DNA from: an uncultured virus (IMG/VR IMGVR_UViG_3300032676_000720)
Taxonomy: Duplodnaviria > Heunggongvirae > Uroviricota > Caudoviricetes
DNA: 64,000 nt
Reading direction: 5' to 3' (one strand)
IMG/VR virus record: IMGVR_UViG_3300032676_000720
Under the pieces are notes generated by a model. It did not search any database. It was not told where the DNA came from and saw only the letters and a program-made list of their open reading frames with translations. Shown here piece by piece: positions 1 through 64,000 of the stretch; the first letter of the stretch is position 1, and every line of letters starts with the position of its first letter. The translations under genes were made by a program, and so were the position numbers.

Positions 1-777
1 ATTCTTCAAAATTTTGCCTATCATTAGTTGGGCGCCTTCTGTTAGTATTATTTGAAGTTTTGGATGTCGGTCGAATATATTGTCAGATAATAAATCATAA
101 ACGCCCATCTCTAATCGACCTACAGGTTTATTATTTGCAATAAGTTTAATGCGTTCTGGTAAAGAATATGCTATATCGTGCTGCATTGAAAAATGCGTGA
201 ATATAACAATATCATTCTTTTCACACATATCGTAAAATTCCTCCATACGGTCAATAGCTGACCACGGGACATCTCCTTTTGTAGTAGGATCGTACACAGT
301 ATAATGTAAGTATGCTACTTTAAAATTATTATCAATAGCCCACTGTAATTCTAACAATGCCATATCCATATCTTGAAATGGCAGTAATGCGACCCCAAAG
401 AATCTGTCTGGATATTGATCTACGATATTTTTAACTACTATATTATAGCTATGGGCCATGGCAGCTCCAAGATTTTTTTCGGTTGAATAGTTAAACCTCA
501 TAGCTCGCTCCTGCGGAGCAAGCAATTGCATATCAACTTTCATCTTTGCTAAATCTTTAAATCTTTCGACTATGTTAGTAAGCCCGTATAAATCGCAATG
601 AAGTGTATCTGGTTTGCTGTCGGTTTTGTTTATAATTGGATCTTTAGCATATTGTATATCAAACAATCTACCATCTTGATCAAAAAATAGCTTAGGTAAA
701 TCTTGTTTAAGGTTGTCTGGTACAAAGTCAAATATTTCTGGGGGAATAATATGACTGTCACAATCGATTATTTTCAT
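1..777 (-). CDS. Amidohydrolase_2 family protein (runs off the window edge; not in ORF track)
   Basis: Manual translation MKIIDCDSHIIPPE... with DxDxH metal motif, then YPDRFFGVALLP and FDRHPKLQIILTEG; open to position 1. Confidence 0.8.
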   Translation of the reverse strand, partial: MKIIDCDSHIIPPEIFDFVPDNLKQDLPKLFFDQDGRLFDIQYAKDPIINKTDSKPDTLHCDLYGLTNIVERFKDLAKMKVDMQLLAPQERAMRFNYSTEKNLGAAMAHSYNIVVKNIVDQYPDRFFGVALLPFQDMDMALLELQWAIDNNFKVAYLHYTVYDPTTKGDVPWSAIDRMEEFYDMCEKNDIVIFTHFSMQHDIAYSLPERIKLIANNKPVGRLEMGVYDLLSDNIFDRHPKLQIILTEGAQLMIGKILKN

Positions 778-785
778 AATAGTAT

Positions 786-1706
786 TTACTTCGATACATC
801 CAAGATTTTGACCCATTTATTGTAAGTAGGCTCTACTTCTCTTTCTATATAATCATTTTTTGGATTCATATCGATATTATAATCTTGTTCTTTATAAAAG
901 TTAACTCTATTAGCTTTCATAAAACCGACAGTTATACTTCGAACAAGCAAATCTATGTCTTTAGTATCACGACTTACAGTTATTCCAAAATAATTAACTA
1001 ATGTAGGAACTGGAGCATACTTAGTAATACTAGGAACTCCGTTGATTCCGGTAGGTTGTGCTACACCTAAAATGCGTACTTGTGACCCTCGCAGATTTAA
1101 CGATCCATACGCATCTGAAACCATATCTACTTGTCCGCTCAGCAGAGCCATAAGCTCTTCGTTGCCGCCTTTGTATCTAATTGCCTGAATGTCGTGATGA
1201 CTATATTTGGCAATTTGTTTAACTAACATTTCGTGGGATTCTCCACCAACAGCAATGTTAATACTTTGTCTTGGAATTTTTTTATCAAACAAATCGCCGA
1301 TTGATTTAAATTTACTGTCTGGTCTTACTGCGATAGCTAGTGGACTAGTTATTACTGGGCCAATAACCTTTAATCGATCAATAAAGTTATTTTCAGGATG
1401 TACAAGTGCTTCAAATAAAACTTGGCCACCCGATGTACCTAATATTGATTTGTTTGTTTGAGGTTTTTCAAAATAAGTTTTTAATGCGATAGAACCATTT
1501 GCTCCAGGTCGTTCTAATACAATAAATTTTAAACGCCCAGCAGTATCAGCATCACTAACAAAAGTTCTAATGATAGTATTGGCGCCTCCAGCACCATATC
1601 CTACTGTAACCACAACATCGTCTGACTCTGTAGTCCAAGGCATAGTATATGTGCCGGCCCATACCAAATTGCTAGTTAACAGTAATAATAAAAGTAGTTT
1701 TTTCAT
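786..1706 (-). CDS. Bug/TctC-like tripartite tricarboxylate transporter substrate-binding protein
   Basis: Signal peptide; VGYGAGG and YKGGNEELMALLSGQVD motifs. Confidence 0.75.
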   Translation of the reverse strand: MKKLLLLLLLTSNLVWAGTYTMPWTTESDDVVVTVGYGAGGANTIIRTFVSDADTAGRLKFIVLERPGANGSIALKTYFEKPQTNKSILGTSGGQVLFEALVHPENNFIDRLKVIGPVITSPLAIAVRPDSKFKSIGDLFDKKIPRQSINIAVGGESHEMLVKQIAKYSHHDIQAIRYKGGNEELMALLSGQVDMVSDAYGSLNLRGSQVRILGVAQPTGINGVPSITKYAPVPTLVNYFGITVSRDTKDIDLLVRSITVGFMKANRVNFYKEQDYNIDMNPKNDYIEREVEPTYNKWVKILDVSK

Positions 1707-1740
1707 AATCTAATACTTATCTTGTTATTTGCGTTGCCAT

Positions 1741-1766
1741 AAAAAAAGCACTCCGAAGAGTGCTTT
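1741..1766 (-). terminator. Intrinsic terminator
   Basis: AAAGCACTC-TTCG-GAGTGCTTT followed by T-run on the minus strand. Confidence 0.85.
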
Positions 1767-1784
1767 GATTTTATTACTATTTAA

Positions 1785-2741
1785 TTAAGCATTTTTAATG
1801 CGGTTAACCAAATCATCAGAGAAGTATGTAGTATACTTGTCATAGATTGGAGCCATCATGGCTTTGAACTTAGCAACTTCTGCTTCATCCCATTTAACAA
1901 CATTAACACCGTTAGCACGGCACTCTGCTTCAACACGAATAGCGTCTTCAACACTTTCGACACGCTCAATCTTAGCACTAGCTACACCAGCTGCTTTCAT
2001 AGCGGCTTGCTGTTCTTCTGTTAATGTATTCCAAAACTCACGATTAACGATGATACTAGTACAAGCAACATTATGCTCCATATCATTGATGAATGGTAAT
2101 GCTTTGTCATTGTTTAAAGGATAGTAACGTGTGTAAGTACACTCGCCAGCTTCTACTTCACCGGACAATGTGCGTTCTGTTAATTCTTCAACTGGGAAGA
2201 ATGTAGTTTCAGCACCTAACGCATCAAATGTGTCTTTGATAACTGGCCCACTACTAACACGGAACTTAACGCCTTTAAAATCTTCTACACTAGCAATAGA
2301 CTTAGTAGCAGGAATAGTTCTATAACCACCAGAGTAAGTAAATGCTAATGCTTTGATCTTTTCGCCGCCTTCTGATTCTAATTTACCTAAAAGTTCTTCA
2401 CCGATAGCACCGTCAAATACACGAGCTGCATGATCATGATCTTTAAACAAGAAAGGCATATCGATAACATTTAATGTACGGGAATAGCGATCAGCTAACC
2501 ATGTTGTGTATAATTGACTTACTTGGATCTTACCAGCTTCCATTAAATCTAATACATCTTTTTTGCCGACTGGGACACCGTTGTTGTATTTTTCGCTGTA
2601 TTCACTATCAGTTAATACTTCGATTTCGATCTGTCCTGGAACACGCTCTTCTAGCGCATCCTTGAAAAATTTAGCAGCACGGATAAACAAATATGCTGGA
2701 TCGTGAGCAATAACCCACACAATTTTTTTACTTTGACTCAT
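1785..2741 (-). CDS. TRAP transporter DctP-like solute-binding protein, no signal peptide
   Basis: DMPFLFKDHDHA, GYR...SVEDFKGVKFRV motifs. Confidence 0.85.
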   Translation of the reverse strand: MSQSKKIVWVIAHDPAYLFIRAAKFFKDALEERVPGQIEIEVLTDSEYSEKYNNGVPVGKKDVLDLMEAGKIQVSQLYTTWLADRYSRTLNVIDMPFLFKDHDHAARVFDGAIGEELLGKLESEGGEKIKALAFTYSGGYRTIPATKSIASVEDFKGVKFRVSSGPVIKDTFDALGAETTFFPVEELTERTLSGEVEAGECTYTRYYPLNNDKALPFINDMEHNVACTSIIVNREFWNTLTEEQQAAMKAAGVASAKIERVESVEDAIRVEAECRANGVNVVKWDEAEVAKFKAMMAPIYDKYTTYFSDDLVNRIKNA

Positions 2742-2773
2742 TTTTATCTCCTTTAGATAATGTACAGTTTTAT

Positions 2774-3949
2774 TTATTCGATTTTTCCGATAACATATCG
2801 ATTGCTATATAAACGAAAACCAGTGCCCTTTGGACGCAGATATTTGTGTTTAATATTCCTAAAAAAGTGGGTAAAATCACTAACAATAAGCTGATGCAAT
2901 CGTGTTTCGCGATGATTTTTGTAAAACCAATAGTCATGACTAGCCATGAATACTTCTTTAGCTTTTTTAGCTTGGAAACTAGAAGTCATATCAATATCAG
3001 GGTATATAATAGGCACTATAGCCCGTTCGTAAGTCCCATTCCTGCTAGCAATAAATTCTTTCTTTTCAGGCGACCATAAAGTTTCGTAATTTTCAACATA
3101 TCTGTGTTTACTCCAGTCAAATATGTAATCTTTTATATACTGGTATTGTGGTAACTTAATCATTTTAATTATTTCGTGCGACTGTTTTATTACTATCTCG
3201 GGCAATCTTGGAGTTGAATAAAACAACACAATATCAACATTATCGTAAAATTGATCAAATGGTTGTCGGGGAACATTGATACTAGCATCGTTAAATTCGG
3301 TATAAATTGTATCATTTTCAAAAGATAACTTTGGCTTTTCTATTCCGTAAACAACGGCTATTCGTTTGCCTTGATCAGCTAATGCTTTAAGATGTGTTAG
3401 TTGATCTAGCCGATATCTGGCAACAGTAGTAGGATGAATATGATCCGAAGATTGATAAAGCCATTCGTCGGTTTTATAGTCCAACATAGTTTTAAAAAAG
3501 TCATTAATAGAAATTTTTATATCAGGATGCGACATAGATACTTCGTGTAAATATGGCATAGTAGTTAACAGCCATTCACTTGCGTTATTGCTAGCCGCAG
3601 TATCAGTTGATGCTTTAAAATCTCGTAAGCCAGTTAACGGTACTCCGGCAACTACTTCGTCTACACGAATATTATTGTTTAAAAAACTGTGAAGTACGTT
3701 AGTGCTATCAGCACCTCCGCTAAACATAACTACAACATAATCATATTCATCTCTGATTTGACGTGCTCTAATTTTGTAAAGCTCGGTTAATGATAAAGTT
3801 GGCTCAATAGTCCAATTAGTTTGGTTGAACTTGTCTATATGAAAGTCCCAAGTAATATCAGCTTCAGTTTTGCCTGCTTCTAAAATAGCTTCAATTTTAT
3901 CTAGATATACTTTATTGTCAACAATATACTTGCCTAAATATTCCTTCAT
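2774..3949 (-). CDS. PP-loop (adenine nucleotide alpha-hydrolase) ATPase-like protein
   Basis: VVMFSGGADS PP-loop; paralog of the adjacent ORF. Confidence 0.65.
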   Translation of the reverse strand: MKEYLGKYIVDNKVYLDKIEAILEAGKTEADITWDFHIDKFNQTNWTIEPTLSLTELYKIRARQIRDEYDYVVVMFSGGADSTNVLHSFLNNNIRVDEVVAGVPLTGLRDFKASTDTAASNNASEWLLTTMPYLHEVSMSHPDIKISINDFFKTMLDYKTDEWLYQSSDHIHPTTVARYRLDQLTHLKALADQGKRIAVVYGIEKPKLSFENDTIYTEFNDASINVPRQPFDQFYDNVDIVLFYSTPRLPEIVIKQSHEIIKMIKLPQYQYIKDYIFDWSKHRYVENYETLWSPEKKEFIASRNGTYERAIVPIIYPDIDMTSSFQAKKAKEVFMASHDYWFYKNHRETRLHQLIVSDFTHFFRNIKHKYLRPKGTGFRLYSNRYVIGKIE

Positions 3950-5157
3950 TGTATATTTTCCAAAAATTGTTTGTAGTGGCCAATCTTATAGCGTTGTGTG
4001 TATAATTTAAAACCAGTTTGTTGTGGTGACAAGTACATAGGGTTTATATTTTTATAAAATAATTTAAAATCACTTTCTAATAGTTGTGAAGTCCGTGTGT
4101 CTTTGTGTAATTGGTCAAACCAACTACTTTGAGGCGGCAAAAAAGCTACTGTAGATTTTTGACACTGAAACACCGGAGTAACTGTTGACGGATATATAGC
4201 AGGAACAATACCGCGTTGATAATCTCCTTTTATATTAACAACAGCACTATCGTTTGGATCCTTACTTTTCCAAAAGCCAGGATTGCCCATATTTCGTACA
4301 GCGTCTACTAACCAACGATTTTCTTTTTTGTGAATATACTTAGCAGTTACATGACTCTGCTTAACTAAAACTTCGGGCATTTCTGGACCCCAGTAAAACA
4401 AGATACGATTAACATTAGGATAAAGAATGTCAAAAGGTAACACAACATTATTAACTCCTAAATCAGTAATCATAGTATAAACATTACCGTGTTCATCATA
4501 TCGCAACAACGGTTTATCGCAACCCCACACTATGCCTATGCGTTTGCCTGCTTCGGCCATGTCTTTAAGATACTTAAATTTGTTCAAGTCACCCTTGCCA
4601 GTTACTGAGGGTGTAATCCAGTCGGGGCATTTATAAAGCCAATCATCAGTTTTACTATTAATAATATCTTCGAAAAAATCATTAATAGTAACTTTGACTT
4701 TTGGAAAGTTTACAGAAATTTCATGTAGCAATGGAAACAATGCGTATTTTGTTTCGCTCATTGTATTGCTAGCAGAAGTATCTTTATCGTTCCAATCCCA
4801 GTTACTTAATCCGGACATAGGAGCTGATCCAATTACTTCGTCTACATGGATACCATTATTTAAAAAACTTTTAATTACATTGGTACTATCAGCGCCGCCG
4901 CTACACATAACGATTACATAATCGTATGAATCTCTAATTTGTTGGGCTCTTAGGCGATAAAGTTCGTCTAAGGATAACGCTGGCTCGGTAAGCCAGTCTA
5001 TTTGATTGAATACATCTCTATGAAAATTCCATCTAATTTCAGTAAGCGTTTTTTGTGCTTCTAAAACAGCTTCAATTTTGCTTATAAAAACTTTATTATT
5101 AACGCTGTAATGCCCAGCTTCCCAATAAGAAGCTGGAAAATTTTCGTAAAGATTCAT
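3946..5157 (-). CDS. PP-loop ATPase-like protein, tandem paralog
   Basis: IVMCSGGADS; shares LYxxRAxQIRDxYDY with 2774-3949. Confidence 0.65.
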   Translation of the reverse strand: MNLYENFPASYWEAGHYSVNNKVFISKIEAVLEAQKTLTEIRWNFHRDVFNQIDWLTEPALSLDELYRLRAQQIRDSYDYVIVMCSGGADSTNVIKSFLNNGIHVDEVIGSAPMSGLSNWDWNDKDTSASNTMSETKYALFPLLHEISVNFPKVKVTINDFFEDIINSKTDDWLYKCPDWITPSVTGKGDLNKFKYLKDMAEAGKRIGIVWGCDKPLLRYDEHGNVYTMITDLGVNNVVLPFDILYPNVNRILFYWGPEMPEVLVKQSHVTAKYIHKKENRWLVDAVRNMGNPGFWKSKDPNDSAVVNIKGDYQRGIVPAIYPSTVTPVFQCQKSTVAFLPPQSSWFDQLHKDTRTSQLLESDFKLFYKNINPMYLSPQQTGFKLYTQRYKIGHYKQFLENIQ

Positions 5158-5161
5158 CTAA

Positions 5162-5467
5162 TTAGGAAACGGTCTCGTTGCTAAGAGTTGTTAAACCAAT
5201 CGAAGCATTATACGCAGATCTTTCGGTAGCAAGTGGTCTTGTTAATCTAGCAGAATGCCAAGCTGCGTAATTTTCTACAGTATCAAATACTACTGTATAA
5301 ACTTTAGTATTTTCGTCTGTGTTTTCGTAGTGTTGACTAACAAATCCTGGTTGCTGTGAAGTCCAAACATCATGAGCAGTTGCTTTAGCTTTGTTGTCGG
5401 CGCTTACATCGCCATAAAAAGTTGTACCAGCTGGTTTTCTTGAATAAATCGTAAGGGTAATTGCCAT
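5162..5467 (-). CDS. Small protein, possible dimeric alpha-beta barrel (ABM-like)
   Basis: SD GGAG upstream; QPGFVS...YTVVFDTVENY pattern. Confidence 0.4.
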   Translation of the reverse strand: MAITLTIYSRKPAGTTFYGDVSADNKAKATAHDVWTSQQPGFVSQHYENTDENTKVYTVVFDTVENYAAWHSARLTRPLATERSAYNASIGLTTLSNETVS

Positions 5468-7111
5468 TTAAATATCTCCTAATAGTATATTATTTAGTGA
5501 TAATACTTTAGCAAACTCTGATTCTAACCAATTAAAATCATTGATTAACCCTAATGCTTCTAAGTCACCACTATTTGTTTTGCCATAATTGTAACCAGCA
5601 ATAGCACCTTTAATAGCCCATTCTCCGTAAGGTTTGTATTTGCCCTCTGAACACCAAACTTTAAGTCGTTTTTGACTTTCCCGGGATAGTTGTCGTTTCA
5701 TAATGCCCCCACTTAGTTTAGCACATTCTCTGAACGCACTACGCCAAGTATTAAATTCACTGGTATTAAACGCAGTAACATTACTAATTCTATCCATAAT
5801 TTTAAATTTTTTGCTAATACTAGTAGTCATATCAGTATTAGATGGATCTGCTAATAACATTAATTCTTTAGGGATTAATTTAACTCCGCCATAGCCGTAT
5901 TCTAGATTATTGACAGGATTTATACTACGCCAAACATGAACACAGTCACGATCAAACAAATTAGGTTGGAATGTAAAATCCCATTCTTCCATTAACCAAG
6001 CATCACCGTCTACAACATAAAACATATCGGTAGTTACTAATTCGGCGGCACACTTGTGAGCGTTAACAATTCCGTTAACTCCATCTACACGAAATGCTTG
6101 CGGAACTTTTTCTAAAACACGTTGCCAATTATCTTCAGCATTGGGTTCGTTATAACTTATAAACACAACATCTAATTGCTCAGGCAAATCAACTTTAATT
6201 TTTCCTACTACTTTAACACCTTTTGATTCGTGCGGGATAATTTTAGCAGCCCAAATTTCCTCGTAACTGTTAACTAATGTATCGTCGACAAGCCAGATAT
6301 GTTCATAATTTAAATCATAGTAAGGAATTTTATCTTCTATTGTGTAATTTAATTCAGGCAATGCTGGGTTATAAACTATCTTAGGTTTAACATATCCCAT
6401 ATCTTTTACAGGCTTAACACCACCGCCTCGAACTTTTAATTTAATGGCCCATACTCTATCGAGCGTAGGATTAAACTGATTATCTAAGTACCATACACAT
6501 TCGTACTTTAAATCATACCATTGCATCTTATAATCAAAGTTATAATCTATTTTGGGAATATCGCGGTTATAAATAGTTCTAATTAACACATCGAGTGTCA
6601 GATAGCCCATATCCTTTGTACCCGATACTCCAAAGTCCGTTGCTTGAGCTTTTAATGCCCATACTTTATCGGGGGTGGGATTAAACTCAGGATCGATATA
6701 CCAAACTAATTGATATTTTAAGTCACTTAAATTCAATGTAGTAGAGGTTGGGTCATTAATAAACGGAATAGAACTATCTATGTCCGGATTTCTTTCCCAT
6801 GTAATATTAATGTCATCTAGTGTTATAGTATAGAATCGTTTGATAGTCTGCCAAGATTTAGTAAAGTATTTTACTATCCACTGGCCTTGGCAATTCCACA
6901 CGGTTGAATATTCATTTTGATATTTTTCCAAATCTATTTTTTCAAATAAACCCAAATGACTAAATTCTGGATTAATAACAATAAACTCATCTCGGCCTTG
7001 CCCTAGTTCGTATAAAGCATTGTTATAATCTAAGGAAATACCTTTCCATTCTACTTTTTCTACTTCTTCTTTAGGTACTATATAAACATTAATCATTTTT
7101 GTATAAGCCAA
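5468..7111 (-). CDS. Glycosyltransferase (GT-A-like C-terminal domain) with N-terminal repeats
   Basis: DVVFISYNEP, YVVDGD, YGYGGVKL; three DLxY..W..D...W(A)xK repeats. Confidence 0.7.
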   Translation of the reverse strand: MAYTKMINVYIVPKEEVEKVEWKGISLDYNNALYELGQGRDEFIVINPEFSHLGLFEKIDLEKYQNEYSTVWNCQGQWIVKYFTKSWQTIKRFYTITLDDINITWERNPDIDSSIPFINDPTSTTLNLSDLKYQLVWYIDPEFNPTPDKVWALKAQATDFGVSGTKDMGYLTLDVLIRTIYNRDIPKIDYNFDYKMQWYDLKYECVWYLDNQFNPTLDRVWAIKLKVRGGGVKPVKDMGYVKPKIVYNPALPELNYTIEDKIPYYDLNYEHIWLVDDTLVNSYEEIWAAKIIPHESKGVKVVGKIKVDLPEQLDVVFISYNEPNAEDNWQRVLEKVPQAFRVDGVNGIVNAHKCAAELVTTDMFYVVDGDAWLMEEWDFTFQPNLFDRDCVHVWRSINPVNNLEYGYGGVKLIPKELMLLADPSNTDMTTSISKKFKIMDRISNVTAFNTSEFNTWRSAFRECAKLSGGIMKRQLSRESQKRLKVWCSEGKYKPYGEWAIKGAIAGYNYGKTNSGDLEALGLINDFNWLESEFAKVLSLNNILLGDI

Positions 7112-8043
7112 TCGTAGTATTCTTGAAATCCTTCTTCTATATCTATAGTAGGATAGTAGCCAAAGTCGCTCCGTGCTCGCATAGTGTTTAATTGACCTCG
7201 AACTGGGAAGTTATTATCTCTAGATTTTACAATTACTGTGCCTTTACCTGCAATTTTAACAGCTAAATTTGCCGCATCTAACAAAGTACGTGATTGTCCG
7301 CGAGTGATATTATAAGTACCATTGAGTGTATTTTCACTTACAGCCGCCAATGCTATCCCTGTGGCCGCATCGTCGATAAAAGTAAAGTCTAAGGTATCAT
7401 CGATGCCGTTAACTATAAGTTCTCCGCCCTCGATAGCAGTAGTCAAATATTTACTGACTACTCTGTCAACTACATCATATGGTCCGTATATAGCACTAGG
7501 GCGAATAATAGTATAATCCAAATTATATTGACGACTATAATCCTGTACTAGCCATTCGCCGGCTAATTTCATTATACCATATGCGCCAATAGGCCTACAG
7601 TCGGCAGCTTCATCCATCCCATCAAAAAATTCGTGTTTACCAAAGTTTCCGTACACCATAGATGAACTTACATAAACAAACTTTTTAACTTTATGCTTAA
7701 CACTTAGGTCTAATAAGTTAAGTAGCCCTTCGCTCATCACACGACTGCCCCATGTTGGGTTACTATTAACTACTTTTTGTCTAGGAAAGCTAGCTAAGTG
7801 TATTACAACATCTACACCTTCGAATATGCTATCATCAAAAGGTTTTTCAATGCTAGCAATACAAATATCACGAGTTTTAATGCGACACATACGCTCAAGC
7901 ATTAAGTAATCTAATTCTGGTTGTGGAATAACGCCGTAAGTTGTTTTGTTATCGATAATAGCAACGTCGTGGCGGAAACTTTCGAGTACACGAACTACAT
8001 TGTGTCCTACGAAACCTAATCCACCGGTTACTAATATTTTCAT
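7093..8043 (-). CDS. NAD-dependent epimerase/dehydratase
   Basis: MKILVTGGLGFVG, SSSMVYG, YGIMK; start moved to ATG 8043. Confidence 0.9.
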   Translation of the reverse strand: MKILVTGGLGFVGHNVVRVLESFRHDVAIIDNKTTYGVIPQPELDYLMLERMCRIKTRDICIASIEKPFDDSIFEGVDVVIHLASFPRQKVVNSNPTWGSRVMSEGLLNLLDLSVKHKVKKFVYVSSSMVYGNFGKHEFFDGMDEAADCRPIGAYGIMKLAGEWLVQDYSRQYNLDYTIIRPSAIYGPYDVVDRVVSKYLTTAIEGGELIVNGIDDTLDFTFIDDAATGIALAAVSENTLNGTYNITRGQSRTLLDAANLAVKIAGKGTVIVKSRDNNFPVRGQLNTMRARSDFGYYPTIDIEEGFQEYYDWLIQK

Positions 8044-8270
8044 ACAAATAGTCCGTGAATGTAAATACCAACCATGATTAAGTTTAATATGATTAAAGAA
8101 GGCTCCTTCCATAAGAAACTTAACATAACCCATAGGCTAGCATTTAATAAACCTGAAAATTTATAGTAAGGAGCAACATCGTGTGCAGTTAACACTACAT
8201 GAGTAAGAGCAACAAAAGTAGCTAACCACTTTATATAAAAGTCTAAAGGTTTGTTTAAGAGTTTTTCCAC
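8040..8270 (-). CDS. Small membrane protein
   Basis: Three hydrophobic segments; GTG start assumed. Confidence 0.5.
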   Translation of the reverse strand: MEKLLNKPLDFYIKWLATFVALTHVVLTAHDVAPYYKFSGLLNASLWVMLSFLWKEPSLIILNLIMVGIYIHGLFV

Positions 8271-8593
8271 TTGAGTGCCCAATAAGTTTGATCTTGCTCG
8301 GATAATCGAGCAATAATGTAATAGGTCCAACCAAAATTATAAGGATTCAACGCACGGTGCCAAAAAGGTTTTTCGACAGCGTGTTCCATAACCCAACGGC
8401 CTGCTTCAGTCTCTTGCCATTCCCATATAGGTTGCGCTACATATAAATCTGGATCTTCGACATCGCCCATATTAATTTGATGAACCTTAACATCGGAAAA
8501 CATTACAGTTTTGTCGCCAATAAGTTTCCATTCAGGTTCTTTGAATAGCTTGTCAGCTTCTTCGGATCGATTTGAATATTTTATGCCAGCCAT
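8255..8593 (-). CDS. Hypothetical protein (C-terminal FxLxW-like family)
   Basis: Ends QTYWALKWKNS; TTGTAA-17-TATAAT promoter 5 nt upstream. Confidence 0.7.
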   Translation of the reverse strand: MAGIKYSNRSEEADKLFKEPEWKLIGDKTVMFSDVKVHQINMGDVEDPDLYVAQPIWEWQETEAGRWVMEHAVEKPFWHRALNPYNFGWTYYIIARLSEQDQTYWALKWKNS

Positions 8594-8616
8594 ACTATAT
8601 TATAGCATGGCTTATC

Positions 8617-8855
8617 TTACTTTACAAGGAATTCGGTAACCATTGGAAAGATTGATTCCAAGGCAGCGGCACAGGCTTGTGCTACTTCTCTATGTTCCTT
8701 TTGAGTCTCTGGGCCAGAGCGTAATTCAATATGTTGTTTTGGTTAGCAGGATTGCTAACACGAGCGCAGTAAGCAACTAGCTCTTGAGCATTTACAATGC
8801 CTTGTTCTGCTAGTTCCTTACTTGGCTGTGACGATGATACTAATGAGACTTTCAA
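8617..8855 (-). pseudogene. thyX: Flavin-dependent thymidylate synthase with large internal deletion and frameshift
   Basis: N-terminus MKVSLVSSSQP...ELVAYCARVSNPANQNN joined out of frame to C-terminus HIELRSGPETQKEHREVAQACA...; RHRSFSFQEFSQRY-type core absent. Confidence 0.8.
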
Positions 8856-9154
8856 AGTTTTCCTAATAACTTATCTGTTTCGGGCTGAACTAAGGCAGCC
8901 ACGCTTTTAATATCAACAACAAAGTCTACGTCTTTAATATCAGAGTCCATTTCAGAAAATGTTCTGGAAACTAATGACTCGATATCTTCAATTTGTAAAC
9001 CTTGTTTGATAAGTGTATGTAAGTTAATTGTGCGTTGCTTACCATCATTTAACTTAATTACAATCTTTTTAATACATTCCAGTGGTACATCTGTTTTGTT
9101 TACTTCTTTAACAATAATTTCCCACTGGTCCAATAACTCATCAATTGGATGCAT
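8852..9154 (-). CDS. Hypothetical protein
   Basis: ORF track; overlaps neighbours at start/stop. Confidence 0.7.
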   Translation of the reverse strand: MHPIDELLDQWEIIVKEVNKTDVPLECIKKIVIKLNDGKQRTINLHTLIKQGLQIEDIESLVSRTFSEMDSDIKDVDFVVDIKSVAALVQPETDKLLGKL

Positions 9155-9893
9155 CGCTCACCGCGGCTTCTGCTTTAGGTGGACGGCCACGACGCTTAGG
9201 AGCTTCGGCTTGTGGAGGAGTCCAGGTAGCTTCACCTAAATTCACACCAGGAGTCATACGCTCGGCATCTTTTTTCATACGAGCAGCTTCGGCGATCATA
9301 GAATTAGCTTCTACTTCCATGCGTTTGGCTTGTGCTAGCATATTAGCAGCGATTTGACGGTCACTTAAAACGCCATCTTGTGGGGCATTAAGATTGTTTG
9401 GCTCAACAAAGCGTGACTCTGCGGCTTGCTGTTTAGCAAGTTGTTCTTCTTTGTATTGAGCTTCGGCAGCACGTTTAACACTTGGATCAACCATACCTCG
9501 TGAGGCATCATTTTGTTCCATTTTCTTACGAGCTTCGTCGCCTTTATTCATTTCGTTAACCATTTTGTTAAGTTCATCTAAACGAATAGTTGCGCCAGTT
9601 GCCGGGGTCATAATAACATCAGCAGTACGAATCTTTTTAATCATACGCTCGTTGTGTAATGTTTCGAGAATAGGACGACCATCTGGAAGCATAGAACGAT
9701 GTAAAGCATCGGCTAACTGATTAGCTTGCTGACCTACATCGCTTTCTACTACACGCTGGATAGCATCTTGCCAAGAAGCATTAAGAATCTCGGGATAGAT
9801 GACCAAGCACATATGATCTTCTTGTGGTACTTCGCGATACAATACTAAGACTTTGCGGTCTCCATTTTTTCCTACGTGTTTAATCTGTGCCAT
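9141..9893 (-). CDS. Hypothetical protein with coiled coil and C-terminal AT-hook-like KRRGRPPK
   Basis: SD AAGGAGG before ATG 9893. Confidence 0.7.
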   Translation of the reverse strand: MAQIKHVGKNGDRKVLVLYREVPQEDHMCLVIYPEILNASWQDAIQRVVESDVGQQANQLADALHRSMLPDGRPILETLHNERMIKKIRTADVIMTPATGATIRLDELNKMVNEMNKGDEARKKMEQNDASRGMVDPSVKRAAEAQYKEEQLAKQQAAESRFVEPNNLNAPQDGVLSDRQIAANMLAQAKRMEVEANSMIAEAARMKKDAERMTPGVNLGEATWTPPQAEAPKRRGRPPKAEAAVSDASN

Positions 9894-9894
9894 G

Positions 9895-10143
9895 TTATCC
9901 TCCTTGGACGCTATCAGACGATGCTGCGGTTGTATCTTCATCAGCAGTACCGTCGGCTTCGGCAGCTTCTTGTGCTGCTTTAGCTTTTGCTACTACTGAA
10001 TTTAGAAAAGCTGTGAGCTTGTCATAGACAGCTCCAACTTGTGTTAGTTCGGCTCCCTGGAATGCTCCGCGAGATGCCGCGAGATCTAAAATGTTGCGTA
10101 CAGCATCTAGATCCGCTACTGTGATTTGATTTGTATTTTCCAT
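9895..10143 (-). CDS. Hypothetical protein
   Basis: TAAATA 5 nt before ATG 10143. Confidence 0.65.
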   Translation of the reverse strand: MENTNQITVADLDAVRNILDLAASRGAFQGAELTQVGAVYDKLTAFLNSVVAKAKAAQEAAEADGTADEDTTAASSDSVQGG

Positions 10144-10178
10144 ATAGATATTTAATAAAGATCCGCACCCACAAAAAA

Positions 10179-10205
10179 TAAAATGCCCCATTTATAGGGC
10201 ATTTT
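10179..10205. terminator. Hairpin, probable terminator
   Basis: AAATGCCC...GGGCATTT with A/T flanks. Confidence 0.6.
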
Positions 10206-10225
10206 GGTAAAACTGAGAAGTGTTT

Positions 10226-10390
10226 TTACTTGTTTAACGCTAAGTTTAACCAAATTATTCCACCACTAACTAAGGCATTGAGATAATCTCCGCGGCCAAG
10301 ACATTCAACAACATTAAGGCTTAACCAACCAATAACAAACCATGTAATTTTAGTTTGATTTACTAGATACCAAAATTTAAATTTTTCCAT
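10226..10390 (-). CDS. Small membrane protein (not in ORF track)
   Basis: MEKFKFWYLVNQTKITWFVIGW...LNLALNK. Confidence 0.55.
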   Translation of the reverse strand: MEKFKFWYLVNQTKITWFVIGWLSLNVVECLGRGDYLNALVSGGIIWLNLALNK

Positions 10391-10392
10391 AA

Positions 10393-10893
10393 TTAATCCA
10401 GTGGGAAAGGTGAAACAATAATGCGAGGCTCAATATACAATGGAGCTGCTTTTTTAGTCTTAGGATTTACACACAATACCCAAGTACCTTCTGCTGACGC
10501 AGGGCTATACAATCCATTCGGATCTGCTTGCGGTATAGCAGCAACGCCATGGGCGTAATCGCTAATACGCTGTGGGTTAGTATATTGTGTAGCATAAGGT
10601 AATCCAAACCCAACAGAGTCACATAGTTTATGACGATTGCCATTTAAGTCTACAATGTAAGTAGTAGTTGGCGTATTTTGATCACGCAACTCGATGATGT
10701 CTTTCATCATACGCTTTTCTGCAAAGTTAGTAATAGCAGGGAAGCCAACTGACTCCACACCTTGTTTGCTTAATTCTTCTTGTTTACGACGCTCAATCTG
10801 TGTTGAGGTTGGATTATCATCGCAAGCTGTTAGCAAACATGACAAACCTAAAATGGCAATAAATGGTGCTACTGTAAAGATTTTATTTTTCAT
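10393..10893 (-). CDS. Predicted lipoprotein
   Basis: Lipobox LTAC after hydrophobic N-terminus. Confidence 0.7.
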   Translation of the reverse strand: MKNKIFTVAPFIAILGLSCLLTACDDNPTSTQIERRKQEELSKQGVESVGFPAITNFAEKRMMKDIIELRDQNTPTTTYIVDLNGNRHKLCDSVGFGLPYATQYTNPQRISDYAHGVAAIPQADPNGLYSPASAEGTWVLCVNPKTKKAAPLYIEPRIIVSPFPLD

Positions 10894-11231
10894 TATTGTT
10901 TTCCTGATCTTAAATCGTTATAAAAGTTACGCAAATTTGGCGGCATCTTATCTTCTGGATACACACTAAAGCGATGTAATACAATGGCACGAACAGCATC
11001 TTTATGTTCTTTATCTGCGTTAACATATTCCAACTGTAAGTTTTCCAAATCACGAATCATACCATCGTTGTACTGTTCAGATTGTTTGAACACTTGATTA
11101 TCCACAGCGCGATATTTAGGCGCAAAGAATTTATATGACTCGTACCCGCCATAACTTAATCCAAAAACTACCAATACAAATAATACAATGCCAATAATAC
11201 TTGAAAATACTAATTCAAAAAAATCCTTCAT
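10893..11231 (-). CDS. Membrane-anchored hypothetical protein
   Basis: N-terminal TM segment; coupled to the lipoprotein gene. Confidence 0.65.
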   Translation of the reverse strand: MKDFFELVFSSIIGIVLFVLVVFGLSYGGYESYKFFAPKYRAVDNQVFKQSEQYNDGMIRDLENLQLEYVNADKEHKDAVRAIVLHRFSVYPEDKMPPNLRNFYNDLRSGKQ

Positions 11232-11388
11232 TCTGTTTCCTTTCTTCCTTCCTTCCAACTAGCACCAAAGCATATTGCTAGTACAAATAACCACCCGCTA
11301 CCATCTTTATAATAATAAAGATAACTTGCGCCACCTAATAACGCAAGATTATACAATGCTACAATTAAAAATTCCAAAGTTCTGTTCA

Positions 11389-11838
11389 TTAAAATGGTGC
11401 CTCTTCATCTTCTTCTTTGTTGCCAAACTTCAATAAGTCCCATATTTTTTTCTGTTCTTCTTTTTTCTGTTTAGCTTCATCCTCTCGGCGTCTGCGTTCA
11501 ACATATTTTTCAATTGCTGCCTTGCGTTTTTTATCGTTAGTTAATCCAATAGCATCGTCTGTAATATAAACAAACTCCATACCTTGTAAAAAGTATCTAG
11601 CTTCTTCGATGGTACCAGTAAACACAGCCGCATTTCGCGACCAGCAAGGATGATGATTATCTACAGGAGTTAAACTAATATTATCGCCCGACATTTCGTC
11701 AATCCATGTACCTGTCCAAGACGCTGTAGAATGAGAATACGCTGTAGTATGATTCTCTGGTTCGCGAATCTTTAGCCCTAATTTAGCGGCTAATTCTTCT
11801 AAGCGTCGAATACGCTCTATGGTTGCCCAGCCAGTCAT
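11389..11838 (-). CDS. Hypothetical protein
   Basis: ORF track; SD AAGGA before ATG 11838. Confidence 0.6.
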   Translation of the reverse strand: MTGWATIERIRRLEELAAKLGLKIREPENHTTAYSHSTASWTGTWIDEMSGDNISLTPVDNHHPCWSRNAAVFTGTIEEARYFLQGMEFVYITDDAIGLTNDKKRKAAIEKYVERRRREDEAKQKKEEQKKIWDLLKFGNKEEDEEAPF

Positions 11839-12080
11839 TGTTTTTCCTTTAACATATCCCACATTAATGTAGGATCAGTTTTTGGCACAACTGCTATAGC
11901 CTTAACCCACCCTTTTTCAACAGCCCAGACAATATTATCAGCAATATGCTTTGGGCAACGGTCTGTAACTTCGATGCTAGCACGATTAGCTAAAGTATAA
12001 GGGCCGTTTAGTTGAAAACTAGGATCACCTTTGCGTAAGGTTACCCAAGGAGTGTCACCGACAGTAAAGTTTATGGACAT
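11835..12080 (-). CDS. Hypothetical protein
   Basis: ORF track. Confidence 0.6.
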   Translation of the reverse strand: MSINFTVGDTPWVTLRKGDPSFQLNGPYTLANRASIEVTDRCPKHIADNIVWAVEKGWVKAIAVVPKTDPTLMWDMLKEKQ

Positions 12081-12407
12081 AGTTTTACAATCTCTTCAGC
12101 ACTACGACCAGTCTTGACCAACTCTAATCTACATTCTTTAGAACTTTTCATTGCTAGGCCACCCCCTACCATCATAGCAACGATAACAAAACCGATGCCT
12201 AGGAATAACCATTTTTCAAACTGTGTAATCATTGATTAGTTTCCTTGGGAGACAACCATACAGTAATATCAAATATTTTTAGTCCAATATACCAAGCACC
12301 TAGAACTTGTAACACAGTTTCGGTCGTTTCTTTGTAGTTAAACAAACAACCCCAATAAACAATGGTCAATCCTGCGCCTAATAAGATTCTTTTGGTCATA
12401 TAATTCA

Positions 12408-13694
12408 TTAGTGACTCTTTTCTTCTTCGTAATAAGCATATTGGCCAAATGGCGGAACAATACTAGTAGTACCATGCATAATGAACACAGTATCACAGTA
12501 CAACTCATCGCCCCAACTACCGCATGGATATCCGTCTGTAAACATAATATGACGCTTAGGTTGGATATCATTTGCTTTAAAATAATCAAATACACAGTCA
12601 AAGTCTGTACCGCCGCCGCCTTGTACTTCGTAATCGCAGATAGTATCCAAGTTATCACTATCATACTGCTGTGGATTGTAAGTGTTAGTATCAAAAGTTA
12701 CAATATGAATCTTGTATGCTGGAAAGGTATCCATAATACCTTGTACTTCTGCTAAGAAGTCTTTAAGCATCTTTTCGCAAATAGATCCTGATGCGTCAAT
12801 GCTAATAGCAATATCAATCATAGGATCCAATTGCATACCTGGCATAACAGCATCCATATGCCAACCCCTGCGACTTGCTCGCATCCAAGTAAAGTCAGAC
12901 TTAATGGTAGATTCAAGTTGCATACGCAACAATTCACGCCAGTCCATTTTAGGAGCTGTCATATCTTGAATCATACGGCGTATGCCTGCTGGCAAGTTAC
13001 CAGCACCGTCTGATGCGGCCGCGGCCGCTAGTACAGCTTCTTTAATCTCATCACGAATTTGATCTCTTTCAGATTGCGACAATTTGGGACGACCTTTACC
13101 TGGTTGATCACCATTGCCACTACCACCTTCGCCGTCATCTTCGCCATCCAAATGGTCATCGAGCAATTTGTCGATGAGATCTTCCATGTTAATCTTTTCA
13201 GCATTTTCGTACAAGATATCGTAGACTTGTTCGTAGCTCATACCGTCGTATTTTGGATCATATAAACAAGGAACGGTAGTAATCTTTTCACCCACACGAT
13301 GTTTAATCAAGTCCTGATTAACGCAATAGTCCGCGGCAATGTTAGATAATGTTGGGTCTCGGTCGCCTCGTCTACCCATGTGGTCGTAAACACAATGTAA
13401 TACTTCGTGTCCAAATAAGAATTCAATTTCTTTTGGACGAAGCATTTCAATAAAGCGAGAATTGTAGTAAAAATTACGACCATCTGTGGCGGCTGTAGTA
13501 CACCACTCGTCGGCATTGATTAACTTTAAACGAGTAGCTAAATTACCAAAGAAGCTAGCACGAAGCAATAAACCCACACGGGCAGTAATCAATTTTTCGC
13601 GAACTATAGCATCTAACTTAGGGTCCATTGGACCTAGCAAGTCTTTGTACTTGTCTTTTTCTTTAGTGTTTGCTGTAGTACCTGCTGTAGACAT
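12408..13694 (-). CDS. Putative metallopeptidase with C-terminal VWA domain
   Basis: TAATDG, HEVLH (HExxH), DASGS MIDAS, GGGGTDF, FTDG. Confidence 0.85.
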   Translation of the reverse strand: MSTAGTTANTKEKDKYKDLLGPMDPKLDAIVREKLITARVGLLLRASFFGNLATRLKLINADEWCTTAATDGRNFYYNSRFIEMLRPKEIEFLFGHEVLHCVYDHMGRRGDRDPTLSNIAADYCVNQDLIKHRVGEKITTVPCLYDPKYDGMSYEQVYDILYENAEKINMEDLIDKLLDDHLDGEDDGEGGSGNGDQPGKGRPKLSQSERDQIRDEIKEAVLAAAAASDGAGNLPAGIRRMIQDMTAPKMDWRELLRMQLESTIKSDFTWMRASRRGWHMDAVMPGMQLDPMIDIAISIDASGSICEKMLKDFLAEVQGIMDTFPAYKIHIVTFDTNTYNPQQYDSDNLDTICDYEVQGGGGTDFDCVFDYFKANDIQPKRHIMFTDGYPCGSWGDELYCDTVFIMHGTTSIVPPFGQYAYYEEEKSH

Positions 13695-13723
13695 TCTGTA
13701 TCCTTTTTATTAACTATACTACT

Positions 13724-13752
13724 ATTATACAATTATATGAATTCTTTGTCAA
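13724..13752 (-). promoter_or_regulatory. sigma70-type promoter
   Basis: TTGACA-17-TATAAT. Confidence 0.85.
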
Positions 13753-14054
13753 CCAGTGTATTTTAGGGTAAAAAGTGCTAGTTCTGCGTCGGATTTGAAG
13801 TATAATCGCATTTCATTGTGTTCCGTGTGCCATGCCCACGAATTCAGTGTTTCTAAGCCCTTTTCACCCACACCTAATGTAATCCACTTACGTTCTACTC
13901 CAGGGCCAAAGGTATCCCAACACCAGTTACGATACTCCATAAATTTTGCTACTCTGTTTTCGCTACCCCAAATATCAAGTGTGATTTCGACATGATACTT
14001 CATAATATTATAGCAAGTATGTCTTCGATCTAATTTGGTGACTTTATAATTCAT
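13749..14054 (-). CDS. Small FxLxW-family protein
   Basis: WCWDTFGP...LYFKSDAELALFTLKY. Confidence 0.65.
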   Translation of the reverse strand: MNYKVTKLDRRHTCYNIMKYHVEITLDIWGSENRVAKFMEYRNWCWDTFGPGVERKWITLGVGEKGLETLNSWAWHTEHNEMRLYFKSDAELALFTLKYTG

Positions 14055-14059
14055 ACTAC

Positions 14060-14088
14060 AGTATAATACAGATTGATTTTATTGTCAA
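14060..14088 (-). promoter_or_regulatory. sigma70-type promoter
   Basis: TTGACA-17-TATACT, 5 nt before ATG 14054. Confidence 0.75.
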
Positions 14089-14279
14089 TAACGAATCATT
14101 CTTATTGTAAATTCGAACTGGTCAATAATTACTAAAGTGTTTCGTAGGGTATAATATTGATAATAAGTGGTTAGCCAAACGATACCGCCGCTAGTTGTTC
14201 TTACAGGCGGCCACGCATATTTTATAGTATAAATGGTACCGTTAAGTTTAAATGAGCTGTTCATTCTCCGTTTGGACAT
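14085..14279 (-). CDS. Small hypothetical protein
   Basis: ORF track; KYAWPPV...VWL resembles 49052-49294. Confidence 0.5.
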   Translation of the reverse strand: MSKRRMNSSFKLNGTIYTIKYAWPPVRTTSGGIVWLTTYYQYYTLRNTLVIIDQFEFTIRMIRY

Positions 14280-14544
14280 TTATATATTTAAGTACAAACC
14301 AAGATAATGCTGATTCGTTATAAAAATCCAAGTGAATTTGATCTGAATAGCTGAATCTAGTTGAATCTTCGTACCAAGGGACTAATGCTTTATGATGTCT
14401 AACTGTAAAACCAAGTTCTCTTTTAAGGCGCCAAGAAATAGCAAAAATATGCTCACCAAAATCTTTTTTAATTTGATCCCGAACATAGGACCAATCGTAT
14501 GGCTCTTCAAATATTATTAAGTTAGGTTTAATTTGAATTTTCAT
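14248..14544 (-). CDS. Small FxLxW-family protein
   Basis: Ends LDFYNESALSWFVLKY. Confidence 0.6.
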   Translation of the reverse strand: MKIQIKPNLIIFEEPYDWSYVRDQIKKDFGEHIFAISWRLKRELGFTVRHHKALVPWYEDSTRFSYSDQIHLDFYNESALSWFVLKYINVQTENEQLI

Positions 14545-14750
14545 TCTCTACCCTCTAACTGATCTAATGTTCGTTTGGCGTGCCAACCCATACGGCCTTC
14601 TACATCCATTCGTCTAATATCATCTAATGCTGTACGCATAATTTCGTTTTCTTCTTCTAACTTATAAACACGGTTGCGTAGGTTGCTGGCATCTGCCCAT
14701 GACATAATCATAGATACTAACTTAGCAAATAACGCACTCCAATCTATCAT
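14541..14750 (-). CDS. Small coiled-coil hypothetical protein
   Basis: ORF track; ATGA overlaps. Confidence 0.55.
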   Translation of the reverse strand: MIDWSALFAKLVSMIMSWADASNLRNRVYKLEEENEIMRTALDDIRRMDVEGRMGWHAKRTLDQLEGRE

Positions 14751-15064
14751 TTTCCTTGATGTTTCAACATAAAAATAAGATACTTTTGTTCATCGGTAAC
14801 TTCATTTTCCAAACTCATTTCTCCGTTAGGAGTTAATTTTAATTTAACACCATAGTTATCATTTAACCAAGAATAAAAATCAACTTGTGGGTGATCTGTA
14901 GTATCAAACTCCTTTTTAGCCGATACAATCTGCATCCAAATAGTTTTACTATCTCCGATAATAGTATCTATTCTTGCCGCCTGACTATTATAATATTCGT
15001 CTTTAGCTGTATCGGGTAATTGCTGACTAAATTTTTTCAGTCTTTTTTGCCAATCGTTATTCAT
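14747..15064 (-). CDS. Small FxLxW-like protein
   Basis: Ends DEQKYLIFMLKH. Confidence 0.6.
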   Translation of the reverse strand: MNNDWQKRLKKFSQQLPDTAKDEYYNSQAARIDTIIGDSKTIWMQIVSAKKEFDTTDHPQVDFYSWLNDNYGVKLKLTPNGEMSLENEVTDEQKYLIFMLKHQGK

Positions 15065-15458
15065 CTTTGGGCCATGGACTCGGCGTCCACCCTAATTTTA
15101 ATAAATCTTCGGCTACTTCTTCAGTAACAGTTCCTTCCGGTACATACTGCTTTATAGCCATTTGCTGTTCATCTTCTAAGTAGTCATAAGATGCTACACC
15201 GCCTATTCCTGAACAGTACCAATCCATATAATCTTCAACTGCTATATCATTACGCAACTCGGCTACAATGCCGCCGGCACTACGCCAACTACAAGTCCAG
15301 TACTCATCATTAAGTACTGGCCAAACTTCTTGTGGCTGCCAGCGCATATTACATAATGCGGCATAGATATTTTGAGCGTAACGATTCTCTTTGATTTTTT
15401 CTATGAACCAAGGAGAATTTTTCATATCGTCTTCTAAATCTCGTTCCATTATACCCAC
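15057..15458 (-). CDS. Hypothetical protein
   Basis: YAQNIYAALCN, CSWRSAGGIVA, YMDWYCSG. Confidence 0.7.
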   Translation of the reverse strand: MGIMERDLEDDMKNSPWFIEKIKENRYAQNIYAALCNMRWQPQEVWPVLNDEYWTCSWRSAGGIVAELRNDIAVEDYMDWYCSGIGGVASYDYLEDEQQMAIKQYVPEGTVTEEVAEDLLKLGWTPSPWPKDE

Positions 15459-15658
15459 CGTAACATAAACATCGTGGCTTCGGAGCCGTCAATAAAATAC
15501 CAAGATTGTAGTTCTCCAACAGGAGGTGTTGTAGCCCAACGGTCATCTAAATTCTCCATACACCATTGTTGCATCTCAAAACTTTTTTCTAGTGATTCAA
15601 CTTTAGTATCAATTTTATGTTGAAAGTCCCGCCAACTATAGCTGTATTCTTCGCTCAT
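15449..15658 (-). CDS. Small FxLxW-family protein
   Basis: QWCMEN...WYF..SEATMFMLRW. Confidence 0.6.
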   Translation of the reverse strand: MSEEYSYSWRDFQHKIDTKVESLEKSFEMQQWCMENLDDRWATTPPVGELQSWYFIDGSEATMFMLRWV

Positions 15659-15900
15659 GGTCCCCAGCGCATTAAAAAGTTAATACGATCAAAGTCAGTA
15701 TCAAACTGTAATACCATACCTTGTTGATGTTCGATACCCCGCGGCAAACGCTCGTTCATCCAGTTTAGTATTTCCCGTTCGTTATCGGCCCACCAATTAT
15801 AATCTACAATCATTAGTCCTGGTAAAGGACTAGCTGGGCTATTCGCTAATTGAAATCTACTTGTTTTTAATATAGCTGGGGTACCAGGGCGATTAATCAT
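15655..15900 (-). CDS. Small FxLxW-family protein
   Basis: Ends DRINFLMRWG. Confidence 0.6.
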   Translation of the reverse strand: MINRPGTPAILKTSRFQLANSPASPLPGLMIVDYNWWADNEREILNWMNERLPRGIEHQQGMVLQFDTDFDRINFLMRWGP

Positions 15901-16169
15901 TCTCCAAATTTCCTTGCTTTCAATTTAATCCAAGTAAATTCTTTTGGATCTACTTCACCCCAAGAAGTATTACCACGAGGAGCCTTTACTAGTGTAACTC
16001 CGTTGGCATTTTCCAGCCAAACCCTAATAGCATCTTTAAAAGCAAAATCGTGAATAGCATGATTCATACGACCGCCTTGCGCCGGACTACAATCGGTAAG
16101 CATATAATAGCCACCACCTGGACGACCTAATACACTAATATTTTCGGGAATTTCATAATAGTAATTCAT
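15897..16169 (-). CDS. Small hypothetical protein
   Basis: Ends EFTWIKLKA. Confidence 0.55.
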   Translation of the reverse strand: MNYYYEIPENISVLGRPGGGYYMLTDCSPAQGGRMNHAIHDFAFKDAIRVWLENANGVTLVKAPRGNTSWGEVDPKEFTWIKLKARKFGE

Positions 16170-16434
16170 TATCTTCTTGTCCGTACTTTAATTTGAACCA
16201 ACTTAATTCTTCATCGCCTTTTACATATATCATGTATATTTGATATACTATATGAAACGACCAATGTTCGTTATCGATTTTCTCACCGTGGGCTAAACTT
16301 TCACAAGGACCGTAAGTTTGGCTAAACCAGTTCCTAGCTTCATGAAAGTTCAACATACCGTGTACTTGTACACCATATTTGAAATTTCTCTTATCTTTGG
16401 TATTGTGTAAGTTATAATTCATTGCTGTGGCCAA
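16153..16434 (-). CDS. Small FxLxW-family protein
   Basis: WFSQTYGP...EELSWFKLKY. Confidence 0.6.
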   Translation of the reverse strand: MATAMNYNLHNTKDKRNFKYGVQVHGMLNFHEARNWFSQTYGPCESLAHGEKIDNEHWSFHIVYQIYMIYVKGDEELSWFKLKYGQEDNELLL

Positions 16435-16619
16435 CGAAGTAAAAAATAAGTACGACGCTCTGGTTCTTTAATAAACAGCATAGCACCATTCATACCAACA
16501 TCCTTAGGATCAGCCCCTAGCCACTCAATAATAGAGTCTCTATTCTTTTGCCACCAGTTATTATTCATAATAACACATAACTCTGGCGCATCTAGTTCGG
16601 AGCAAAATTCGTAGTTCAT
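16419..16619 (-). CDS. Small FxLxW-family protein
   Basis: Ends RTYFLLRWP. Confidence 0.6.
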   Translation of the reverse strand: MNYEFCSELDAPELCVIMNNNWWQKNRDSIIEWLGADPKDVGMNGAMLFIKEPERRTYFLLRWPQQ

Positions 16620-16626
16620 AACTTAT

Positions 16627-16684
16627 AAAAGGAAGGAGGGCGGTGCGAACACAGCCCTGTGTACAAACACTACACCACCCTCCT
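16627..16684 (-). terminator. Long GC-rich stem-loop after MoxR (terminator or structured RNA)
   Basis: AGGAGGGTGGTG...CACCGCCCTCCT with inner ACACAG/CTGTGT, then TCCTTTT. Confidence 0.5.
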
Positions 16685-16692
16685 GTTAGCTA

Positions 16693-17778
16693 TTAAGCTG
16701 ATGCGTTCAAGATGTACTTGCCATACTTCTTATGGAACTCATCGAAGTTTTTCAACTTAGTTGGTTGGAATGGAAGATTGTACACAGTTAACGCAATACG
16801 AGCACCCATAACTACCAATTCAGTTTCAAAGTTCTTCATCATGTAAGCAAAGAAGTAATCTGCCATAGTGTGGAAGTCTTTGTCTGCTACTTTCTTCTCT
16901 ACAGCATCTTTGAGCTCATAGCACATAGAAATAACTAGAGAATACATAGCTGAAACTTCTTTAACATCTAGGGTAGTAACTTTACCAGACAAAATGTCTT
17001 CTGGCTTAGGCATACGACCAGCAATCTTACGGTGTCCGTTAAACTTAATAGCAAGTCCTTCACCAATAGTACCAGAAATCAAGTTAGTAATTGTATCTTC
17101 ATCACCATCTTCTTCTGATAAAATTTCGCTTACAAAAGACCAACTACGAGGAGTAGCAAACGCACGACTTGAAGATTTAGGATCAAAGTCATACAAGTCT
17201 TGTTTATTAGAGCCTAAGTAACCAATAATATCCTTGTGGATGTTATGAGTAACGGCCCAATCTTGCCAGCTAGCGAAGTCTGTTTTCATCTCCTGGTGAA
17301 TGAAACGATTAGCTAGCGGAGTAGGCATACGATATGTAACACCTTTGTCTGACTCACGATTACCAGCCGCAACCATAACAACATTATCTGGCAATTTATA
17401 TTTGCCAATGCGTCGATTCAAAATTAGTTGATATGCCGCAGCTTGTACTGAAGGAGCCGCAGAGTTCATTTCGTCTAAGAATAGAACAACTACTGGATAC
17501 TGACTAGCTAATTCTTCGGATGGCAAATCAATAGGCTCGGCCCAATCCATCTTGCCAACTTCTTTATTATAAAACGGGATACCACGAATATCTGTCGGCT
17601 CCATTTGACCTAGACGTAAGTCAATCATATGGCCACCTAATTCAGTAGCAATATCAGCTACCAATTCTGATTTACCAATACCTGGAGGCCCCCACAAAAA
17701 TAGTGGACGCTTGTGTTTGAAAGCCTTGAGCAAAGAGCGTTTGGCTTGTACCGATGTTACTTGTCTAGTTTCTGACAT
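16693..17778 (-). CDS. MoxR-like AAA+ ATPase
   Basis: GPPGIGKS Walker A, LFLDE Walker B, AAGN, LANRF, TPRSW. Confidence 0.9.
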   Translation of the reverse strand: MSETRQVTSVQAKRSLLKAFKHKRPLFLWGPPGIGKSELVADIATELGGHMIDLRLGQMEPTDIRGIPFYNKEVGKMDWAEPIDLPSEELASQYPVVVLFLDEMNSAAPSVQAAAYQLILNRRIGKYKLPDNVVMVAAGNRESDKGVTYRMPTPLANRFIHQEMKTDFASWQDWAVTHNIHKDIIGYLGSNKQDLYDFDPKSSSRAFATPRSWSFVSEILSEEDGDEDTITNLISGTIGEGLAIKFNGHRKIAGRMPKPEDILSGKVTTLDVKEVSAMYSLVISMCYELKDAVEKKVADKDFHTMADYFFAYMMKNFETELVVMGARIALTVYNLPFQPTKLKNFDEFHKKYGKYILNASA

Positions 17779-17814
17779 GGGCTGTGTTTCCTTTATAAGT
17801 GATTAATTTAACTA

Positions 17815-18009
17815 CTAAACTACATTATACGATTTAATGAATTTATTGTCAACCTGCTTAGATTCATCCATAAACACCCGTATTGCTCTTAATTCTGTGG
17901 GCGAAAGTTGTCGAAAATGCTTAACCATAAGTTCGATCCCTCTCAAAGGATCTACTTGATTAGCTTCTGAAAAATCGAGGATGATGTCAACGGCATTTTC
18001 TAAGTTCAT
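17815..18009 (-). CDS. Small hypothetical protein
   Basis: TTGACG-17-TATAAT (18016-18044) 6 nt before ATG 18009. Confidence 0.55.
   Translation of the reverse strand: MNLENAVDIILDFSEANQVDPLRGIELMVKHFRQLSPTELRAIRVFMDESKQVDNKFIKSYNVV
17824..17852 (-). promoter_or_regulatory. sigma70-type promoter
   Basis: TTGACA-17-TATAAT. Confidence 0.85.
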
Positions 18010-18063
18010 ACAGCTATTATAGCAATATATCAATTTGTCGTCAACCTGGGTGCTAAATATAGA

Positions 18064-18562
18064 ATGTACACTATTATTGAAGATTGTAGCCCTTATTACA
18101 TTAGATTTACCCATCAAGGACTTGATCAAATTATTAATATATGTAAACAAAATGCCTATGAAAGATTCTATAAATTTTGATTCTAATCGTGTAGCGTTGT
18201 TTATTACAGAACCAGGAATTAAATCATCGATTCATAAAGACGGGAGTAAAATGCGTTGCGGTATCAATGTTACATTGACTGTATTAGATGATTGTTGTAA
18301 AACAAAATGGTATAGTGATGAATCTCTAAGTCGAGCGCCAAAACAATATAATGGGTACAGTCGCATTCGTTATCCAATTATAGAACCAGCACCAGTAAAA
18401 ACAACAGTATTTGGAGCGAACGAATGTATTTTATTCAATACTGATATCTATCATTCCTGGGATAACTCAATATCAACTAATACAAGAACTGTACTAACAT
18501 TAAGAAATGTTGGCGGAGATTTATATTTTGATGAAGTTAAAAAATTGCTATTTGAATATTAA
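18064..18562 (+). pseudogene. 2OG-Fe(II)/cupin-like oxygenase, apparently frameshifted near 18150
   Basis: TAAATA-N4-ATG opens MYTIIEDCSPYYIRF... that stops at 18180; HKD...FNTDIYH...RTVLTLR is in another frame from ATG 18152. Confidence 0.55.
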
Positions 18563-18876
18563 CGGCCACGACCAGCACTACGGGTTGGTGGCTTTTTAGC
18601 TGGACCAGCCGAAGGCTTTACTTTAACTTTCTTTTCAACAGTAGCATTAACTTCAGAACCATCTACATGAGTCTTGCCCTGCTTCTTTGCTAATGCTTTA
18701 GCTAGTGTATCTGATAATTTTGACATTTCTCGTTCCTTTTTCTTAGCATCTAATTTTTTCATTAACTTGCGCCATTCAGCTTTAGTTAATTGTTTGCCCC
18801 AGTTAGTATTTTTAACTTCGGCTGCCATAGGACGACTAATGGGTCTACCTGGGTCTATATTTTTCTTAGTTACCAT
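18559..18876 (-). CDS. Small basic hypothetical protein
   Basis: ORF track; Lys/Arg-rich. Confidence 0.5.
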   Translation of the reverse strand: MVTKKNIDPGRPISRPMAAEVKNTNWGKQLTKAEWRKLMKKLDAKKKEREMSKLSDTLAKALAKKQGKTHVDGSEVNATVEKKVKVKPSAGPAKKPPTRSAGRGR

Positions 18877-19292
18877 TAATAACTCTTATCCAACGAATAT
18901 CTAACTCGTCTTGCGTGTCTTCCGTTGCCGCGGTTAGCACCTTTATAAGTTGGTGTTTGACTATGACAATTTGGACAAATCATACATAAATTCTTTGGAA
19001 GATTATTTTGACTATTGCCATCCTTATGTTCCAATTCTAATACAATAGGCTTACCGTTATGTTCAGTAATACCACAGTAAGCGCATTTATTATCTTGTTG
19101 GGCCAACAAATAACGCTTAATTGATAATTTAGTTCCATTAACTCCAGTACCGGTTTCGTCGCCATTTAACCATTTACTAATAAATTGCGCTTGCCGATCC
19201 ACAGATTGACATTTAATAGAACAATATATGTTACTTTTACTATGTTTAAATCTAGATTCAGTATTACAAGTTTTACAAGTGTAAGTTTTCAT
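18876..19292 (-). CDS. HNH endonuclease
   Basis: CxxC; LELEHKDGNSQNN...LCMICPNCH. Confidence 0.85.
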   Translation of the reverse strand: MKTYTCKTCNTESRFKHSKSNIYCSIKCQSVDRQAQFISKWLNGDETGTGVNGTKLSIKRYLLAQQDNKCAYCGITEHNGKPIVLELEHKDGNSQNNLPKNLCMICPNCHSQTPTYKGANRGNGRHARRVRYSLDKSY

Positions 19293-19347
19293 GGTATATC
19301 ACTCCTTACTTTTATTTATGTTCTACCTGTAATATTTAAAATTTTTT

Positions 19348-19421
19348 TGGTGCCCCTTGACAGAATCGAACTGCCATGTCAAGATTACAAATCTAGCATA
19401 TTACCATTATATTAAAGGGGC
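19348..19421 (-). tRNA. tRNA-Thr(UGU)
   Basis: Cloverleaf; loop TT-TGT-AA; CCA encoded. Confidence 0.9.
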
Positions 19422-19435
19422 TATACTTCTAATTT

Positions 19436-19511
19436 TGGCTCCCCGACCTGGGCTCGAACCAGGGACCTGCGGATTAACAGTCCGTTACTCTACCAACTGA
19501 GCTATCAGGGA
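19436..19511 (-). tRNA. tRNA-Asn(GUU)
   Basis: Loop CT-GTT-AA; CCA. Confidence 0.95.
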
Positions 19512-19521
19512 ATTGTACTAC

Positions 19522-19761
19522 TTACTCTACTACCGACTCCACCACCGCTTCTGCGGATACTGCTTCTACTGCTTTGACGAATCCTGGACGACTTTTTAAT
19601 TCATTAATTCTACGATGAATTTTAGCAATATTCTTTTTACGAGCGTTTGATAATAGTTTTTCTAATTGCTCAATGTTCAACGGACCCAAACGCTCTTTAC
19701 CATTCTTGGTACGCATTGGATCTGCTTTACGACTTTTTTGATTTCCACCTTTGGTTGCCAT
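19522..19761 (-). CDS. Small basic hypothetical protein
   Basis: SD AAGGA; ORF track. Confidence 0.6.
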   Translation of the reverse strand: MATKGGNQKSRKADPMRTKNGKERLGPLNIEQLEKLLSNARKKNIAKIHRRINELKSRPGFVKAVEAVSAEAVVESVVE

Positions 19762-19780
19762 GTAAGTTCCTTTGTTATTT

Positions 19781-19996
19781 TTACTTATTAGCGATGTTGA
19801 TCATGGCTAAAATTTCGTCTACGGATTCTCTAACTTCCCAAGTACCGTATGGTGGGCAAAATATAAAAGTTTTGCGATCAATACTACCGTCAGGATTAGT
19901 TACATCATCCATGATCATAGAAACTATTACATCGGTGTTAAGCGCAAGAGGTTTGTTGTTGAATTCGGTAGATGCTGAAGTTAAATGTATAAACAT
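19781..19996 (-). CDS. Small hypothetical protein (FlbD-like pattern)
   Basis: MFIHLT...LNTDVI...VRESVDEIL. Confidence 0.5.
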   Translation of the reverse strand: MFIHLTSASTEFNNKPLALNTDVIVSMIMDDVTNPDGSIDRKTFIFCPPYGTWEVRESVDEILAMINIANK

Positions 19997-20017
19997 GAGT
20001 TCTTTCTATTTTAATAA

Positions 20018-20584
20018 TTATGCTATAAATCCAAGTGCTGATAATTTTTCACGAACTTCTTTGTAAGTAAAATGATTACCAAATTGTATCGATAATGTGA
20101 TTCTATGTACATCGCTGTTATTAACAACTCTATGAGGTATAGTAGTGTTAACTAAACAGCCATGTCCAAATGCTGATTCCTCGTATGTATCATGTAGAGT
20201 ACTATCCTTGGTACCAGCCGCCAAATGCTTATAATTTTTATCAGGTTTAGGTAATATTAATTTTGAATTCCACTGAATAAGGCCAGTGCCTTCTAATACC
20301 CAATTGATAGCAAACATAGTAGTTTCTGAATTAGTTCCGTCGATATGCCAAGGAAAAGATCCATTGGGTCGCCATCTAAAAATTCTAACTACAGTAGGAA
20401 AAATATTTTCAGCTGACAAACTCTCTCTAATTTCCTTAGTCCAAAATAAATTTTTAGCACCTATTAACGGGTAAGCTCTCCATCGCGGAATATTATCTGT
20501 AATATCTGTAGGACTATTAGGCCATATTTTTTTGTAATTTATGTTTGGCGCAGGTAATGTAGTTTGAGTATAAAACTGATTCAT
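20018..20584 (-). CDS. 2OG-Fe(II)/cupin-like oxygenase
   Basis: WHIDG, AINW, NTTIPHRV, RITLSI. Confidence 0.65.
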   Translation of the reverse strand: MNQFYTQTTLPAPNINYKKIWPNSPTDITDNIPRWRAYPLIGAKNLFWTKEIRESLSAENIFPTVVRIFRWRPNGSFPWHIDGTNSETTMFAINWVLEGTGLIQWNSKLILPKPDKNYKHLAAGTKDSTLHDTYEESAFGHGCLVNTTIPHRVVNNSDVHRITLSIQFGNHFTYKEVREKLSALGFIA

Positions 20585-20600
20585 CTTATATTTAAGATTA

Positions 20601-20693
20601 TGGCGGAGAGCTAGGGATTCGAACCCCAGATGGACTGTTTAGATCCATGCCCGCTTAGTAGGCGGGTGCCTTCGACCGCTCGGCCAGCTCTCC
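20601..20693 (-). tRNA. tRNA-Ser with ACU anticodon
   Basis: Class II Ser body, G73; CCCGC-CT-ACT-AA-GCGGG. Confidence 0.9.
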
Positions 20694-20704
20694 GTAATTC
20701 TTTT

Positions 20705-21004
20705 TTACTTATGACGCTTGGGCGGCGCTGTAGATTTTAGTAAGTACTCTCCAGCATCGATCTCGCCTGCTTCAATTTCTAATAGTACTGTAACTAAATC
20801 GCCATAAGCCGACTTAACCTTGCGAGTATGTCCGGTACGCAATTCGCGAATACGAGCGGCACCAATTGAAATTAATTCATATCGGCCAACGACTTTAGCA
20901 GCCGCTTCAGATGTGCGCCCGGTGGTGTCCGTTGGATCATATTTGGTTGGAACCAAGCGTGGAACAATTTTATCGCCAGTTAGTGGTTGTTGTACTAATT
21001 TCAT
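20705..21004 (-). CDS. rpoZ: RNA polymerase omega subunit-like protein
   Basis: RYELISIGAARIRELRTGH...VTVLLEIEAGEI fits the omega pattern RFxL...RARQL..G...A.xEI..G. Confidence 0.6.
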   Translation of the reverse strand: MKLVQQPLTGDKIVPRLVPTKYDPTDTTGRTSEAAAKVVGRYELISIGAARIRELRTGHTRKVKSAYGDLVTVLLEIEAGEIDAGEYLLKSTAPPKRHK

Positions 21005-21236
21005 ATATACCTTTATAGTGGTTGGATTACTTTGTTAAAAATTGTGTGTTACGGAATGCTTTAAGGATTTCATAAGTCTTTTTCTTACTAGCCATAATTT
21101 GGCGACTAGCTTCTGCTCGTTTTTCAGTTTTAGACCATTGACCCGCTAATGTGCGCGAAAGTTCTGATGCTGTTTGTTGTGGTTTTGCCATGATGGTTCC
21201 TTTTATGTAAGTTATATTATACTACAATACTCGATG

Positions 21237-21869
21237 TTAGTCAAGCGGTTTGATGATTTCGTCTACCGATTTGTCTATTGCTACTGTAACAATTAATCTG
21301 GGCCCTTCGCTTAATACTACAGCATGGGCACAATCGGTTTTTACAAAGGCACTAGGAGTTAATAAATTTGGAACGGATAATGTAGGTTCTTTTAGATATT
21401 CCCACCGCTCTTCTGGATTGGATCCTGGTATTGCTTTGCTTACATACTCTTGTCCGGTAATACTATGAAATTTCCAATCAACTAGTCGAGAATCGCCGTA
21501 TTCCATATTGCCCCACCAAACCATTGGGTCTTGGGGATTACCTTGAACCATTACATTAAATCGAGATTTAATTTTGTAAGCATTACCCTTGCTGAACTTT
21601 GCGTCCATATGTGGATTACTTTTAATAGCATAAGGCATATTGCTAACAAATACATTTATGCCATAGTAACTTGTGTCGCAGTTATATTTAGATAAAAACT
21701 GTTTTAATTCTTGCCCTGCTAAACTATTTTGCCACTCGTTTTGATATTCGTACTGTGTAACATCTAAGTCGTGAAAGAATTTTCGATTGAATCTTTCTTC
21801 GTATCGATCCAATATCCACTGTCTAGCAGTTTCAGAAAAAGCAAAATCTGTTTTGTGAAAGAAAGTCAT
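21237..21869 (-). CDS. 2OG-Fe(II)/cupin-like oxygenase
   Basis: PHMD, SRFN, FVKTDCAH, PRLIVTV; paralog of the two genes at 37764-39009. Confidence 0.6.
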   Translation of the reverse strand: MTFFHKTDFAFSETARQWILDRYEERFNRKFFHDLDVTQYEYQNEWQNSLAGQELKQFLSKYNCDTSYYGINVFVSNMPYAIKSNPHMDAKFSKGNAYKIKSRFNVMVQGNPQDPMVWWGNMEYGDSRLVDWKFHSITGQEYVSKAIPGSNPEERWEYLKEPTLSVPNLLTPSAFVKTDCAHAVVLSEGPRLIVTVAIDKSVDEIIKPLD

Positions 21870-22483
21870 TTTTTCCAATAAGGGGTAAGGTCTTTGGGCA
21901 TTTCGTAATCATTACGATTCATTAGTATTTCGATATTATTATATTGTTCGTTTCCGGTCCACGGAGCACCGACTGCTAATGTAACCTTAACTTCGTCGGC
22001 AGTATTAACCATACCATGAGCCCAGCCACCGTCCATTAGAAAAGGACCTTCTGCACTTGGAGCGTACTTGTTACCATCTTTGGTTATAAAATATAAAGTA
22101 TCAGTGCGCCCTTGTAATATAATTCTAAATTTGTGCTGTTTGGTATTAAGCTCGTGTGGATCACAATCTATGTGTTCGTAGTTAGCTACTCCAGGTTGCG
22201 TAATTAATGCCATAACTCTAGACTTCATGCCCATCCACGGAAATACTACATTATCAAACCAATCGCTAATAAGTTTTGGAGTATGGGCGTTCCAATTAAA
22301 TTCTCCCGGCAAACTATTTGACGCTATCATGCCACCTTTGCTCATTAAAGGAATCATTTTGGTATGTCTATAGTCGTCCCAAAAACTATATCTGTCTGGA
22401 ATGTTTAAAATTTGTTCAGCCGCCTCTTTTTGATCTAGAGCAACTAAATTCACACTAGCAAAGAGTAAGTTATCATTTGGCAT
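21866..22483 (-). CDS. Asp/Asn beta-hydroxylase-like 2OG oxygenase
   Basis: EHIDC...DGGWAHGMVN. Confidence 0.6.
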   Translation of the reverse strand: MPNDNLLFASVNLVALDQKEAAEQILNIPDRYSFWDDYRHTKMIPLMSKGGMIASNSLPGEFNWNAHTPKLISDWFDNVVFPWMGMKSRVMALITQPGVANYEHIDCDPHELNTKQHKFRIILQGRTDTLYFITKDGNKYAPSAEGPFLMDGGWAHGMVNTADEVKVTLAVGAPWTGNEQYNNIEILMNRNDYEMPKDLTPYWKK

Positions 22484-22488
22484 GGTGA

Positions 22489-22502
22489 TATTTATATAAA
22501 TA
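22489..22502. promoter_or_regulatory. Overlapping divergent TATAAATA late-promoter pair
   Basis: Palindrome TATTTATATAAATA, 5 nt from ATG on each side. Confidence 0.75.
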
Positions 22503-22507
22503 TTTTT

Positions 22508-23086
22508 ATGGACCACTATAAATTAATCAATTGGGATTCGGCACCAATTGAAGAAATCTTATCTATTATTACAATACAAAATAAGGATCGCGAACAAGTG
22601 GTTCCTATAAACAAAGAAACTGAACAAAAAATTTTAGAATTATTAAAAGTTAATGTGTCTAAAATTGATAGACGAAGAATTATGTTAGTGTACTTTCCGC
22701 CCAACAAAGCTATAAACATACATTCAGACAAACCCAAAGAAACTAAAGATCCAGGAAAACTACACAGATGTATATTCTTACCTTTGAAGAATTGTGAGAA
22801 TTTAATATGGTCTTGGTTTGAACCTGCCGATCCTTCAAAAATATTTTACTACGGAGAATCAGAAAACTGGCAAACAGTTCCTATGATACATTATAAGTAT
22901 GCTAAGGAAATTGAAAGCGTTGTTTGTGACAAACCATTTTTAAGTGATATTGGTACTTTCCATGCTTTACGCAATACTAGTGATAGTCCAGCGATTGGTA
23001 TTAGCATTAGATTAATGCCCTGGGCATGGGAAACATTAGATACTGATCCTGTACTGCCACCCATTGATGCTATTACACTAAGATGA
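22508..23086 (+). CDS. 2OG-Fe(II)/cupin-like oxygenase
   Basis: IHSD...DIGTFHALRN. Confidence 0.6.
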   Translation: MDHYKLINWDSAPIEEILSIITIQNKDREQVVPINKETEQKILELLKVNVSKIDRRRIMLVYFPPNKAINIHSDKPKETKDPGKLHRCIFLPLKNCENLIWSWFEPADPSKIFYYGESENWQTVPMIHYKYAKEIESVVCDKPFLSDIGTFHALRNTSDSPAIGISIRLMPWAWETLDTDPVLPPIDAITLR

Positions 23087-23622
23087 AATATTACAAATAC
23101 TTAGATTTAAATTTTGAAACAGTTTCCGCAAAATTAAACGATTACATAAACAAACACAGTCAACTATTTTTAGTGGACCAAAGAACTTCGTCTTGGAAAT
23201 CAGTTGACTTAACTGACCTTTTAAAAGATGTGCCTGAATTAAGCGAAATGCTAGCTCCTTTAAACATTACATTAAGATATGCGGCATTTTTTGTTAGCGA
23301 TTATGCTACCGGAACTTTACACATAGACCACGACATAAATTCTAATTGTAGAATAATCATACCAGTATTAAATTGTGAAAATACCGAAACTAGGTTTTTT
23401 ACTACTAGCGCGGCACCTGAAAAAGTTTTACAACCTAATGGTATCCCGTTATTGAAATTAGATCCATCTAAATGTACTCATGTTGATCAATATTATCTTG
23501 ATAAACCTTTGATATTTAGAAATGATCAACCGCATCAAGTAGTGAGTAATAATCCAAATAATCCACGCATATCTTTTACAATGGGGTTTGTCGAAGATAT
23601 AGAATATCTATTATATGAATAA
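23083..23622 (+). CDS. 2OG-Fe(II)/cupin-like oxygenase
   Basis: LHID, PVLNC, PHQV, PRISFT. Confidence 0.65.
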   Translation: MKYYKYLDLNFETVSAKLNDYINKHSQLFLVDQRTSSWKSVDLTDLLKDVPELSEMLAPLNITLRYAAFFVSDYATGTLHIDHDINSNCRIIIPVLNCENTETRFFTTSAAPEKVLQPNGIPLLKLDPSKCTHVDQYYLDKPLIFRNDQPHQVVSNNPNNPRISFTMGFVEDIEYLLYE

Positions 23623-24178
23623 TTATTGTGTTGATCTTAGCCTAGATTTACCACTGTTCAAATCAGAACTATCTCCTGTTGAATTTTTAAAACAAAATTA
23701 CGAACTAACAGGACATTTTCAAATTAATATTAGTGACCTAAGTGTTGAGCTAGTAGAATTTTTAAATAAGCTGGGGTTAGCTGTAAGATTAGTTGAAATT
23801 TTTTATAGACAACCTTATGGTGGCGGGAATATACATAGTGATACAGAAGTAGCAGGTGACTATGCTAAATTAAATTGGGTTTATGGCAACGGCACAATGT
23901 ATTGGTACAAAACAAACAAAAATTATACGCCCACAGTTCTTAATACTACAGCTATTAAATCTTACGCTTTATATTATAATGAACCAGAAGTAGAGTTAGT
24001 ACATTCACAAAAAGTAGGACAACCTAGTTTAGTACAAGTAGGATGTCCTCACAGAGTAGTTAATAGTGATACTGAAAGATTTTGTATAAGTCTGGTATTT
24101 GAAACAATCAGTACTAAAGAAAGATTAACTTTTCAAGAAGCTGTAACTGTATTTTCTGAATTCATTAAAACTAAATGA
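23615..24178 (+). CDS. 2OG-Fe(II)/cupin-like oxygenase
   Basis: IHSD, KLNW, PHRVVN, RFCISL. Confidence 0.65.
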   Translation: MNNYCVDLSLDLPLFKSELSPVEFLKQNYELTGHFQINISDLSVELVEFLNKLGLAVRLVEIFYRQPYGGGNIHSDTEVAGDYAKLNWVYGNGTMYWYKTNKNYTPTVLNTTAIKSYALYYNEPEVELVHSQKVGQPSLVQVGCPHRVVNSDTERFCISLVFETISTKERLTFQEAVTVFSEFIKTK

Positions 24179-24705
24179 ATCGGGTAATCACCAAAACCAA
24201 TAGTAACACTTAATCTTGGCTCAGTTAAGTTTGGATTAGTATAAACTCCATGCGGTACTTTTGAATTAAACACAACAGGTTGAATTAATTCAATAGAACC
24301 AATTTCTGGCATTGGATTAACTGCGGATATAGTTAAAAAACTATTACCGTTGGGATTGAATCGTTCTTCTACTTGATTACCGTTTAAGGCATAGAACTTT
24401 GTATAACTACCTTGGCAATTTTTAACAGGCATTAACAGTCTATATTTGGCAGGACCTTGATCAATATGAATTTTGCCATCGTCACCTGGCGTTCTGTGTA
24501 TTATAGAAATCATTTTAATGGGACAATTAACTAATTTAGCACAAGAATCTATTAACTCAGGAACAAAAGACAACACCTCTTCTAGATTAAGCGTATTCCA
24601 ATCGTATTTGTCTTCAAGTATTGTTGTATGGTTAACTACATAATCGTATAACTTATTTGATATAAGTTCTTGATTATCTATTGTTAAAAATTTGTATAAT
24701 TCCAT
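24133..24705 (-). CDS. 2OG-Fe(II)/cupin-like oxygenase
   Basis: IHID, PVKNC, PHGV, PRLSVT. Confidence 0.65.
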   Translation of the reverse strand: MELYKFLTIDNQELISNKLYDYVVNHTTILEDKYDWNTLNLEEVLSFVPELIDSCAKLVNCPIKMISIIHRTPGDDGKIHIDQGPAKYRLLMPVKNCQGSYTKFYALNGNQVEERFNPNGNSFLTISAVNPMPEIGSIELIQPVVFNSKVPHGVYTNPNLTEPRLSVTIGFGDYPIHLVLMNSENTVTAS

Positions 24706-24734
24706 AGCAGTATTTATTACCTAATAAATAGTTC

Positions 24735-25259
24735 ATGACTGAATTTATGTATAAATTGGATTTGCCACCATTAGATGAAATTCTTACAGATTTTGGAAAG
24801 AAAGAATTACTAATAGGCAAAGACAAAACATTGTACAAACAATACCATCCCAAAGATCTAGTTAAACCCGAATGGTTATCATGGCGTGGTATTGAATGGG
24901 ATTTTGTTAACTTTTTCTATAAAAATAATTATCAAGGAATAATACACATTGACGGACCTGGCGTATGGGGCATTAATTGGATATACAACGGATACGGTAC
25001 TATGGAATACTGGAGACCCGAAGATGTGGATCAGCACCCAGCAGAATATGATGATATAGGTAGTAAGCGAAGTGAATGTTTTGCCAAAGTAGAACCAATT
25101 AAAGTTTATAAAACTATGCCGGGAGCATACTTAACAGATGCGTCGGTTCCACATCGTCCTTCGGGATATAACGGAAGGTACGCTTTTAGTTTACGATGCT
25201 ATAGTAAAAATATAACTTGGCAAGAAGCAATTGATAAATTTCAAGATTTGTTTATATGA
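24735..25259 (+). CDS. 2OG-Fe(II)/cupin-like oxygenase
   Basis: IHID, GINW, VPHR, RYAFSLR. Confidence 0.65.
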   Translation: MTEFMYKLDLPPLDEILTDFGKKELLIGKDKTLYKQYHPKDLVKPEWLSWRGIEWDFVNFFYKNNYQGIIHIDGPGVWGINWIYNGYGTMEYWRPEDVDQHPAEYDDIGSKRSECFAKVEPIKVYKTMPGAYLTDASVPHRPSGYNGRYAFSLRCYSKNITWQEAIDKFQDLFI

Positions 25260-25852
25260 TTAATATTAATGCTACTAAAAAACCTATTATTATATTTGCT
25301 AGTCCTAGAACTGGTAGTACTGCGCTAGGGCATCATTTGGAAAGTCTTTATCCTAATCTTAAATATTATAACGAACCTAATTTTTTTGTTGACGAAATGA
25401 AAAATTTTATGGATAGATTCGACAGTGGCAATGATGATTATATTTTAAAATTAATGGGCACCTCATTAAATGTCTATCCATCTCATGTTATTGCTAAAAT
25501 GTTTTCTAACGAAGTATTCAAAATTAAAATAACTCGTAAAGATATTATAGAACAAACAGCAAGTCATTATGTAGCAAATGAAAGAGATTTATGGGATTAT
25601 AAGGATGTTGATGATAACACTTGTAATAATTTAGCCTCACATAATATTGAAATTAATATAGATAGAGTTAATAAAAGTATTGAGTGTGTTGAATTTGATA
25701 ACATGATTATCAGTAAGATTTCTGCCGACTTAGAATTATATTACGAAGATTTTGAAGAATTTAAATCGCCAACTAAAAGAACTCCGTTACCGCTTAACTA
25801 CCCGTTGCTTCTTCATGTAATAAAAAAGTTATATAGTACCAGGGTCAGTTAA
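25256..25852 (+). CDS. Sulfotransferase-like protein
   Basis: SPRTGST PAPS loop, NEP, RKD...S, YYEDF. Confidence 0.7.
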   Translation: MININATKKPIIIFASPRTGSTALGHHLESLYPNLKYYNEPNFFVDEMKNFMDRFDSGNDDYILKLMGTSLNVYPSHVIAKMFSNEVFKIKITRKDIIEQTASHYVANERDLWDYKDVDDNTCNNLASHNIEINIDRVNKSIECVEFDNMIISKISADLELYYEDFEEFKSPTKRTPLPLNYPLLLHVIKKLYSTRVS

Positions 25853-26455
25853 ATCAAGTTGAGCAAAGCCCCACGCTCTTTCAGTACAACCGTTACAAAC
25901 ATTACATCTGCCTACTTGATATTTTTCATCGGCACAACTATGAGTAATATAAAATAATACTTGTTGATTAAGTTTACATATCATATCTATGATATGACTT
26001 TTATTAATTTTCTGAAATGGGGTTTTAAATCTAGCGGTTTCTCTGCTAGGTATTGGCTCCCAATTAACCATATGTTGTGGCAACTGTTCTATCACGCCAG
26101 CATATACTATATTAAACCCTAATGTAAGAGCTTCGTCTACTGCCGATTTTACTTGTTGTTCTTCTGGGAGAGTATTGTCGCCAACTATCTGTGGATCTTG
26201 GAATGGCAATTGAAATAGCGGATTGATGTGTCCAACAACTAAGCTACTACAATATCTAGATCCTTCTTTACGCATTATAGAGATAGGCAGTATTTCGTGT
26301 ACATTACCTCTTAGTTTGTTTTCTAATAATAGCAAGTAATATAAGATTGCGCTGTCTGTGCCGCCGCTAACTAATACTCCTATTTTAGATTTCTTTTTAG
26401 GAAGAGTAATTGATATAGTGCGTTGGTCGTCTTTTGGTCCGCAAGTAATATTCAT
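25829..26455 (-). CDS. QueC-like PP-loop protein
   Basis: SGGTDS; THSC...CNVCNGCTER Zn motif. Confidence 0.65.
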   Translation of the reverse strand: MNITCGPKDDQRTISITLPKKKSKIGVLVSGGTDSAILYYLLLLENKLRGNVHEILPISIMRKEGSRYCSSLVVGHINPLFQLPFQDPQIVGDNTLPEEQQVKSAVDEALTLGFNIVYAGVIEQLPQHMVNWEPIPSRETARFKTPFQKINKSHIIDMICKLNQQVLFYITHSCADEKYQVGRCNVCNGCTERAWGFAQLDLTDPGTI

Positions 26456-26472
26456 TGTACTCTATTTAGTGG

Positions 26473-26560
26473 TGGTGCCCCGGATGAGATTCGAACTCAC
26501 AACTAGGTTTTTCCTTCTTCCTTTTGAGAGAAGTGCGTCTGCCAATTTCGCCACCGGGGC
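26473..26560 (-). tRNA. tRNA-Leu(CAA)
   Basis: Class II; CTTCT-CT-CAA-AA-GGAAG; A73, CCA. Confidence 0.85.
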
Positions 26561-26564
26561 AATA

Positions 26565-26714
26565 CTACATTGCGGGACCGTTGCCGTTCCTAAATCCTAT
26601 AGTTCCACCTTCGGCTCCTGTCTGACGCTGTCCTAACCTGTAGCCACCAAAGAACAGCATAATAGTGGCCACTACACCAAACAAAAATCCCACGACTTTA
26701 ACTTGTTGATCCAT
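26565..26714 (-). CDS. Small membrane protein fused to a phosphoesterase C-terminal remnant
   Basis: MDQQVKVVGFLFG... ends EGGTIGFRNGNGPAM, cf. EQGGEVGFKNGNGPVM at 29695. Confidence 0.5.
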   Translation of the reverse strand: MDQQVKVVGFLFGVVATIMLFFGGYRLGQRQTGAEGGTIGFRNGNGPAM

Positions 26715-26799
26715 TATCGTTGCCTCATAATAAAATAGGTTATTACGGAGCCAATGATATAGCCCGCCACATAGGGCAAGTAGTATTGTAAATATTCCA

Positions 26800-27057
26800 T
26801 CATAGTTCAACTCCAAAATGGTCTTGAATTCTTCGTTTAACTTCATGTAAAGCACCATTGTAATCTGTGTATAGTTCATTGCTGGTCCAACTGCCATCTA
26901 CATTACGATTTACTAAATCATCAGTAACACTAACACATTCCCGCACAATTAACTCGGCGAATTTCATTCTACTAAATGAATAGTATTCTTCGCCAGTGAT
27001 AGGGTCAATTAGTTTTTCTTGTGCTAATGCAGAGAGTTCGTTAAATTTCTCGTTCAT
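26800..27057 (-). CDS. MNE..FAEL..HFGV family protein
   Basis: MNEKFNEL, KFAELIVREC, HFGVEL. Confidence 0.7.
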   Translation of the reverse strand: MNEKFNELSALAQEKLIDPITGEEYYSFSRMKFAELIVRECVSVTDDLVNRNVDGSWTSNELYTDYNGALHEVKRRIQDHFGVEL

Positions 27058-27225
27058 TAATAATTCTCTTTAACAATACAGAAAGCTGGCTTTTTATATT
27101 CTTCGACGATGTTTTGTTCTTTAATAAACTTATTCATCTCGGGTGCAGTAAAGAACATTTTATGTATAACTGGCTTGTGAGTTGATGTATCTACTACTGA
27201 TAGAAACCATGATTTTACGGCCATT

Positions 27226-27456
27226 TTATTTTGCTTTCTGATATTGTCGTTTAATTTGTTCTACTGCGTGAGTAACTGATGCATTGTATCCGTTTTCCCA
27301 GTCTTGATAGCCGGCAGCTGGTTCAGCAATTTTCTGACTTTTAATAATCTTGCAAATGTCACGGGCAATCAATTCTGCTAACAAGTTAGCACGGCCAGCA
27401 AGTTCCGGAGCAGCAAATCCTGCTTCGAGCATTAGTTCTCTAATCTTCTCGTTCAT
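27226..27456 (-). CDS. MNE-family protein, divergent
   Basis: MNEKIRELMLEAG, LAELIA. Confidence 0.6.
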   Translation of the reverse strand: MNEKIRELMLEAGFAAPELAGRANLLAELIARDICKIIKSQKIAEPAAGYQDWENGYNASVTHAVEQIKRQYQKAK

Positions 27457-27555
27457 ATTAAAAGTATCCTAAAAAATGTAATACACCTAAAACTATCCAT
27501 GATATACCATAAGGAATAGACCACCAACTCATTCTCTCTACATACTCTGTATCAG

Positions 27556-27855
27556 TCATTCTTCAACTCCAAAATGTTGTTTAATACTATTAGACAATTC
27601 TTCTCGCCATTCTTGATCCCACGATTGGTAATCCTTTTGGTCAACCACTCCTATACATTCCCGAACAGTTTCAATTGTTCCATCGCTACGACCCTGGATG
27701 TAGCCTGCGCTAAAGTATTTGGCTTCAAACTCTTTCTCCAGCAACTCGGCGAACTTTTCTCTTAAGGGCTCGGGAAGCATAATGGTAGCAAACTGATGTT
27801 CCTTTGAAAACTCTTTTAAAGCCGTGTCCCAAAGGTTTTTAATATTCTCGTTCAT
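27556..27855 (-). CDS. MNE..FAEL..HFGV family protein
   Basis: MNENIKNL, EKFAELL, HFGVEE. Confidence 0.7.
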   Translation of the reverse strand: MNENIKNLWDTALKEFSKEHQFATIMLPEPLREKFAELLEKEFEAKYFSAGYIQGRSDGTIETVRECIGVVDQKDYQSWDQEWREELSNSIKQHFGVEE

Positions 27856-28091
27856 TCTTCAACTCCGAAAACTGAAATTTTCTTAACCATATCACCTAAC
27901 CGCAGTTCCACAGATAAACGACGCTCGTTTCCGTTAAACATGCCGTCGCTAACTACAGCCGTATTAGCGATTTCATTAAACAATAACTCGGCGAACTTTT
28001 CTTTATCAAAAATCCAACCTTCGCCGCTGTTTGATGTTGGCTCAATATAAGTTGTAGCCTGTTCAGCAAGTTCTCGAATTCGTTCGTTCAT
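27852..28091 (-). CDS. MNE..FAEL..FGV family protein
   Basis: MNERIRELAEQA, EKFAELL, VFGVEE. Confidence 0.7.
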   Translation of the reverse strand: MNERIRELAEQATTYIEPTSNSGEGWIFDKEKFAELLFNEIANTAVVSDGMFNGNERRLSVELRLGDMVKKISVFGVEE

Positions 28092-28327
28092 CTTTCAACT
28101 CCAAAATGTTGTAAAATCTGTTCGCTACAATGTTCTCTACTTCTAACATCATCGCCAGGTCCTGGACGGCTAACACACAGTAAAGCACATTCCTTAACAA
28201 TCAACTCGGCGAACTTCTCCAAGTATTCTTCAGGAGTATAGTTGTCTATCATTTCTCTGCCACTATCGTCCCAAAGTGTAAATCCTATGCCAGCATCAAG
28301 GGCAAGTTGTTTAATCTTCTCGTTCAT
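28088..28327 (-). CDS. MNE..FAEL..HFGV family protein
   Basis: MNEKIKQLA, EKFAELIVKEC, HFGVER. Confidence 0.7.
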   Translation of the reverse strand: MNEKIKQLALDAGIGFTLWDDSGREMIDNYTPEEYLEKFAELIVKECALLCVSRPGPGDDVRSREHCSEQILQHFGVER

Positions 28328-28605
28328 ATTAATTTTCCATTCAATTCAATGACACGATATAATCTATTACATTCAGTGGTCATTGCTTCCACCAACATGG
28401 TCAACCGGTCCACTTCAATTTGTAATTCATCTGCTCGAACCATTTCGTGTGAGTGTGCCGAGAACAGCAGGTCTCGTTCCTTTTGTAGCTGGCGTAGCTT
28501 TGCCTCAGCTTTTATTAAATATGCTTCAGCATTTCCATAGTAGGATTCTGCGCCGGCAAGCATGGTTTTTATTTCATCAGCTAGTTCATTTGCGTTCATT
28601 ACCAT
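28324..28605 (-). CDS. Coiled-coil hypothetical protein
   Basis: ORF track. Confidence 0.55.
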   Translation of the reverse strand: MVMNANELADEIKTMLAGAESYYGNAEAYLIKAEAKLRQLQKERDLLFSAHSHEMVRADELQIEVDRLTMLVEAMTTECNRLYRVIELNGKLI

Positions 28606-28889
28606 TGTTCTGTTCCAAATTTTAGTCTAAACCATACAGCATCTGCAGGATCTCTAAAATAGACCACGGTGTAATCTTCGGACCGGTCAGCCACAGGACT
28701 GCGGCGGTGCCGGGTCCTGCCCCAGCTCTTGTCGTGATATGCTTCTATTGTAACCGGGGTGATCAATCTAGCAAACCAACGGCGGCCTTTTTGAACTCCA
28801 GCCGGTCCAAAGTTCTCTTCACAAAATGCGTATGTATAATACCAGGCGGCTGAATTACCTGCTCGAATTCGTGTAGTTGCTGTGCCCAT
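28599..28889 (-). CDS. Small FxLxW-family protein
   Basis: FCEENFGP...YFRDPADAVWFRLKF. Confidence 0.6.
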   Translation of the reverse strand: MGTATTRIRAGNSAAWYYTYAFCEENFGPAGVQKGRRWFARLITPVTIEAYHDKSWGRTRHRRSPVADRSEDYTVVYFRDPADAVWFRLKFGTEQW

Positions 28890-29251
28890 TATTCTACCCA
28901 CCATTCAATTTTAGGATTTGTTTTTTCATACTGTTCAACCAATTGGTCCATAGTCCACAAGTCATCAGTTTCAATAGTTTCTAACCATTTACCAAATTGA
29001 GCCCACGATGAATCTTTCATAGGATCAACACCAATTTCCGCACCCCACGGACCTAACCCTGTGCCACAACAATCAATACGACCACATGAATAACTTTGTA
29101 GTATCTCATCATACTCAAATGATTCACCAGCTTTTCTGCCAGTGAGTTTGGAATCTTCTGTTAGTGTTCGGGTGACCCGTTTGGTCAATCCGCGATCTAT
29201 ATACCATTGCAAGTTAATAACACCCATCCAATTTGTAGAATACCTAATCAT
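28889..29251 (-). CDS. Hypothetical protein
   Basis: ORF track. Confidence 0.6.
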   Translation of the reverse strand: MIRYSTNWMGVINLQWYIDRGLTKRVTRTLTEDSKLTGRKAGESFEYDEILQSYSCGRIDCCGTGLGPWGAEIGVDPMKDSSWAQFGKWLETIETDDLWTMDQLVEQYEKTNPKIEWWVE

Positions 29252-29253
29252 CG

Positions 29254-29523
29254 TTAACTCCAGGCCAAACGGAAAAAGGTTGCCAACTGCTCGGAAGCAA
29301 ATCTATAGCCCAATTCGGTCTGCTGATAATCGGTTCCACACTGATAGCCATGATCAACTAACCACTGACTCATGCCTTCGCATCGTTGAGCGATTTCTTT
29401 ACGGATCTCAAGTCTGTCCTGATTCTTACCTGTGCCTAGACTAGTATAGCGACGCACCAAATCCGCATAAAACGGTTCGGTATCTACAGCAATACAAAGA
29501 TGTGGGTATAGTAGTTGACTCAT
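29254..29523 (-). CDS. Small FxLxW-family protein
   Basis: Ends LATFFRLAWS; TTGACT-17-TATAAT (29530-29558) upstream. Confidence 0.6.
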   Translation of the reverse strand: MSQLLYPHLCIAVDTEPFYADLVRRYTSLGTGKNQDRLEIRKEIAQRCEGMSQWLVDHGYQCGTDYQQTELGYRFASEQLATFFRLAWS

Positions 29524-29694
29524 GCTACTATTATACTATCTTCAGTATTAAGAGTCAAGTCGTAAAAACCCACTAAAGTGTGCTTCTGTGAGAGGCAGGG
29601 TGGGTATGTGGCTTTTTGGCTACAGTTTTATTGTTTGGTGGCCAATCTTTCCACGGCTTGTTGAGCCATGGCCCGGAATGGACCCGAGGAAGGA

Positions 29695-30300
29695 CTACAT
29701 TACGGGTCCATTCCCATTCTTAAATCCGACTTCCCCTCCCTGCTCTTTAATCCTCTTTAATACATCTTCAAATAAGATTGGAGCAAAGTCGGGTAGTTGT
29801 TCAACGGACACATTGAAATATCGTGGATCAATCTCGTCGCTATATAGAATTTTGCCGGTCTTGGCATCAACTCCGCGTGGCTTCATTACACGATTGGCGT
29901 GGAGGTGGCCGTGGATTGAGCAACCAAATCTACCTAGCGATTCTTCATGAATAGGAATATGGCTAAGAATCATTCCATTCATCACATGATATGCACGAAG
30001 TTCACGGAAGTATTTCCGGTAGTCCTCATCTTTAAAAATGTCGTGATTACCACGAATAAGAACCTTGTCTCCGTTAAGTCTATCCATAATAGGCAATGCT
30101 TTTCGATTCATAACAACATCACCTAAGTGGTAAACTTTGTCGTTAGGTCGTACTCTTTCGTTCCATGCTGTAATCATGGCCTCATCCATCTCCTCAGCAG
30201 AGTCCCACGGGCGAAGTTTTGTAACCCCATCACTACGAGTGAAGCGACATACACCGGCATGACCAAAGTGTGTATCGCTAACTAAAAATACTGCTGGCAT
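29695..30300 (-). CDS. Calcineurin-like metallophosphoesterase
   Basis: SDTHFGH, LGD, GNHD, HGHLH. Confidence 0.9.
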   Translation of the reverse strand: MPAVFLVSDTHFGHAGVCRFTRSDGVTKLRPWDSAEEMDEAMITAWNERVRPNDKVYHLGDVVMNRKALPIMDRLNGDKVLIRGNHDIFKDEDYRKYFRELRAYHVMNGMILSHIPIHEESLGRFGCSIHGHLHANRVMKPRGVDAKTGKILYSDEIDPRYFNVSVEQLPDFAPILFEDVLKRIKEQGGEVGFKNGNGPVM

Positions 30301-30330
30301 ATTATGCTCCTTTCTCTAAGTTAATAAAAC

Positions 30331-30359
30331 ATTATACTATAAAAGTATTTTTTTGTCAA
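30331..30359 (-). promoter_or_regulatory. sigma70-type promoter
   Basis: TTGACA-17-TATAAT. Confidence 0.85.
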
Positions 30360-30362
30360 TTC

Positions 30363-30438
30363 TGGTGGAAATGGAGGGATTCGAACCCCCGACCTTGTCC
30401 GTATGAAGGACCTGCTCTACCAACTAAGCTACATTTCC
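30363..30438 (-). tRNA. tRNA with CAU anticodon, identity uncertain
   Basis: GTCC-TT-CAT-AC-GGAC; GGAAATG acceptor, A73, CCA. Confidence 0.8.
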
Positions 30439-30462
30439 GTAAATGAAAAAAGGCGTAGAGTA

Positions 30463-30864
30463 TTATCCCCAAACCTCTTTATATTTTTCTAAAGCCTTTT
30501 TTCTTGCTAACACAAGTCTAATTTTCATTTCATCCGAAATGTCTTGTACATCAGCTGTTTGGTCGACTAGCTCTGGACGACGATATCCAATTTGAAACTC
30601 TGGAGTTTCATCGTAATAGTCATCATCGTTATCATTTAAAAATACACGAGCTAACGGTCGCTTAGGTAGATGTAGTTTTGCCTTCGTTCTTGTGATGATA
30701 GCACGGACCCGACCGTTTGCTGTCGCAGTTGGGGCAACCCATTCTAAGCGATTGGAATCCAAAGACTGTGCCAACTCGGCTGAGCTTTTCTGGCTTATTA
30801 TTACTAAAGTCGCGAGTGTTAATACTTGTAACAGGGTGGGTATACATGAGTTTCTCCTAAGCAT
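30463..30864 (-). CDS. Hypothetical protein, possible signal peptide
   Basis: ORF track. Confidence 0.45.
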   Translation of the reverse strand: MLRRNSCIPTLLQVLTLATLVIISQKSSAELAQSLDSNRLEWVAPTATANGRVRAIITRTKAKLHLPKRPLARVFLNDNDDDYYDETPEFQIGYRRPELVDQTADVQDISDEMKIRLVLARKKALEKYKEVWG

Positions 30865-30925
30865 ACTATATTAACGCTTAAGAGTTACACTAAGTTGACA
30901 ATAATATTGCCAAAATTATATCTTT

Positions 30926-31000
30926 TGGTCCGGCGTACAGGAATCGAACCCATATTCATCGGGTAGAAGCCGATTGTACTATCCATTGTACTAACGCCAG
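30926..31000 (-). tRNA. tRNA-Arg(UCU)
   Basis: ATCGG-CT-TCT-AC-CCGAT; CCA. Confidence 0.9.
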
Positions 31001-31001
31001 C

Positions 31002-31122
31002 TTATATTGAAACACACTAGAAGAACCGTGACGAGCGGATTCATTTACCTTCCTCCAACAAGCGGAAGCCCATACCGGTCAGATATGGTGCCACTACTAA
31101 GGATTAATGTGCTTCAATATAA
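31002..31122 (-). ncRNA. Unknown structured RNA, about 120 nt
   Basis: Long terminal stem enclosing three hairpins, between two tRNAs. Confidence 0.6.
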
Positions 31123-31297
31123 ACTGGTCCAGGCGCAGAGATTTGAACTCTGAAAGTTCGGGTAAAAGCCGAATATGATAGCCAGTTTCATCACACCTGG
31201 ATTGTTTTTCTTGCTTGCGTAGAGCTTTATTGCTCTTGCGGTGCGAGCCCGCTTTCCGTTTATTTGCTAGTACAGCAAATATATTTCTTGCTTTCAT
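31097..31297 (-). CDS. Small basic ORF reading through tRNA-Lys
   Basis: Strong SD AAGGAG; MKARNIFAVLANKRKAGSHRK... Confidence 0.5.
   Translation of the reverse strand: MKARNIFAVLANKRKAGSHRKSNKALRKQEKQSRCDETGYHIRLLPELSEFKSLRLDQFILKHINP
31125..31200 (-). tRNA. tRNA-Lys(UUU)
   Basis: TTCGG-CT-TTT-AC-CCGAA; CCA. Confidence 0.85.
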
Positions 31298-31309
31298 TTT
31301 ACTTCTCCT

Positions 31310-31729
31310 TTAAAAATCTGTTAGTGGAACTAGTTCCTCTAAATTTACAACATCGGTCCAATCTTCAATATGGCCCGAGTAGTAACCGTTGTGTTCGTTG
31401 CGTACTTCAAAATCAATATATCCACGGTTAGTGCGAATAGTAAAGAAGCCATCTTCGACTACTTCTGCGTATTCGTCATCTGTCTCAACATTGACCCACT
31501 CTTTTTCTTCTACAGCAGTAACTAACGCACCACGTAGCAAATCAAAAGTGTTACCTTCTCCAATTACATCTCTACCTTGAAAGTGATTAATGTAAACAGT
31601 ATTACAACAATCGCCACATACATAAAATCCTAATACTTCTCCTTCGATGGTACGAAATGCAACTCTATCATGGTCTTCGTTTAGGAAAATACCATTAATG
31701 CGTTTTCCAACTAGCTTGTTTAAAACCAT
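31310..31729 (-). CDS. Hypothetical phage protein
   Basis: SD AAGGAG; GDCC, NEHNGYYSG. Confidence 0.75.
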   Translation of the reverse strand: MVLNKLVGKRINGIFLNEDHDRVAFRTIEGEVLGFYVCGDCCNTVYINHFQGRDVIGEGNTFDLLRGALVTAVEEKEWVNVETDDEYAEVVEDGFFTIRTNRGYIDFEVRNEHNGYYSGHIEDWTDVVNLEELVPLTDF

Positions 31730-31761
31730 GCCATTCTCCTTTTAAAATTTAAAACATATTA

Positions 31762-31836
31762 GGGGTGACCTGTGGAATTCGAATCCACCCTATCGGAATC
31801 ACAATCCGAGGTGCTAACCGCTAACACTAAGGCCAC
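31762..31836 (-). tRNA. tRNA-His(GUG), no encoded G-1 and no full CCA
   Basis: TCGGA-TT-GTG-AT-TCCGA; C73; T at -1. Confidence 0.85.
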
Positions 31837-31850
31837 ACCTAATATGTCTA

Positions 31851-31926
31851 TGGTGCACCCTCTTGGTTACGCTCCAAGCCATCCAGCTCTTAGAGCTGGC
31901 GCTTCCACTAGGTTAGCTTAGGGTGC
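31851..31926 (-). tRNA. Atypical class I tRNA, nominal anticodon UAA
   Basis: CCAGC-TC-TAA-GA-GCTGG; T-loop AGCGTAA; CCA. Confidence 0.65.
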
Positions 31927-32142
31927 TCTACCTCTTGATATCCAACCATCATAGTTGTCGACATCTTTTACTTCGTCTACTCCTAGTTTACTCGTGCAGT
32001 TAGGATTTTCACTACACATCGTAACAAAGGTATGTCCAAGGCTACGATGGAATTGAGACGCAGATAATGCCATACTTAAATCATCAAACACTTCTGCGTG
32101 TGGTTTATTATCCACAGTATAATAAACTTTAAACATATTCAC
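31918..32142 (-). CDS. Small hypothetical protein
   Basis: ORF track; stop lies inside the next tRNA. Confidence 0.6.
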   Translation of the reverse strand: MNMFKVYYTVDNKPHAEVFDDLSMALSASQFHRSLGHTFVTMCSENPNCTSKLGVDEVKDVDNYDGWISRGRAP

Positions 32143-32152
32143 TTTCTAAAAT

Positions 32153-32226
32153 TGGTACCTCGTGATGGTGTCGAACCACCGAGACCCACTTGTAAGGAGG
32201 GCAGTATACCGTTTACTTAACGAGGC
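32153..32226 (-). tRNA. tRNA-Val(UAC)
   Basis: Loop CT-TAC-AA; CCA. Confidence 0.9.
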
Positions 32227-32229
32227 ATT

Positions 32230-32303
32230 TGGTAGAGGTACTAAGATTTGAACTTAGACTAATGCCTTCAAAGGGCACGGTGCTGCCGTTACACTATACC
32301 TCA
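32230..32303 (-). tRNA. tRNA-Gln(UUG)
   Basis: Loop CT-TTG-AA; 1:72 mismatch; CCA. Confidence 0.85.
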
Positions 32304-32309
32304 ACAGTT

Positions 32310-32383
32310 TGGTTGCGGGTTCTGGAATCGCACCAGAGACTAGGGCTTATGAGACCCTCGAGATACTCCTTCTCCAACCCGCG
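32310..32383 (-). tRNA. Initiator-type tRNA-Met(CAU)
   Basis: C1:A72 mismatch; CT-CAT-AA. Confidence 0.85.
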
Positions 32384-32389
32384 ATAGAT

Positions 32390-32464
32390 TGGTGGACCGT
32401 GGGAGAGTCGAACTCCCTACTCCTGCGTGCAAGGCAGGTGTGTTCCCAATTATACCAACAGCCC
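32390..32464 (-). tRNA. tRNA-Ala(UGC)
   Basis: G3:U70; CT-TGC-AC. Confidence 0.95.
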
Positions 32465-32896
32465 TAAATTCTTTTGCCATTCATTAATAAATGGCAATAC
32501 TTCGTGTTTCCATTTGCTATGAACCATCTCGTGATGATTTGGGCATAGCGGTATTAAATTACTGGGCTTGTTATTTTTTCTATTCTCATCAATATGATGG
32601 ATAGCAACAATCTTGTCAAACCCGCAAATAATACACTTGTGTTCGTGATGCTGTTTTGCTATAGTCGCATAATGTGTGGCATTGTCTTTCCACCAAGAGC
32701 TTCTGTTATTAGCACAACTTCTACTACAAAATCTAGCTGTTTCAAATTGTTTGGTATTTTGTCTACCAGTCCAAACAAATTCTTTATTACAGCATCCGCA
32801 AATTTTAGTATGATCTTTTACTGGACCATACTTTCTATTTACTTTTGCTATTTGACCAGCTTTATAAGATTCTGTATAATATTTTCCGTTATTCAT
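32450..32896 (-). CDS. HNH endonuclease
   Basis: FCSRSC, CIICG, IHHIDENRKNN..NLIPLCPNHH. Confidence 0.85.
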   Translation of the reverse strand: MNNGKYYTESYKAGQIAKVNRKYGPVKDHTKICGCCNKEFVWTGRQNTKQFETARFCSRSCANNRSSWWKDNATHYATIAKQHHEHKCIICGFDKIVAIHHIDENRKNNKPSNLIPLCPNHHEMVHSKWKHEVLPFINEWQKNLGLLV

Positions 32897-32911
32897 AATT
32901 TTTAATTACTT

Positions 32912-32985
32912 TGGAGCGGGTAGAGAGAATCGAACTCTCAACTAAACCTTGGCAAGGTCTCGGGTTACCATTACACCATACCCGC
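32912..32985 (-). tRNA. tRNA-Gly(GCC)
   Basis: U73; TT-GCC-AA. Confidence 0.95.
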
Positions 32986-32989
32986 AAAT

Positions 32990-33505
32990 TTATAAAATAC
33001 TTTCTAATAACTTCCTAACATCTAATGTAATAGGTTGTAAGTTATTTACTACTGTAGAATCTTTACATATCCAATTAGCAACAGGCAGTCCTGGTTTTAA
33101 ATTAAACTGCCCGCTTTTTGTTTCAAGATTCCTATTACATTCGTCCCACGATAATTGCGATATAGCAAACTTATGCGGGGCTGACTGAATACATAACAAA
33201 TAATCAAATGATTGATTAAATTTAGACTTATTAGTATTTTGAAGTGAAACTCGTCCTGTAATTGTATTCTTCGGTGAAAACATATCAGCTACTGATTTAA
33301 ATTCATATTTTGTATTAGTTTCTAAATCAATGCTATCATATCCTTCCTGGTCAACATACTTTAATCTTCCGTCTGTTGCTTTCTCTAATGCTAATGCTAG
33401 AACTTCGCCTTTGAGAAATCTATAAGATGGCTTATTAAGTTGCTTGCCAAGTTTAACTAAACAATCAACTACGGGTTGATAATCTACATCCTTCAAAAAA
33501 CTCAT
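32990..33505 (-). CDS. Possible PD-(D/E)xK nuclease
   Basis: E...GYDSID...YEFKS motif. Confidence 0.5.
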   Translation of the reverse strand: MSFLKDVDYQPVVDCLVKLGKQLNKPSYRFLKGEVLALALEKATDGRLKYVDQEGYDSIDLETNTKYEFKSVADMFSPKNTITGRVSLQNTNKSKFNQSFDYLLCIQSAPHKFAISQLSWDECNRNLETKSGQFNLKPGLPVANWICKDSTVVNNLQPITLDVRKLLESIL

Positions 33506-33519
33506 AAGTTCCTTTAATT

Positions 33520-33593
33520 TGGAGCGGGATAAGAGAATCGAACTCTTGACCGAAGATTGGAAATCTGCTGTTTTACCATTAAACTAATCCCGC
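33520..33593 (-). tRNA. tRNA-Gly(UCC)
   Basis: U73; TT-TCC-AA. Confidence 0.95.
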
Positions 33594-33595
33594 AT

Positions 33596-33752
33596 TGGTG
33601 TCGTAACGGCAGGGCCCTTCAGGATGAGTTACGACGTTACTACATTGAGGCATTGCACCGTAGCTTACGCTACCCCCATCAACTGCCTCAAATTTTGTGT
33701 AGGGCTTCCACCTACTCCCACCTCGCTTTAAAGTCTGCGTGTCCAAGACTTA
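33596..33752 (-). ncRNA. Unexplained structured RNA segment ending in a CCA minihelix
   Basis: AGTCT/AGACT, GTAGG/CCTAC, TTGAGGCA/TGCCTCAA and GTCGTAAC/GTTACGAC-ACCA stems. Confidence 0.5.
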
Positions 33753-33792
33753 GTTCTATTGCTAGAACTGAAAATGTTACTTTCTAATACTT

Positions 33793-33823
33793 TGGTACCT
33801 CGGGCCGGAATCGAACCGTTCGC
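33793..33823 (-). pseudogene. Truncated tRNA (T-arm and 3' acceptor strand only)
   Basis: CGGTTCGATTCCGGCCCGAGGTACCA with no matching 5' half. Confidence 0.7.
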
Positions 33824-33830
33824 GTTATAT

Positions 33831-33916
33831 TGGTGCCCGGAGCCGGACTCGAACCGGCATGCCTTTTAAAGCGGAAGATTTTAAGTCTTCTATGTATACC
33901 ATTTCATCACCCGGGC
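33831..33916 (-). tRNA. tRNA-Leu(UAA)
   Basis: Class II; CT-TAA-AA. Confidence 0.95.
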
Positions 33917-34371
33917 GTTTGATCTATCTTGCGCCAACCTTTAGGTTTACCACCTTTTCTGTTAGCGGCAATTTTTGCCTTATGTTCTTCCGACTTTGGT
34001 TTTCCTTTATTTCCAGATCCATTAGTATTACCTAACATTACTTTGCTATTCATAGCAGATGCTTTTTCTAAACCATATTTTTCAACACGGCGTTCAAAAG
34101 GATTTTTATGTGTCCCAAACTCTTTACCATCAATGATGATATTATCGTAATCAGTGCCCCAATACAAATGTTTTGGATTACTACATTTACTATTATTACA
34201 AGCATGACACAACAGTATGCGCCCGCTTGGAATAGTTGTATCTAAATATTGTGCTAATACACCTTTATGATTAGTAGAGTTACCGCCGCGTTCACAACAA
34301 GGCTCGGATAAGTCTAAGTGAGCCCTGCGTTCTTCGCGAGATTTTTTAATAAATTCTTCTACTATAATCAT
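33907..34371 (-). CDS. HNH-type homing endonuclease with NUMOD3-like tail
   Basis: LCHACNNSKCSNPKHLYWGT..DN; KSEEHKAKI; own TTGACA-17-TATAAT (34378-34406). Confidence 0.8.
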   Translation of the reverse strand: MIIVEEFIKKSREERRAHLDLSEPCCERGGNSTNHKGVLAQYLDTTIPSGRILLCHACNNSKCSNPKHLYWGTDYDNIIIDGKEFGTHKNPFERRVEKYGLEKASAMNSKVMLGNTNGSGNKGKPKSEEHKAKIAANRKGGKPKGWRKIDQTPG

Positions 34372-34412
34372 AACAGTATTATATAGTAATAATTTATTAC
34401 TGTCAAATATTT

Positions 34413-34497
34413 TGGTGGGCAAGGAGAGACTCGAACTCTCACGCCTTGCGGCACTGGCTTCTAAGACCAGCATGGCTACCAATTACATCACTCACCC
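34413..34497 (-). tRNA. tRNA-Leu(UAG)
   Basis: Class II; CT-TAG-AA. Confidence 0.95.
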
Positions 34498-34962
34498 ATT
34501 TACTACTTTTAAACCTTTTAATCTATCTGCGGCATAACTAGCCGCAAACGCTTGTGGCTTAACTAGTGGCTCTACATTACATACGCCACGGATATAACCA
34601 ATAGCTTGACTTACAACATTAGAACTAGCATGAATTTCGTTAGGATTAATATCTAAATGTACTTCTACAGCACGACCTTCTAATACTTCTGCTAATTTTA
34701 AATACAATTCACTAACCTTAAACACTTCAGTCATTAATCTAGTATTAGGTTTATCACAACGGTCATAATCTCGTTCTCTAGTCACTTCACCAAATAACTT
34801 ACAACCGTGATTACCGTCAATATGTACAACAATAGCGGCTGTATAGTCAGCATACCATTCTTTGCCACGCTTAATTCGTTCAGAGTCCACACCAATATAA
34901 ATCTTAGTGTCTGGACCTTGAGCATCTATAAACTTTTTGATTTGTGGTATGTTAAACTTCAT
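34492..34962 (-). CDS. YkuK-family RNase H-like protein
   Basis: IYIGVDS, RLMTEV, EVHLDIN, KPQAFAASYAAD. Confidence 0.8.
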   Translation of the reverse strand: MKFNIPQIKKFIDAQGPDTKIYIGVDSERIKRGKEWYADYTAAIVVHIDGNHGCKLFGEVTRERDYDRCDKPNTRLMTEVFKVSELYLKLAEVLEGRAVEVHLDINPNEIHASSNVVSQAIGYIRGVCNVEPLVKPQAFAASYAADRLKGLKVVNG

Positions 34963-34983
34963 TATTCTCTTTCTTAAGTTATT

Positions 34984-35057
34984 TGGCGTCCCGGCAGGGA
35001 TTCGAACCCCGACCAACAGTTTTGGAGACTGCGATGCTACCGTTACACTACCAAGAC
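34984..35057 (-). tRNA. tRNA-Trp(CCA)
   Basis: CT-CCA-AA; G73. Confidence 0.9.
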
Positions 35058-35077
35058 GTTGTACTACTATTTAATGT

Positions 35078-35154
35078 TGGTGCCTCAACCTAGACTCGAA
35101 CTAGGGACCCTTGCGTTATCAACACAATGCTCTAACCAACTGAGCTATTGAGGC
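35078..35154 (-). tRNA. tRNA-Ile(GAU)
   Basis: TT-GAT-AA. Confidence 0.95.
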
Positions 35155-35155
35155 A

Positions 35156-35232
35156 TGGTGGGTCTTGAGAGACTCGAACTCCCAACCGCTAGTTTCGAAG
35201 ACTAGAACTCTAATCCATTGAGCTAAAGACCC
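35156..35232 (-). tRNA. tRNA-Arg(UCG)
   Basis: CT-TCG-AA. Confidence 0.9.
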
Positions 35233-35237
35233 ATGTT

Positions 35238-35332
35238 TGGTAGTAGATATAGGTTATGATCCTATCCGTTGCAGCCCATCTGACCACTCTCCCAGGTTTA
35301 TAAAACCCGGCCGCACACCAGTGCTATCTACC
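35238..35332 (-). tRNA. Atypical tRNA-like RNA, anticodon UAU, long variable region
   Basis: GGTAGAT/ATCTACT-ACCA; 4-nt D loop; TT-TAT-AA; T-loop ATCATAA. Confidence 0.65.
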
Positions 35333-35342
35333 ATATTGTTAT

Positions 35343-35429
35343 TGGCGGAAAGTATTGGAGTCGAACCAATCCACCCATTGCTGAATGACAGATTAGCAAT
35401 CTGTTGCCTTGCCGCTCGGCCAACTTTCC
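35343..35429 (-). tRNA. tRNA-Ser(GCU)
   Basis: Class II; TT-GCT-AA. Confidence 0.95.
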
Positions 35430-35438
35430 TTAATTGTT

Positions 35439-35533
35439 TGGCGGAAGACAGAGGAGTCGAACCCCACCCGGCTCTTCACCAGGACCTGGTTTTCAAGGCC
35501 AGTCGCAGGACCATCCCCGCTGCATTATCTTCC
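35439..35533 (-). tRNA. tRNA-Ser(UGA), probable 8/4 fold
   Basis: 8-bp acceptor GGAAGATA/TGTCTTCC, 4-bp T-stem; CT-TGA-AA. Confidence 0.85.
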
Positions 35534-35539
35534 ATATTG

Positions 35540-35615
35540 TGGCTCCCCGAGCTGGGCTCGAACCAGCGACACCGTGATTAACAGTCACGTACTCTACCAA
35601 CTGAGCTATCAGGGA
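35540..35615 (-). tRNA. tRNA-Asn(GUU), second copy
   Basis: CT-GTT-AA. Confidence 0.95.
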
Positions 35616-35623
35616 ATTGTTTT

Positions 35624-35701
35624 TGGTCTGTGAGGTAGGATTCGAACCTACAGCCTCCTGACTCCAGATCAGGCCGTCTACCAGATTGACATTACACACA
35701 G
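35624..35701 (-). tRNA. tRNA-Pro(UGG), atypical anticodon loop
   Basis: C1-G72, A73; loop TC-TGG-AG. Confidence 0.85.
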
Positions 35702-35709
35702 ATTGTTAC

Positions 35710-35784
35710 TGGTGCCCCAGAATGGAATCGAACCACCGAACCCGGCTTACAAGACCGGACCTTTACCACTAAGGATACAAGGGC
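35710..35784 (-). tRNA. tRNA-Thr(UGU), second copy
   Basis: CT-TGT-AA. Confidence 0.9.
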
Positions 35785-36167
35785 TATTTTCTGTCTCTAC
35801 CATTTCCTTTATTTTTAGCCTTATATGTAGGCGTCTGACTATGGCAGTTTGGGCATATTGCCCTTAAATTTTCTTCTTTGTTATTTTTATAATTCCCGTC
35901 GATATGATCTAATTCTAGATATAGCGGAAGACCATTATGTTCTTCGATACCACAAATAAGACATTTATTATTTTGTTTTGCCCTTATATAACGATGTATA
36001 TACATACTAGTTTGATGTTTGCCTCGAAGGCCATCTTCTAAACCAGACTTCCACCGTTCTATGTAACTTTGATGCATTCCTTCTAAGTAATGCTTGCCAC
36101 AATAGATTCTTTTTTCTTTATGTGTAAATACCGTAGAACATATTTTACAGCTATATTTTTGTAACAT
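35784..36167 (-). CDS. HNH endonuclease, paralog of 18876-19292
   Basis: LELDHIDGNYKNN..NLRAICPNCHSQTPTYK. Confidence 0.85.
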   Translation of the reverse strand: MLQKYSCKICSTVFTHKEKRIYCGKHYLEGMHQSYIERWKSGLEDGLRGKHQTSMYIHRYIRAKQNNKCLICGIEEHNGLPLYLELDHIDGNYKNNKEENLRAICPNCHSQTPTYKAKNKGNGRDRK

Positions 36168-36183
36168 ATAATCTTTCTTTAAC

Positions 36184-36260
36184 TGGCACTCTGTAGGGGT
36201 GACGATCCCCTCTTACCAACGTGAAAGGCTGGGGTCCTAACCAACATAGACGAACAGAGT
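36184..36260 (-). tRNA. tRNA-Glu(UUC)
   Basis: CT-TTC-AC; T-loop ATCGTCA. Confidence 0.85.
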
Positions 36261-36266
36261 ATAACT

Positions 36267-36344
36267 TGGCGTCCTCACCGGGTGTCGATCCCGGTCCTAC
36301 ACCTTGAAAGGGTGTTGATCTAGCCAATCGTAATCTATGAGGAC
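36267..36344 (-). tRNA. tRNA-Glu(UUC), second type
   Basis: CT-TTC-AA; T-loop ATCGACA. Confidence 0.85.
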
Positions 36345-36350
36345 ATAACT

Positions 36351-36425
36351 TGGCGACTCCAGGGAGTAACGATCTCCCTCTTCCTCTTAGACAGAGAGGT
36401 GTGCGTCCATGAACACTTTGGAGCC
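36351..36425 (-). tRNA. tRNA-Asp(GUC)
   Basis: CT-GTC-TA (U37); G73. Confidence 0.85.
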
Positions 36426-36430
36426 TTTGT

Positions 36431-36504
36431 TGGTTGCGGGCTAGGGTAACGCTCCCTATTCCATCCTGGCTTATGAGACCGGAGTGTGGCTATCACAACC
36501 CGCA
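36431..36504 (-). tRNA. tRNA-Met(CAU), atypical short D arm
   Basis: CT-CAT-AA; T-loop AGCGTTA. Confidence 0.7.
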
Positions 36505-36512
36505 ATAGTTGT

Positions 36513-36590
36513 TGGAGGAACGGGTCGGATTCGAACCGACGACTTTACAGTTTTGCAGACTGTTGCTTTGGGCCACTCAGCCACCGTTCC
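36513..36590 (-). tRNA. tRNA-Cys(GCA)
   Basis: CT-GCA-AA; U73. Confidence 0.9.
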
Positions 36591-36599
36591 GTTATTGTT

Positions 36600-36684
36600 T
36601 GGTGGGTGGTCATGGAGTCGAACCAAGTATGCCAGAGGCGTCTGATTTACAGTCAGGTGCGGTCGCCAGTGCCGCTCACCACCC
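36600..36684 (-). tRNA. tRNA-Tyr(GUA)
   Basis: Class II; CT-GTA-AA. Confidence 0.9.
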
Positions 36685-36709
36685 ATATAACGCTCTCTTT
36701 AGAAAGCGT

Positions 36710-36813
36710 GTAATAAAGCATACTAAGGCAATCATTTTTGCGCTGTGGAAAAGCGCCATGTCTTCGATCCGCGATGCCATTGACGGACCAGGTCTTTTAG
36801 TATGCTTTATTAC
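36710..36813 (-). ncRNA. Unknown structured RNA
   Basis: Perfect 17-bp terminal stem GTAATAAAGCATACTAA/TTAGTATGCTTTATTAC with inner hairpins. Confidence 0.6.
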
Positions 36814-36912
36814 GCTGTAGTTTTTTGCTCCACAAAAGGAGTTTCATCGTACAGGCCGCCCGTTTACTAGATGTTTTAAGTGCCTAGCGTGGACCTCGTT
36901 CCCACATAACAC

Positions 36913-36941
36913 ACTATACTACCTTACTGTTTATTTGTCAA
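36913..36941 (-). promoter_or_regulatory. sigma70-type promoter
   Basis: TTGACA-17-TATAGT. Confidence 0.65.
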
Positions 36942-37105
36942 TCTTCTATTTGAAAATAAACAGCTTCTTTACGCTGCGAAGCAAGTAATACCTTTGCTCG
37001 CTCGATCTTATTCTGAATCAACTTCTGCTTTTGCTCATCACTGAGTGAATAACTATAAGCCTGTTCCACAATACGATCATTTAATTTACTATAATCTATT
37101 GTCAT
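36938..37105 (-). CDS. 55-aa hypothetical protein (not in ORF track)
   Basis: SD AAGGA; MTIDYSKLNDRIVEQ...FQIED. Confidence 0.55.
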   Translation of the reverse strand: MTIDYSKLNDRIVEQAYSYSLSDEQKQKLIQNKIERAKVLLASQRKEAVYFQIED

Positions 37106-37119
37106 CTTTCTTTCCTTTT

Positions 37120-37155
37120 AAAAACAAAAAACCCGGAGTGTTTAGTTCCGGGTCC
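37120..37155 (-). terminator. Intrinsic terminator (candidate attenuator)
   Basis: GGACCCGGA-9 nt loop-TCCGGGTTT then TTTGTTTTT. Confidence 0.85.
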
Positions 37156-37182
37156 TTAAAGTTTGTGATATTAAAATATTAC

Positions 37183-37344
37183 TTAATCATCATATCCTTC
37201 TTGGACCCTACTATAATCTTTCCCTGCCTCAATCATATTAAAGCCACTATTATGAATTGTTGAGCGTAAAGAGGCTACCGGGCTCCAGCAGAGTGCTGAA
37301 CCTTGTGCTATTTGATACGTTACGGACAATCTTGTATTTTTCAT
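37183..37344 (-). CDS. Candidate 53-aa attenuator leader peptide (not in ORF track)
   Basis: MKNTRLSVTYQIAQGSALCWSPVASLRSTIHNSGFNMIEAGKDYSRVQEGYDD between consensus promoter and terminator. Confidence 0.6.
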   Translation of the reverse strand: MKNTRLSVTYQIAQGSALCWSPVASLRSTIHNSGFNMIEAGKDYSRVQEGYDD

Positions 37345-37353
37345 AATATGTTT

Positions 37354-37455
37354 ATTATAATGCTTAATTAATTCTTTGTCAACCTTCTTTTTTACTTCTC
37401 TGAACTTTTATTTACCTAATGTTGCAATTATACGCATATTTCCATTGAAAGTCAA
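37354..37455 (-). promoter_or_regulatory. Tandem sigma70-type promoters
   Basis: TTGACA-17-TATAAT (37354-37382) and TTGACT-17-TATAAT (37427-37455). Confidence 0.85.
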
Positions 37456-37470
37456 CCACTTTTGGTAAAA

Positions 37471-37725
37471 TTAGTTGCCCCATCTTAAAAGGAAGAGTGA
37501 TGAGTCGGTATCGCGAACAAAACTTACACCACATAAGTGTGGTTGATCCAATGTCCACATGGTCCAAGTCCAGTGTATGTAATGTCTACCTACTGTTGTT
37601 TCAAGCCAATATTCCATAGTATCCACTGCGGCGATCCAATCTAAATTTCCATTGGTTTCTATTATTGGCCAAGGCGCTACAGCTCTATAAGGAAGTTCAG
37701 GATGTTTGTCCCAAAGTGCTCGCAT
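37471..37725 (-). CDS. Small FxLxW-family protein
   Basis: WLETTVG...DSSLFLLRWG. Confidence 0.65.
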   Translation of the reverse strand: MRALWDKHPELPYRAVAPWPIIETNGNLDWIAAVDTMEYWLETTVGRHYIHWTWTMWTLDQPHLCGVSFVRDTDSSLFLLRWGN

Positions 37726-37763
37726 AGAAGTATTTACGAGCCCAGAACTTTCATTATATGCTA

Positions 37764-38378
37764 TTAATTGATTAGATCTTCTATAGATTTTTCGAACCCC
37801 ACTGTAATTACTAATCTCGGTCCTGGGCTCAAATGTACGGTATGCACATAGTCTGTGCGTACAAATGCGCTAGGAGTTAGTAAATTTGATTCTGCAGCCG
37901 TAGCAGGGCCTAAATATTCCATTTTTTCTGCTACTGTTGTTCCTGGCATAGTTAGCCCAGTAAAAGGTAATCCAGTTCGAGTACTTACTTGAGTAATCGA
38001 GTATAGTCTTTTATCAGTATGATGAAAATCGGTCCACCAATGCATAGGATCTTCTGGATTACCTTTTATTAATATATTAAATCTACTTTTTAAAATTTTA
38101 TGGTTTTCGTTATCCACATGGGGTCTTCCATAACCTTGATTTTCTAAATTAGCTAAATGTGCGGTTATGATTAGATTGGATGTATCACAATTATATTGCG
38201 ACAAATAATTTAATAATTCTTGTCCAGCACTTACTTCACGCCATTCGTGCTGTAACTTTCTTTGATCCCAATCTAAATTATGATAAAAATTTTCATTAAA
38301 ATGATTTTTATATCGATTAAGTATCCAATCTTTAGCTTCCTGCGAAAAATCAAAATCTGTTTTATGGAATAGTAACAT
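37764..38378 (-). CDS. 2OG-Fe(II)/cupin-like oxygenase, tandem duplicate
   Basis: RPHVD, FVRTDYVH, PRLVITV. Confidence 0.6.
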   Translation of the reverse strand: MLLFHKTDFDFSQEAKDWILNRYKNHFNENFYHNLDWDQRKLQHEWREVSAGQELLNYLSQYNCDTSNLIITAHLANLENQGYGRPHVDNENHKILKSRFNILIKGNPEDPMHWWTDFHHTDKRLYSITQVSTRTGLPFTGLTMPGTTVAEKMEYLGPATAAESNLLTPSAFVRTDYVHTVHLSPGPRLVITVGFEKSIEDLIN

Positions 38379-39009
38379 TGATTAACTCTTCTATACTTTT
38401 ATCGAAAGGCACAGTAATTACCAATCTTGGTCCAGGACTTAATTTTATAGTATGAATATAATCTGTGCGTACAAATGCGCTAGGAGTTAGTAAATTTGAT
38501 GCTGTATCTGTAGCAGGACCTAGATACTCCATTTTTTCTTCATTAGTGTGTCCTGGCATAGATAAACTACTAAATTCTTGATTAGTACGTGTATTTAAAA
38601 CATTACTATAGTACAAGCGTTTATCTGTATGGTGAAAGTTAGTCCACCAAAGCATAGGATCTTCTGGATTACCAAGCACTATTATATTAAATTTTGAAGT
38701 TACTGTTATTTTACCTTTAGCAGGTCCGTATAATTGTTCGGCGTCAACGTGCGGGCGACTATAATATGGTATTGTTAAATTTGCCAGATGAGCAGTTATG
38801 ATCAGATTAGATGTATCGCAATTATATTGAGAAAGGTAAGACAATAATTCTTCTCCAGCAATAGATGCTCGCCATTCATGTTGTAGTTGATTTTGAATCC
38901 AATCATAATTATGATAGAAATTTAATTTGAAGTGATCTTTATATCGGTTAAGTAACCAATCTTTAGCTTCTTGTGAGAAATCAAAATTTGTTTTATGATA
39001 TAACAGCAT
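38362..39009 (-). CDS. 2OG-Fe(II)/cupin-like oxygenase, tandem duplicate
   Basis: RPHVD, FVRTDYIH, PRLVITV. Confidence 0.6.
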   Translation of the reverse strand: MLLYHKTNFDFSQEAKDWLLNRYKDHFKLNFYHNYDWIQNQLQHEWRASIAGEELLSYLSQYNCDTSNLIITAHLANLTIPYYSRPHVDAEQLYGPAKGKITVTSKFNIIVLGNPEDPMLWWTNFHHTDKRLYYSNVLNTRTNQEFSSLSMPGHTNEEKMEYLGPATDTASNLLTPSAFVRTDYIHTIKLSPGPRLVITVPFDKSIEELINVTIP

Positions 39010-39509
39010 TATAATTTCCTACTAGTATTATCAAATTCTATCATAGTGACTCTTTTATTATCTAAAAAATATTTAATACCGTTAATAACTTGATTAACAT
39101 CAATGACTGTACGACCTAATTCAACGCACCTAGCATTATTTTCAAGAAAACCTGGTATCAACAATAAACATCTTTCTGGATAAAATGGTTTATGATATTG
39201 ATATGTTTCGTGTATTATTTTTTTATTAACTTGATATGGATTGGTGCTATAGTATCCAGCAATACTTCCAATAGTAATTAAAGTTACTTTTGAATCTTTT
39301 AAATCTTTTATGATATTTGCTTGTATAGTACCTGAATAGGCATTATTGAATACTATGTCCGCTGATTTCATTATAGACAAGCACTCGTCGTACTTTGTAG
39401 TTAAATCGTATCCGTTACTACGACTTAACCCGATAACTTCTTCATTGGGGAATAATTCAACTATTTTGCTTCCTACTAAACCAGTATGTCCAGTGATTAC
39501 TATCTTCAT
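39009..39509 (-). CDS. Short SDR-like NAD(P)-binding protein
   Basis: ITGHTGLVG, FNNA, YQVNK. Confidence 0.7.
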   Translation of the reverse strand: MKIVITGHTGLVGSKIVELFPNEEVIGLSRSNGYDLTTKYDECLSIMKSADIVFNNAYSGTIQANIIKDLKDSKVTLITIGSIAGYYSTNPYQVNKKIIHETYQYHKPFYPERCLLLIPGFLENNARCVELGRTVIDVNQVINGIKYFLDNKRVTMIEFDNTSRKL

Positions 39510-39524
39510 TCTATATTTACCAAC

Positions 39525-39548
39525 AAAAAAAGGACCCGAAGGCCCTTT
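39525..39548 (-). terminator. Intrinsic terminator
   Basis: AAAGGGCC-TTCG-GGTCCTTT plus T-run. Confidence 0.85.
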
Positions 39549-39566
39549 TAGTTTAACTCGTAAAAA

Positions 39567-40019
39567 TTAGAACGAGTACTTAACACCTGCGGTTACGATG
39601 TTGCCATTGTAAGCCTTAGTAATGTTATTACCTTTTTGGTAGGCATAATCAGCTACCAAATTTACATTCTTAACTACAGGATAGGCAATCCCTGCGCCAA
39701 TAAATCCAGCACCACCATTACCTACGCCAGGTTTTTGTGTGTCAATAAATGCAGCTCCAGCACGAACATTAGTTTGTACGGGACCTAGTTTGATAACGTC
39801 ATAACTCACAGATGCTGTGTAACGATTAACATCAACAGCATTGGTAGTACTACGATCAAAAGTTCCTTGAACGCCAATTGCGCCAAATGATTGACCAACA
39901 GAAACGCCTGCGGTATCTTGTTTAGAGCCCATGTTGCGGCCACCAAAAACACCAACGTCAGTTGCGAAAGCAAAAGTAGTTGATGCTAATAATGCTACTG
40001 CTAAAATTACTTTTTTCAT
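39567..40019 (-). CDS. Small outer-membrane beta-barrel protein
   Basis: Signal peptide; amphipathic strands; C-terminal GVKYSF. Confidence 0.8.
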   Translation of the reverse strand: MKKVILAVALLASTTFAFATDVGVFGGRNMGSKQDTAGVSVGQSFGAIGVQGTFDRSTTNAVDVNRYTASVSYDVIKLGPVQTNVRAGAAFIDTQKPGVGNGGAGFIGAGIAYPVVKNVNLVADYAYQKGNNITKAYNGNIVTAGVKYSF

Positions 40020-40138
40020 ACTAATAGTTCCTTTATGTTTATACTACTGAACAAATATTTATTGTTTTTTTGCGTTGGCCTGCAAAAATTGCTAGGTTTT
40101 GGCATATTTTTAAGTTTAATATACGCATATAATGAAGT

Positions 40139-40164
40139 CAAAAGAATAGGGGTCGAAGCCCCTA
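40139..40164 (-). terminator. Terminator after tmRNA
   Basis: ATAGGGG-CTTCGA-CCCCTAT-TCTTT. Confidence 0.7.
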
Positions 40165-40169
40165 TCTGT

Positions 40170-40503
40170 TATTTTCTGTTTCGACGGATAACTCCGCAAA
40201 GCAGTGATTAAACTGCTAATGTTTGGCGTTGTGCTGTACGAGCAGAGAAACGAATTCCCTTACCTGAAACAGTTACTTCGCCTTTAGATGCGTTTGCATT
40301 TAAGTTTTTCGCTTGATTTACAGTCATCGCCTACTGTGTTGCCTCTTTCATTATCTCACCATGTCGAAACCTTGTCATCCCCACTGAAACATACTACAGC
40401 TTTTGGCCTCGCTACCGATAACTCGGTTCGGTAATATGCTTCGGTGGAGATGCCGGGAATCGAACCCGGGTCCACAGCGCCTTCACTACGAAGGAATTAC
40501 AAC
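40170..40503 (-). ncRNA. ssrA: Circularly permuted (two-piece) tmRNA; outer ends approximate
   Basis: T-arm/acceptor GGACCCGGGTTCGATTCCCGGCATCTCCACC precedes GGGGATGA...TTCGAC (40382); G3:U70; tag frame 40297-40208. Confidence 0.9.
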
Positions 40504-40509
40504 AATTCT

Positions 40510-40713
40510 TTACAGCGGAAGAATATTTGATGCTTGCTTGCCTTTAGGGCCTGCCACTACATCGAATGTTACCGCTTGATTCTCTTTTAAACTCTTAAAA
40601 CCATTTGTGCTAATTGCGGAAAAATGTGCAAACAATTCCTCACCACCAGCATCGGGGGTAATAAATCCAAACCCTTTTGCATCATTAAACCACTTTACTT
40701 TACCTGTTGCCAT
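40510..40713 (-). CDS. cspA: Cold-shock protein
   Basis: [20 protein letters not shown]. Confidence 0.95.
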
Positions 40714-40741
40714 GTTACTTTACTTCCTTTATTAAAAACTA

Positions 40742-40957
40742 TTATACTACTATTTTACCTATTTTGTCAACCAATTTGATATAAACAAGCGTAGCGTGAT
40801 ACTTAATATATCTAACCACTCTAAAACTCAAATGAGCATTAGTAGGTATATTTAGTATTGATCGGTTCCGAATTGCTGGCAATGGACCACAACCTAATCT
40901 GCTCCACTCTTCTTCAGAGTAATAATACTGTTCAACTGGTTTTTTGTTCTGTTCCAT
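40742..40957 (-). CDS. Small hypothetical protein
   Basis: TAAATA-N5-ATG. Confidence 0.4.
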   Translation of the reverse strand: MEQNKKPVEQYYYSEEEWSRLGCGPLPAIRNRSILNIPTNAHLSFRVVRYIKYHATLVYIKLVDKIGKIVV

Positions 40958-40999
40958 AAATCTATTTAGTACTGGTAGGCCTTGTTACTTAAAGACATT

Positions 41000-41075
41000 T
41001 GGTGGTCCGGGTAGGACTTGCACCCACACTCCCCGAATTATGAGTTCGACGCTTTACTTTTTAAGCTACCGGGCC
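41000..41075 (-). tRNA. tRNA(CAU), Ile2/Met type
   Basis: CT-CAT-AA; GGCCCGG acceptor; CCA. Confidence 0.8.
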
Positions 41076-41104
41076 ATCTTTACTACATTGTAAGTATAAC
41101 ATCG

Positions 41105-41473
41105 TTAGCTATAATTGTCAAGAAATTTTTCTAGACTACCATACAAATTAGCTAATACTGCTTCTTTACTACCAAAAAAAACAATAGACTTTGGTACACC
41201 TTTAGTAGTTATAATATAGTAAGGCATTTGAAGTTTTCTATCAAGGTCTAGTATTGTATGCTGATTAAACTTCATAGGATCATCAATGCGATATTCATAA
41301 AATTCAAGGTCTAATGTATCGGCTAAAGCAAACCAACCTAATTGAGTTAATCTAAGTCCGCCAGTTGGACGCAAATTATACCACCATGATACTCTAGCTG
41401 ATTCTACGCTAATGCGTTGTTCTTCCGGGAGTTGATTTACTAATTGTTCTGTAAGTTTGAGTTTGTTACGCAC
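41105..41473 (-). CDS. Hypothetical protein
   Basis: WWYN..GGLRLT..G, PYYI. Confidence 0.7.
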   Translation of the reverse strand: MRNKLKLTEQLVNQLPEEQRISVESARVSWWYNLRPTGGLRLTQLGWFALADTLDLEFYEYRIDDPMKFNQHTILDLDRKLQMPYYIITTKGVPKSIVFFGSKEAVLANLYGSLEKFLDNYS

Positions 41474-41480
41474 AGTAATA

Positions 41481-41768
41481 TCAAGGATATACTTTTTCGC
41501 CTTGCTTGAGTAACACTACGCTAAACTTATCAGTTTTGAATTGTGTGTTGAGTTTTTTGGCAAGATTGATTGCGTGACCTGGATTACTAAAACTTACTTT
41601 TTTATATTTAGGTCCAGGGTACTGAACTAATAAATTAGAAGTTTTAAGATTAACTGGTTTATTATCAAAGTAAACGGCCCATACTCCTTCCGAAGCAAGT
41701 ACTTGCTCGGTTTTGTATGTTTGCTTGTTTGTAAGCTCAGCTAAAATGGTTGGCTTGGGGCGACTCAC
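41481..41768 (-). CDS. Hypothetical protein
   Basis: MSRPKPT, YKKVSFSNPGHA. Confidence 0.7.
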   Translation of the reverse strand: MSRPKPTILAELTNKQTYKTEQVLASEGVWAVYFDNKPVNLKTSNLLVQYPGPKYKKVSFSNPGHAINLAKKLNTQFKTDKFSVVLLKQGEKVYP

Positions 41769-42367
41769 TTAGAATTCCTTTTGAATAGTTCTTTTCGTGC
41801 TTCAGATATTTTTTTACAAGTTTCTGGAGAACGCTTTTTACCTTTGTGGAGCAACGATATTTTTTGTTTGAATTCCTCACTTCGTGGAACCATTATTTGT
41901 TTAGCTCTAGCATCTTTTATTTTTTGTTTTGTTTCGTCACTATGCTTTTTTCCTAACATAGTAGGCGCTTGTTTTGCTCTAGCAGTTCGAATCTTTTCTT
42001 TACTAGACTCTGTATGTCTATAGTTTTTACTATTTTCTCTAATTTTTTGTCTAGTGGACTCTTTTACAGTACCGTAACTACCTCCCATTAATCCATCTTC
42101 GGGTTTAATGTTAGCCCATTCTGCTGACTCGACAATTTTGTTTTCTGTAGAAAATTTTAAAGCGTATTCGACTAATGTTTCTTTATTATCGAATAGCTGA
42201 CACCAAACGGTAGTAACATCTAGACCGTGTTTATTAAGATGTGCCCGCCAGTGTACGCCAGATCCTAAATATTTGTTAGGATCCCGTATAGTTTTTCCAA
42301 AGTATTTTAGACCGGTAGTATTATGTTGCTTAATGTACAACCAGGTAGGTTTAAACGGTTTCGACAT
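41765..42367 (-). CDS. GIY-YIG-like homing endonuclease with NUMOD3 repeats
   Basis: LYIKQH..TGLKYFGKT..YLGSG; HSDETKQKI repeats. Confidence 0.8.
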   Translation of the reverse strand: MSKPFKPTWLYIKQHNTTGLKYFGKTIRDPNKYLGSGVHWRAHLNKHGLDVTTVWCQLFDNKETLVEYALKFSTENKIVESAEWANIKPEDGLMGGSYGTVKESTRQKIRENSKNYRHTESSKEKIRTARAKQAPTMLGKKHSDETKQKIKDARAKQIMVPRSEEFKQKISLLHKGKKRSPETCKKISEARKELFKRNSK

Positions 42368-42405
42368 AGTATATTATTTAGTCATAATATACCTACTTAT
42401 TTCAT

Positions 42406-42618
42406 TTATTTGAACCCACCGCCATCAATTTTAAGTTCAATAACCTGGTCCTGCTGGGGCTTTAATGCGGCTGTTTGTAGGGTTCTAAGTTCAAGTAATA
42501 GCTCGGTTAAGTCCGCGGCCATGCCTTTAGCATCTTTCATTGGCATAACAAAGTCTTTACTACCCCGAGCATCATTACCTCGAACCCGCTCAATAAATTT
42601 TTGTAAGTGTAAGCTCAA
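42406..42618 (-). CDS. Hypothetical protein
   Basis: ORF track; ends DGGGFK. Confidence 0.6.
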   Translation of the reverse strand: MSLHLQKFIERVRGNDARGSKDFVMPMKDAKGMAADLTELLLELRTLQTAALKPQQDQVIELKIDGGGFK

Positions 42619-42989
42619 TGTTCTCTCTTTAAAAAGTTAGCTAGCTTAGGTGGTTCCCATCCCAATGGTTTAAGAATTTTACCATCTTCACGACGGCGTA
42701 CTTTGCCCAGTTGACGGTCAATTTTGGCAAAGTTAGTAGCCATTACCTCACGCCAAGCACCTTCACCATCTGCGCCCATCGAATTGATTGCTCCGATAGT
42801 AACGACAATAATATCGATTAAAGCATCAAGAGTTTCAACTTGATTTTTATTAGCAATAGCTACTTGTAGCTCGTCGTATTCTTCTGTAATCAATTTGGAG
42901 TAAAGTCTAAACTGATCATCATTCATGCCTGAGATAGTCTGCTCGCAAGCTGTCATAAATTTTGCTGAATCCTTAAACGGGTTTGTCAT
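42615..42989 (-). CDS. MazG-like nucleotide pyrophosphohydrolase
   Basis: EEYDE, DALID, REDGKILKP. Confidence 0.85.
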   Translation of the reverse strand: MTNPFKDSAKFMTACEQTISGMNDDQFRLYSKLITEEYDELQVAIANKNQVETLDALIDIIVVTIGAINSMGADGEGAWREVMATNFAKIDRQLGKVRRREDGKILKPLGWEPPKLANFLKREH

Positions 42990-43606
42990 ACTTTTTCCTT
43001 TTTCTTTAATTGTGCGTTGCGTCTTGCTTCGGACCAAGGCTTACCTTTATGCTGTGATCCATAAATCTTTTTTCTCTCTTCTTCTGTAAGAGAACTTCTA
43101 TGTTGTAATGCCTTTTCTTGCATCACTACTTTTGTATCTTCTGAATGTTCTTTATCTCTAAACGGATTATTTTCCTTCATCCATTCTCTGTGTTTTTCTT
43201 TTCTTCTCTTTGCTTCTTCTTTATCCTGTTGTATCTCTTCGTAAGTCTTGCCTTTGTTTTTACCTGGCTTACCTCTGCTGGCATTGCCTATTTTAGTTTT
43301 TGCTTCTTCGGTATGACTAAACGGACCACCATCGCCTGCTTCTGGTTTTAAGTTAGCCCACTCTGGACTATCTACTACCTGCCATAAGTCACTGTAGTAC
43401 AGGCCCCAGGCTCTTATTTCTTCATTATCTTTACACTCTTTTAATATTTCTGTATCAACATCATTGCCGTGTTTCTCGATATGAGCTGACCAACGCTTAC
43501 CAGAACCTTTGTAAGTGTACGGATCTTGATTAGTCTTACCTAAATATTTTAATCCGGTTTTACGATGAGTTTTAATGTACAAGTAAATCATATTGTACTT
43601 AGTCAT
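42986..43606 (-). CDS. GIY-YIG-like homing endonuclease
   Basis: LYIKTHRKTGLKYLGKT..YKGSG; WANLKPE. Confidence 0.8.
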   Translation of the reverse strand: MTKYNMIYLYIKTHRKTGLKYLGKTNQDPYTYKGSGKRWSAHIEKHGNDVDTEILKECKDNEEIRAWGLYYSDLWQVVDSPEWANLKPEAGDGGPFSHTEEAKTKIGNASRGKPGKNKGKTYEEIQQDKEEAKRRKEKHREWMKENNPFRDKEHSEDTKVVMQEKALQHRSSLTEEERKKIYGSQHKGKPWSEARRNAQLKKKEKV

Positions 43607-43796
43607 CGTAAAGGGTTAGTCATTTATTTCTCTTGTATCTTTTTCACTTCTATACAAGCCCATCCCGATGCTGATTTAACAAGTACTCCATCATTCATTT
43701 CGCATTGGTTAGCTCTTTGTATTTGCTGATAAATCAAAAAAGGAACGGATAACAATATCAATAAAAGTATTGGCGGCCAAATTTTTTCAATTAAAT

Positions 43797-44246
43797 TCAT
43801 TTAGGTAGTGCCTCTTCTTTAGTTTGAAATGGACCCTCGTAAGGGTAGCGTTGTAATACAATTAATTTAGGATCTTGCATAGCCGCCCAATGACGACCTT
43901 TCTTGACTGTGTACCAACCAGCCGCATACCAAGATTTACTTTTCTTTGTTTTAGTGTAAACTGGTAGCTTTTGTGGAACGTCCCACATAGGATTATATAC
44001 ACGACCTGCTGCCGGAAAGCCATGTACTATATTGGTTGTTTTCTTTTTCTCAGGTTTAATAATAGCTTCAAAAGTAACATTGATATTTCGTTCAACTAAT
44101 TTAATACTTTTGTATTGTGCTACTACTTGATTATTAATCTTAACTTGATAGCCGCCATCGCAGGCTTCAATGTTCCCTACTTTATTATTATTTTCTTGTA
44201 AAATCCAAAACTGTTTATCTATTACGGGTTTAGCTACTAGACTCAT
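43797..44246 (-). CDS. Hypothetical protein
   Basis: YTKTKKSKSWYAAGWY, YPYEGPF. Confidence 0.7.
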   Translation of the reverse strand: MSLVAKPVIDKQFWILQENNNKVGNIEACDGGYQVKINNQVVAQYKSIKLVERNINVTFEAIIKPEKKKTTNIVHGFPAAGRVYNPMWDVPQKLPVYTKTKKSKSWYAAGWYTVKKGRHWAAMQDPKLIVLQRYPYEGPFQTKEEALPK

Positions 44247-44425
44247 TTAGTCATCCTTTTTCTACATTGTTCTTTTACTGCTACAGGATAGTCGGGACTA
44301 ATCTCTGCGATACCACAATCATACTTTACTGTTACATGGCGTACATCTGCGGGCCAAAATGCTAAGGCTAATATAGTTAACAATACAGCAAATGTTACCG
44401 TAGTCCAAAACATATCTTTAGCCAT
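44243..44425 (-). CDS. Small membrane protein
   Basis: TM plus YDC..EISPDYP...C. Confidence 0.55.
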   Translation of the reverse strand: MAKDMFWTTVTFAVLLTILALAFWPADVRHVTVKYDCGIAEISPDYPVAVKEQCRKRMTK

Positions 44426-44426
44426 A

Positions 44427-44639
44427 TTATTCTTCAACTCCAAAATGTTCTTTAATTACTCTGCCTACACCTAGAGTAATACCTTCGGCTTCTGAATTAT
44501 GGTCATTGGCAACTTCGGCACATTCCTGAACAATCAACTCGGCGAACTTGGCTAAATCGTCGTGCGACATATTGCCATCGCTTAGATTATTATCAGTGAT
44601 ACCAGCCTGTTCAGCAAGTTGTTTAATCTTCTCGTTCAT
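44427..44639 (-). CDS. MNE..FAEL..HFGV family protein, isolated copy
   Basis: MNEKIKQLAEQAG, KFAELIVQEC, HFGVEE. Confidence 0.7.
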   Translation of the reverse strand: MNEKIKQLAEQAGITDNNLSDGNMSHDDLAKFAELIVQECAEVANDHNSEAEGITLGVGRVIKEHFGVEE

Positions 44640-44812
44640 TGCTTTAATTCCCAAATTTAATTGTATGCTACTATTGTAACAGAATTTAACCATACGGTCA
44701 ACTATTTTGGTAACCTAATAAAATTAACGAAAGATAAATATGAACTAAATAAGTGTAGTTCGCGATCCTGGCAGATCCAACTACTCTAACAGTTAAAAAG
44801 GAACTATTAGCA

Positions 44813-45553
44813 ATGACTATTTACACGCTTTACATTAAGACGCATAAGAAAACAGGACTAAAATATTTAGGTCAAACTCATTACGATCCCTATGAATACA
44901 AAGGTTCGGGGATTGATTGGAAAAAACATATTAAACAGTATGGAGACGATATTACTACTCAAGTTATTTATTCCGGAAAAAATCGTAATGAAATGTCGTC
45001 CTTGGGCAGATATTACAGCAACCTATACCGCATTACAACTTCTGTGGATGATTTTGGCAACAGAATTTGGGCTAACAGAACTATAGAAAACGGTGGAGGC
45101 GGATGGAACATAGGTAAAACATACTCTACAGAAGAACGAAAAAAGTTTGGGCATACTAAGCATAAGGGTTCTAAACGAACAGATAAACAAAAACAAAAAA
45201 TGAAGGATAATCACGCAGATTTTTCTGGTAGCAATAATCCTAACTATGGCAAAAAAGCAAAAGATTCAACACTTACAAAAATGAGAGTCTCAAAAGTAAG
45301 AGTATGTCGCATAGTTGATCGCAAAGAAATGTCTGTAAACGAACTTACTGGCTGGATTAAGCGAGGCTGTAATCTAAAAGACAACTATCGACATGATCCT
45401 ACTATCTATTCATTTACTAACCTAATAACTAACGAAACTATTACTGCTACTAAACGAGAAATGATTGAACGATACAATCTAGATCAAAGTGCTATGAGTA
45501 GAGTATTAACCAGAAAGTTAAAATCTACTAAGGGATGGTCTTTAACTTTGTAG
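44813..45553 (+). CDS. GIY-YIG-like homing endonuclease, opposite strand
   Basis: LYIKTHKKTGLKYLGQT..YKGSG; NNPNYGK. Confidence 0.8.
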   Translation: MTIYTLYIKTHKKTGLKYLGQTHYDPYEYKGSGIDWKKHIKQYGDDITTQVIYSGKNRNEMSSLGRYYSNLYRITTSVDDFGNRIWANRTIENGGGGWNIGKTYSTEERKKFGHTKHKGSKRTDKQKQKMKDNHADFSGSNNPNYGKKAKDSTLTKMRVSKVRVCRIVDRKEMSVNELTGWIKRGCNLKDNYRHDPTIYSFTNLITNETITATKREMIERYNLDQSAMSRVLTRKLKSTKGWSLTL

Positions 45554-46543
45554 TGATCCAGTGTAGTGCTTATTAAGCCAATCACCAAATGTTGCTGCGT
45601 TTTCGCTTACCTTTGTAAGTTCGTAACGCCCACAAAATTTAAGGAAGTGACTACCAACTTGTCCTACATCCTTGTGACTAATTTGTTCCTTAATAGTATC
45701 ATCTACTACTTCTTTAACATCATCTGGTTGCGCTGTTAAATCTACTAATGCTACATTACGCTGATAATCGTCCAACACACGATGTTCTACACCATCTGGA
45801 TCCGTCCAGCGTTGTAGCATCATATTGTTCCAATTATATCCCTTTTTGTCCTTGTCAGCGAATGCCTCCACAAGGCCAACCTTGTTTTTAGTGCCCTTTG
45901 TTCTGACACCGGGAAATGCCGAAAAGACATTGTCGCTCGAATCGCCGCGCATACATTTCTCAAAAAGTAACCACTGTGGATCCGGTATTGTTTTTGGTTC
46001 TTTAGTTTTCTTGTCGATGACTGGTCTACCTTTGGCATCAAAGATTCCTTCTATAGTATGTAATTCGTCGGTAATTCCGTTATACTGCTTGACATTTTGT
46101 GCTAATAATTGAACAAAGTCAGTATCACTGCTGATAATAACGTGTTCATCTTGTGGATGTAATGCGATCCAACGAGCTATAATATCATCCCCTTCTGCTG
46201 TTGGGCAACGGATAACACTACAGTTTGTTTTCTCTGACAAGTATTTAGTCAAGGAATCATAGGTTTCCCAGAACATCTTATCTTCTTCTTGTTCTGCTTC
46301 TGTAAGCGCAGCTCTAGATACAGCACGATTAGCCTTATATGGTTTGTAGAAGTCTTTGCGCCAACTGCGCCCTTCTAAAGCAAATACCACATGATCCGCC
46401 TCAAATCGACGAGCCATTTTGTTAGCGGCCATTAATGTTACATGGAGGGCAAATCCTACCTTTTCCCAAGTATCACTAGCACGAAAGGCTCCATGTCTAG
46501 CACGAAAGAAAAGATTAGCGGTATCTATAAGAACATATTTCAT
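45542..46543 (-). CDS. rnh: RNase H / 5'-3' exonuclease (T4 Rnh-like)
   Basis: YKANR, EGDD, SSDTDFVQL, GDSSDNV. Confidence 0.9.
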   Translation of the reverse strand: MKYVLIDTANLFFRARHGAFRASDTWEKVGFALHVTLMAANKMARRFEADHVVFALEGRSWRKDFYKPYKANRAVSRAALTEAEQEEDKMFWETYDSLTKYLSEKTNCSVIRCPTAEGDDIIARWIALHPQDEHVIISSDTDFVQLLAQNVKQYNGITDELHTIEGIFDAKGRPVIDKKTKEPKTIPDPQWLLFEKCMRGDSSDNVFSAFPGVRTKGTKNKVGLVEAFADKDKKGYNWNNMMLQRWTDPDGVEHRVLDDYQRNVALVDLTAQPDDVKEVVDDTIKEQISHKDVGQVGSHFLKFCGRYELTKVSENAATFGDWLNKHYTGSLQS

Positions 46544-46574
46544 ACAAACAGTATAGCAGAACTTATATTAAAAG

Positions 46575-47117
46575 TCAAACGAAATTGTTGGTAATAATGT
46601 AATTTAGGAGTAAACGGTTCCAAAAAGAATGCCCGTCTTTACCAAAATGCTTAGAATTTGGGGATACCGTTTCGATATTGGCATTACGAATTTTATCTTC
46701 GTAAGTATCTGATATAAAGCTATTGTTCCAATCGTGTTGGATGTTAAAAGATTGGCTACTGTTAAAAAATATATGTTTAATATTTTGGTTGGCTAATTCC
46801 AAATGAAATTGCCAAATTTTTCCTTCATCTTCAGCAGTAGCAGGCCATTGGATAATAACTAAAACATCCTGCTTTTTCTCGTCTAACCATTTTTTTGTTG
46901 CGGCTATAATATCATCGGTGGTATTATCAACATACGCTTCGCAATGAAAACTATAACGAAGGGCTAGACTTAACATCTTGCCCCAACTGATTGCTATATT
47001 ATCAGGATGCGGTAGTTGGCCTAAATGAGCTATTCTTGCGTCATCGCCGGCAACAATATATTGATTTACAGCTTCGGCGGCTGTGGTGTGACTATCACCG
47101 TTTACATATAATATCAT
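46575..47117 (-). CDS. SGNH-like hypothetical protein
   Basis: NGDSH at N-terminus; HFGKDGH near C-terminus. Confidence 0.5.
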   Translation of the reverse strand: MILYVNGDSHTTAAEAVNQYIVAGDDARIAHLGQLPHPDNIAISWGKMLSLALRYSFHCEAYVDNTTDDIIAATKKWLDEKKQDVLVIIQWPATAEDEGKIWQFHLELANQNIKHIFFNSSQSFNIQHDWNNSFISDTYEDKIRNANIETVSPNSKHFGKDGHSFWNRLLLNYIITNNFV

Positions 47118-47587
47118 TGTTGTTTTAAGAGTTTAAAAGTTTCAGCTTCGACTACACGTCTGCGTAAACTACTACTTGAAAACGAATGGTCACGATCGTT
47201 AAAAATACATTCGATACCTCGTCGATAACATTCACTCTTTCCAGTAAATTCTTTATCCTCATACTCAATACCCAATACACGAACATCCAAAGGCAGTATT
47301 AGAAGCAAATCAACTAAGTCTTGTTCTGTTTGATAAACAACAACTTCGTCTACATAGCGACAAGCGGCTAATTGTATTTGCCGTTCAACAATACTTTGTA
47401 CAGGTTTGTTTTTAGTATCTCGGTCAATAGTAGGATCTGTTTGCAATCCAGCAATTAAGTAATCACAATGGTTCTTAGCTTCGGATAGCATAGCAATATG
47501 CCCAGCGTGTAGCATATCAAAAGTACTAAAGGTAATACCAATCTTTTTACCTTCTTCTGTAAGTCTGCGAATGTGATTAAAAATCAA
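47114..47587 (-). CDS. Cytidylyltransferase (TagD-like)
   Basis: FDMLHAGH, YVDEV, SSS. Confidence 0.85.
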   Translation of the reverse strand: MIFNHIRRLTEEGKKIGITFSTFDMLHAGHIAMLSEAKNHCDYLIAGLQTDPTIDRDTKNKPVQSIVERQIQLAACRYVDEVVVYQTEQDLVDLLLILPLDVRVLGIEYEDKEFTGKSECYRRGIECIFNDRDHSFSSSSLRRRVVEAETFKLLKQQ

Positions 47588-47949
47588 CTTACTTCACTCC
47601 TGCCATCGCCAACATCGCGACTTTTAACTACTCGCGGCGACATTGCTTCGTATTGTTCTGCTGTTTCTAATACTACATTACGACATACTGCGGTAAACCA
47701 ACGATCAATAATATCTGCGTCTGTATCTTTAGGATCCATCATATAGCCATGGCGAACCAAATCGGCAATCATTTTGTCATTCCAATCAAATTCAAATGCG
47801 CCTGAATTAATATCGTTAGGATCTATGTCCATACTTAATACTTCAAAGTATGCTTCGCCTTTTTCAGTAGCAACTTGTTTAGCTGACTTAGCTTGTTGTT
47901 GCGCTACAGCCGCAATTGGCTTCTTTTTAAAAAAATCAAATATTCCCAT
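47584..47949 (-). CDS. Hypothetical protein
   Basis: GAFEFDWN, IIDRWF. Confidence 0.7.
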   Translation of the reverse strand: MGIFDFFKKKPIAAVAQQQAKSAKQVATEKGEAYFEVLSMDIDPNDINSGAFEFDWNDKMIADLVRHGYMMDPKDTDADIIDRWFTAVCRNVVLETAEQYEAMSPRVVKSRDVGDGRSEVS

Positions 47950-49052
47950 TACTGATCCTTAAACAAATTTATTTCTTCCCATGGCAAATCTTTTTTGCCA
48001 AAGTGACCATAGTTAGTAGTCTTACTGTATATAGGTCTAAACAGCTTAAAGCGATTAATAATACCTAACGGAGTTAAATCTACATTATTATAAATCCACT
48101 CTGTTAACGCACGACTATCACCGTCTGACTCTATATAAAAACTCATAGGTTGTGCTACCCCAATAGCATAACTAATTTGTACAGTAGCCCAGTTAGCACG
48201 ACCAGCGGCAACAATATTCTTAGCCAAATAGCGAGCCATGTAAGCGGCGCTACGGTCTACCTTAGTAGGATCCTTGCCACTAAACGCACCACCGCCGTGT
48301 GGGCTATATCCACCGTATGTGTCTACAATAATCTTACGACCTGTTAATCCTGTGTCACCATCAGGACCACCTACTACAAAACGCCCTGTTGGGTTAATAT
48401 AAAATTCTGTCTTTTCATCTACAAATTCTGTAGGTAATATATTACGAATAATATTGCCAACGTCTTTACGAACAGTTTCGATATCAACATCGGCATTATG
48501 TTGTGTAGAACAAACTACTTTAGCAATACGAATAGGTTTGGCATCATCGCTGTATTCAAAAGTAACTTGACTCTTAGCATCTGGTCCAAGATAGTTAAGT
48601 ACACCTTGTTTACGAACTTGTGTTAACCCTTCTACAATTCTATGACTCCAGTAAATTGCCGAAGGCATAAAGTTTTCTGTTTCGTTACAAGCATATCCAA
48701 ACATTAATCCTTGGTCGCCTGCGCCAAAGTTGTCTGTGCCTAACGCAATATCTGCGGACTGGCCATGTAGCAAGTTAATAATTTTAACAGTACGCCAATC
48801 AAATCCTGACTGCTCGTAACCAATATCTTTGATGACTCGACGAATAGCTGATTCTACTTCTTCTGAATGTAATACACCTTTATATTCTCCAGCAACAATT
48901 ACTGTATCTGTAGTTACCAATGTTTCACAAGCACAACGAAGACTAGTGTCTTCTTTACTCATTACTAAATCTAAAATAGCATCACTAATAGCATCTGCTA
49001 CTTTGTCTGGATGTCCTTCTGATACTGATTCGCTTGTGAATAGATAGCTCAT
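47949..49052 (-). CDS. metK: S-adenosylmethionine synthetase
   Basis: FTSESVSEGHPDK, GAGDQG, GGGAFSGKDPTKVDRS. Confidence 0.97.
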   Translation of the reverse strand: MSYLFTSESVSEGHPDKVADAISDAILDLVMSKEDTSLRCACETLVTTDTVIVAGEYKGVLHSEEVESAIRRVIKDIGYEQSGFDWRTVKIINLLHGQSADIALGTDNFGAGDQGLMFGYACNETENFMPSAIYWSHRIVEGLTQVRKQGVLNYLGPDAKSQVTFEYSDDAKPIRIAKVVCSTQHNADVDIETVRKDVGNIIRNILPTEFVDEKTEFYINPTGRFVVGGPDGDTGLTGRKIIVDTYGGYSPHGGGAFSGKDPTKVDRSAAYMARYLAKNIVAAGRANWATVQISYAIGVAQPMSFYIESDGDSRALTEWIYNNVDLTPLGIINRFKLFRPIYSKTTNYGHFGKKDLPWEEINLFKDQ

Positions 49053-49294
49053 TAATTTCCTTTTAATTTCCATATAAGATGTTCGGTACTGCTATGCCAT
49101 TTGTATTGATACGCTGGTTCGCCTGGCCCGGACCATCCAGCTACGCCACGATAGGCATATTCTAGCCAGATTAACTTATTACTTAGCGCACATTTATGGG
49201 GTAGCCAAGAAAATTTGAGTTCCCAAAATGCCTTTCTATAAAAAGGATCGATTAAATCAGGTATAGGCATACCATGAAATCCTTGTGGATACAA
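49052..49294 (-). CDS. Small hypothetical protein
   Basis: ORF track; ends HLIWKLKG. Confidence 0.5.
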   Translation of the reverse strand: MYPQGFHGMPIPDLIDPFYRKAFWELKFSWLPHKCALSNKLIWLEYAYRGVAGWSGPGEPAYQYKWHSSTEHLIWKLKGN

Positions 49295-50149
49295 TCAAGT
49301 ACCCCAGTCGTTTTTCCAAAGAACCACTTGAAGTCTATCACTATAGCGTAAACCGTTATTCATTGCTAGTTCTGCTACTCGACGATTATTCAAAGTATAA
49401 ACACTTTCAACTCCACCAACTGGCATTAAGTAAATTGGGCCTTTAAACCCAGCCGCTTGATAAATTTGCGATACTGCTAGTGCTTCTTCGGCATCTTCTT
49501 CTGTAGAGATTACAAATTTTAAATAAGTGTATCCAACTTCTTGATATTCGCAAACTACTTCAGGCTTAATAGCATCTTCACGCAATTCACCAGAGCAACT
49601 TAATTTAGCACTAACACTAAATGTAACTTGTTTAGGCTTGCCAACTCCATCTAATGACCAGTTAATCAAAAACTCTTTAAACTCTGGACTTAGCTTTTGA
49701 GTGCCATTCGTTTCAAAAGTAATTTCTCGTAAATTGGCCATCTTAGGATTGTTCAGCAAGTCTGGATAAGCACGTTGCCAACCTAACAAAGGTTCTCCGC
49801 CTGTGATAACCAAGTGCTCAGTGCCCCACTGACCAAATGGCAGAATCTCCATAATGCGATTAGCAATAGCATCTGACTCCATTAAAGGACTTAAATCTTT
49901 AAAGCGCGGATCCCAACTAGCATAGCTATCACATCCTGTACTTACTAATGGCAAGTCTTCATATTTGGTAAACATATGAGCAACTTCTGCTATTTCTTCT
50001 ACTTCTGTGCTAAGTTGACCTTTGGGCATACCAAATCCAGCACAGCGGAAATTACAGCCGAAAGTTCTAAGGAATATACTGGGCACTCCCATATAGCGAC
50101 CTTCGCCTTGAATACTATAAAATAGTTCTGCTACTTTTAATTTACTCAC
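49295..50149 (-). CDS. queE: 7-carboxy-7-deazaguanine synthase (radical SAM)
   Basis: FYSIQGEG, GCNFRC...CDS, ITGGEP, ETNGT. Confidence 0.9.
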   Translation of the reverse strand: MSKLKVAELFYSIQGEGRYMGVPSIFLRTFGCNFRCAGFGMPKGQLSTEVEEIAEVAHMFTKYEDLPLVSTGCDSYASWDPRFKDLSPLMESDAIANRIMEILPFGQWGTEHLVITGGEPLLGWQRAYPDLLNNPKMANLREITFETNGTQKLSPEFKEFLINWSLDGVGKPKQVTFSVSAKLSCSGELREDAIKPEVVCEYQEVGYTYLKFVISTEEDAEEALAVSQIYQAAGFKGPIYLMPVGGVESVYTLNNRRVAELAMNNGLRYSDRLQVVLWKNDWGT

Positions 50150-50435
50150 CGAATTCCTCTCTCATCATTTGATCATGTTCATTTTCTTCTTTAGCACCTT
50201 TCCGTGCTTTTTGTTCTTGATAGCCGCGACTACCGTCTCCTTTGCCTTTTACTCTGCGCCCACACTCCGTACATTCGTGAAATCCTTGTACAAACTCTTT
50301 TCCACTATCAAATGTTATTACTTCTGTGCCTTCGATTGTGAATTTTTTGTAACACTGGTTAAAGGTACAAACCACTTTCATAGTTTCAGGATCTATAAAA
50401 GATACGTCTACTTTTTTCTTTGACAATTTACTCAT
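50142..50435 (-). CDS. Small Zn-ribbon-like protein
   Basis: CxxxxC...CxxC. Confidence 0.5.
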   Translation of the reverse strand: MSKLSKKKVDVSFIDPETMKVVCTFNQCYKKFTIEGTEVITFDSGKEFVQGFHECTECGRRVKGKGDGSRGYQEQKARKGAKEENEHDQMMREEFGE

Positions 50436-50986
50436 TTCTTCCACCACCCTTCATAAGGAAAATTAACCCATCGAGGGTCTTCGTTTTTATTAATCTCCAT
50501 ACCAGCATAGTTAATAGTTAATTCACTCTTACTTGGTAAGTTATCGATTAGTACTGCTACTCGTACATTGTTGCCCCAAACTTGTTCCCAAACTTCTGTA
50601 GCCTGCGGTAAGCAACTTGATTGCCAATCTTGTTTAATCCAGTTTAGAGTAGCACCTGTATCATTAATATCATCAACGATAAGAATATTTTTGCGTAGCT
50701 TTTTCTTAGAATATGATTCGTGATCTTTGCGGATTTCTAAGTTGACATACCCAAAGGCATCACTTGCCATTCCGCAATCACTTACACAATCTTGATCATC
50801 CCGTAATGATACTTTAAGTGTTTGCATTGGCACGTCTAGATATTGGGATATAAGAACAGCTGGAAGTAACCCGCCACGAGTAAGTCCTACAACATAATCG
50901 GGTTTCCAGCCGTCTTTCGTAATTTGACGTAGAATGTCTTGAGTTAAACATTCTACGTCTTTGTAAGTTAAATTAGTATGGTCCAT
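50432..50986 (-). CDS. Purine phosphoribosyltransferase-like protein
   Basis: GLTRGG, ILIVDDINDTGAT; TTGACG-17-TATAAT 6 nt before ATG 50986. Confidence 0.85.
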   Translation of the reverse strand: MDHTNLTYKDVECLTQDILRQITKDGWKPDYVVGLTRGGLLPAVLISQYLDVPMQTLKVSLRDDQDCVSDCGMASDAFGYVNLEIRKDHESYSKKKLRKNILIVDDINDTGATLNWIKQDWQSSCLPQATEVWEQVWGNNVRVAVLIDNLPSKSELTINYAGMEINKNEDPRWVNFPYEGWWKK

Positions 50987-51025
50987 ACAAGTATTATACA
51001 CACTTGTATTTAGGTCGTCAAGCTA

Positions 51026-51919
51026 TTACGATAAAATTTGGCGAATACCTTCTTCAAACGACATAGGATTATAGTCAGGCATAATCGAACGAAGTTTGGT
51101 AATATCAGGACGGCGATTAGCAACAGAACCTGGCATACTTGGTAACTGTTCAAATACTGCGTCTGGATGACCTAATTCGGTAGCAATAACTTTAACAGCA
51201 TCACCAATTGAAATCTCGCGGTCATTGCCCACATTAACCAATTCACGAGTAGTGTTTTCGGCAACATAGATACTAGCACGGATAGCATCTGATACATGAC
51301 AGAAGCTACGAGTTTCTTGTGCGCCGATTACAGAGAAAATACCGTTTTTAATCTTGTTAATTTGGTCACCTAAGAAATGACCTTGTTTACTGTTTTCACC
51401 ATATACATTAAAGTAACGGATCATAACATAAGGTAAGTCCGAATTAGCCAAATAGTTTTCACTAGTAATCTTAGCCAAACGATAACTCCAACGAGCATTG
51501 TGTATATCTTTAATAAACACATCTGAATTCTCTGGAACTGGACTCGTAGGATCATCTGCTACAATTTCACTGCTCGAAGCATATACTAAGCTCTTAAGAT
51601 TAGTACATTTACGAGCAAAATTGAAAATGTTTAAATCGCAAACAAAGTTATTTTCTAATACCTTGTTAGGCATTTTGTAAAAGTTAGTTGTACCGTTAAT
51701 AGCACCATAGTGATAAATGTAATCAAAATCAGTTGGCAATAATTCATCAAACAATACTGTGTTATTTAAGTCAGCGGCAACAAACTTATCACAATCAGGA
51801 ATACTTGAACTACGACTATGATTATCTAGTGCCCATACTTCATTGCCAGCGGCTTTAAGTTGTTTACAAAATTCTGTGCCTAGCAATCCGCTAGCGCCTG
51901 TAATTAAAATTTTAGCCAT
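51026..51919 (-). CDS. NAD-dependent epimerase/decarboxylase
   Basis: ITGASGLLG, ASSSE, YRLAK, TRSFCHV. Confidence 0.9.
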   Translation of the reverse strand: MAKILITGASGLLGTEFCKQLKAAGNEVWALDNHSRSSSIPDCDKFVAADLNNTVLFDELLPTDFDYIYHYGAINGTTNFYKMPNKVLENNFVCDLNIFNFARKCTNLKSLVYASSSEIVADDPTSPVPENSDVFIKDIHNARWSYRLAKITSENYLANSDLPYVMIRYFNVYGENSKQGHFLGDQINKIKNGIFSVIGAQETRSFCHVSDAIRASIYVAENTTRELVNVGNDREISIGDAVKVIATELGHPDAVFEQLPSMPGSVANRRPDITKLRSIMPDYNPMSFEEGIRQILS

Positions 51920-52688
51920 TTACAATTTTCTCATTATCTTTAATAGTTGCTTCAATCATAGCGAAGTCAAGTCCTAAGTTCTTAACTAAGTTAGCCCACG
52001 CACTTGTATCTTTTGGCAAGCAATGTCCGCCAAAGCCACGCAAGTTTTCATTACACATCAAATATGCTGGATTAATACAATCACGCTTGGTAATAGCATT
52101 GTAAACATTATTATAATCTGCGCCTAATGCTTTACATACTTCATAAGCAATATTAGCAAAAATAATTTGTACAGAATGATTTACATTGTTGAAGTATTTG
52201 ATAACTTCTGCTTCTGCTGGCTTAACACAAGCAACATTTTGTGGCAAGTTACCATGGATAGCTTTAACAATAATATAATCTTCTTCGCGATTACTGCCAA
52301 TTACTAATAAATCATGATTGTACATAAAATCAGCTAACGCTGTTTTAGCACGAAGAAATTCTGGAACGGAGCAAATACGCAAGTTAGGGTATTGGGCAGA
52401 TAGCTTATCGCAAGTACCAGGAACACAAGTACTTTTAAGTCCTACTAAACCTTTGTAGCCAGCGTCGTTTAATTCGCCAACTACCTTTTCTACAATACTT
52501 GTATCGCAATCACCATTTGGCGCTTGGTTAGTAGGAACACAAATGAATACACATTCTGTATCTAATACATCATTAAGTGTTGATCCTTCGTATGCTGGAT
52601 CAAAGAAACTCATTTGGTGACCCAAATGATTTAATCCTTCATAAACTGCTTTGCCTACTGTGCCTTTTCCTATTAAACCAATCTTCAT
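51912..52688 (-). CDS. UDP-glucose/GDP-mannose 6-dehydrogenase family
   Basis: GKGTVG, CVPT, PEFLR, GFGGHCLPKD. Confidence 0.9.
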   Translation of the reverse strand: MKIGLIGKGTVGKAVYEGLNHLGHQMSFFDPAYEGSTLNDVLDTECVFICVPTNQAPNGDCDTSIVEKVVGELNDAGYKGLVGLKSTCVPGTCDKLSAQYPNLRICSVPEFLRAKTALADFMYNHDLLVIGSNREEDYIIVKAIHGNLPQNVACVKPAEAEVIKYFNNVNHSVQIIFANIAYEVCKALGADYNNVYNAITKRDCINPAYLMCNENLRGFGGHCLPKDTSAWANLVKNLGLDFAMIEATIKDNEKIVNG

Positions 52689-53285
52689 TCAATTCTCCTC
52701 TGGATATTTCATATCAACTAGTTGATTACTCTGAGCTGACGCCATGCTTAATATTTCTTGTGCCACATCTTCGGGTTCTAAACATATAGCCGAAGTTTTC
52801 ATATCTATCATTTTAGTGCGTGTGCGTACTGGATTAATTAATCCTAATGTAACTTCACTGCCTTTAAAATACTCACAGGCACCTTGCCATACATTATATA
52901 GTGCTGCTTTACTGGCGGCGTATAAAATGTAGTCTTTGCGTCCTGACTTATACGCACTAGATCCAACCATAATAATCTTTACAGGTTTCTTAGTACCGTT
53001 ACTAATGTAATGACGAATAATGGACCAATTCGATCCAATGTTTATATCAAATGTATTTGAATGTGTTTCGTTATTAGTTTTATCGAAATGACCTACACAA
53101 TTTACAATAACATCTGGATCATTACTTGATAACATTTCTTGTATTTTAATATCGCTATCTAAATAAACAAAATTTACTTGATTTTTGCTAATAGGTTTGA
53201 CAATATAGCCGGCTCGAGTGAAGGCTTCACAGGTAGCTTGACCGATGCCGCCATTAGATCCAAATATAACTGCTCGTTTAATCAT
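52689..53285 (-). CDS. SDR oxidoreductase
   Basis: GSNGGIG, YAASK. Confidence 0.85.
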   Translation of the reverse strand: MIKRAVIFGSNGGIGQATCEAFTRAGYIVKPISKNQVNFVYLDSDIKIQEMLSSNDPDVIVNCVGHFDKTNNETHSNTFDINIGSNWSIIRHYISNGTKKPVKIIMVGSSAYKSGRKDYILYAASKAALYNVWQGACEYFKGSEVTLGLINPVRTRTKMIDMKTSAICLEPEDVAQEILSMASAQSNQLVDMKYPEEN

Positions 53286-53691
53286 GTTTTGGTAAAATAG
53301 AATCTACACGGAATGTATCATTCTCGTAATCTTCGCCACCGCGTGGGCCTTCAGCAAAAGCAATAAACACACAGCCATCGCTACCAGCTTCCATACCGTG
53401 GATCTCATTAGGTTCGCTAATAACCATATCCCCAGGACCGGCAGTGATTCCAACGGCTGGCTCATCACTATCAACAGGCTTAGAGTAATAGTGTAAAGTA
53501 CCAGCTAACACATAGGTATACTGCGTAGTAAGTTTGTGATAATGATTAGCACGAATAGCACCAGGAGCGTTAGTAATAATACAAGCATGATTCATATTTG
53601 CTTTGTAAAAAATATCGGTAATCGAACCACGGTCGTCTGCGTGTTTGCCTAAACCTTCTTCTGTATTGTTATAAATGTTGTAATGTCTCAT
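53278..53691 (-). CDS. Cupin, NDP-sugar epimerase/isomerase-like
   Basis: DDRG, RANHYH, EIH. Confidence 0.75.
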   Translation of the reverse strand: MRHYNIYNNTEEGLGKHADDRGSITDIFYKANMNHACIITNAPGAIRANHYHKLTTQYTYVLAGTLHYYSKPVDSDEPAVGITAGPGDMVISEPNEIHGMEAGSDGCVFIAFAEGPRGGEDYENDTFRVDSILPKHD

Positions 53692-54917
53692 TGTGATATA
53701 AACCTTGTGTTAGGGTTGATGCTTAATAGAGCTTTCTTTAGTGGCTCTCCGATATTCCAGCTTAGTACTAATGCGTATGGTTTTTCGTGTTTAGCAAACT
53801 CGTCATCGCTACGAATAGGAATACGAGTTAATGGTGTGTATTTGCCTTGTTTAAATTGACTAGCATCTGTAATACAAGTTAATACTGTTTTATCTAGTTT
53901 GTGCCAGTTTAACCAAGTATTAGCTTTGGCTGCCGCCCCAACACCAATAATAACAGCATCAGGTTCATCTGCTAAAATTTGATAAAAGTTAAGTAGCCAC
54001 GCATTGCGTTGCTTTTCAAACTTGTCTTGTAATTTGGTATAGAAAGTAGTATCAAACAAACCCATAGCAGTTTCGTTTTCGATAGCACCACGAACCAAGA
54101 ATGGCATTCCGTTGTTAGTAGTATGTTTAGCAATAACTCTAATACTGCCGCCATGATAATCAACTATATCAAAATCTACAATATCTAAACCAACTTGCTG
54201 TAGCAAGTTCCAAGCACTCTTAATAGTAAAGTAAGAAATGTGTTCGTGATAAACCATATCTACGAATCGACCACTTTCAATCATACTTGCCCAGTACGGT
54301 AACTCAAATACAAATATACCATCTTTATCTAATAACTGTGAAACTCCCGAAGCAAAGTTAACAGGATCGTTAGCATGATTGAATACATTGTTAGCTATAA
54401 TTACCGAAGCCTTGCCATGTTCTTCGGCAACTTCAACTGCTGTATCAATATTGAATAAAGCAGCTAATGAGTCGACTCCTTTTTCTTTGGCAATATCGCA
54501 CATAGTTTGGGAAGAATCGATCCCAAGTACTTTGGTATCTGTATCTTGAAATTGTTTAATTAAGTAAGCATCGTTACTACCAATCTCTACAACCAATCCC
54601 TCAGTGTTGTATTTGCTTTTGATAGTAGAAGCATATTCATCCCAGTGATCTCTGGCAGTTTTTGAATTTGACGATGTATAGCTATAACTGTATAAGTTAT
54701 AACGATCTTCGGCATCGCTAACGAATCCTAATTGGATTTGCCCTGAACTAGAATTTAAATGTAGTTGTAGTGGAAATACTGGTTCAGACATATGAAGCTG
54801 ATCTTCAGCAATGAATGTATCAGCATAAGCGTGTTGCCCGAAGTCTAAAATTTTTGTAACAAACTCGCCTGTAATTAAACAGCGATCTAAGTGGGTGCTT
54901 TCAGTTATTTTACTCAT
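53688..54917 (-). CDS. NDP-hexose C-methyltransferase family
   Basis: EIGSND, ANNVFNH, YHEHISYF, HGGSIR, GAAAK. Confidence 0.85.
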   Translation of the reverse strand: MSKITESTHLDRCLITGEFVTKILDFGQHAYADTFIAEDQLHMSEPVFPLQLHLNSSSGQIQLGFVSDAEDRYNLYSYSYTSSNSKTARDHWDEYASTIKSKYNTEGLVVEIGSNDAYLIKQFQDTDTKVLGIDSSQTMCDIAKEKGVDSLAALFNIDTAVEVAEEHGKASVIIANNVFNHANDPVNFASGVSQLLDKDGIFVFELPYWASMIESGRFVDMVYHEHISYFTIKSAWNLLQQVGLDIVDFDIVDYHGGSIRVIAKHTTNNGMPFLVRGAIENETAMGLFDTTFYTKLQDKFEKQRNAWLLNFYQILADEPDAVIIGVGAAAKANTWLNWHKLDKTVLTCITDASQFKQGKYTPLTRIPIRSDDEFAKHEKPYALVLSWNIGEPLKKALLSINPNTRFISQ

Positions 54918-55744
54918 TATCTTTTTACCGGAGTTTGTATCATTTGTTTATTAATATCATTCTTTTTAAGTTTTTCCCAAGGATCCTGTTGACCTAGTTT
55001 TACATTTTGCCAGAAAGAAAGGTCTTTACCTTTTGACACTAGATAAGAAGCAATCTTTTCAGCGTCAACTAATCTGCCATTGCCATATGAAGGATGATGG
55101 AAATCTTTTGGACTACTAGGATTACCTTCTAATACCTCACGATTTTTAAATGTAAGGTCTGCGTTGCTACCAGTTAAGTCATGTCTATCGTGTGTAGCGT
55201 AAATTTCTACAATTTCCATAATGTCAAGCATATAAGCAATTTGACTTAACTCAGCATCAATCATTTGATGACGTGAGAAGAATCCAAATAAGTCATACCA
55301 TTCTTTAGGAACAATAGGGAAAATAGAATATGGATGTTCGCGATGAACATGGATTTTAAGTAGTTTGAATTCACCAGTATGATCAGTGATAATTTTATCC
55401 CAACCTGTAGTTTCCATCAAAGCATCGTCATTCCAAACAAACAACCAATCAGCTGATGCTTGTGCGGCTAAGCCATTATAGTAACGATTTAATCCAACAT
55501 AACCCATTGGTTCAAATACCATTACAGTATAATGAATTCCTTTTTGTTCCATCCAAGGCTGGATTGATTCGGAAAAATATTTTAATCCAACTTCATCATC
55601 ATTATCAAATGCTAATAATAATTGGACCCCGTCAATATCAAGTACTCTGTTAAAAACACTAATAATACTTAATTTTAATGCTGTAGTTCTGCCTCTTGTA
55701 GGAAGCATTACCGCTATTTTATAATCGTTTTTGGACTGGGCCAT
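54917..55744 (-). CDS. GT2-like glycosyltransferase
   Basis: LPTRGR, FDNDD, WNDD. Confidence 0.75.
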   Translation of the reverse strand: MAQSKNDYKIAVMLPTRGRTTALKLSIISVFNRVLDIDGVQLLLAFDNDDEVGLKYFSESIQPWMEQKGIHYTVMVFEPMGYVGLNRYYNGLAAQASADWLFVWNDDALMETTGWDKIITDHTGEFKLLKIHVHREHPYSIFPIVPKEWYDLFGFFSRHQMIDAELSQIAYMLDIMEIVEIYATHDRHDLTGSNADLTFKNREVLEGNPSSPKDFHHPSYGNGRLVDAEKIASYLVSKGKDLSFWQNVKLGQQDPWEKLKKNDINKQMIQTPVKR

Positions 55745-55803
55745 TGTTATCCTTTGTACAGTTTGTACTATTTACTGGATAATATAGGTACTTAATAATT
55801 TTC

Positions 55804-56088
55804 TTAATCTTTGTAGATAGTGGACCATGTAACTAACTTAGCTGACTTTTTTAAGGTAGCATCGTGTAGTTCTTTCTCAGTAAATAGTTCGTGAGCTTTG
55901 AGTAATTCAATTAATAAAGTGACATCGCCTAATTCTTGTATCAATTCTTCGCGTTGAGTGCGCCCAGATTTGAGATTTTCTCCTTCTATCCCAAATCTGC
56001 GGCACTTGCTTATAGCTTGAATAACTTCAGCACACTCTTCTTGTAGAATGTCTAAAATTTCGTTAATTTTAGGCGAAGAGGTCTTCAT
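55804..56088 (-). CDS. MazG-like pyrophosphohydrolase
   Basis: EECAEVIQA, QELGD. Confidence 0.75.
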   Translation of the reverse strand: MKTSSPKINEILDILQEECAEVIQAISKCRRFGIEGENLKSGRTQREELIQELGDVTLLIELLKAHELFTEKELHDATLKKSAKLVTWSTIYKD

Positions 56089-56572
56089 TCCATTCCCTGT
56101 GTCCTTCGCGATACGCCATGTTAGACATTGTTTCGCGAACTTCTACACGATAGCACCATAAGCGGTCAGCTTCGGATTGTCCCCACATATCAGGTATGTA
56201 AACTCCGTTAACATATTTGTAAAGTTGATCAGCTAGGCCTTCACAACCTAATTTAGGAAGAATGGTTAGTTTAGCAAGATTGCGTTTTTCCATTTCTTTA
56301 TAAAAGTCAAGTTCCGGATCATCTTCTGCTACTAACAATGTATGGTCAAACTGTGACTCTAATACCGATTTCAATTCTTTAAGTCCACCGTAATCGGCTG
56401 CCCAGTTGCGTACATCTAAATCATTTGTACCAAAATAAAACTTCATACTAAATGAATAGCCATGAATTAAATTACAATGACTATCAGCTCTCCATTGACG
56501 ATAAGCGCAAGGAAATGCGTCATGATATTCTTTAGTACTTGTGTATTTGTATTGTATTGCTTGGTTTGCCAT
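56069..56572 (-). CDS. queD: 6-carboxy-tetrahydropterin synthase
   Basis: CNLIHGY, FDHTL, EVRET. Confidence 0.85.
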   Translation of the reverse strand: MANQAIQYKYTSTKEYHDAFPCAYRQWRADSHCNLIHGYSFSMKFYFGTNDLDVRNWAADYGGLKELKSVLESQFDHTLLVAEDDPELDFYKEMEKRNLAKLTILPKLGCEGLADQLYKYVNGVYIPDMWGQSEADRLWCYRVEVRETMSNMAYREGHREWNEDLFA

Positions 56573-56578
56573 TTATTT

Positions 56579-56644
56579 CTCCTATGTTAGATTATAGCAT
56601 AGGCAGCAGAATTTGTATACCGGGATGATGCTCAAAAGACCGGT
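56579..56644 (-). promoter_or_regulatory. Candidate preQ1-I-like riboswitch plus SD-sequestering hairpin
   Basis: ACCGG/CCGGT stem, loop AGCA pairing with downstream TGCT, ATACAAA linker; CCTATG/CATAGG overlaps the SD. Confidence 0.5.
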
Positions 56645-56649
56645 TGAAA

Positions 56650-56826
56650 CTATTTATTATCAGATTCTGGTGTAGCAGCAGGAGCTACTGGCTTTTCGGT
56701 AGTACCCATCTTTTTAGCAAGGTATGGATCAACATATGGTTTGTTAACTGTTTCGTCGGCCACATTCCAACCAATGGCACTAAAGAATCCTACAATTAAC
56801 CAAGTTCCTATAAGTTCAATGATCAT
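56650..56826 (-). CDS. Small membrane protein
   Basis: MIIELIGTWLIVGFFSAIGW. Confidence 0.5.
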   Translation of the reverse strand: MIIELIGTWLIVGFFSAIGWNVADETVNKPYVDPYLAKKMGTTEKPVAPAATPESDNK

Positions 56827-56910
56827 ATTTTTATTATTACGAAAAAAGATATTGTATAAATGCGACAAACATAATCCAATATATATAAATTTCGTGTAGT
56901 ATCTGTTCAA

Positions 56911-57711
56911 TCATCTCGGGGCAAAGTCCTGTTGTAGTTTGATATTGTCCATAAACTCTTTCTTAGTGCCAGCATCTTCATTAAATGCTCCACGCAATAC
57001 AGTAGTCTGTGTCAGACTAGAGTGTGCCATAATACCTCTATTTTCGCAACAACCGTGAACAGCCTGTATATATACACCTACGTCTTTACTATCAGTTGCT
57101 TTCATTATTTCTTTAGCGATGTCATTACATAGTTCCTCTTGTAAAGTCCCACGGCGAGCACACCATTGAGCAATCCTTGTATACTTAGAAAGACCAATGA
57201 GCTTGTTGGCAGCGATGATCCCGATATAGGCAACCCCACTAACTGGCTGATGATGATGACTACACATACTACGCAATTCACTGCGAACAACCAACATACC
57301 TTCATATCTATCCTCTGAATTATTTGGAAACGCTGTACAATCTGGAGCCGGCTCATATCGCCCTGCCATAATTTCGTTAAAATACATCTTAGCTAATCTT
57401 TTAGCTGTGCCTTTACTGTTGGGATCATTTTCGCGATCAATAAGCAATGCGTCTAGTACACCTTCAAATGCTATAGTGGCATTAGCAATTAATTCATCTC
57501 TGTGCCCGACTACATACTCACTAATGTTATCCCCAGCCCAGAAGCGTTTCTTATCGCGTTTCATATTAAAACGGATAGCATCGGCTAAGGTTGCTTCTTC
57601 GTACCCTTTGTCGCTCATCATCATTGCGGCATCTTCGTAGCCAGGATGATACGGTGCTTCTTCTACTAATTTCTTAGCGTTTTCTCTATCTTCTGTTGTA
57701 AATGATGTCAT
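56911..57711 (-). CDS. folE: GTP cyclohydrolase I
   Basis: SMCSHH, IGLSK, LQE, HGC..RG. Confidence 0.95.
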   Translation of the reverse strand: MTSFTTEDRENAKKLVEEAPYHPGYEDAAMMMSDKGYEEATLADAIRFNMKRDKKRFWAGDNISEYVVGHRDELIANATIAFEGVLDALLIDRENDPNSKGTAKRLAKMYFNEIMAGRYEPAPDCTAFPNNSEDRYEGMLVVRSELRSMCSHHHQPVSGVAYIGIIAANKLIGLSKYTRIAQWCARRGTLQEELCNDIAKEIMKATDSKDVGVYIQAVHGCCENRGIMAHSSLTQTTVLRGAFNEDAGTKKEFMDNIKLQQDFAPR

Positions 57712-58106
57712 TCGTTTTCCTCTGATAATCTGTCAATAATTTCTTGTTGCTCTTGTTCTTTCATTTGATTTATGTCTAACTTTTCAAATCTATAGCCATA
57801 TCTCATTGATGGCATAAGCGCAATCTTTTCAAACATATCCATTTGGTCAGTTGTAACGCCATAGATATAGCCTCTAACTTCTTCACTTTCTGTTTCCGCG
57901 TTAGCAAGTTTAGAACCTCTTTTGGAAGCGCCATGTAGTGTAGAACGCCAAGCATAGTATTCTTCATCGATTGAATCAACAAACCCTTTTAATTTAGGAT
58001 CATCCTTTTTAGCAACCCATACAATGTATAAGTTGTCAGATTCATATAACAAAGTATGCTCAGTTTCGTTAGAAGTTATACGCTCAAATTGTTCTGTTAG
58101 TATCAT
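57708..58106 (-). CDS. Hypothetical protein
   Basis: ORF track; TTGACT-17-TATAAT (58117-58145). Confidence 0.55.
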   Translation of the reverse strand: MILTEQFERITSNETEHTLLYESDNLYIVWVAKKDDPKLKGFVDSIDEEYYAWRSTLHGASKRGSKLANAETESEEVRGYIYGVTTDQMDMFEKIALMPSMRYGYRFEKLDINQMKEQEQQEIIDRLSEENE

Positions 58107-58148
58107 ATATGCTTTTATTATAAAGGTTATTTAGGTTTAAGTCAATTA

Positions 58149-59204
58149 CTATGTAATATTTTTTAACAGATTTGTAGCCGAAAAGAAGTTTTCAGAAAGA
58201 TCCTTGGCTTGTTTTTCGATATATGGAATTCGAACATCATATGATTCCATATCTTCTATAATAACCTTACATAAGTCTGGACGATAAACATTATACGCTT
58301 CATAACTTTCAGTCCATATACTAGGATATTTGAAATGATTATAATACATTTCAGTATAACTTAATCGATCCGGAACTAGGGGAATGGCTCCTAGTAATGC
58401 GCCTTCGTAACAGCTAATGCCAAGTGTTTCTTGTAAGTTAGCAGAGAACACAATCTTAGCTTCGCCCAACAATGTGTGATATTCATGTTTAGTAAGTTCT
58501 TGTTCTTGACAAACAACGAATTCATATTGTGGTAAGTGTGTAGCCAAATCTTTAAAAATGTCTACTTGTTTTTCTGGAGCAATACGATGTGGAAATAAGA
58601 TTAAGTCACGCTTTTTTAAATTCTTATAAGGAGCCAGTTCAGCTTCCATATACTCCATGGGCCATCCTGTTTGTGTTACATAAGGATTGGTACCATTATC
58701 TTCTACATCAAATAAGTTTTTAGCAAACATTTTGATATGAAAATCTGTAGCAAAGTAGTTGTGGTCGTATGAAAAGAAATAACTCTTTTCAGCGTGACGC
58801 ACCCATGGCTTATCTCCAACTAAGCGTCCAAGAAAGTCTTGAGGATCATAACTGCCAGCATGCCATAAGCCATGTGTGGTTACAGGAATCTGTAACAACT
58901 CGCTCATGTATTTTAAGTTTATGATGCCAGGATGCCAAGCATCAGTAAAAATGAAATGATCACCAGGATTAACTGCTCCGGAGCAAAATAAACGGCCCAT
59001 CTGCTCAACTTGATTAGCCTTGTATATATTGGTGCCACCAAAATTAAGAAAAGCACCAGGAGTAGTGGCTTTAGGAATATCCTCAGGGCCAGCGATAATT
59101 TGAACATCGTGTCCTCTCTTTCTAAGAAGGTTAGGTAAGTGAGTTTTCCACTCGCAGGTATAACGAGTGGAAACACTTTCTAGATCGACTAAAAAAACGG
59201 TCAA
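58149..59204 (-). CDS. GT-B fold glycosyltransferase-like protein
   Basis: FPHRIAPEKQ, QETLGISCYEG. Confidence 0.7.
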   Translation of the reverse strand: MTVFLVDLESVSTRYTCEWKTHLPNLLRKRGHDVQIIAGPEDIPKATTPGAFLNFGGTNIYKANQVEQMGRLFCSGAVNPGDHFIFTDAWHPGIINLKYMSELLQIPVTTHGLWHAGSYDPQDFLGRLVGDKPWVRHAEKSYFFSYDHNYFATDFHIKMFAKNLFDVEDNGTNPYVTQTGWPMEYMEAELAPYKNLKKRDLILFPHRIAPEKQVDIFKDLATHLPQYEFVVCQEQELTKHEYHTLLGEAKIVFSANLQETLGISCYEGALLGAIPLVPDRLSYTEMYYNHFKYPSIWTESYEAYNVYRPDLCKVIIEDMESYDVRIPYIEKQAKDLSENFFSATNLLKNIT

Positions 59205-59422
59205 ATCGGTCTTCCTAAACGACGTGCGTCTTCAACCCACATATTCTTAGCATTTTTGCCTTGAATAAATTTGTTGTACTGTTGCCAAGCATAGCTCTTA
59301 AAGTTATACAAGTCTCCTTCGTTGAAACGATATCCGTAGTCAACGCAGAAGTCTAGAAACTTACCAAGGTCATCTTGGACTGATAGTGCGCGAGCACTGG
59401 GTTTATATTGTTGCTTACCCAT
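59201..59422 (-). CDS. Hypothetical protein
   Basis: ORF track; SD AAGGA. Confidence 0.65.
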   Translation of the reverse strand: MGKQQYKPSARALSVQDDLGKFLDFCVDYGYRFNEGDLYNFKSYAWQQYNKFIQGKNAKNMWVEDARRLGRPI

Positions 59423-59431
59423 TGTGTTTCC

Positions 59432-59887
59432 TTAAAATTTAATACTATTTGTTGGGCGAGAAAGTTCATACTTTATGAGGCAACCGTTCTCACCATCTTC
59501 GGCTACTTCAATCCATACAGCACGTTCAGGATACCTGGCGGCTATTTGTACATACAAGTCATCGGCTATCATTTCACATGACTTAAAATCGAGTTCTAAA
59601 ATATCTTTACTGTACAAACTTTCTAACCAGCGTTTAAATTGTATGAACTCCAAATCTCTATTCGAATGCCAAACATCAATCCAAACTTTAAACCAGAACA
59701 CGTGCCTGTGTGGACTAGCTAAAAAGCTAACATCATATTCGCCGGCTGTACATAAATTAGGATCTGTGGCTGCCGCTGGATAACGATGGATACCTTCTCT
59801 ACGGAAAGTACACCAAATTTTACGCTCGGCATTTTCTTTAATGCGGTTAGCTTTTTCTAATAATGCTTGTTGTCGTTGTTGATCCAT
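59432..59887 (-). CDS. Second QueD/PTPS-like T-fold protein
   Basis: GIH, HRH, SCEMIA, EDGENG. Confidence 0.6.
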   Translation of the reverse strand: MDQQRQQALLEKANRIKENAERKIWCTFRREGIHRYPAAATDPNLCTAGEYDVSFLASPHRHVFWFKVWIDVWHSNRDLEFIQFKRWLESLYSKDILELDFKSCEMIADDLYVQIAARYPERAVWIEVAEDGENGCLIKYELSRPTNSIKF

Positions 59888-59888
59888 T

Positions 59889-60185
59889 TTAATGTTTCCA
59901 AAGTTCCATTGCTACAATTTTTCCGATTGTTTCTGCTACATCTGTCCCATCCGGAATAATATGGGTTGAATAATTGGTACGACTGTTTTTATCATCGTAC
60001 TTGCGGAGTTGTACAATAGTGCCACCTTGTGCTGGCATTACATTAAATGATAGTCCGTTAACATCAATCGATGGGTCGTTACCGTCTAAACAAACTTCAG
60101 TAGGATAGCAGTCATCTCTTTCAACAGTCATATAACCAGCACCTAGCCAGTTTAATATAGCAAGTCGCCATTTTCTTGGTAACAT
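59889..60185 (-). CDS. Hypothetical protein
   Basis: SD AAGGA before ATG 60185. Confidence 0.6.
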   Translation of the reverse strand: MLPRKWRLAILNWLGAGYMTVERDDCYPTEVCLDGNDPSIDVNGLSFNVMPAQGGTIVQLRKYDDKNSRTNYSTHIIPDGTDVAETIGKIVAMELWKH

Positions 60186-60186
60186 A

Positions 60187-60783
60187 TTATTCCTTATTTC
60201 CGTAATCAAAAATTGATCCAAATGTAGATTTAGACATAGTTTTAAGTTTATCCATGTTGCTATCGGAAATTCGCCAATCTAAAGATCTTGTTTTGGTTGG
60301 ATTTGTATTTTCAAAATAACCATAAAATCCTCCTTTTTGGGAAGTGTATGCAATTTGAGGATTTTTGATTATTTGATTTCTTGCGTGTTTATAGGCTTGC
60401 TCGCATATATCTTGTACATGAGGCTGATCAAAATCAATAAGGTCAATATCAACTATAATACTATTTTTGTCTAATGTAGCTCTTAATTGTTTTTTAATTT
60501 TTTTATGAATAGGTGTATCATACCAATTAACAATACTGATAACATCTTCTGGCAACATTGTGCCTACAGTTTGAGCACTGGTAGCATTTTCATGTCGAGT
60601 CTTGAACTCCCAGTCAAATTCTTTACAATCTACACCATTACCACGATTTATGTTAATGCCCATAGATTCAATTTTATTTTCAAAATCTCTGCCAGCATCT
60701 CCATGTTTTTCATTAGTTAGGACTGTGCCTATTAATGATTTTTTAATCATATCTAGAATGAATTTTTCTTGTGCGGTAATCAT
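60187..60783 (-). CDS. Possible PD-(D/E)xK nuclease
   Basis: GRDFE...GVD...WEFKTR. Confidence 0.5.
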   Translation of the reverse strand: MITAQEKFILDMIKKSLIGTVLTNEKHGDAGRDFENKIESMGININRGNGVDCKEFDWEFKTRHENATSAQTVGTMLPEDVISIVNWYDTPIHKKIKKQLRATLDKNSIIVDIDLIDFDQPHVQDICEQAYKHARNQIIKNPQIAYTSQKGGFYGYFENTNPTKTRSLDWRISDSNMDKLKTMSKSTFGSIFDYGNKE

Positions 60784-61298
60784 TTGATTTCTTCATCTTG
60801 AGTATACTGATCCCAGTATGTATATTTGTCTTTGGCCATTAAATCATGTAGCTGGTGCGTCCATACTCCAGGATTACTATGACCCCATGTTGTGTCATCT
60901 AATTTAAGTGTAGCGTTATAATTAAATTGTTTAATGTAAGGCAATTTACAACTAATCATAGGAATAAATCTTGGATATTCAGAATAACCAGATTCGATAA
61001 CACCTTCTGCGTGTTTAATATCAAAATCCAATGTAATCCAATACCCAGTTTCTAGCAATGGCATAATAACTTCATCCCAGGGCCGATATTCTGCCTGCGT
61101 TACTGCTTTAGGATTGAAACTTTGACTTGTGCCAAAATAGATATGTTTACAATCAGCTTCGATTGCTTTTTCGAGAATTTCTCTTACTGGCGGGGTACCG
61201 ACTACAAATAATGTTTTCATACCATACGCAATAGTATGCTCGACTTCGTAGCCTGTAAAGTAAACTACATCTTGTCTTTGTTCAGTGTTTAATCCCAC
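60780..61298 (-). CDS. Hypothetical protein in the modification cluster
   Basis: FTGYEVEHT, HIYFG, KLDD..W..SNPGVW. Confidence 0.65.
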   Translation of the reverse strand: MGLNTEQRQDVVYFTGYEVEHTIAYGMKTLFVVGTPPVREILEKAIEADCKHIYFGTSQSFNPKAVTQAEYRPWDEVIMPLLETGYWITLDFDIKHAEGVIESGYSEYPRFIPMISCKLPYIKQFNYNATLKLDDTTWGHSNPGVWTHQLHDLMAKDKYTYWDQYTQDEEIK

Positions 61299-62179
61299 TT
61301 GATATAACCTCTACTGTAGCCGCTTGGACGGTCCTTACCATCCGCAAACGCCTGATCCCACTCTATGTTACGATTATAACACTTAGTCCAGAACTTGTCA
61401 ACATCAAGTTGTCCAGATTGAATCCAATATACTGCTTTCTTCATATGCCAAATAAATTCTGGATTACGAGGACTAGGGAATACCATTGTACAGGCTTTCC
61501 ATAATAAATTGGCAAAGTCTGTAGTTACTTTCTTTTGTGCTCCAAAAATAATTAAGGCTTGGTTAGCTAAAAAGTCTTCATCAAATACAGCAGAGCCAGA
61601 ACTTAAATCGATAACAATTTCGTATTTCTTTTCTGGAATAGTAGGAACCATAATATCGCCCCATAAGTCTTTATTACTACGACCTACTACAGTAATATCA
61701 TTTTGTACCTTGTCAATCTTAAGTGTGTTATACGCTACCCATGCTAAGAATCCGCTACCAAGAATTAGTATGTTACCGTTGCGCTTGTCAATTTCGTGTT
61801 GTGCTTGACGAATCAAATTGATACCACAAGCTACAGGTTCTATAATATATTTAGGATCAGCTTGGGGAATAACTACAAATTCATCTTTACGAACATTGTA
61901 GTAATCAGCATAAGCAGGTTCGCCGCGAGTAGCAACATAATCGCCTACTTGAACATCAACAACATTACCACCTACTTGGGTAACTTGACCAACACCTTCG
62001 TGTCCGCTCATTTCAATAGGCAATGGACCAAATCCACCTGTCATCATATCAATGTCCGAACGGCATACTCCAGTCATTACAGCCTTGACTTCGATTTCGT
62101 TTTCGGTGTTATCTGGCTTGTCCCACGCTAGCTCACTGAACGAACCTTTGCCGTCAGTAGCTAATAATCTTACTTTCAT
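61289..62179 (-). CDS. Zn-dependent (MDR) dehydrogenase
   Basis: GVCRSD, GHEGVG, EPVAC, ILGSG. Confidence 0.85.
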   Translation of the reverse strand: MKVRLLATDGKGSFSELAWDKPDNTENEIEVKAVMTGVCRSDIDMMTGGFGPLPIEMSGHEGVGQVTQVGGNVVDVQVGDYVATRGEPAYADYYNVRKDEFVVIPQADPKYIIEPVACGINLIRQAQHEIDKRNGNILILGSGFLAWVAYNTLKIDKVQNDITVVGRSNKDLWGDIMVPTIPEKKYEIVIDLSSGSAVFDEDFLANQALIIFGAQKKVTTDFANLLWKACTMVFPSPRNPEFIWHMKKAVYWIQSGQLDVDKFWTKCYNRNIEWDQAFADGKDRPSGYSRGYIKWD

Positions 62180-63087
62180 GCTAACTCGTAAATGTCAATG
62201 TTTTCAATAGTCTTGTGAATCCATACATCTAATTCTAGTTGTAGGTCCCAAAACGCCGGTGTGTCTTTCATTTCTATAGCAGTACTAATCATACGCTTAT
62301 ATGCATCTTCTGGACATAATCCAAGTTCGAAGTAGTAATGGCTACCATCTTCAAATGTCATTAAAATACTACGGTCATCACCAGTTAATGTGCGCCAGTT
62401 AGATTCAATAATCCAATGGCAGCCATGTGTATCCACATAACTTAATTCCACTTGATCTTCTACATCATAGATACCGTTAACATCTACACGGCCATAATCT
62501 GTTTGTGTAAGTTCAGGTAATGTCCAAAAGCGTTCAGCCGATTCTGTAAGCATATTTGCTTGGTCGTAACTAAATCCAGATAATGATTGGAATAAACTTA
62601 ACAAATGCGGAAGTAAATCTCTACTGACTCCACCGTATGCTAAACTCTTAGTAGTAAACCATGTACCCGGATTAGGAACACGGTCATTGTTGTTCCAAGT
62701 TAAGTTAATGATTTTTGCTTTGTGTGCTAGTTGTGTTAGTGTAGCAATATTTTCACGATACTGATTATTCTTAACCATCATGAAGCGTGTATCAGGATAA
62801 TCGTCTACAAGATTATACCACGCTACTGCTGACTCTAGTCCTGGCTTCTCGATAAACACAATACGAGTATGATTTGCTATAGCACGAGCAATATCTTCGT
62901 GTGTAAAATTAGGAGTACAAATATGAGCAGTATCAAAACAAGCATGATCCTTGAATACTTCTTCCAATTCATAATAATCGGCGTCTTTACTTAAATCAGG
63001 ATCGACTGTAACAATCTCATGACCAAGTTCAGTTAATACTTGTTTGTATAACTGCCCAATGCCCATTCCTACAATAAGACTTTTCAT
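62176..63087 (-). CDS. Gfo/Idh/MocA oxidoreductase
   Basis: CTPNFTH, IEKP, GGVSRDLLPH. Confidence 0.85.
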   Translation of the reverse strand: MKSLIVGMGIGQLYKQVLTELGHEIVTVDPDLSKDADYYELEEVFKDHACFDTAHICTPNFTHEDIARAIANHTRIVFIEKPGLESAVAWYNLVDDYPDTRFMMVKNNQYRENIATLTQLAHKAKIINLTWNNNDRVPNPGTWFTTKSLAYGGVSRDLLPHLLSLFQSLSGFSYDQANMLTESAERFWTLPELTQTDYGRVDVNGIYDVEDQVELSYVDTHGCHWIIESNWRTLTGDDRSILMTFEDGSHYYFELGLCPEDAYKRMISTAIEMKDTPAFWDLQLELDVWIHKTIENIDIYELA

Positions 63088-64000
63088 GCTTCACTTTCAA
63101 GTGCGTCAAGTTTAGTTTCATCCAATCCAGAATCATCCATATGGTGTTCTTCTGGTTCCTCTGCTTCAAATAAATTACTAAACATAGTACTAGCATTAAC
63201 TGTTTTCTTACCAGTAGCGCCACGAGTACCGATAATGCTTTGCCAAAACTTATCATACAAATCAATAATAGCAATAGCTGTTTCACGATCCGGAGCAGCA
63301 AATATTGCTTCTACTACATCCTTAAAGTATACAGTATCAAAGCGTTCATCTACAAGCATATTGGGACATTTGCCCGCATCATACTCGCGATTAGCTCGTT
63401 GTACTGATTCTAAGTGTGTCCAAACATTATGTCCCATGAGTAATGCGTAAGAGAATGAATCCCAACTTGTTTTACCTTCTTTGCCTACTTTATTTTTGTC
63501 GCCTGGTTTATATATGCAAATATCTTTAATCTGTAAGTTATTACTAACAGGACTATCGTCGAAGTGATGAATTAGTTTATCTTGTAATACAGCATCGCTA
63601 AATTTGCGTGTATCTGTGGCATACTTTTTATCGTCAACGATAGCACTCATACGATAACACCACTTCTTACGATCTTCGATATCTATTTGATGGTAGACTT
63701 GTCCATTAGCGGTTGCTAAGAATGGACTAGCACAATCAAAACTAATAGTGAAAGCAGGATTAACATACTTACGAACAGCCCGTTGAATATCAGTCAACAA
63801 TAATGCCCATTCTAGTTTACTTGTACCCAAGAAGTGCATCCAATCTTGTTTACCTTCTTGTAGTAATCCATCGAACTTCAGTGCTACTAGTCTACGCAAT
63901 ACTAAGTCAACGTCACACATATTCTGGCCACCCATAGCCCAACCATTAAATGCCTTATTGCCGTAAATGTTTGGATCGCAGAAGTCTTTCATCTGAGCAT
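63084..64000 (-). CDS. TGT/DpdA-like transglycosylase (start lies beyond the window)
   Basis: GWAMGG, MHFLG, SFDCASP, HN motifs; frame open past 64000; near folE/queD/queE. Confidence 0.7.
   Translation of the reverse strand, partial: AQMKDFCDPNIYGNKAFNGWAMGGQNMCDVDLVLRRLVALKFDGLLQEGKQDWMHFLGTSKLEWALLLTDIQRAVRKYVNPAFTISFDCASPFLATANGQVYHQIDIEDRKKWCYRMSAIVDDKKYATDTRKFSDAVLQDKLIHHFDDSPVSNNLQIKDICIYKPGDKNKVGKEGKTSWDSFSYALLMGHNVWTHLESVQRANREYDAGKCPNMLVDERFDTVYFKDVVEAIFAAPDRETAIAIIDLYDKFWQSIIGTRGATGKKTVNASTMFSNLFEAEEPEEHHMDDSGLDETKLDALESEA

What the first reader, a model, noticed from the sequence alone, without database searches (positions are those of the whole stretch)
37120..37455. Candidate attenuator that senses the host tRNA pool and gates the phage tRNA array
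Seen: tandem consensus sigma70 promoters, then an unannotated 53-codon ORF (37344-37183), a strong terminator (37155-37120), a 55-aa ORF, and the main tRNA array on the same strand. The leader encodes all 20 amino acids with 36 different codons by my count, including all four Gly, five Ser, AGA/AGG/CGC, ATA and TTA/TTG/CTC. Its 3' end carries GGGTCC (37208-37203), exactly complementary to GGACCC (37155-37150) in the terminator's 5' arm, so the two folds exclude each other. Known: trp/his-type attenuators use runs of one amino acid, and anticodon-nuclease defences (PrrC, RloC, PARIS) deplete host tRNAs that phage tRNAs can replace. Inference: stalling at any depleted codon favours the antiterminator and switches on the replacement tRNAs. 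Caveats: a further promoter (36913-36941) lies downstream of the terminator, and a 53-codon ORF is fairly codon-diverse by chance.
Basis: partly seen in the sequence, partly recalled or inferred. Interest (0 to 1): 0.88.

Follow-up and report, generated by a model that had tools for sequence, protein, structure and literature searches.

The report
All-amino-acid leader switch before phage tRNAs
A tiny translated gene that holds about one of every amino acid ends inside an RNA hairpin that competes with a transcription stop signal, here and in some 60 diverged lake-phage relatives, so slow ribosomes probably let transcription run on into an unknown structured RNA and the phage's tRNA genes.

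Summary

- **Close relatives.** Sixteen distinct leader peptides (52-55 aa) from close relatives all keep the frame. They also keep the terminator, a 24-pair hairpin that locks up the terminator's 5' arm, and all 20 amino acids.
- **Wider set found independently.** I searched for the conserved structured RNA that lies downstream. Of 71 distinct phage loci, 61 have the same layout: a strong sigma70 promoter, a 34-64 codon ORF whose stop lies 23-32 nt before an intrinsic terminator, then the RNA and tRNAs.
- **Amino-acid coverage.** Of 59 distinct, very diverged peptides (mean 47 aa), 42 contain all 20 amino acids. About 3 are expected by chance. Trp and Cys are mostly single-copy.
- **Competing fold.** In 59 of 59 loci the ORF's 3' end pairs with the terminator's 5' arm. 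This fold is far more stable than in shuffled controls.

Best reading: a ribosome-dependent attenuator whose leader samples nearly every amino acid.

Caveats:
- In this window a further promoter (P3) bypasses the gate.
- Asp and Glu often lie too close to the hairpin to be sensed.
- The anticodon-nuclease link is untested.
- Earlier notes of this scan describe the same kind of element elsewhere.
- Four literature searches found no published description.

The parts
37427..37455 (-). Promoter P1 (TTGACT-17-TATAAT, 11 of 12)
   Evidence: Kept in the close relatives.
37354..37382 (-). Promoter P2 (TTGACA-17-TATAAT, 12 of 12). Its -10 element ends 9 nt before the ATG, so its transcript is in effect leaderless.
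   Evidence: The -10 to ATG distance is 7-9 nt in the 17 versions of this clade. It is 10 nt or less in 12 of 57 family loci that have a promoter.
37183..37344 (-). Leader ORF: 53 codons plus TAA, with all 20 amino acids in 36 codon kinds.
   Evidence: The frame is kept despite length differences of 52-55 codons. pN/pS is 0.28-0.76.
37143..37213 (-). Antiterminator hairpin of 24 pairs. Its 5' half is the last 10 codons and the stop codon. Its 3' half includes GGACCC of the terminator's 5' arm.
   Evidence: 92% of cells are paired against 32-53% when the partner is slid. The pair at 37204/37154 changes C-G / U-A / U-G.
37120..37155 (-). Intrinsic terminator (stem ACCCGGA/TCCGGGT, 9-nt loop, T-run).
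   Evidence: 100% of cells are paired, and two pairs covary.
36938..37105 (-). 55-aa ORF with the ribosome-binding site AAGGAAAG. It belongs to a conserved small helical protein family that sits between the terminator and the structured RNA in 27 of 61 family loci.
36913..36941 (-). Promoter P3 (TTGACA-17-TATAGT, 11 of 12), which bypasses the terminator. Its -10 element overlaps the 5' strand of the structured RNA.
   Evidence: It is absent in the 52-codon relatives. A promoter-like site at this position is seen in 14 of 61 family loci.
36685..36915 (-). Structured RNA of unknown class at the head of the tRNA array.
   Evidence: Covariation. No Rfam family. Its loop motif retrieved the wider family.
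36600..36684 (-). tRNA-Tyr, the first of 29 same-strand tRNA genes.

Best explanation
This is a ribosome-dependent (leader-peptide) transcription attenuator at the head of a phage RNA-gene operon.

How it would work:
1. Host RNA polymerase starts at near-consensus sigma70 promoters.
2. The short leader ORF is translated. From P2 it is translated as a leaderless mRNA.
3. The last ~10 codons and the stop codon form the 5' half of a long hairpin. The 3' half of that hairpin contains the 5' arm of an intrinsic terminator.
4. If a ribosome keeps pace and reaches the stop codon, it holds the hairpin open. The terminator then forms and transcription ends.
5. If the ribosome lags anywhere upstream, the more stable hairpin forms first. 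The polymerase then reads through into the small-protein gene (in this lineage), the structured RNA and the tRNA genes.

Because the leader carries about one codon for every amino acid, slow decoding of almost any of them should raise read-through. That makes expression of the phage's tRNA set demand-driven.

Shown by sequence comparison: the ORF, its amino-acid completeness, the two competing folds and the gene order. Inferred: that the ORF is translated, that stalling switches the fold, and what the signal is in nature (tRNA depletion, codon-usage mismatch, amino-acid starvation or ribosome shortage).
For: **Close clade**
- 17 distinct DNA versions and 16 distinct peptides of 52-55 aa, 16 of 16 with all 20 amino acids. 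The single His sits at three different alignment columns.
- pN/pS is 0.28-0.76 in 10 of 10 pairs.
- I kept the branch and column of each substitution and redrew only the new residue. All relatives then stay complete in 0.03-0.45% of runs.
- Hairpin: 24 pairs, 92.0% of 311 cells paired against 32-53% for slid partners; 2 pairs covary.
- Terminator: 7 pairs, 100% paired; 2 pairs covary.
- Before the terminator's 3' arm exists, the minimum-energy fold is the hairpin in 13 of 13 versions. It folds at -21.6 to -28.6 kcal/mol against -12.3 to -15.2 for the terminator.
- In 3 of 3 relatives scanned, no promoter-like site lies between the terminator and tRNA-Cys.

**Family ascertained through the downstream RNA, not through the ORF**
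- 61 of 71 distinct loci have a terminator within 300 nt upstream. Each also has one 34-64 codon ORF whose stop lies 23-32 nt before the terminator stem.
- 42 of 59 distinct peptides hold all 20 amino acids, 8 hold 19 and 6 hold 18.
- Simulation gives a mean of 2.85 complete peptides (maximum 10 in 4000 runs) with the leaders' own composition. It gives 7.76 (maximum 17) with a perfectly even composition.
- Taking one peptide per 60%-identity cluster, 22 of 32 are complete against 1.5 expected.
- Among control ORFs of 36-64 codons in the same loci, 8 of 197 are complete.
- Trp is single-copy in 90% of leaders, Cys in 81% and His in 73%.
- In 59 of 59 loci the fold made before the 3' arm pairs at least 5 nt of the terminator's 5' arm with the last 45 nt of the ORF. 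Mean energy is -26.7 against -14.5 kcal/mol for shuffles, 53 of 59 loci have z below -2, and the fold is more stable than the terminator in 57 of 59.
- All 20 kinds are reached by codon 40.0 of 49.6 on average; with residue order shuffled the figure is 43.9.
- 57 of 61 loci have a sigma70-like promoter upstream of the ORF.
- 47 of 61 have no such promoter between the terminator and the RNA.
- 50 of 71 have same-strand tRNAs within 700 nt downstream, and 5 of 71 have them upstream.

**Weak support.** An RNA library holds one 151-nt contig identical to 37133-37283, which covers the ORF's 3' half, the hairpin and most of the terminator.
Against: - There is no expression, Ribo-seq, Term-seq or reporter data. 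The single RNA-library contig could be DNA carry-over.
- In this window P3 (11 of 12) lies downstream of the terminator, so the array is not wholly gated here. 14 of 61 family loci have such a site.
- If replacement residues are drawn only from those seen in the same column, completeness within the close clade is not significant (P 0.08-0.33). The weight therefore rests on the wider family.
- Assume a ribosome covers about 5 codons ahead of its A site. Then only 34.3 codons on average are clear of the hairpin strand. That segment holds 18.0 kinds on average, 19 in 25 leaders and 20 in only 3 of 59 leaders. Glu (23 leaders) and Asp (16) often occur only after it. In the close variant of this window (L102; leader peptide identical), Asp is the kind left out.
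- 17 of 59 leaders are incomplete.
- Many invariant residues in the close clade are not single-copy kinds, so the peptide or the RNA carries further constraints.
- No upstream partner for the hairpin's 5' strand, the trp-style 1:2 pairing, was seen.
- The leader's codons are not enriched for those the phage's own tRNAs read: 44 of 53 against 40.5 +/- 3.2 in the phage's genes.
- Phage-specific promoters that my sigma70 scan cannot see could drive the RNA genes.
Confidence: 0.72

Rival explanations
1. It is an ordinary small early gene with its own promoters and terminator. The long hairpin would be an mRNA-stabilising or RNase III processing structure, and the downstream RNA genes would be fed by leaky read-through or by promoters not recognised here.
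For: - Peptide conservation in the close clade goes beyond single-copy residues, and pN/pS is below 1.
- The phage region holds many strong promoters.
- The window has P3 downstream of the terminator.
- The long imperfect hairpin is of the size expected for an RNase III site. This is recalled knowledge and was not tested.
Against: - This reading does not explain why 42 of 59 widely diverged peptides are amino-acid complete against about 3 expected.
- It does not explain why the ORF end pairs with the terminator's 5' arm in 59 of 59 loci even where the terminator sequence is unrelated.
- It does not explain the fixed 23-32 nt distance from stop codon to stem.
- No protein family matches the leader.
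Confidence: 0.1
2. The attenuator is real but reports only overall translation capacity: ribosome availability, transcription-translation coupling or host shut-off. On this reading amino-acid completeness merely gives an 'average' test message, and no individual tRNA shortage is sensed.
For: - The architecture responds to any delay of the ribosome.
- There are no codon runs, so a single hungry codon gives only a weak delay.
- Asp and Glu are often outside the segment that can signal.
- The whiB7 uORF attenuator responds to many kinds of translational stress (abstract of PMC10274678).
Against: - An 'average' message would not need every rare amino acid exactly once. Trp is single-copy in 90% of leaders and Cys in 81%.
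- Completeness exceeds even a perfectly even composition: 42 observed against 7.8 expected.
- Synonymous codon variety is at or above that of uniform usage in 44 of 61 leaders.
Confidence: 0.13
3. The P2 transcript is a non-coding small RNA, and the ORF is a by-product of RNA-level conservation.
For: - There is no Shine-Dalgarno sequence before the ATG.
- Flanking non-coding DNA is almost as conserved as the ORF in the close clade: 42% of ORF columns vary against 49-56% of flanking columns.
- The only RNA-library contig covers the structured 3' part.
Against: - The frame stays open in all 17 DNA versions, with ORF lengths of 52 and 53 codons. Four further database peptides are 54 and 55 aa long.
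- Third codon positions vary most: 28 variable columns against 20 and 18, each of 52.
- Amino-acid completeness is defined only in this reading frame and is far beyond chance.
- Only 14 of 48 long ORFs of the window have a Shine-Dalgarno-like word, so its absence means little.
Confidence: 0.04

Closest known systems
Leader-peptide transcription attenuators of amino-acid operons (trpL, hisL, leuL, thrL, ilvL, pheL of enterobacteria)
   Same: A short translated ORF, an intrinsic terminator before the regulated genes, and an alternative hairpin that takes the terminator's 5' arm and is kept open by a ribosome that reaches the end of the ORF. Slow decoding gives read-through. The mechanism as stated is recalled textbook knowledge. 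The paper listings were seen as titles and abstracts only.
   Different: - Those leaders carry runs of one or a few cognate codons and control biosynthesis of that amino acid. Here there are no runs; each amino acid appears about once.
- The leader is long (34-64 codons).
- No 1:2 pairing was found, so an untranslated transcript should read through.
- The regulated genes are a structured RNA and tRNA genes of a phage.
- There is no Rfam leader-family match: Thr_leader scores 16.2 bits against a threshold of 55.
whiB7 (wblC) uORF attenuator of mycobacteria
   Same: Stalling in a uORF leads to antitermination. It is activated by knock-down of many amino-acid biosynthesis, tRNA and tRNA-synthetase genes, and its responsiveness is set by the uORF's coding sequence (abstract of PMC10274678). 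It therefore also acts as a broad sensor of translation stress.
   Different: That uORF is specifically enriched for alanine and controls a transcription factor of a bacterium (same abstract). The phage leaders are built for completeness rather than enrichment, and they control RNA genes.
Ribosome-mediated attenuators that sense translation-inhibiting antibiotics (for example the bmrCD leader of Bacillus subtilis)
   Same: A leader ORF with competing terminator and antiterminator folds, where any ribosome stall raises read-through. Seen only as a title and abstract in the listing (PMC4191407).
   Different: The signal there is a drug acting on the ribosome, and the output is an efflux or resistance gene. 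No amino-acid-complete leader is described.
T-box riboswitches
   Same: A transcription terminator/antiterminator switch that reports tRNA charging (recalled).
   Different: T-boxes bind one uncharged tRNA directly, without translation. No T-box match was found here, and the switch overlaps a translated ORF.

Membership tests
Ribosome-dependent leader-peptide transcription attenuator | A short ORF in the 5' leader that is translated | tested here: inconclusive
   The ORF is conserved in frame, pN/pS is 0.28-0.76, and a frame-specific property is far beyond chance. No direct evidence of translation is available.
Ribosome-dependent leader-peptide transcription attenuator | An intrinsic terminator between the ORF and the regulated genes | tested here: met
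   It is present in 61 of 71 family loci.
Ribosome-dependent leader-peptide transcription attenuator | An alternative fold that excludes the terminator and whose 5' strand lies where a terminating ribosome sits | tested here: met
   It is found in 59 of 59 family loci, with a mean z of -4.06 against shuffles. The stop codon lies in the upper stem.
Ribosome-dependent leader-peptide transcription attenuator | Regulatory codons: a run or excess of codons for the amino acid concerned | tested here: not met
   There is no run. Each amino acid occurs about once to a few times. This is the respect in which the element is a variant.
Ribosome-dependent leader-peptide transcription attenuator | An upstream pairing (1:2) that restores termination when the leader is not translated | tested here: not met
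   Folds of the P2 and P1 transcripts keep the antiterminator. No competitor is apparent. Only this window was examined.
Ribosome-dependent leader-peptide transcription attenuator | Read-through rises when charged tRNA is short | not testable with these tools
   This needs reporters, Term-seq or coupled in-vitro transcription-translation.
Rfam leader and riboswitch families (Thr_leader, T-box and others) | A score at or above the family's gathering threshold | tested here: not met
   The only match is noise-level: Thr_leader at 16.2 bits against 55, E-value 3.7.

The most novel reading that the evidence does not exclude
Many uncultured lake phages carry a purpose-built test message with one codon for each amino acid. 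It lets the phage read the host's whole decoding capacity in real time. It switches on a replacement tRNA set, together with a dedicated structured RNA and small protein of unknown role, whenever any tRNA species is missing. That would include cleavage of tRNAs by host anticodon nucleases, which would make the element an inducible counter-defence circuit.
Probability: 0.3. Interest if true: 0.95.

Novelty: new variant of a known kind. Interest (0 to 1): 0.85.

Why it matters
How phages regulate their tRNA genes is largely unknown. tRNA genes in general are thought to be governed by promoter strength and growth-rate control, not by attenuation.

- A leader selected to contain every amino acid would be a new design principle for attenuators: completeness instead of codon runs.
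- It would make phage tRNA supply a feedback-controlled, demand-driven function. That bears directly on whether phage tRNAs serve codon-usage matching or escape from tRNA-cleaving defences.
- The parts are host-type promoters, a plain terminator and a short ORF, so the idea can be tested in a laboratory strain or in a cell-free system.
- It also marks two conserved unknowns as members of the same regulated unit: a widespread phage structured RNA and a 50-60 aa helical protein.

Tried and rejected
- **Cultured phages.** There was no DNA or protein match for the region, for the neighbouring 204-aa ORF or for three versions of the structured RNA. No culturable model was found at that sensitivity.
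- **Protein and RNA families.** PHROGs and Pfam gave nothing for the leader or the 55-aa ORF. Rfam gave nothing beyond tRNAs and tmRNA.
- **PDB profile search with the 55-aa family.** It hit TAL-effector repeat proteins, but no single stretch passed. These are summed short LTPEQ-like matches in repeats, so I rejected them as an artefact.
- **First tree simulation.** It started from a parsimony root with only 19 kinds and is biased. I replaced it with runs that start from observed sequences and added a deliberately conservative null.
- **Codon match to the phage's own tRNAs.** Not significant.
- **Missing Shine-Dalgarno sequence.** Not informative, because only 14 of 48 long ORFs have one.
- **RNA run X24.** It covers no other part of 36200-37800. 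Absence of cover in contigs proves nothing.
- **Pattern scan of bacterial genomes.** Nearly all matches are chance. By the automatic filter 1 of 80 fetched loci carries the conserved flanks. A second one was found by eye among 14 of the others printed.
- **Earlier scan notes.** Look-ups by place and by sequence found none for this genome.
- **Not done.** I did not run a fold search on the 55-aa model; a two-helix hairpin would match too much.
Full report
**What is in the window.**
- All features lie on the - strand.
- Two near-consensus sigma70 promoters are present: P1 at 37455-37427 (11 of 12) and P2 at 37382-37354 (12 of 12).
- They precede an ATG ORF at 37344-37183.
- A hairpin follows, ACCCGGA / 9-nt loop / TCCGGGT, with a T-run ending at 37120. 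The scan missed it only because it allows loops of at most 8 nt.
- After it come a 55-aa ORF (37105-36938) with a good ribosome-binding site and a third promoter, P3, at 36941-36913 (11 of 12).
- About 230 nt without an ORF follow, and then 29 tRNA genes begin at 36684.
GGGTCC is at 37208-37203 and GGACCC at 37155-37150.
- The window is a piece of an uncultured phage. The nearest held record is 133 kb, rated 39% complete. No cultured phage matches.

**Chance expectations for the single sequence.**
- Against 53-codon windows of this phage's own long ORFs, 36 codon kinds is high (29.9 +/- 2.6; at least 36 in 1.2%). All 20 amino acids occur in 5.9% of those windows.
- Against open frames of the same base composition, 36 kinds is ordinary (33.9 +/- 2.2; at least 36 in 23.5%). 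All 20 occur in 7.5%.
- Alone, the ORF is therefore unremarkable. The test lies in relatives.

**The fold.**
- The minimum-energy fold of the P2 transcript contains a long imperfect hairpin (37213-37143). In it GGGUCC pairs with GGACCC, and the stop codon lies in the upper stem.
- The hairpin persists in the longer P1 transcript.
- The hairpin and the terminator share the terminator's 5' arm, so they exclude each other.

**Close relatives.**
- Peptide-pattern scans found 24 loci in viral and metagenome contigs that carry the whole ORF. Five further weak partial hits (L043-L047) were dropped.
- With the window these make 17 distinct DNA versions. Four further peptides came from the protein collection.
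- All keep P1, P2, the ATG 7-9 nt after the -10 element of P2, the frame, the hairpin and the terminator.
- The 7-9 nt spacing means the P2 transcript is in effect a leaderless mRNA.
- Lengths are 52-55 codons, so all length differences are in frame.
- Variable columns number 20, 18 and 28 of 52 at codon positions 1, 2 and 3. pN/pS is 0.28-0.76 in 10 of 10 pairs. This fits translation under moderate constraint.

**Covariation in the close clade.**
- Over 13 distinct rows the 24-pair hairpin is 92.0% paired, against 32-53% when the partner is slid.
- Two of its pairs change on both sides. The GGGUCC/GGACCC pair at 37204/37154 is U-A in 7 rows, C-G in 3 and U-G in 3. The C/U change is a synonymous third position.
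- The shuffle controls are only modest: 16 of 500 shuffles reach the paired percentage and 73 of 500 reach the number of covarying pairs.
- The terminator is 100% paired, with two covarying pairs.
- Before the terminator's 3' arm exists, the hairpin is the best fold in 13 of 13 versions (-21.6 to -28.6 kcal/mol). The terminator alone is -12.3 to -15.2.
- With the 3' arm present, 10 of 13 still prefer the hairpin.

**Amino-acid completeness in the close clade.**
- All 16 distinct peptides hold all 20 amino acids. Codon kinds run from 34 to 40.
- The single His sits at alignment column 31, 10 or 6 in different subclades.
- I kept every inferred substitution on its branch and column and redrew only the new residue. 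All relatives then stay complete in 0.03-0.45% of runs.
- With the very conservative rule that only residues seen in that column may be drawn, the figure is 8-33%.
- The close clade alone is therefore suggestive, not decisive.

**What lies downstream.**
- The 52-codon relatives lack the 55-aa ORF and P3. Their terminator is followed within about 15 nt by the conserved ORF-free stretch and then tRNA-Cys.
- No promoter-like site lies in between in the 3 of 3 relatives scanned.
- That stretch is a structured RNA with covarying helices. It has no Rfam family.

**An independent, wider sample.**
- A pattern taken from the structured RNA (its 13-nt loop plus GGGCGG) matched at least 119 stretches of viral contigs.
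- Of the 70 distinct segments printed, 69 show the conserved flanks. L058 does not.
- Of 71 distinct loci, 50 have same-strand tRNA genes within 700 nt downstream and 5 have them upstream.
- 61 of 71 have a terminator within 300 nt upstream together with a 34-64 codon ATG ORF (in 58 of the 61 the only candidate) whose stop lies 23-32 nt before the stem.
- The other 10 include two truncated loci and the chance match.
- This sample was not chosen by any property of the ORF.

**The decisive counts.**
- The 61 loci give 59 distinct peptides, mean 47.2 aa. They are so diverged that single linkage at 60% identity gives 32 clusters.
- 42 of 59 contain all 20 amino acids. By locus the distribution is 20 kinds in 44, 19 in 8, 18 in 6, 17 in 1 and 16 in 2.
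- Simulated peptides of the same lengths give a mean of 2.85 complete ones (maximum 10 in 4000 runs) with the leaders' own pooled composition. With a perfectly even composition they give 7.76 (maximum 17).
- Taking the first member of each 60% cluster, 22 of 32 are complete against 1.5 expected. At 50% identity, 10 of 16 are complete against 0.8 expected.
- Windows of 44-52 aa from real proteins of this phage are complete in 2.1-5.3% of cases. Other ORFs of 36-64 codons in the same loci are complete in 8 of 197.
- Trp is single-copy in 90% of leaders, Cys in 81% and His in 73%.
- Codon variety equals or slightly exceeds what uniform synonymous usage would give (35.5 against 34.2 kinds; 44 of 61 loci above expectation). 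I treat this only as suggestive.

**The switch across the family.**
- In 59 of 59 distinct loci, the best fold of the RNA made before the terminator's 3' arm pairs at least 5 nt of the 5' arm with the last 45 nt of the ORF.
- Mean energy is -26.7 against -14.5 kcal/mol for shuffles (mean z -4.06). 53 of 59 loci are below z = -2. The fold is more stable than the terminator in 57 of 59.
- This holds where the terminator sequence is unrelated. Loci with an AAGCCGCT-type stem have a matching GGCTTCCTT in the ORF end. That amounts to covariation at the scale of whole helices.
- 57 of 61 loci have a sigma70-like promoter within 160 nt upstream of the ATG. In 12 of those the -10 element ends 10 nt or less from the ATG. 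Most others have a 30-120 nt 5' leader with an AAAGAGAAA-type site.

**Two layouts.**
- In 29 loci the terminator abuts the structured RNA.
- In 32 loci, this window's lineage included, there is a spacer. In 27 of these the terminator lies 150 nt or more before the RNA. In 26 of the 27 the spacer encodes a homologue of the 55-aa ORF.
- A promoter-like site between the terminator and the RNA is present in 14 of 61 loci and absent in 47.
- P3 is therefore a feature of a minority. In this window it means the array is only partly gated.
- P3's -10 element overlaps the RNA's 5' strand (AGUGUG, 36915-36910). That strand can pair with CACGCU after the long hairpin. I infer that only read-through transcripts would carry the complete RNA.

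**Mechanism and its limits.**
- *Inferred logic.* A ribosome that reaches the stop codon keeps the hairpin's 5' half single-stranded, so the terminator forms. A delayed ribosome lets the hairpin form, and the polymerase reads on. An untranslated transcript should read through, since no trp-style 1:2 pairing was seen.
- *Placement of the amino acids.* All 20 kinds are reached on average by codon 40.0 of 49.6, earlier than with shuffled order (43.9). The strand that pairs with the arm starts about 10 codons before the stop.
- *Steric limit.* If about 5 codons ahead of the A site are covered by the ribosome, the segment free to signal is 34.3 codons. It holds 18.0 kinds, against 15.6 for random peptides of that length. 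It holds 19 kinds in 25 leaders and 20 in 3. Glu and Asp are most often left out. In the window's close variant L102 (same leader peptide), Asp is the kind left out. 'Pan-amino-acid' may therefore mean 18-19 in practice.
- *Own tRNAs.* The leader is not enriched for codons read by the phage's own tRNAs.
- *Unknown signal.* tRNA loss, codon mismatch, starvation and ribosome shortage cannot be separated here. The anticodon-nuclease idea is untested.

**Expression data.**
- Of 24 runs listed, 23 are DNA-type and one is a metatranscriptome.
- That run holds a single 151-nt contig identical to 37133-37283.
- This is compatible with an abundant terminated leader RNA, but it is not proof of transcription.

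**Comparison with what is known.**
- The element works like the classical leader-peptide attenuators, but it fails their defining codon-run feature.
- It resembles the broad-sensing whiB7 uORF attenuator (abstract of PMC10274678) and the antibiotic-sensing leaders (listing only).
- Four full-text searches returned no description of attenuation of tRNA genes or of an amino-acid-complete leader. They combined leader peptide/attenuation/phage tRNA, tRNA array/terminator/anticodon nuclease, all 20 amino acids/leader/attenuator, and phage tRNA/attenuation/jumbo phage/uORF. I saw only listings and abstracts.
- After my own counts I found that earlier notes of this scan report the same kind of element in other genomes. 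One of them doubts the all-20 reading. They are AI notes, not independent support.

**Verdict.** The element is a new variant of a known regulatory kind, and I rate its interest as high.

Noticed in passing
window 36685-36915 (- strand); L048-L127: A structured RNA of unknown class sits at the head of phage tRNA arrays.

- Its parts are a hairpin with the 7-nt loop AACGMGR, a hairpin with the 13-nt loop GCACUWWAAACAU, the junction AAAYGGGCGG, an arm GGAUGR-hairpin-GAAAAAU, a long variable hairpin, and 5'/3' ends that can pair.
- Helices covary, and no Rfam family matches.
- It matched at least 119 viral-contig stretches.
- By the automatic filter only 1 of 80 fetched bacterial-genome hits is real. 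A second was seen by eye among 14 others printed.
- It is absent from cultured phages by blastn.
   Followed up: partly
window 36938-37105 (- strand): The 55-aa ORF belongs to a conserved family (26 distinct members aligned) with the motif L(T/S)xEQxxKLIxxKxxRA. It always lies between the terminator and the structured RNA. The predicted structure is a two-helix hairpin (pLDDT 80). No Pfam or PHROG family matches. It could be a partner of the RNA.
   Followed up: partly
window 40117-40545 (- strand): A phage-encoded permuted (two-piece) tmRNA of betaproteobacterial type with an unusually long 29-aa tag. In relative L042 its terminator directly precedes P1 of the leader module.
   Followed up: no
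window 35238-35332 and 20601-20693 (- strand): tRNA-Ile(tat) is 95 nt long. A tRNA-Ser is called with the odd anticodon ACT.
   Followed up: no
window 35784-36167 (- strand): An HNH endonuclease ORF is inserted within the tRNA array. Two homing-endonuclease-like ORFs lie at 41765-42367 and 42986-43606.
   Followed up: no
window 37764-39009 (- strand): Tandem paralogous ORFs of 204 and 215 aa lie just upstream of the module. Neither matches any family.
   Followed up: no
leader promoter regions, e.g. window about 37415-37405; L055, L078, L087: The DNA word GACTAAATAA recurs near or inside the leader promoters of many diverged loci. In some it lies in the promoter spacer, in others just before the ATG. 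It may be a protein-binding site or an RNA element.
   Followed up: no
window 25829-26455, 49295-50149, 56911-57711 (- strand): QueC-like, QueE-like and GTP-cyclohydrolase-like genes are present. They suggest 7-deazaguanine (queuosine-type) modification capacity in the same phage region.
   Followed up: no

Follow-up and report, generated by a model that had tools for sequence, protein, structure and literature searches.

The class I preQ1 riboswitch (preQ1-I) has an A-rich L3 that runs straight into a short P2 of 3-4 bp, the 3′ strand of which lies over the Shine-Dalgarno (SD) sequence or before a terminator. The adenine riboswitch of the Vibrio vulnificus add gene, a bacterial purine sensor built as a three-way junction upstream of a salvage/deaminase gene, is a translational ON switch. 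In the passages of PMC11625349 that treat preQ1-I, L1 is short and starts with a conserved U (UU in types I and III), and the cytosine 5′ of the P1 3′ strand is preceded by U in type I or by A in types II and III. PreQ1-II (RF01054) and preQ1-III (RF02680) are likewise pseudoknotted sensors of 7-deazaguanines that control translation; the part of the same source that covers them describes much larger folds with 4-5 helices, associated with queT (PMC11625349).

Here we analysed a stretch of 64,000 nucleotides from an uncultured virus (IMG/VR IMGVR_UViG_3300032676_000720), referred to as the window. The leader of a queD-like gene on its minus strand resembles preQ1-I in layout: it forms a small H-type pseudoknot with a 5-bp P1 topped by G-C pairs, P2 is made between the P1 loop and the 3′ tail, an A-rich stretch directly follows P1, and the gene downstream belongs to the queuosine/7-deazaguanine pathway. 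As in type I, the cytosine 5′ of the P1 3′ strand mostly follows a U (84 of 100 sequences), and in the window C 56624 takes the position of the ligand-pairing cytosine of preQ1-I, its own ligand pairing being putative. However, L1 of the queD leaders is 3-9 nt long and starts with N-C instead of U-U; L3 is 10 nt long, A-rich in its first 7 nt alone, and ends with an invariant YUC; P2 has ~7-8 layers, made of 4-5 variable pairs, a U-C mismatch, a C-G pair and an A-U pair; and the SD lies ~12-35 nt beyond P2 rather than within it. Also unlike preQ1-I, the wiring of the queD leader predicts an ON switch, the surrounding pathway is without QueC, and the knot is found on phage contigs, apart from the two copies from a prokaryote collection described below. 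With the add riboswitch, the fold of which is unrelated, the queD leader shares a sensor strand that also pairs with the ribosome-binding region, a region that ligand binding would free.

At the Rfam gathering scores, the whole window returned a tmRNA and 26 tRNAs alone, with no PreQ1 match; the 39 bits of RF00522 were not reached, and RF01054 and RF02680 likewise gave no match. At E ≤ 10, positions 56450-56800 gave three unrelated chance matches and none to a preQ1 family, RF01054 and RF02680 included. The RF00522 matches found at E ≤ 10 in five related records scored 9-14 bits and all lie away from the motif. Because Rfam finds nothing at the motif, a likeness of the pocket to that of preQ1-I is not established. 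The first-pass annotation had described the element as a preQ1-I-like pseudoknot in a queD leader. The layout it named (the 5-bp P1, the cytosine 5′ of the P1 3′ strand and the A-rich stretch after P1) is borne out, whereas membership of preQ1-I is not, given the missing RF00522 match at E ≤ 10 and the different L1, L3 and P2. The queD leader does show what generally characterizes a riboswitch: it is conserved and structured, precedes one gene family, and has an alternative pairing at the ribosome-binding site. A full-text search of the literature found no description of a queD-leader knot.

The pseudoknot of the queD leader

The minus strand of the window reads a 132-aa ORF, folE, a small ORF, a 77-nt gap, the queD-like gene and a MazG-like gene (Table 1). 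The queD-like gene is the predicted target of the knot in its leader. All strings quoted in the first-pass annotation are present on the minus strand: the TAAATA box; ACCGG and CCGGT around a 16-nt loop; the A-rich tail ATACAAATTC (56618-56609); AGCA (56632-56629) and its complement TGCT (56608-56605); CCTATG (56603-56598) and CATAGG (56586-56581), overlapping AGGAG; and TGCTATAAT, with its -10 hexamer at 56596-56591. The register of P2, however, had to be corrected. AGCA/TGCT had been taken as the pairing, but the family register is GAGCA (56633-56629) with UGCCU (56605-56601), offset by 3 nt downstream.

Table 1. Positions of the leader elements and neighbouring genes in the window
Feature	Position	Strand	Remark
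folE	57711-56911	-	GTP_cyclohydroI, E 1.6e-39
Small ORF upstream of the knot	end at 56650	-	77 nt between it and the queD-like gene
TAAATA box, T4-late-promoter-like, putative	56651..56656	-	shares bases with the stop codon of the small ORF before the knot
P1 5′ strand ACCGG	56640..56644	-	P1 covariation in 100 distinct sequences
L1 UCUUUU	56634..56639	-	first base variable, second C in all copies; family length 3-9 nt
P2a 5′ strand GAGCA	56629..56633	-	partner 56605-56601
UCA	56626..56628	-	U 56628 opposite C 56606 (conserved mismatch); P2b pairs C 56627-G 56607 and A 56626-U 56608
L2 UC	56624..56625	-	C 56624 abuts the P1 3′ strand on its 5′ side
P1 3′ strand CCGGU	56619..56623	-	P1 covariation
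L3 AUACAAAUUC	56609..56618	-	A-rich 5′ half, invariant terminal UC
P2 3′ strand UG (P2b), C, UGCCU (P2a)	56601..56608	-	P2 covariation counts
Sigma-70-like promoter, putative: TATACA, 17 bp, TG-n-TATAAT	56591..56619	-	10/12 hexamer matches plus TG
Hairpin CCUAUG/CAUAGG, 11-nt loop	56581..56603	-	covers AGG of the Shine-Dalgarno
Shine-Dalgarno AGGAG	56579..56583	-	6 nt 5′ of ATG
ATG of the queD-like gene	56572	-	string present
queD-like gene, PTPS family, 167 aa, motif CxxxHGY	56069..56572	-	PF01242 E 3.2e-13; phrog_2389 E 4.6e-34
QueE-like radical-SAM protein	50149-49295		partial matches to several QueE models
DpdL-like ORF, 151 aa	59887-59432		LxxxHRH in place of QueD CxxxHGH

In the window, P2a consists of A-U, C-G and G-C pairs, an A×C mismatch and a G·U pair. 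The P2 3′ strand shares CCU (56603-56601) with the 5′ arm of the SD hairpin; owing to the A×C mismatch, the overlap between P2 and this hairpin is possibly as little as 1 nt. The UGCC of the same strand can also pair with GGCA at 56570-56567. Folding of the window leader alone, by single-sequence prediction that is blind to pseudoknots, gave a minimum free energy of -14.4 kcal/mol against -15.16 ± 3.09 in shuffles (z 0.25), which is at chance level.

Relatives were collected from IMG/VR by protein and by pattern; with at least 600 stretches next to QueD and at least 120 matches to the pattern, the knot is abundant. A search with the QueD protein of the window, blind to the RNA, provided the best 80 of the at least 600 stretches (85-100% protein identity), 75 of which have the leader motif in 38 distinct sequences. 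The motif is missing at L023, L029, L050 and L058, and L035, with just 62 nt upstream, cannot be judged. A scan by a pattern with no set bases in the P1 middle, in L1 (its first two positions included) or in P2a found the at least 120 matching stretches; 80 loci were fetched and raised the set to 100 distinct motif sequences, all from uncultured phage contigs, which form the structure alignment. Two loose regular-expression matches (L077:1133-1187 and L078:3216-3265) were dropped as false. Since the pattern demanded particular letters at 14 bases in L2, the P1 3′ strand and L3, invariance at these bases is by construction in the 62 of the 100 sequences that derive from it; the same invariant columns are present independently in the protein-anchored set.

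The tie to queD-family genes named in the first-pass annotation holds in nearly all of this material. Of 155 copies, 151 have as their nearest downstream ORF one with the CxxxHG[YH] signature of PTPS/QueD. The four exceptions are a 45-aa ORF followed directly by queD (L054), a QueD-like start without a recognisable SD (L095), a cupin gene (L150) and an ORF that matches no known family (L161). All eight QueD-subfamily representatives scanned match PF01242, with a mutual identity of 28-57%; the ~45-nt knot stays nearly unchanged while the enzyme downstream diverges to 28% identity. The genes upstream of the motif vary between loci, and no conserved candidate regulator gene adjoins it.

A model built from the 100 sequences (R1) has a single match in the window (56648-56598, 61.6 bits, E 3.8e-19), the runner-up scoring 6.6 bits. 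It has one strong match each in four of five near-complete relatives (52.7-63.8 bits) and no match in the fifth, the queD of which is fused closely to the upstream gene. In a prokaryote genome collection, 80 loci were fetched out of at least that many, and P1 and P2 are present in 2 of the 81 pattern matches in them, both on 5-6-kb contigs of one Bacteroidetes MAG. Comparison of two leaders with 50,697 phage records by blastn gave no match covering the knot, cultured phages included, and R1 found nothing above 13.7 bits in ACP17, PA5oct, Phosso and RHph_I1_18, cultured phages that carry DpdL homologs.

The alignment of all 100 distinct sequences has 98.1% of cells paired, compared with 85.4% in shuffles (0 of 500 shuffles equal it), and a covariation score of 0.282 against 0.044 in shuffles. 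P1 cells are paired in 99.4%, and three of the five P1 pairs show changes on both sides: pair 6-35 is AU in 93 and UA in 6 sequences; pair 7-34 is GC in 90, CG in 6 and UA in 2; and pair 8-33 is CG in 83, AU in 13 and UA in 4. The remaining two pairs are invariant G-C.

P2a was placed by its register, as the five bases directly 5′ of the conserved UCA against the five directly 3′ of the conserved CUGC. In this fixed register, 3.32 of 4 positions pair, compared with a mean of 1.96 ± 0.125 after shuffling of the tails (maximum 2.28 in 1000) and 0.89-1.84 of 4 with slid partners. At least ten fully complementary 4-bp versions of P2a occur, among them GGCG/CGCC, GGUG/CACC, GACA/UGUC, GGCU/AGCC, GCAU/AUGC and ACAA/UUGU. 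Because MAFFT shifted the P2 strands, putting a coordinated one-base indel into both (alignment A3; A2 column 50), P2 was counted on two indel-free sub-alignments. The one that includes the window (A4, 49 sequences) has 89.6% of cells paired vs. 82.7% in shuffles, with a covariation of 0.197 vs. 0.073 and slid controls at 33-57%; the other (A5, 51 sequences) has 93.3% vs. 84.3%, with a covariation of 0.264 vs. 0.099 and slid controls at 30-52%. None of 500 shuffles reaches the observed pairing in either. The covariation among phage queD leaders to which the first-pass annotation had looked is thus found in P1 and P2, above both shuffled and slid controls. The AGCA/UGCU register corresponds to a slide of -3 in A4 and pairs 57.4% of cells compared with the 89.6% of the family register; judged by the alignment, it is a possible pairing in the subgroup of the window and not the pairing of the family.

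A score for the longest helix between loop and tail gave 4.05 for the true and 3.79 for swapped partners, with no separation, and was replaced by the fixed-register count because the GC-rich strands allow several registers. The pair types comprise 23 G·U cells vs. 13 A·C cells, so modest an excess that pair types alone are weak evidence on the strand.

P2b extends P2 by pairing the CA of UCA with the UG of CUGC across the conserved U-C mismatch. Because the P2b bases hardly vary, IMG/VR was scanned for three P2b variants. The double change from C-G to U-A has 32 pattern matches, ten of them with a 5-bp P1; one of these was left out as it has no P2, and nine are true copies (five distinct), located upstream of different QueD subfamilies. 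No true copies were found for the single changes: C×A has 11 pattern matches, one with a 5-bp P1 (without P2 and without an SD), and U·G has 40, none with a 5-bp P1. The double-change copies support the P2b C-G pair through an apparent compensatory change. As the P2b pairs extend P2, what is left of L2 is YC or YYC, and L3 becomes the 10-nt WUAYAAAYUC.

The unpaired positions are strongly conserved as well. The first base of L1 is T in 41, C in 38 and A in 21 sequences, whereas all 100 have C as the second. The C directly 5′ of the P1 3′ strand is present in 100 of 100 rows, the base before it being C in 13 and A in 3 of those without U; this C of L2 is also invariant in the 46 rows that came from the RNA-blind search with the QueD protein. 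On the evidence of these alignments, the element is a conserved, covarying H-type pseudoknot of phage queD leaders.

Alternative pairing and putative promoters around the ribosome-binding site

The hairpin seen over the SD in the window (type a) occurs in 76 of the 121 distinct leaders, with the CC(U) of the P2a 3′ strand as its foot; in this type, GGCA or AGCA at the start is a further potential partner, for UGCC or UGCU. The other 45 distinct leaders (types b and c) lack this hairpin, and their P2a 3′ strand, with the 3-4 bases that follow it, pairs with the start-codon region, as in UGUCAUUG/CAAUGGCA, UGUCGUC/GAUGGCA and GCCAUC/GAUGGC. This helix shows compensatory differences (AUUG/CAAU vs. 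AUC/GAU, and UGUCAU/AUGACA vs. UGCCAU/AUGGCA), and its mean duplex energy is -7.41 kcal/mol compared with -6.48 ± 0.12 for shuffled partners.

With the knot barred from other pairing, the predicted accessibility of the SD rises from 0.33 to 0.70, going up in 104 of the 121 leaders and down in 2. A stricter run, in which blocking extends through the fourth P2a pair alone, has a less uniform outcome. From the apo to the holo state, the 45 leaders of types b and c are predicted to open at both the SD (0.36 to 0.58 unpaired) and the AUG (0.09 to 0.25), whereas the 76 type-a leaders open at the SD (0.31 to 0.75) and close at the AUG (0.46 to 0.17), an effect of UAUGCU, which is released and pairs anew with the start region. 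For the window's own leader, the model takes the SD from 0.43 to 0.58 when the knot is blocked, the AUG being 0.15-0.29 unpaired throughout; the predicted effect of the knot on this ribosome-binding site is small and gives no clear direction.

For the family, these models make an ON switch for translation probable, if only just. ON switches on biosynthetic genes are unusual, which counts against this direction. The first-pass annotation had suggested that the product feeds back and represses the gene; however, the P2 3′ strand competes with the helix that hides the ribosome-binding site, which points to ON.

Promoter-like elements stop just short of P1. ATAA(A/G)TA, TAAATA or TAAGTA is present in 96 of 122 distinct upstream flanks, mostly 5-11 nt 5′ of P1, and another 24 flanks have a sigma-70-like TTG..N16-18..TAnnnT that ends 4-14 nt 5′ of P1. 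The boxes of the TAAATA type may serve as promoters, and these upstream elements would fit a transcript that starts at the knot.

The second, putative promoter of the window overlaps L3, the P2 3′ strand and the loop of the SD hairpin. In type-a leaders, L3 and the hairpin loop read TTTACA/TATACA, 17 bp, TG-n-TAnnnT, and TAnnnT is kept in 24 of 25 distinct loops, in agreement with the alternative promoter suggested in the first pass. Because this conservation of the loop suits a -10 element and not an RNA loop, an internal promoter yielding mRNA without the knot is likely real. Transcripts from it would lack the knot, which counts against reading the knot as a switch.

Pathway, candidate ligands and competing explanations

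The window encodes FolE, QueD, QueE-like and DpdL-like proteins, together with a purine phosphoribosyltransferase-like protein and a SAM synthetase. The DpdL-like ORF has homologs in Acidovorax phage ACP17 and in Cellulophaga phages, and the DpdL-like and QueE-like genes are both present in five of five near-complete relatives. The relevant passages of PMC10516641 describe DpdL as a QueD paralog of the LxxxHRH kind and proposed CDG decarboxylase, and give a QueC-less route of FolE, QueD, QueE, DpdL and DpdA3 to 2′-deoxy-7-deazaguanine. A clear QueC was not found in four motif-bearing genomes, where matches were absent or partial and N-terminal (13-26 bits). The Pfam TGT model found no DpdA in five of five near-complete relatives, though DpdA3 may be too divergent for it. 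Because there is no clear QueC and a DpdL-like gene instead, the phage probably makes neither preQ0 nor preQ1, and preQ0 as the phage's own product, as first suggested, falls away with the apparent lack of QueC.

We propose that the leader of the queD mRNA folds into an H-type pseudoknot that would act as a riboswitch sensor. The near-invariant unpaired bases (NC of L1, the YC that precedes the P1 3′ strand, and WUAYAAAYUC of L3) would form a pocket at the P1/P2 junction. The P2 3′ strand has a second potential partner, which in the window is the SD hairpin CCUAUG/CAUAGG and, through UGCC-GGCA, the bases beside the AUG, and in the other leader types the start codon itself. A ligand that locks P2 would take this partner away from the sequestering structure, and QueD translation would rise. 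The junction cytosine would suit a guanine-faced ligand or a pterin, and the ligand may be linked to the QueC-less 7-deazaguanine DNA pathway; candidates are 7-deazaguanine, CDG, guanine and dihydroneopterin triphosphate, the QueD substrate. CDG is a possible ligand, and an ON switch would fit a substrate or demand signal better than an end product.

The structure, the degree to which it is conserved, its association with queD and the second pairing are observed; from these we infer a ligand, its binding and the direction of switching, and regard it as reasonably likely that the knot is the sensor domain of an uncatalogued ON-type riboswitch class for a guanine-like or pterin-like compound. 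More tentatively, at somewhat less than even chances, we predict a phage-only class, a preQ1-I-like knot with an enlarged junction that turns on QueD translation in response to a guanine-like or pterin-like metabolite other than preQ1, a further candidate being guanine released from DNA by transglycosylation. If so, giant phages would time the replacement of guanine in their DNA by an RNA sensor. No riboswitch controlling hypermodification of DNA bases was found described in the literature searched, and phage-owned riboswitches, as opposed to host-derived ones, are to our knowledge rare. If the knot binds a metabolite, the smallest known riboswitch fold would gain a ligand or a new pocket, and this would be its first natural ON switch that we know of; it would also reveal how the 7-deazaguanine pathway, which guards the DNA of giant phages against restriction, is regulated in them. 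The knot would also serve as a compact part for synthetic biology.

The first alternative to this metabolite sensor is a real pseudoknot without a small-molecule ligand, which would be a protein-binding operator (for QueD or a phage regulator) or a fixed element of translation or mRNA stability. Conserved loops and covarying helices suit a protein site equally well, but the strict tie to one enzyme family, despite 28-57% identity among the QueD subfamilies, would require an autoregulatory protein to keep its RNA-binding surface across that divergence. A separate phage regulator is disfavoured by the upstream genes, which differ between loci and include no conserved candidate beside the motif. 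The slight influence that the model gives the knot at the ribosome-binding site of the window and the lack of a match to any known ligand pocket in Rfam speak for a ligand-free element, whereas the small size, the invariant junction nucleotides and the competing helix at the ribosome-binding site are the usual anatomy of a metabolite switch. On balance, we consider a ligand-free element unlikely.

An ordinary, divergent preQ1-I riboswitch that binds preQ1 or preQ0 and shuts queD off by product feedback is predicted with still lower probability. It would account for the shared layout, with the 5-bp P1, the U-preceded C (84/100), the A-rich stretch and the que gene downstream, but not for the RF00522 result at E ≤ 10, which is without a match at the motif in the window and in five related records. 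L1 lacks the conserved U(U) at its start, the 10-nt L3 ends in pyrimidines, P2 has its ~7-8 layers, and the SD is ~12-35 nt away, outside P2. Moreover, the alternative pairing predicts ON and not OFF, and the genomes have DpdL instead of a clear QueC, so that preQ0 and preQ1 would not be their products.

DNA signals alone, a sigma-70-type promoter (TTTACA, 17 bp, TGnTATAAT) with CCTATG/CATAGG as an operator repeat, would explain the 10/12 hexamer matches plus TG of the window and the TAnnnT at 17-bp spacing in 24 of 25 distinct loops, as in a -10 element, but are a very improbable account of the whole, since 45 of 121 distinct leaders without such a -10 element or hairpin still keep the knot, the compensatory changes of P1 and P2 are not explained by a promoter, and L3 of other leaders is A-rich and not -35-like (e.g. 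ATATAA, TTAAAT); most likely, the promoter and the RNA element are both present, and the one does not stand in for the other.

A DpdL-like gene and its neighbours

The 151-aa ORF at 59432-59887 carries an LxxxHRH motif in the position where QueD has CxxxHGH, and it matches phrog_17812 with an E value of 3.9e-31. Homologs of this ORF occur in Acidovorax phage ACP17 and in Cellulophaga phages, and the gene was found in all five of the near-complete related phage genomes. DpdL is described in PMC10516641 as the proposed CDG decarboxylase of a 7-deazaguanine DNA pathway that lacks QueC. The ORF is a candidate DpdL. The adjoining 351-aa ORF matches an annotated glycosyltransferase gene of phages Phosso and vB_Pa-PAC2.

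Enzymes of sugar-nucleotide metabolism (an epimerase/dehydratase, a UDP-glucose dehydrogenase-like protein, a short-chain dehydrogenase and a cupin) are interspersed with the deazaguanine genes, as are a C-methyltransferase and several glycosyltransferase-like ORFs.

QueD proteins and gene order after the pseudoknot

Most of the QueD-family proteins encoded downstream of the knot, the covarying pseudoknot of the queD leader, have CxxxHGY instead of the canonical CxxxHGH (56069-56572 in the window, and related loci). HGH is present in only one of the knot-associated subfamilies seen, that of locus L160. In L054, a 344-kb relative, an ORF of 45 codons' product length (45 aa) lies between the knot and queD, with 25 nt separating its end from queD. 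This arrangement suggests either leader-peptide control or the recent insertion of a small gene.

Promoter candidate and the QueE-like gene run

The near-consensus promoter candidate lies upstream of a 132-aa ORF, which itself precedes folE. A transcript running from folE to queD and reading through the knot could be driven from this site. Further along the same strand, a phosphoribosyltransferase-like gene stands beside the QueE-like gene, an arrangement that could mean conversion of a deazapurine base to a nucleotide as well.

Features of the window and of one related locus
Feature	Position	Strand	Details
tRNA and tmRNA region	19351-41075	-	26 tRNA genes and tmRNA
tmRNA	40239-40545	-	beta_tmRNA, 117.6 bits; permuted tmRNA model, 118.4 bits
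ORFs carrying NUMOD3 motifs of homing endonucleases	41765-45553		just downstream of tRNA/tmRNA region
Gene run with QueE-like ORF	47949-51001	-	five ORFs, next five rows
Purine phosphoribosyltransferase-like ORF	51001-50432	-	
101-aa ORF	between phosphoribosyltransferase-like and QueE-like ORFs	-	
QueE-like radical-SAM ORF	50149-49295	-	
80-aa ORF	between QueE-like ORF and SAM synthetase	-	
SAM synthetase	49073-47949	-	full
Sugar-nucleotide enzymes, a C-methyltransferase, glycosyltransferase-like ORFs	51026-55744 and 58149-59204	-	
Candidate sigma-70 promoter	58117-58145	-	TTGACT, 17 bp, TATAAT; 11/12 matches
DpdL-like ORF	59432-59887	-	151 aa; LxxxHRH; phrog_17812 match
Knot, 45-aa ORF, queD	L054:1263-1500		IMG/VR locus
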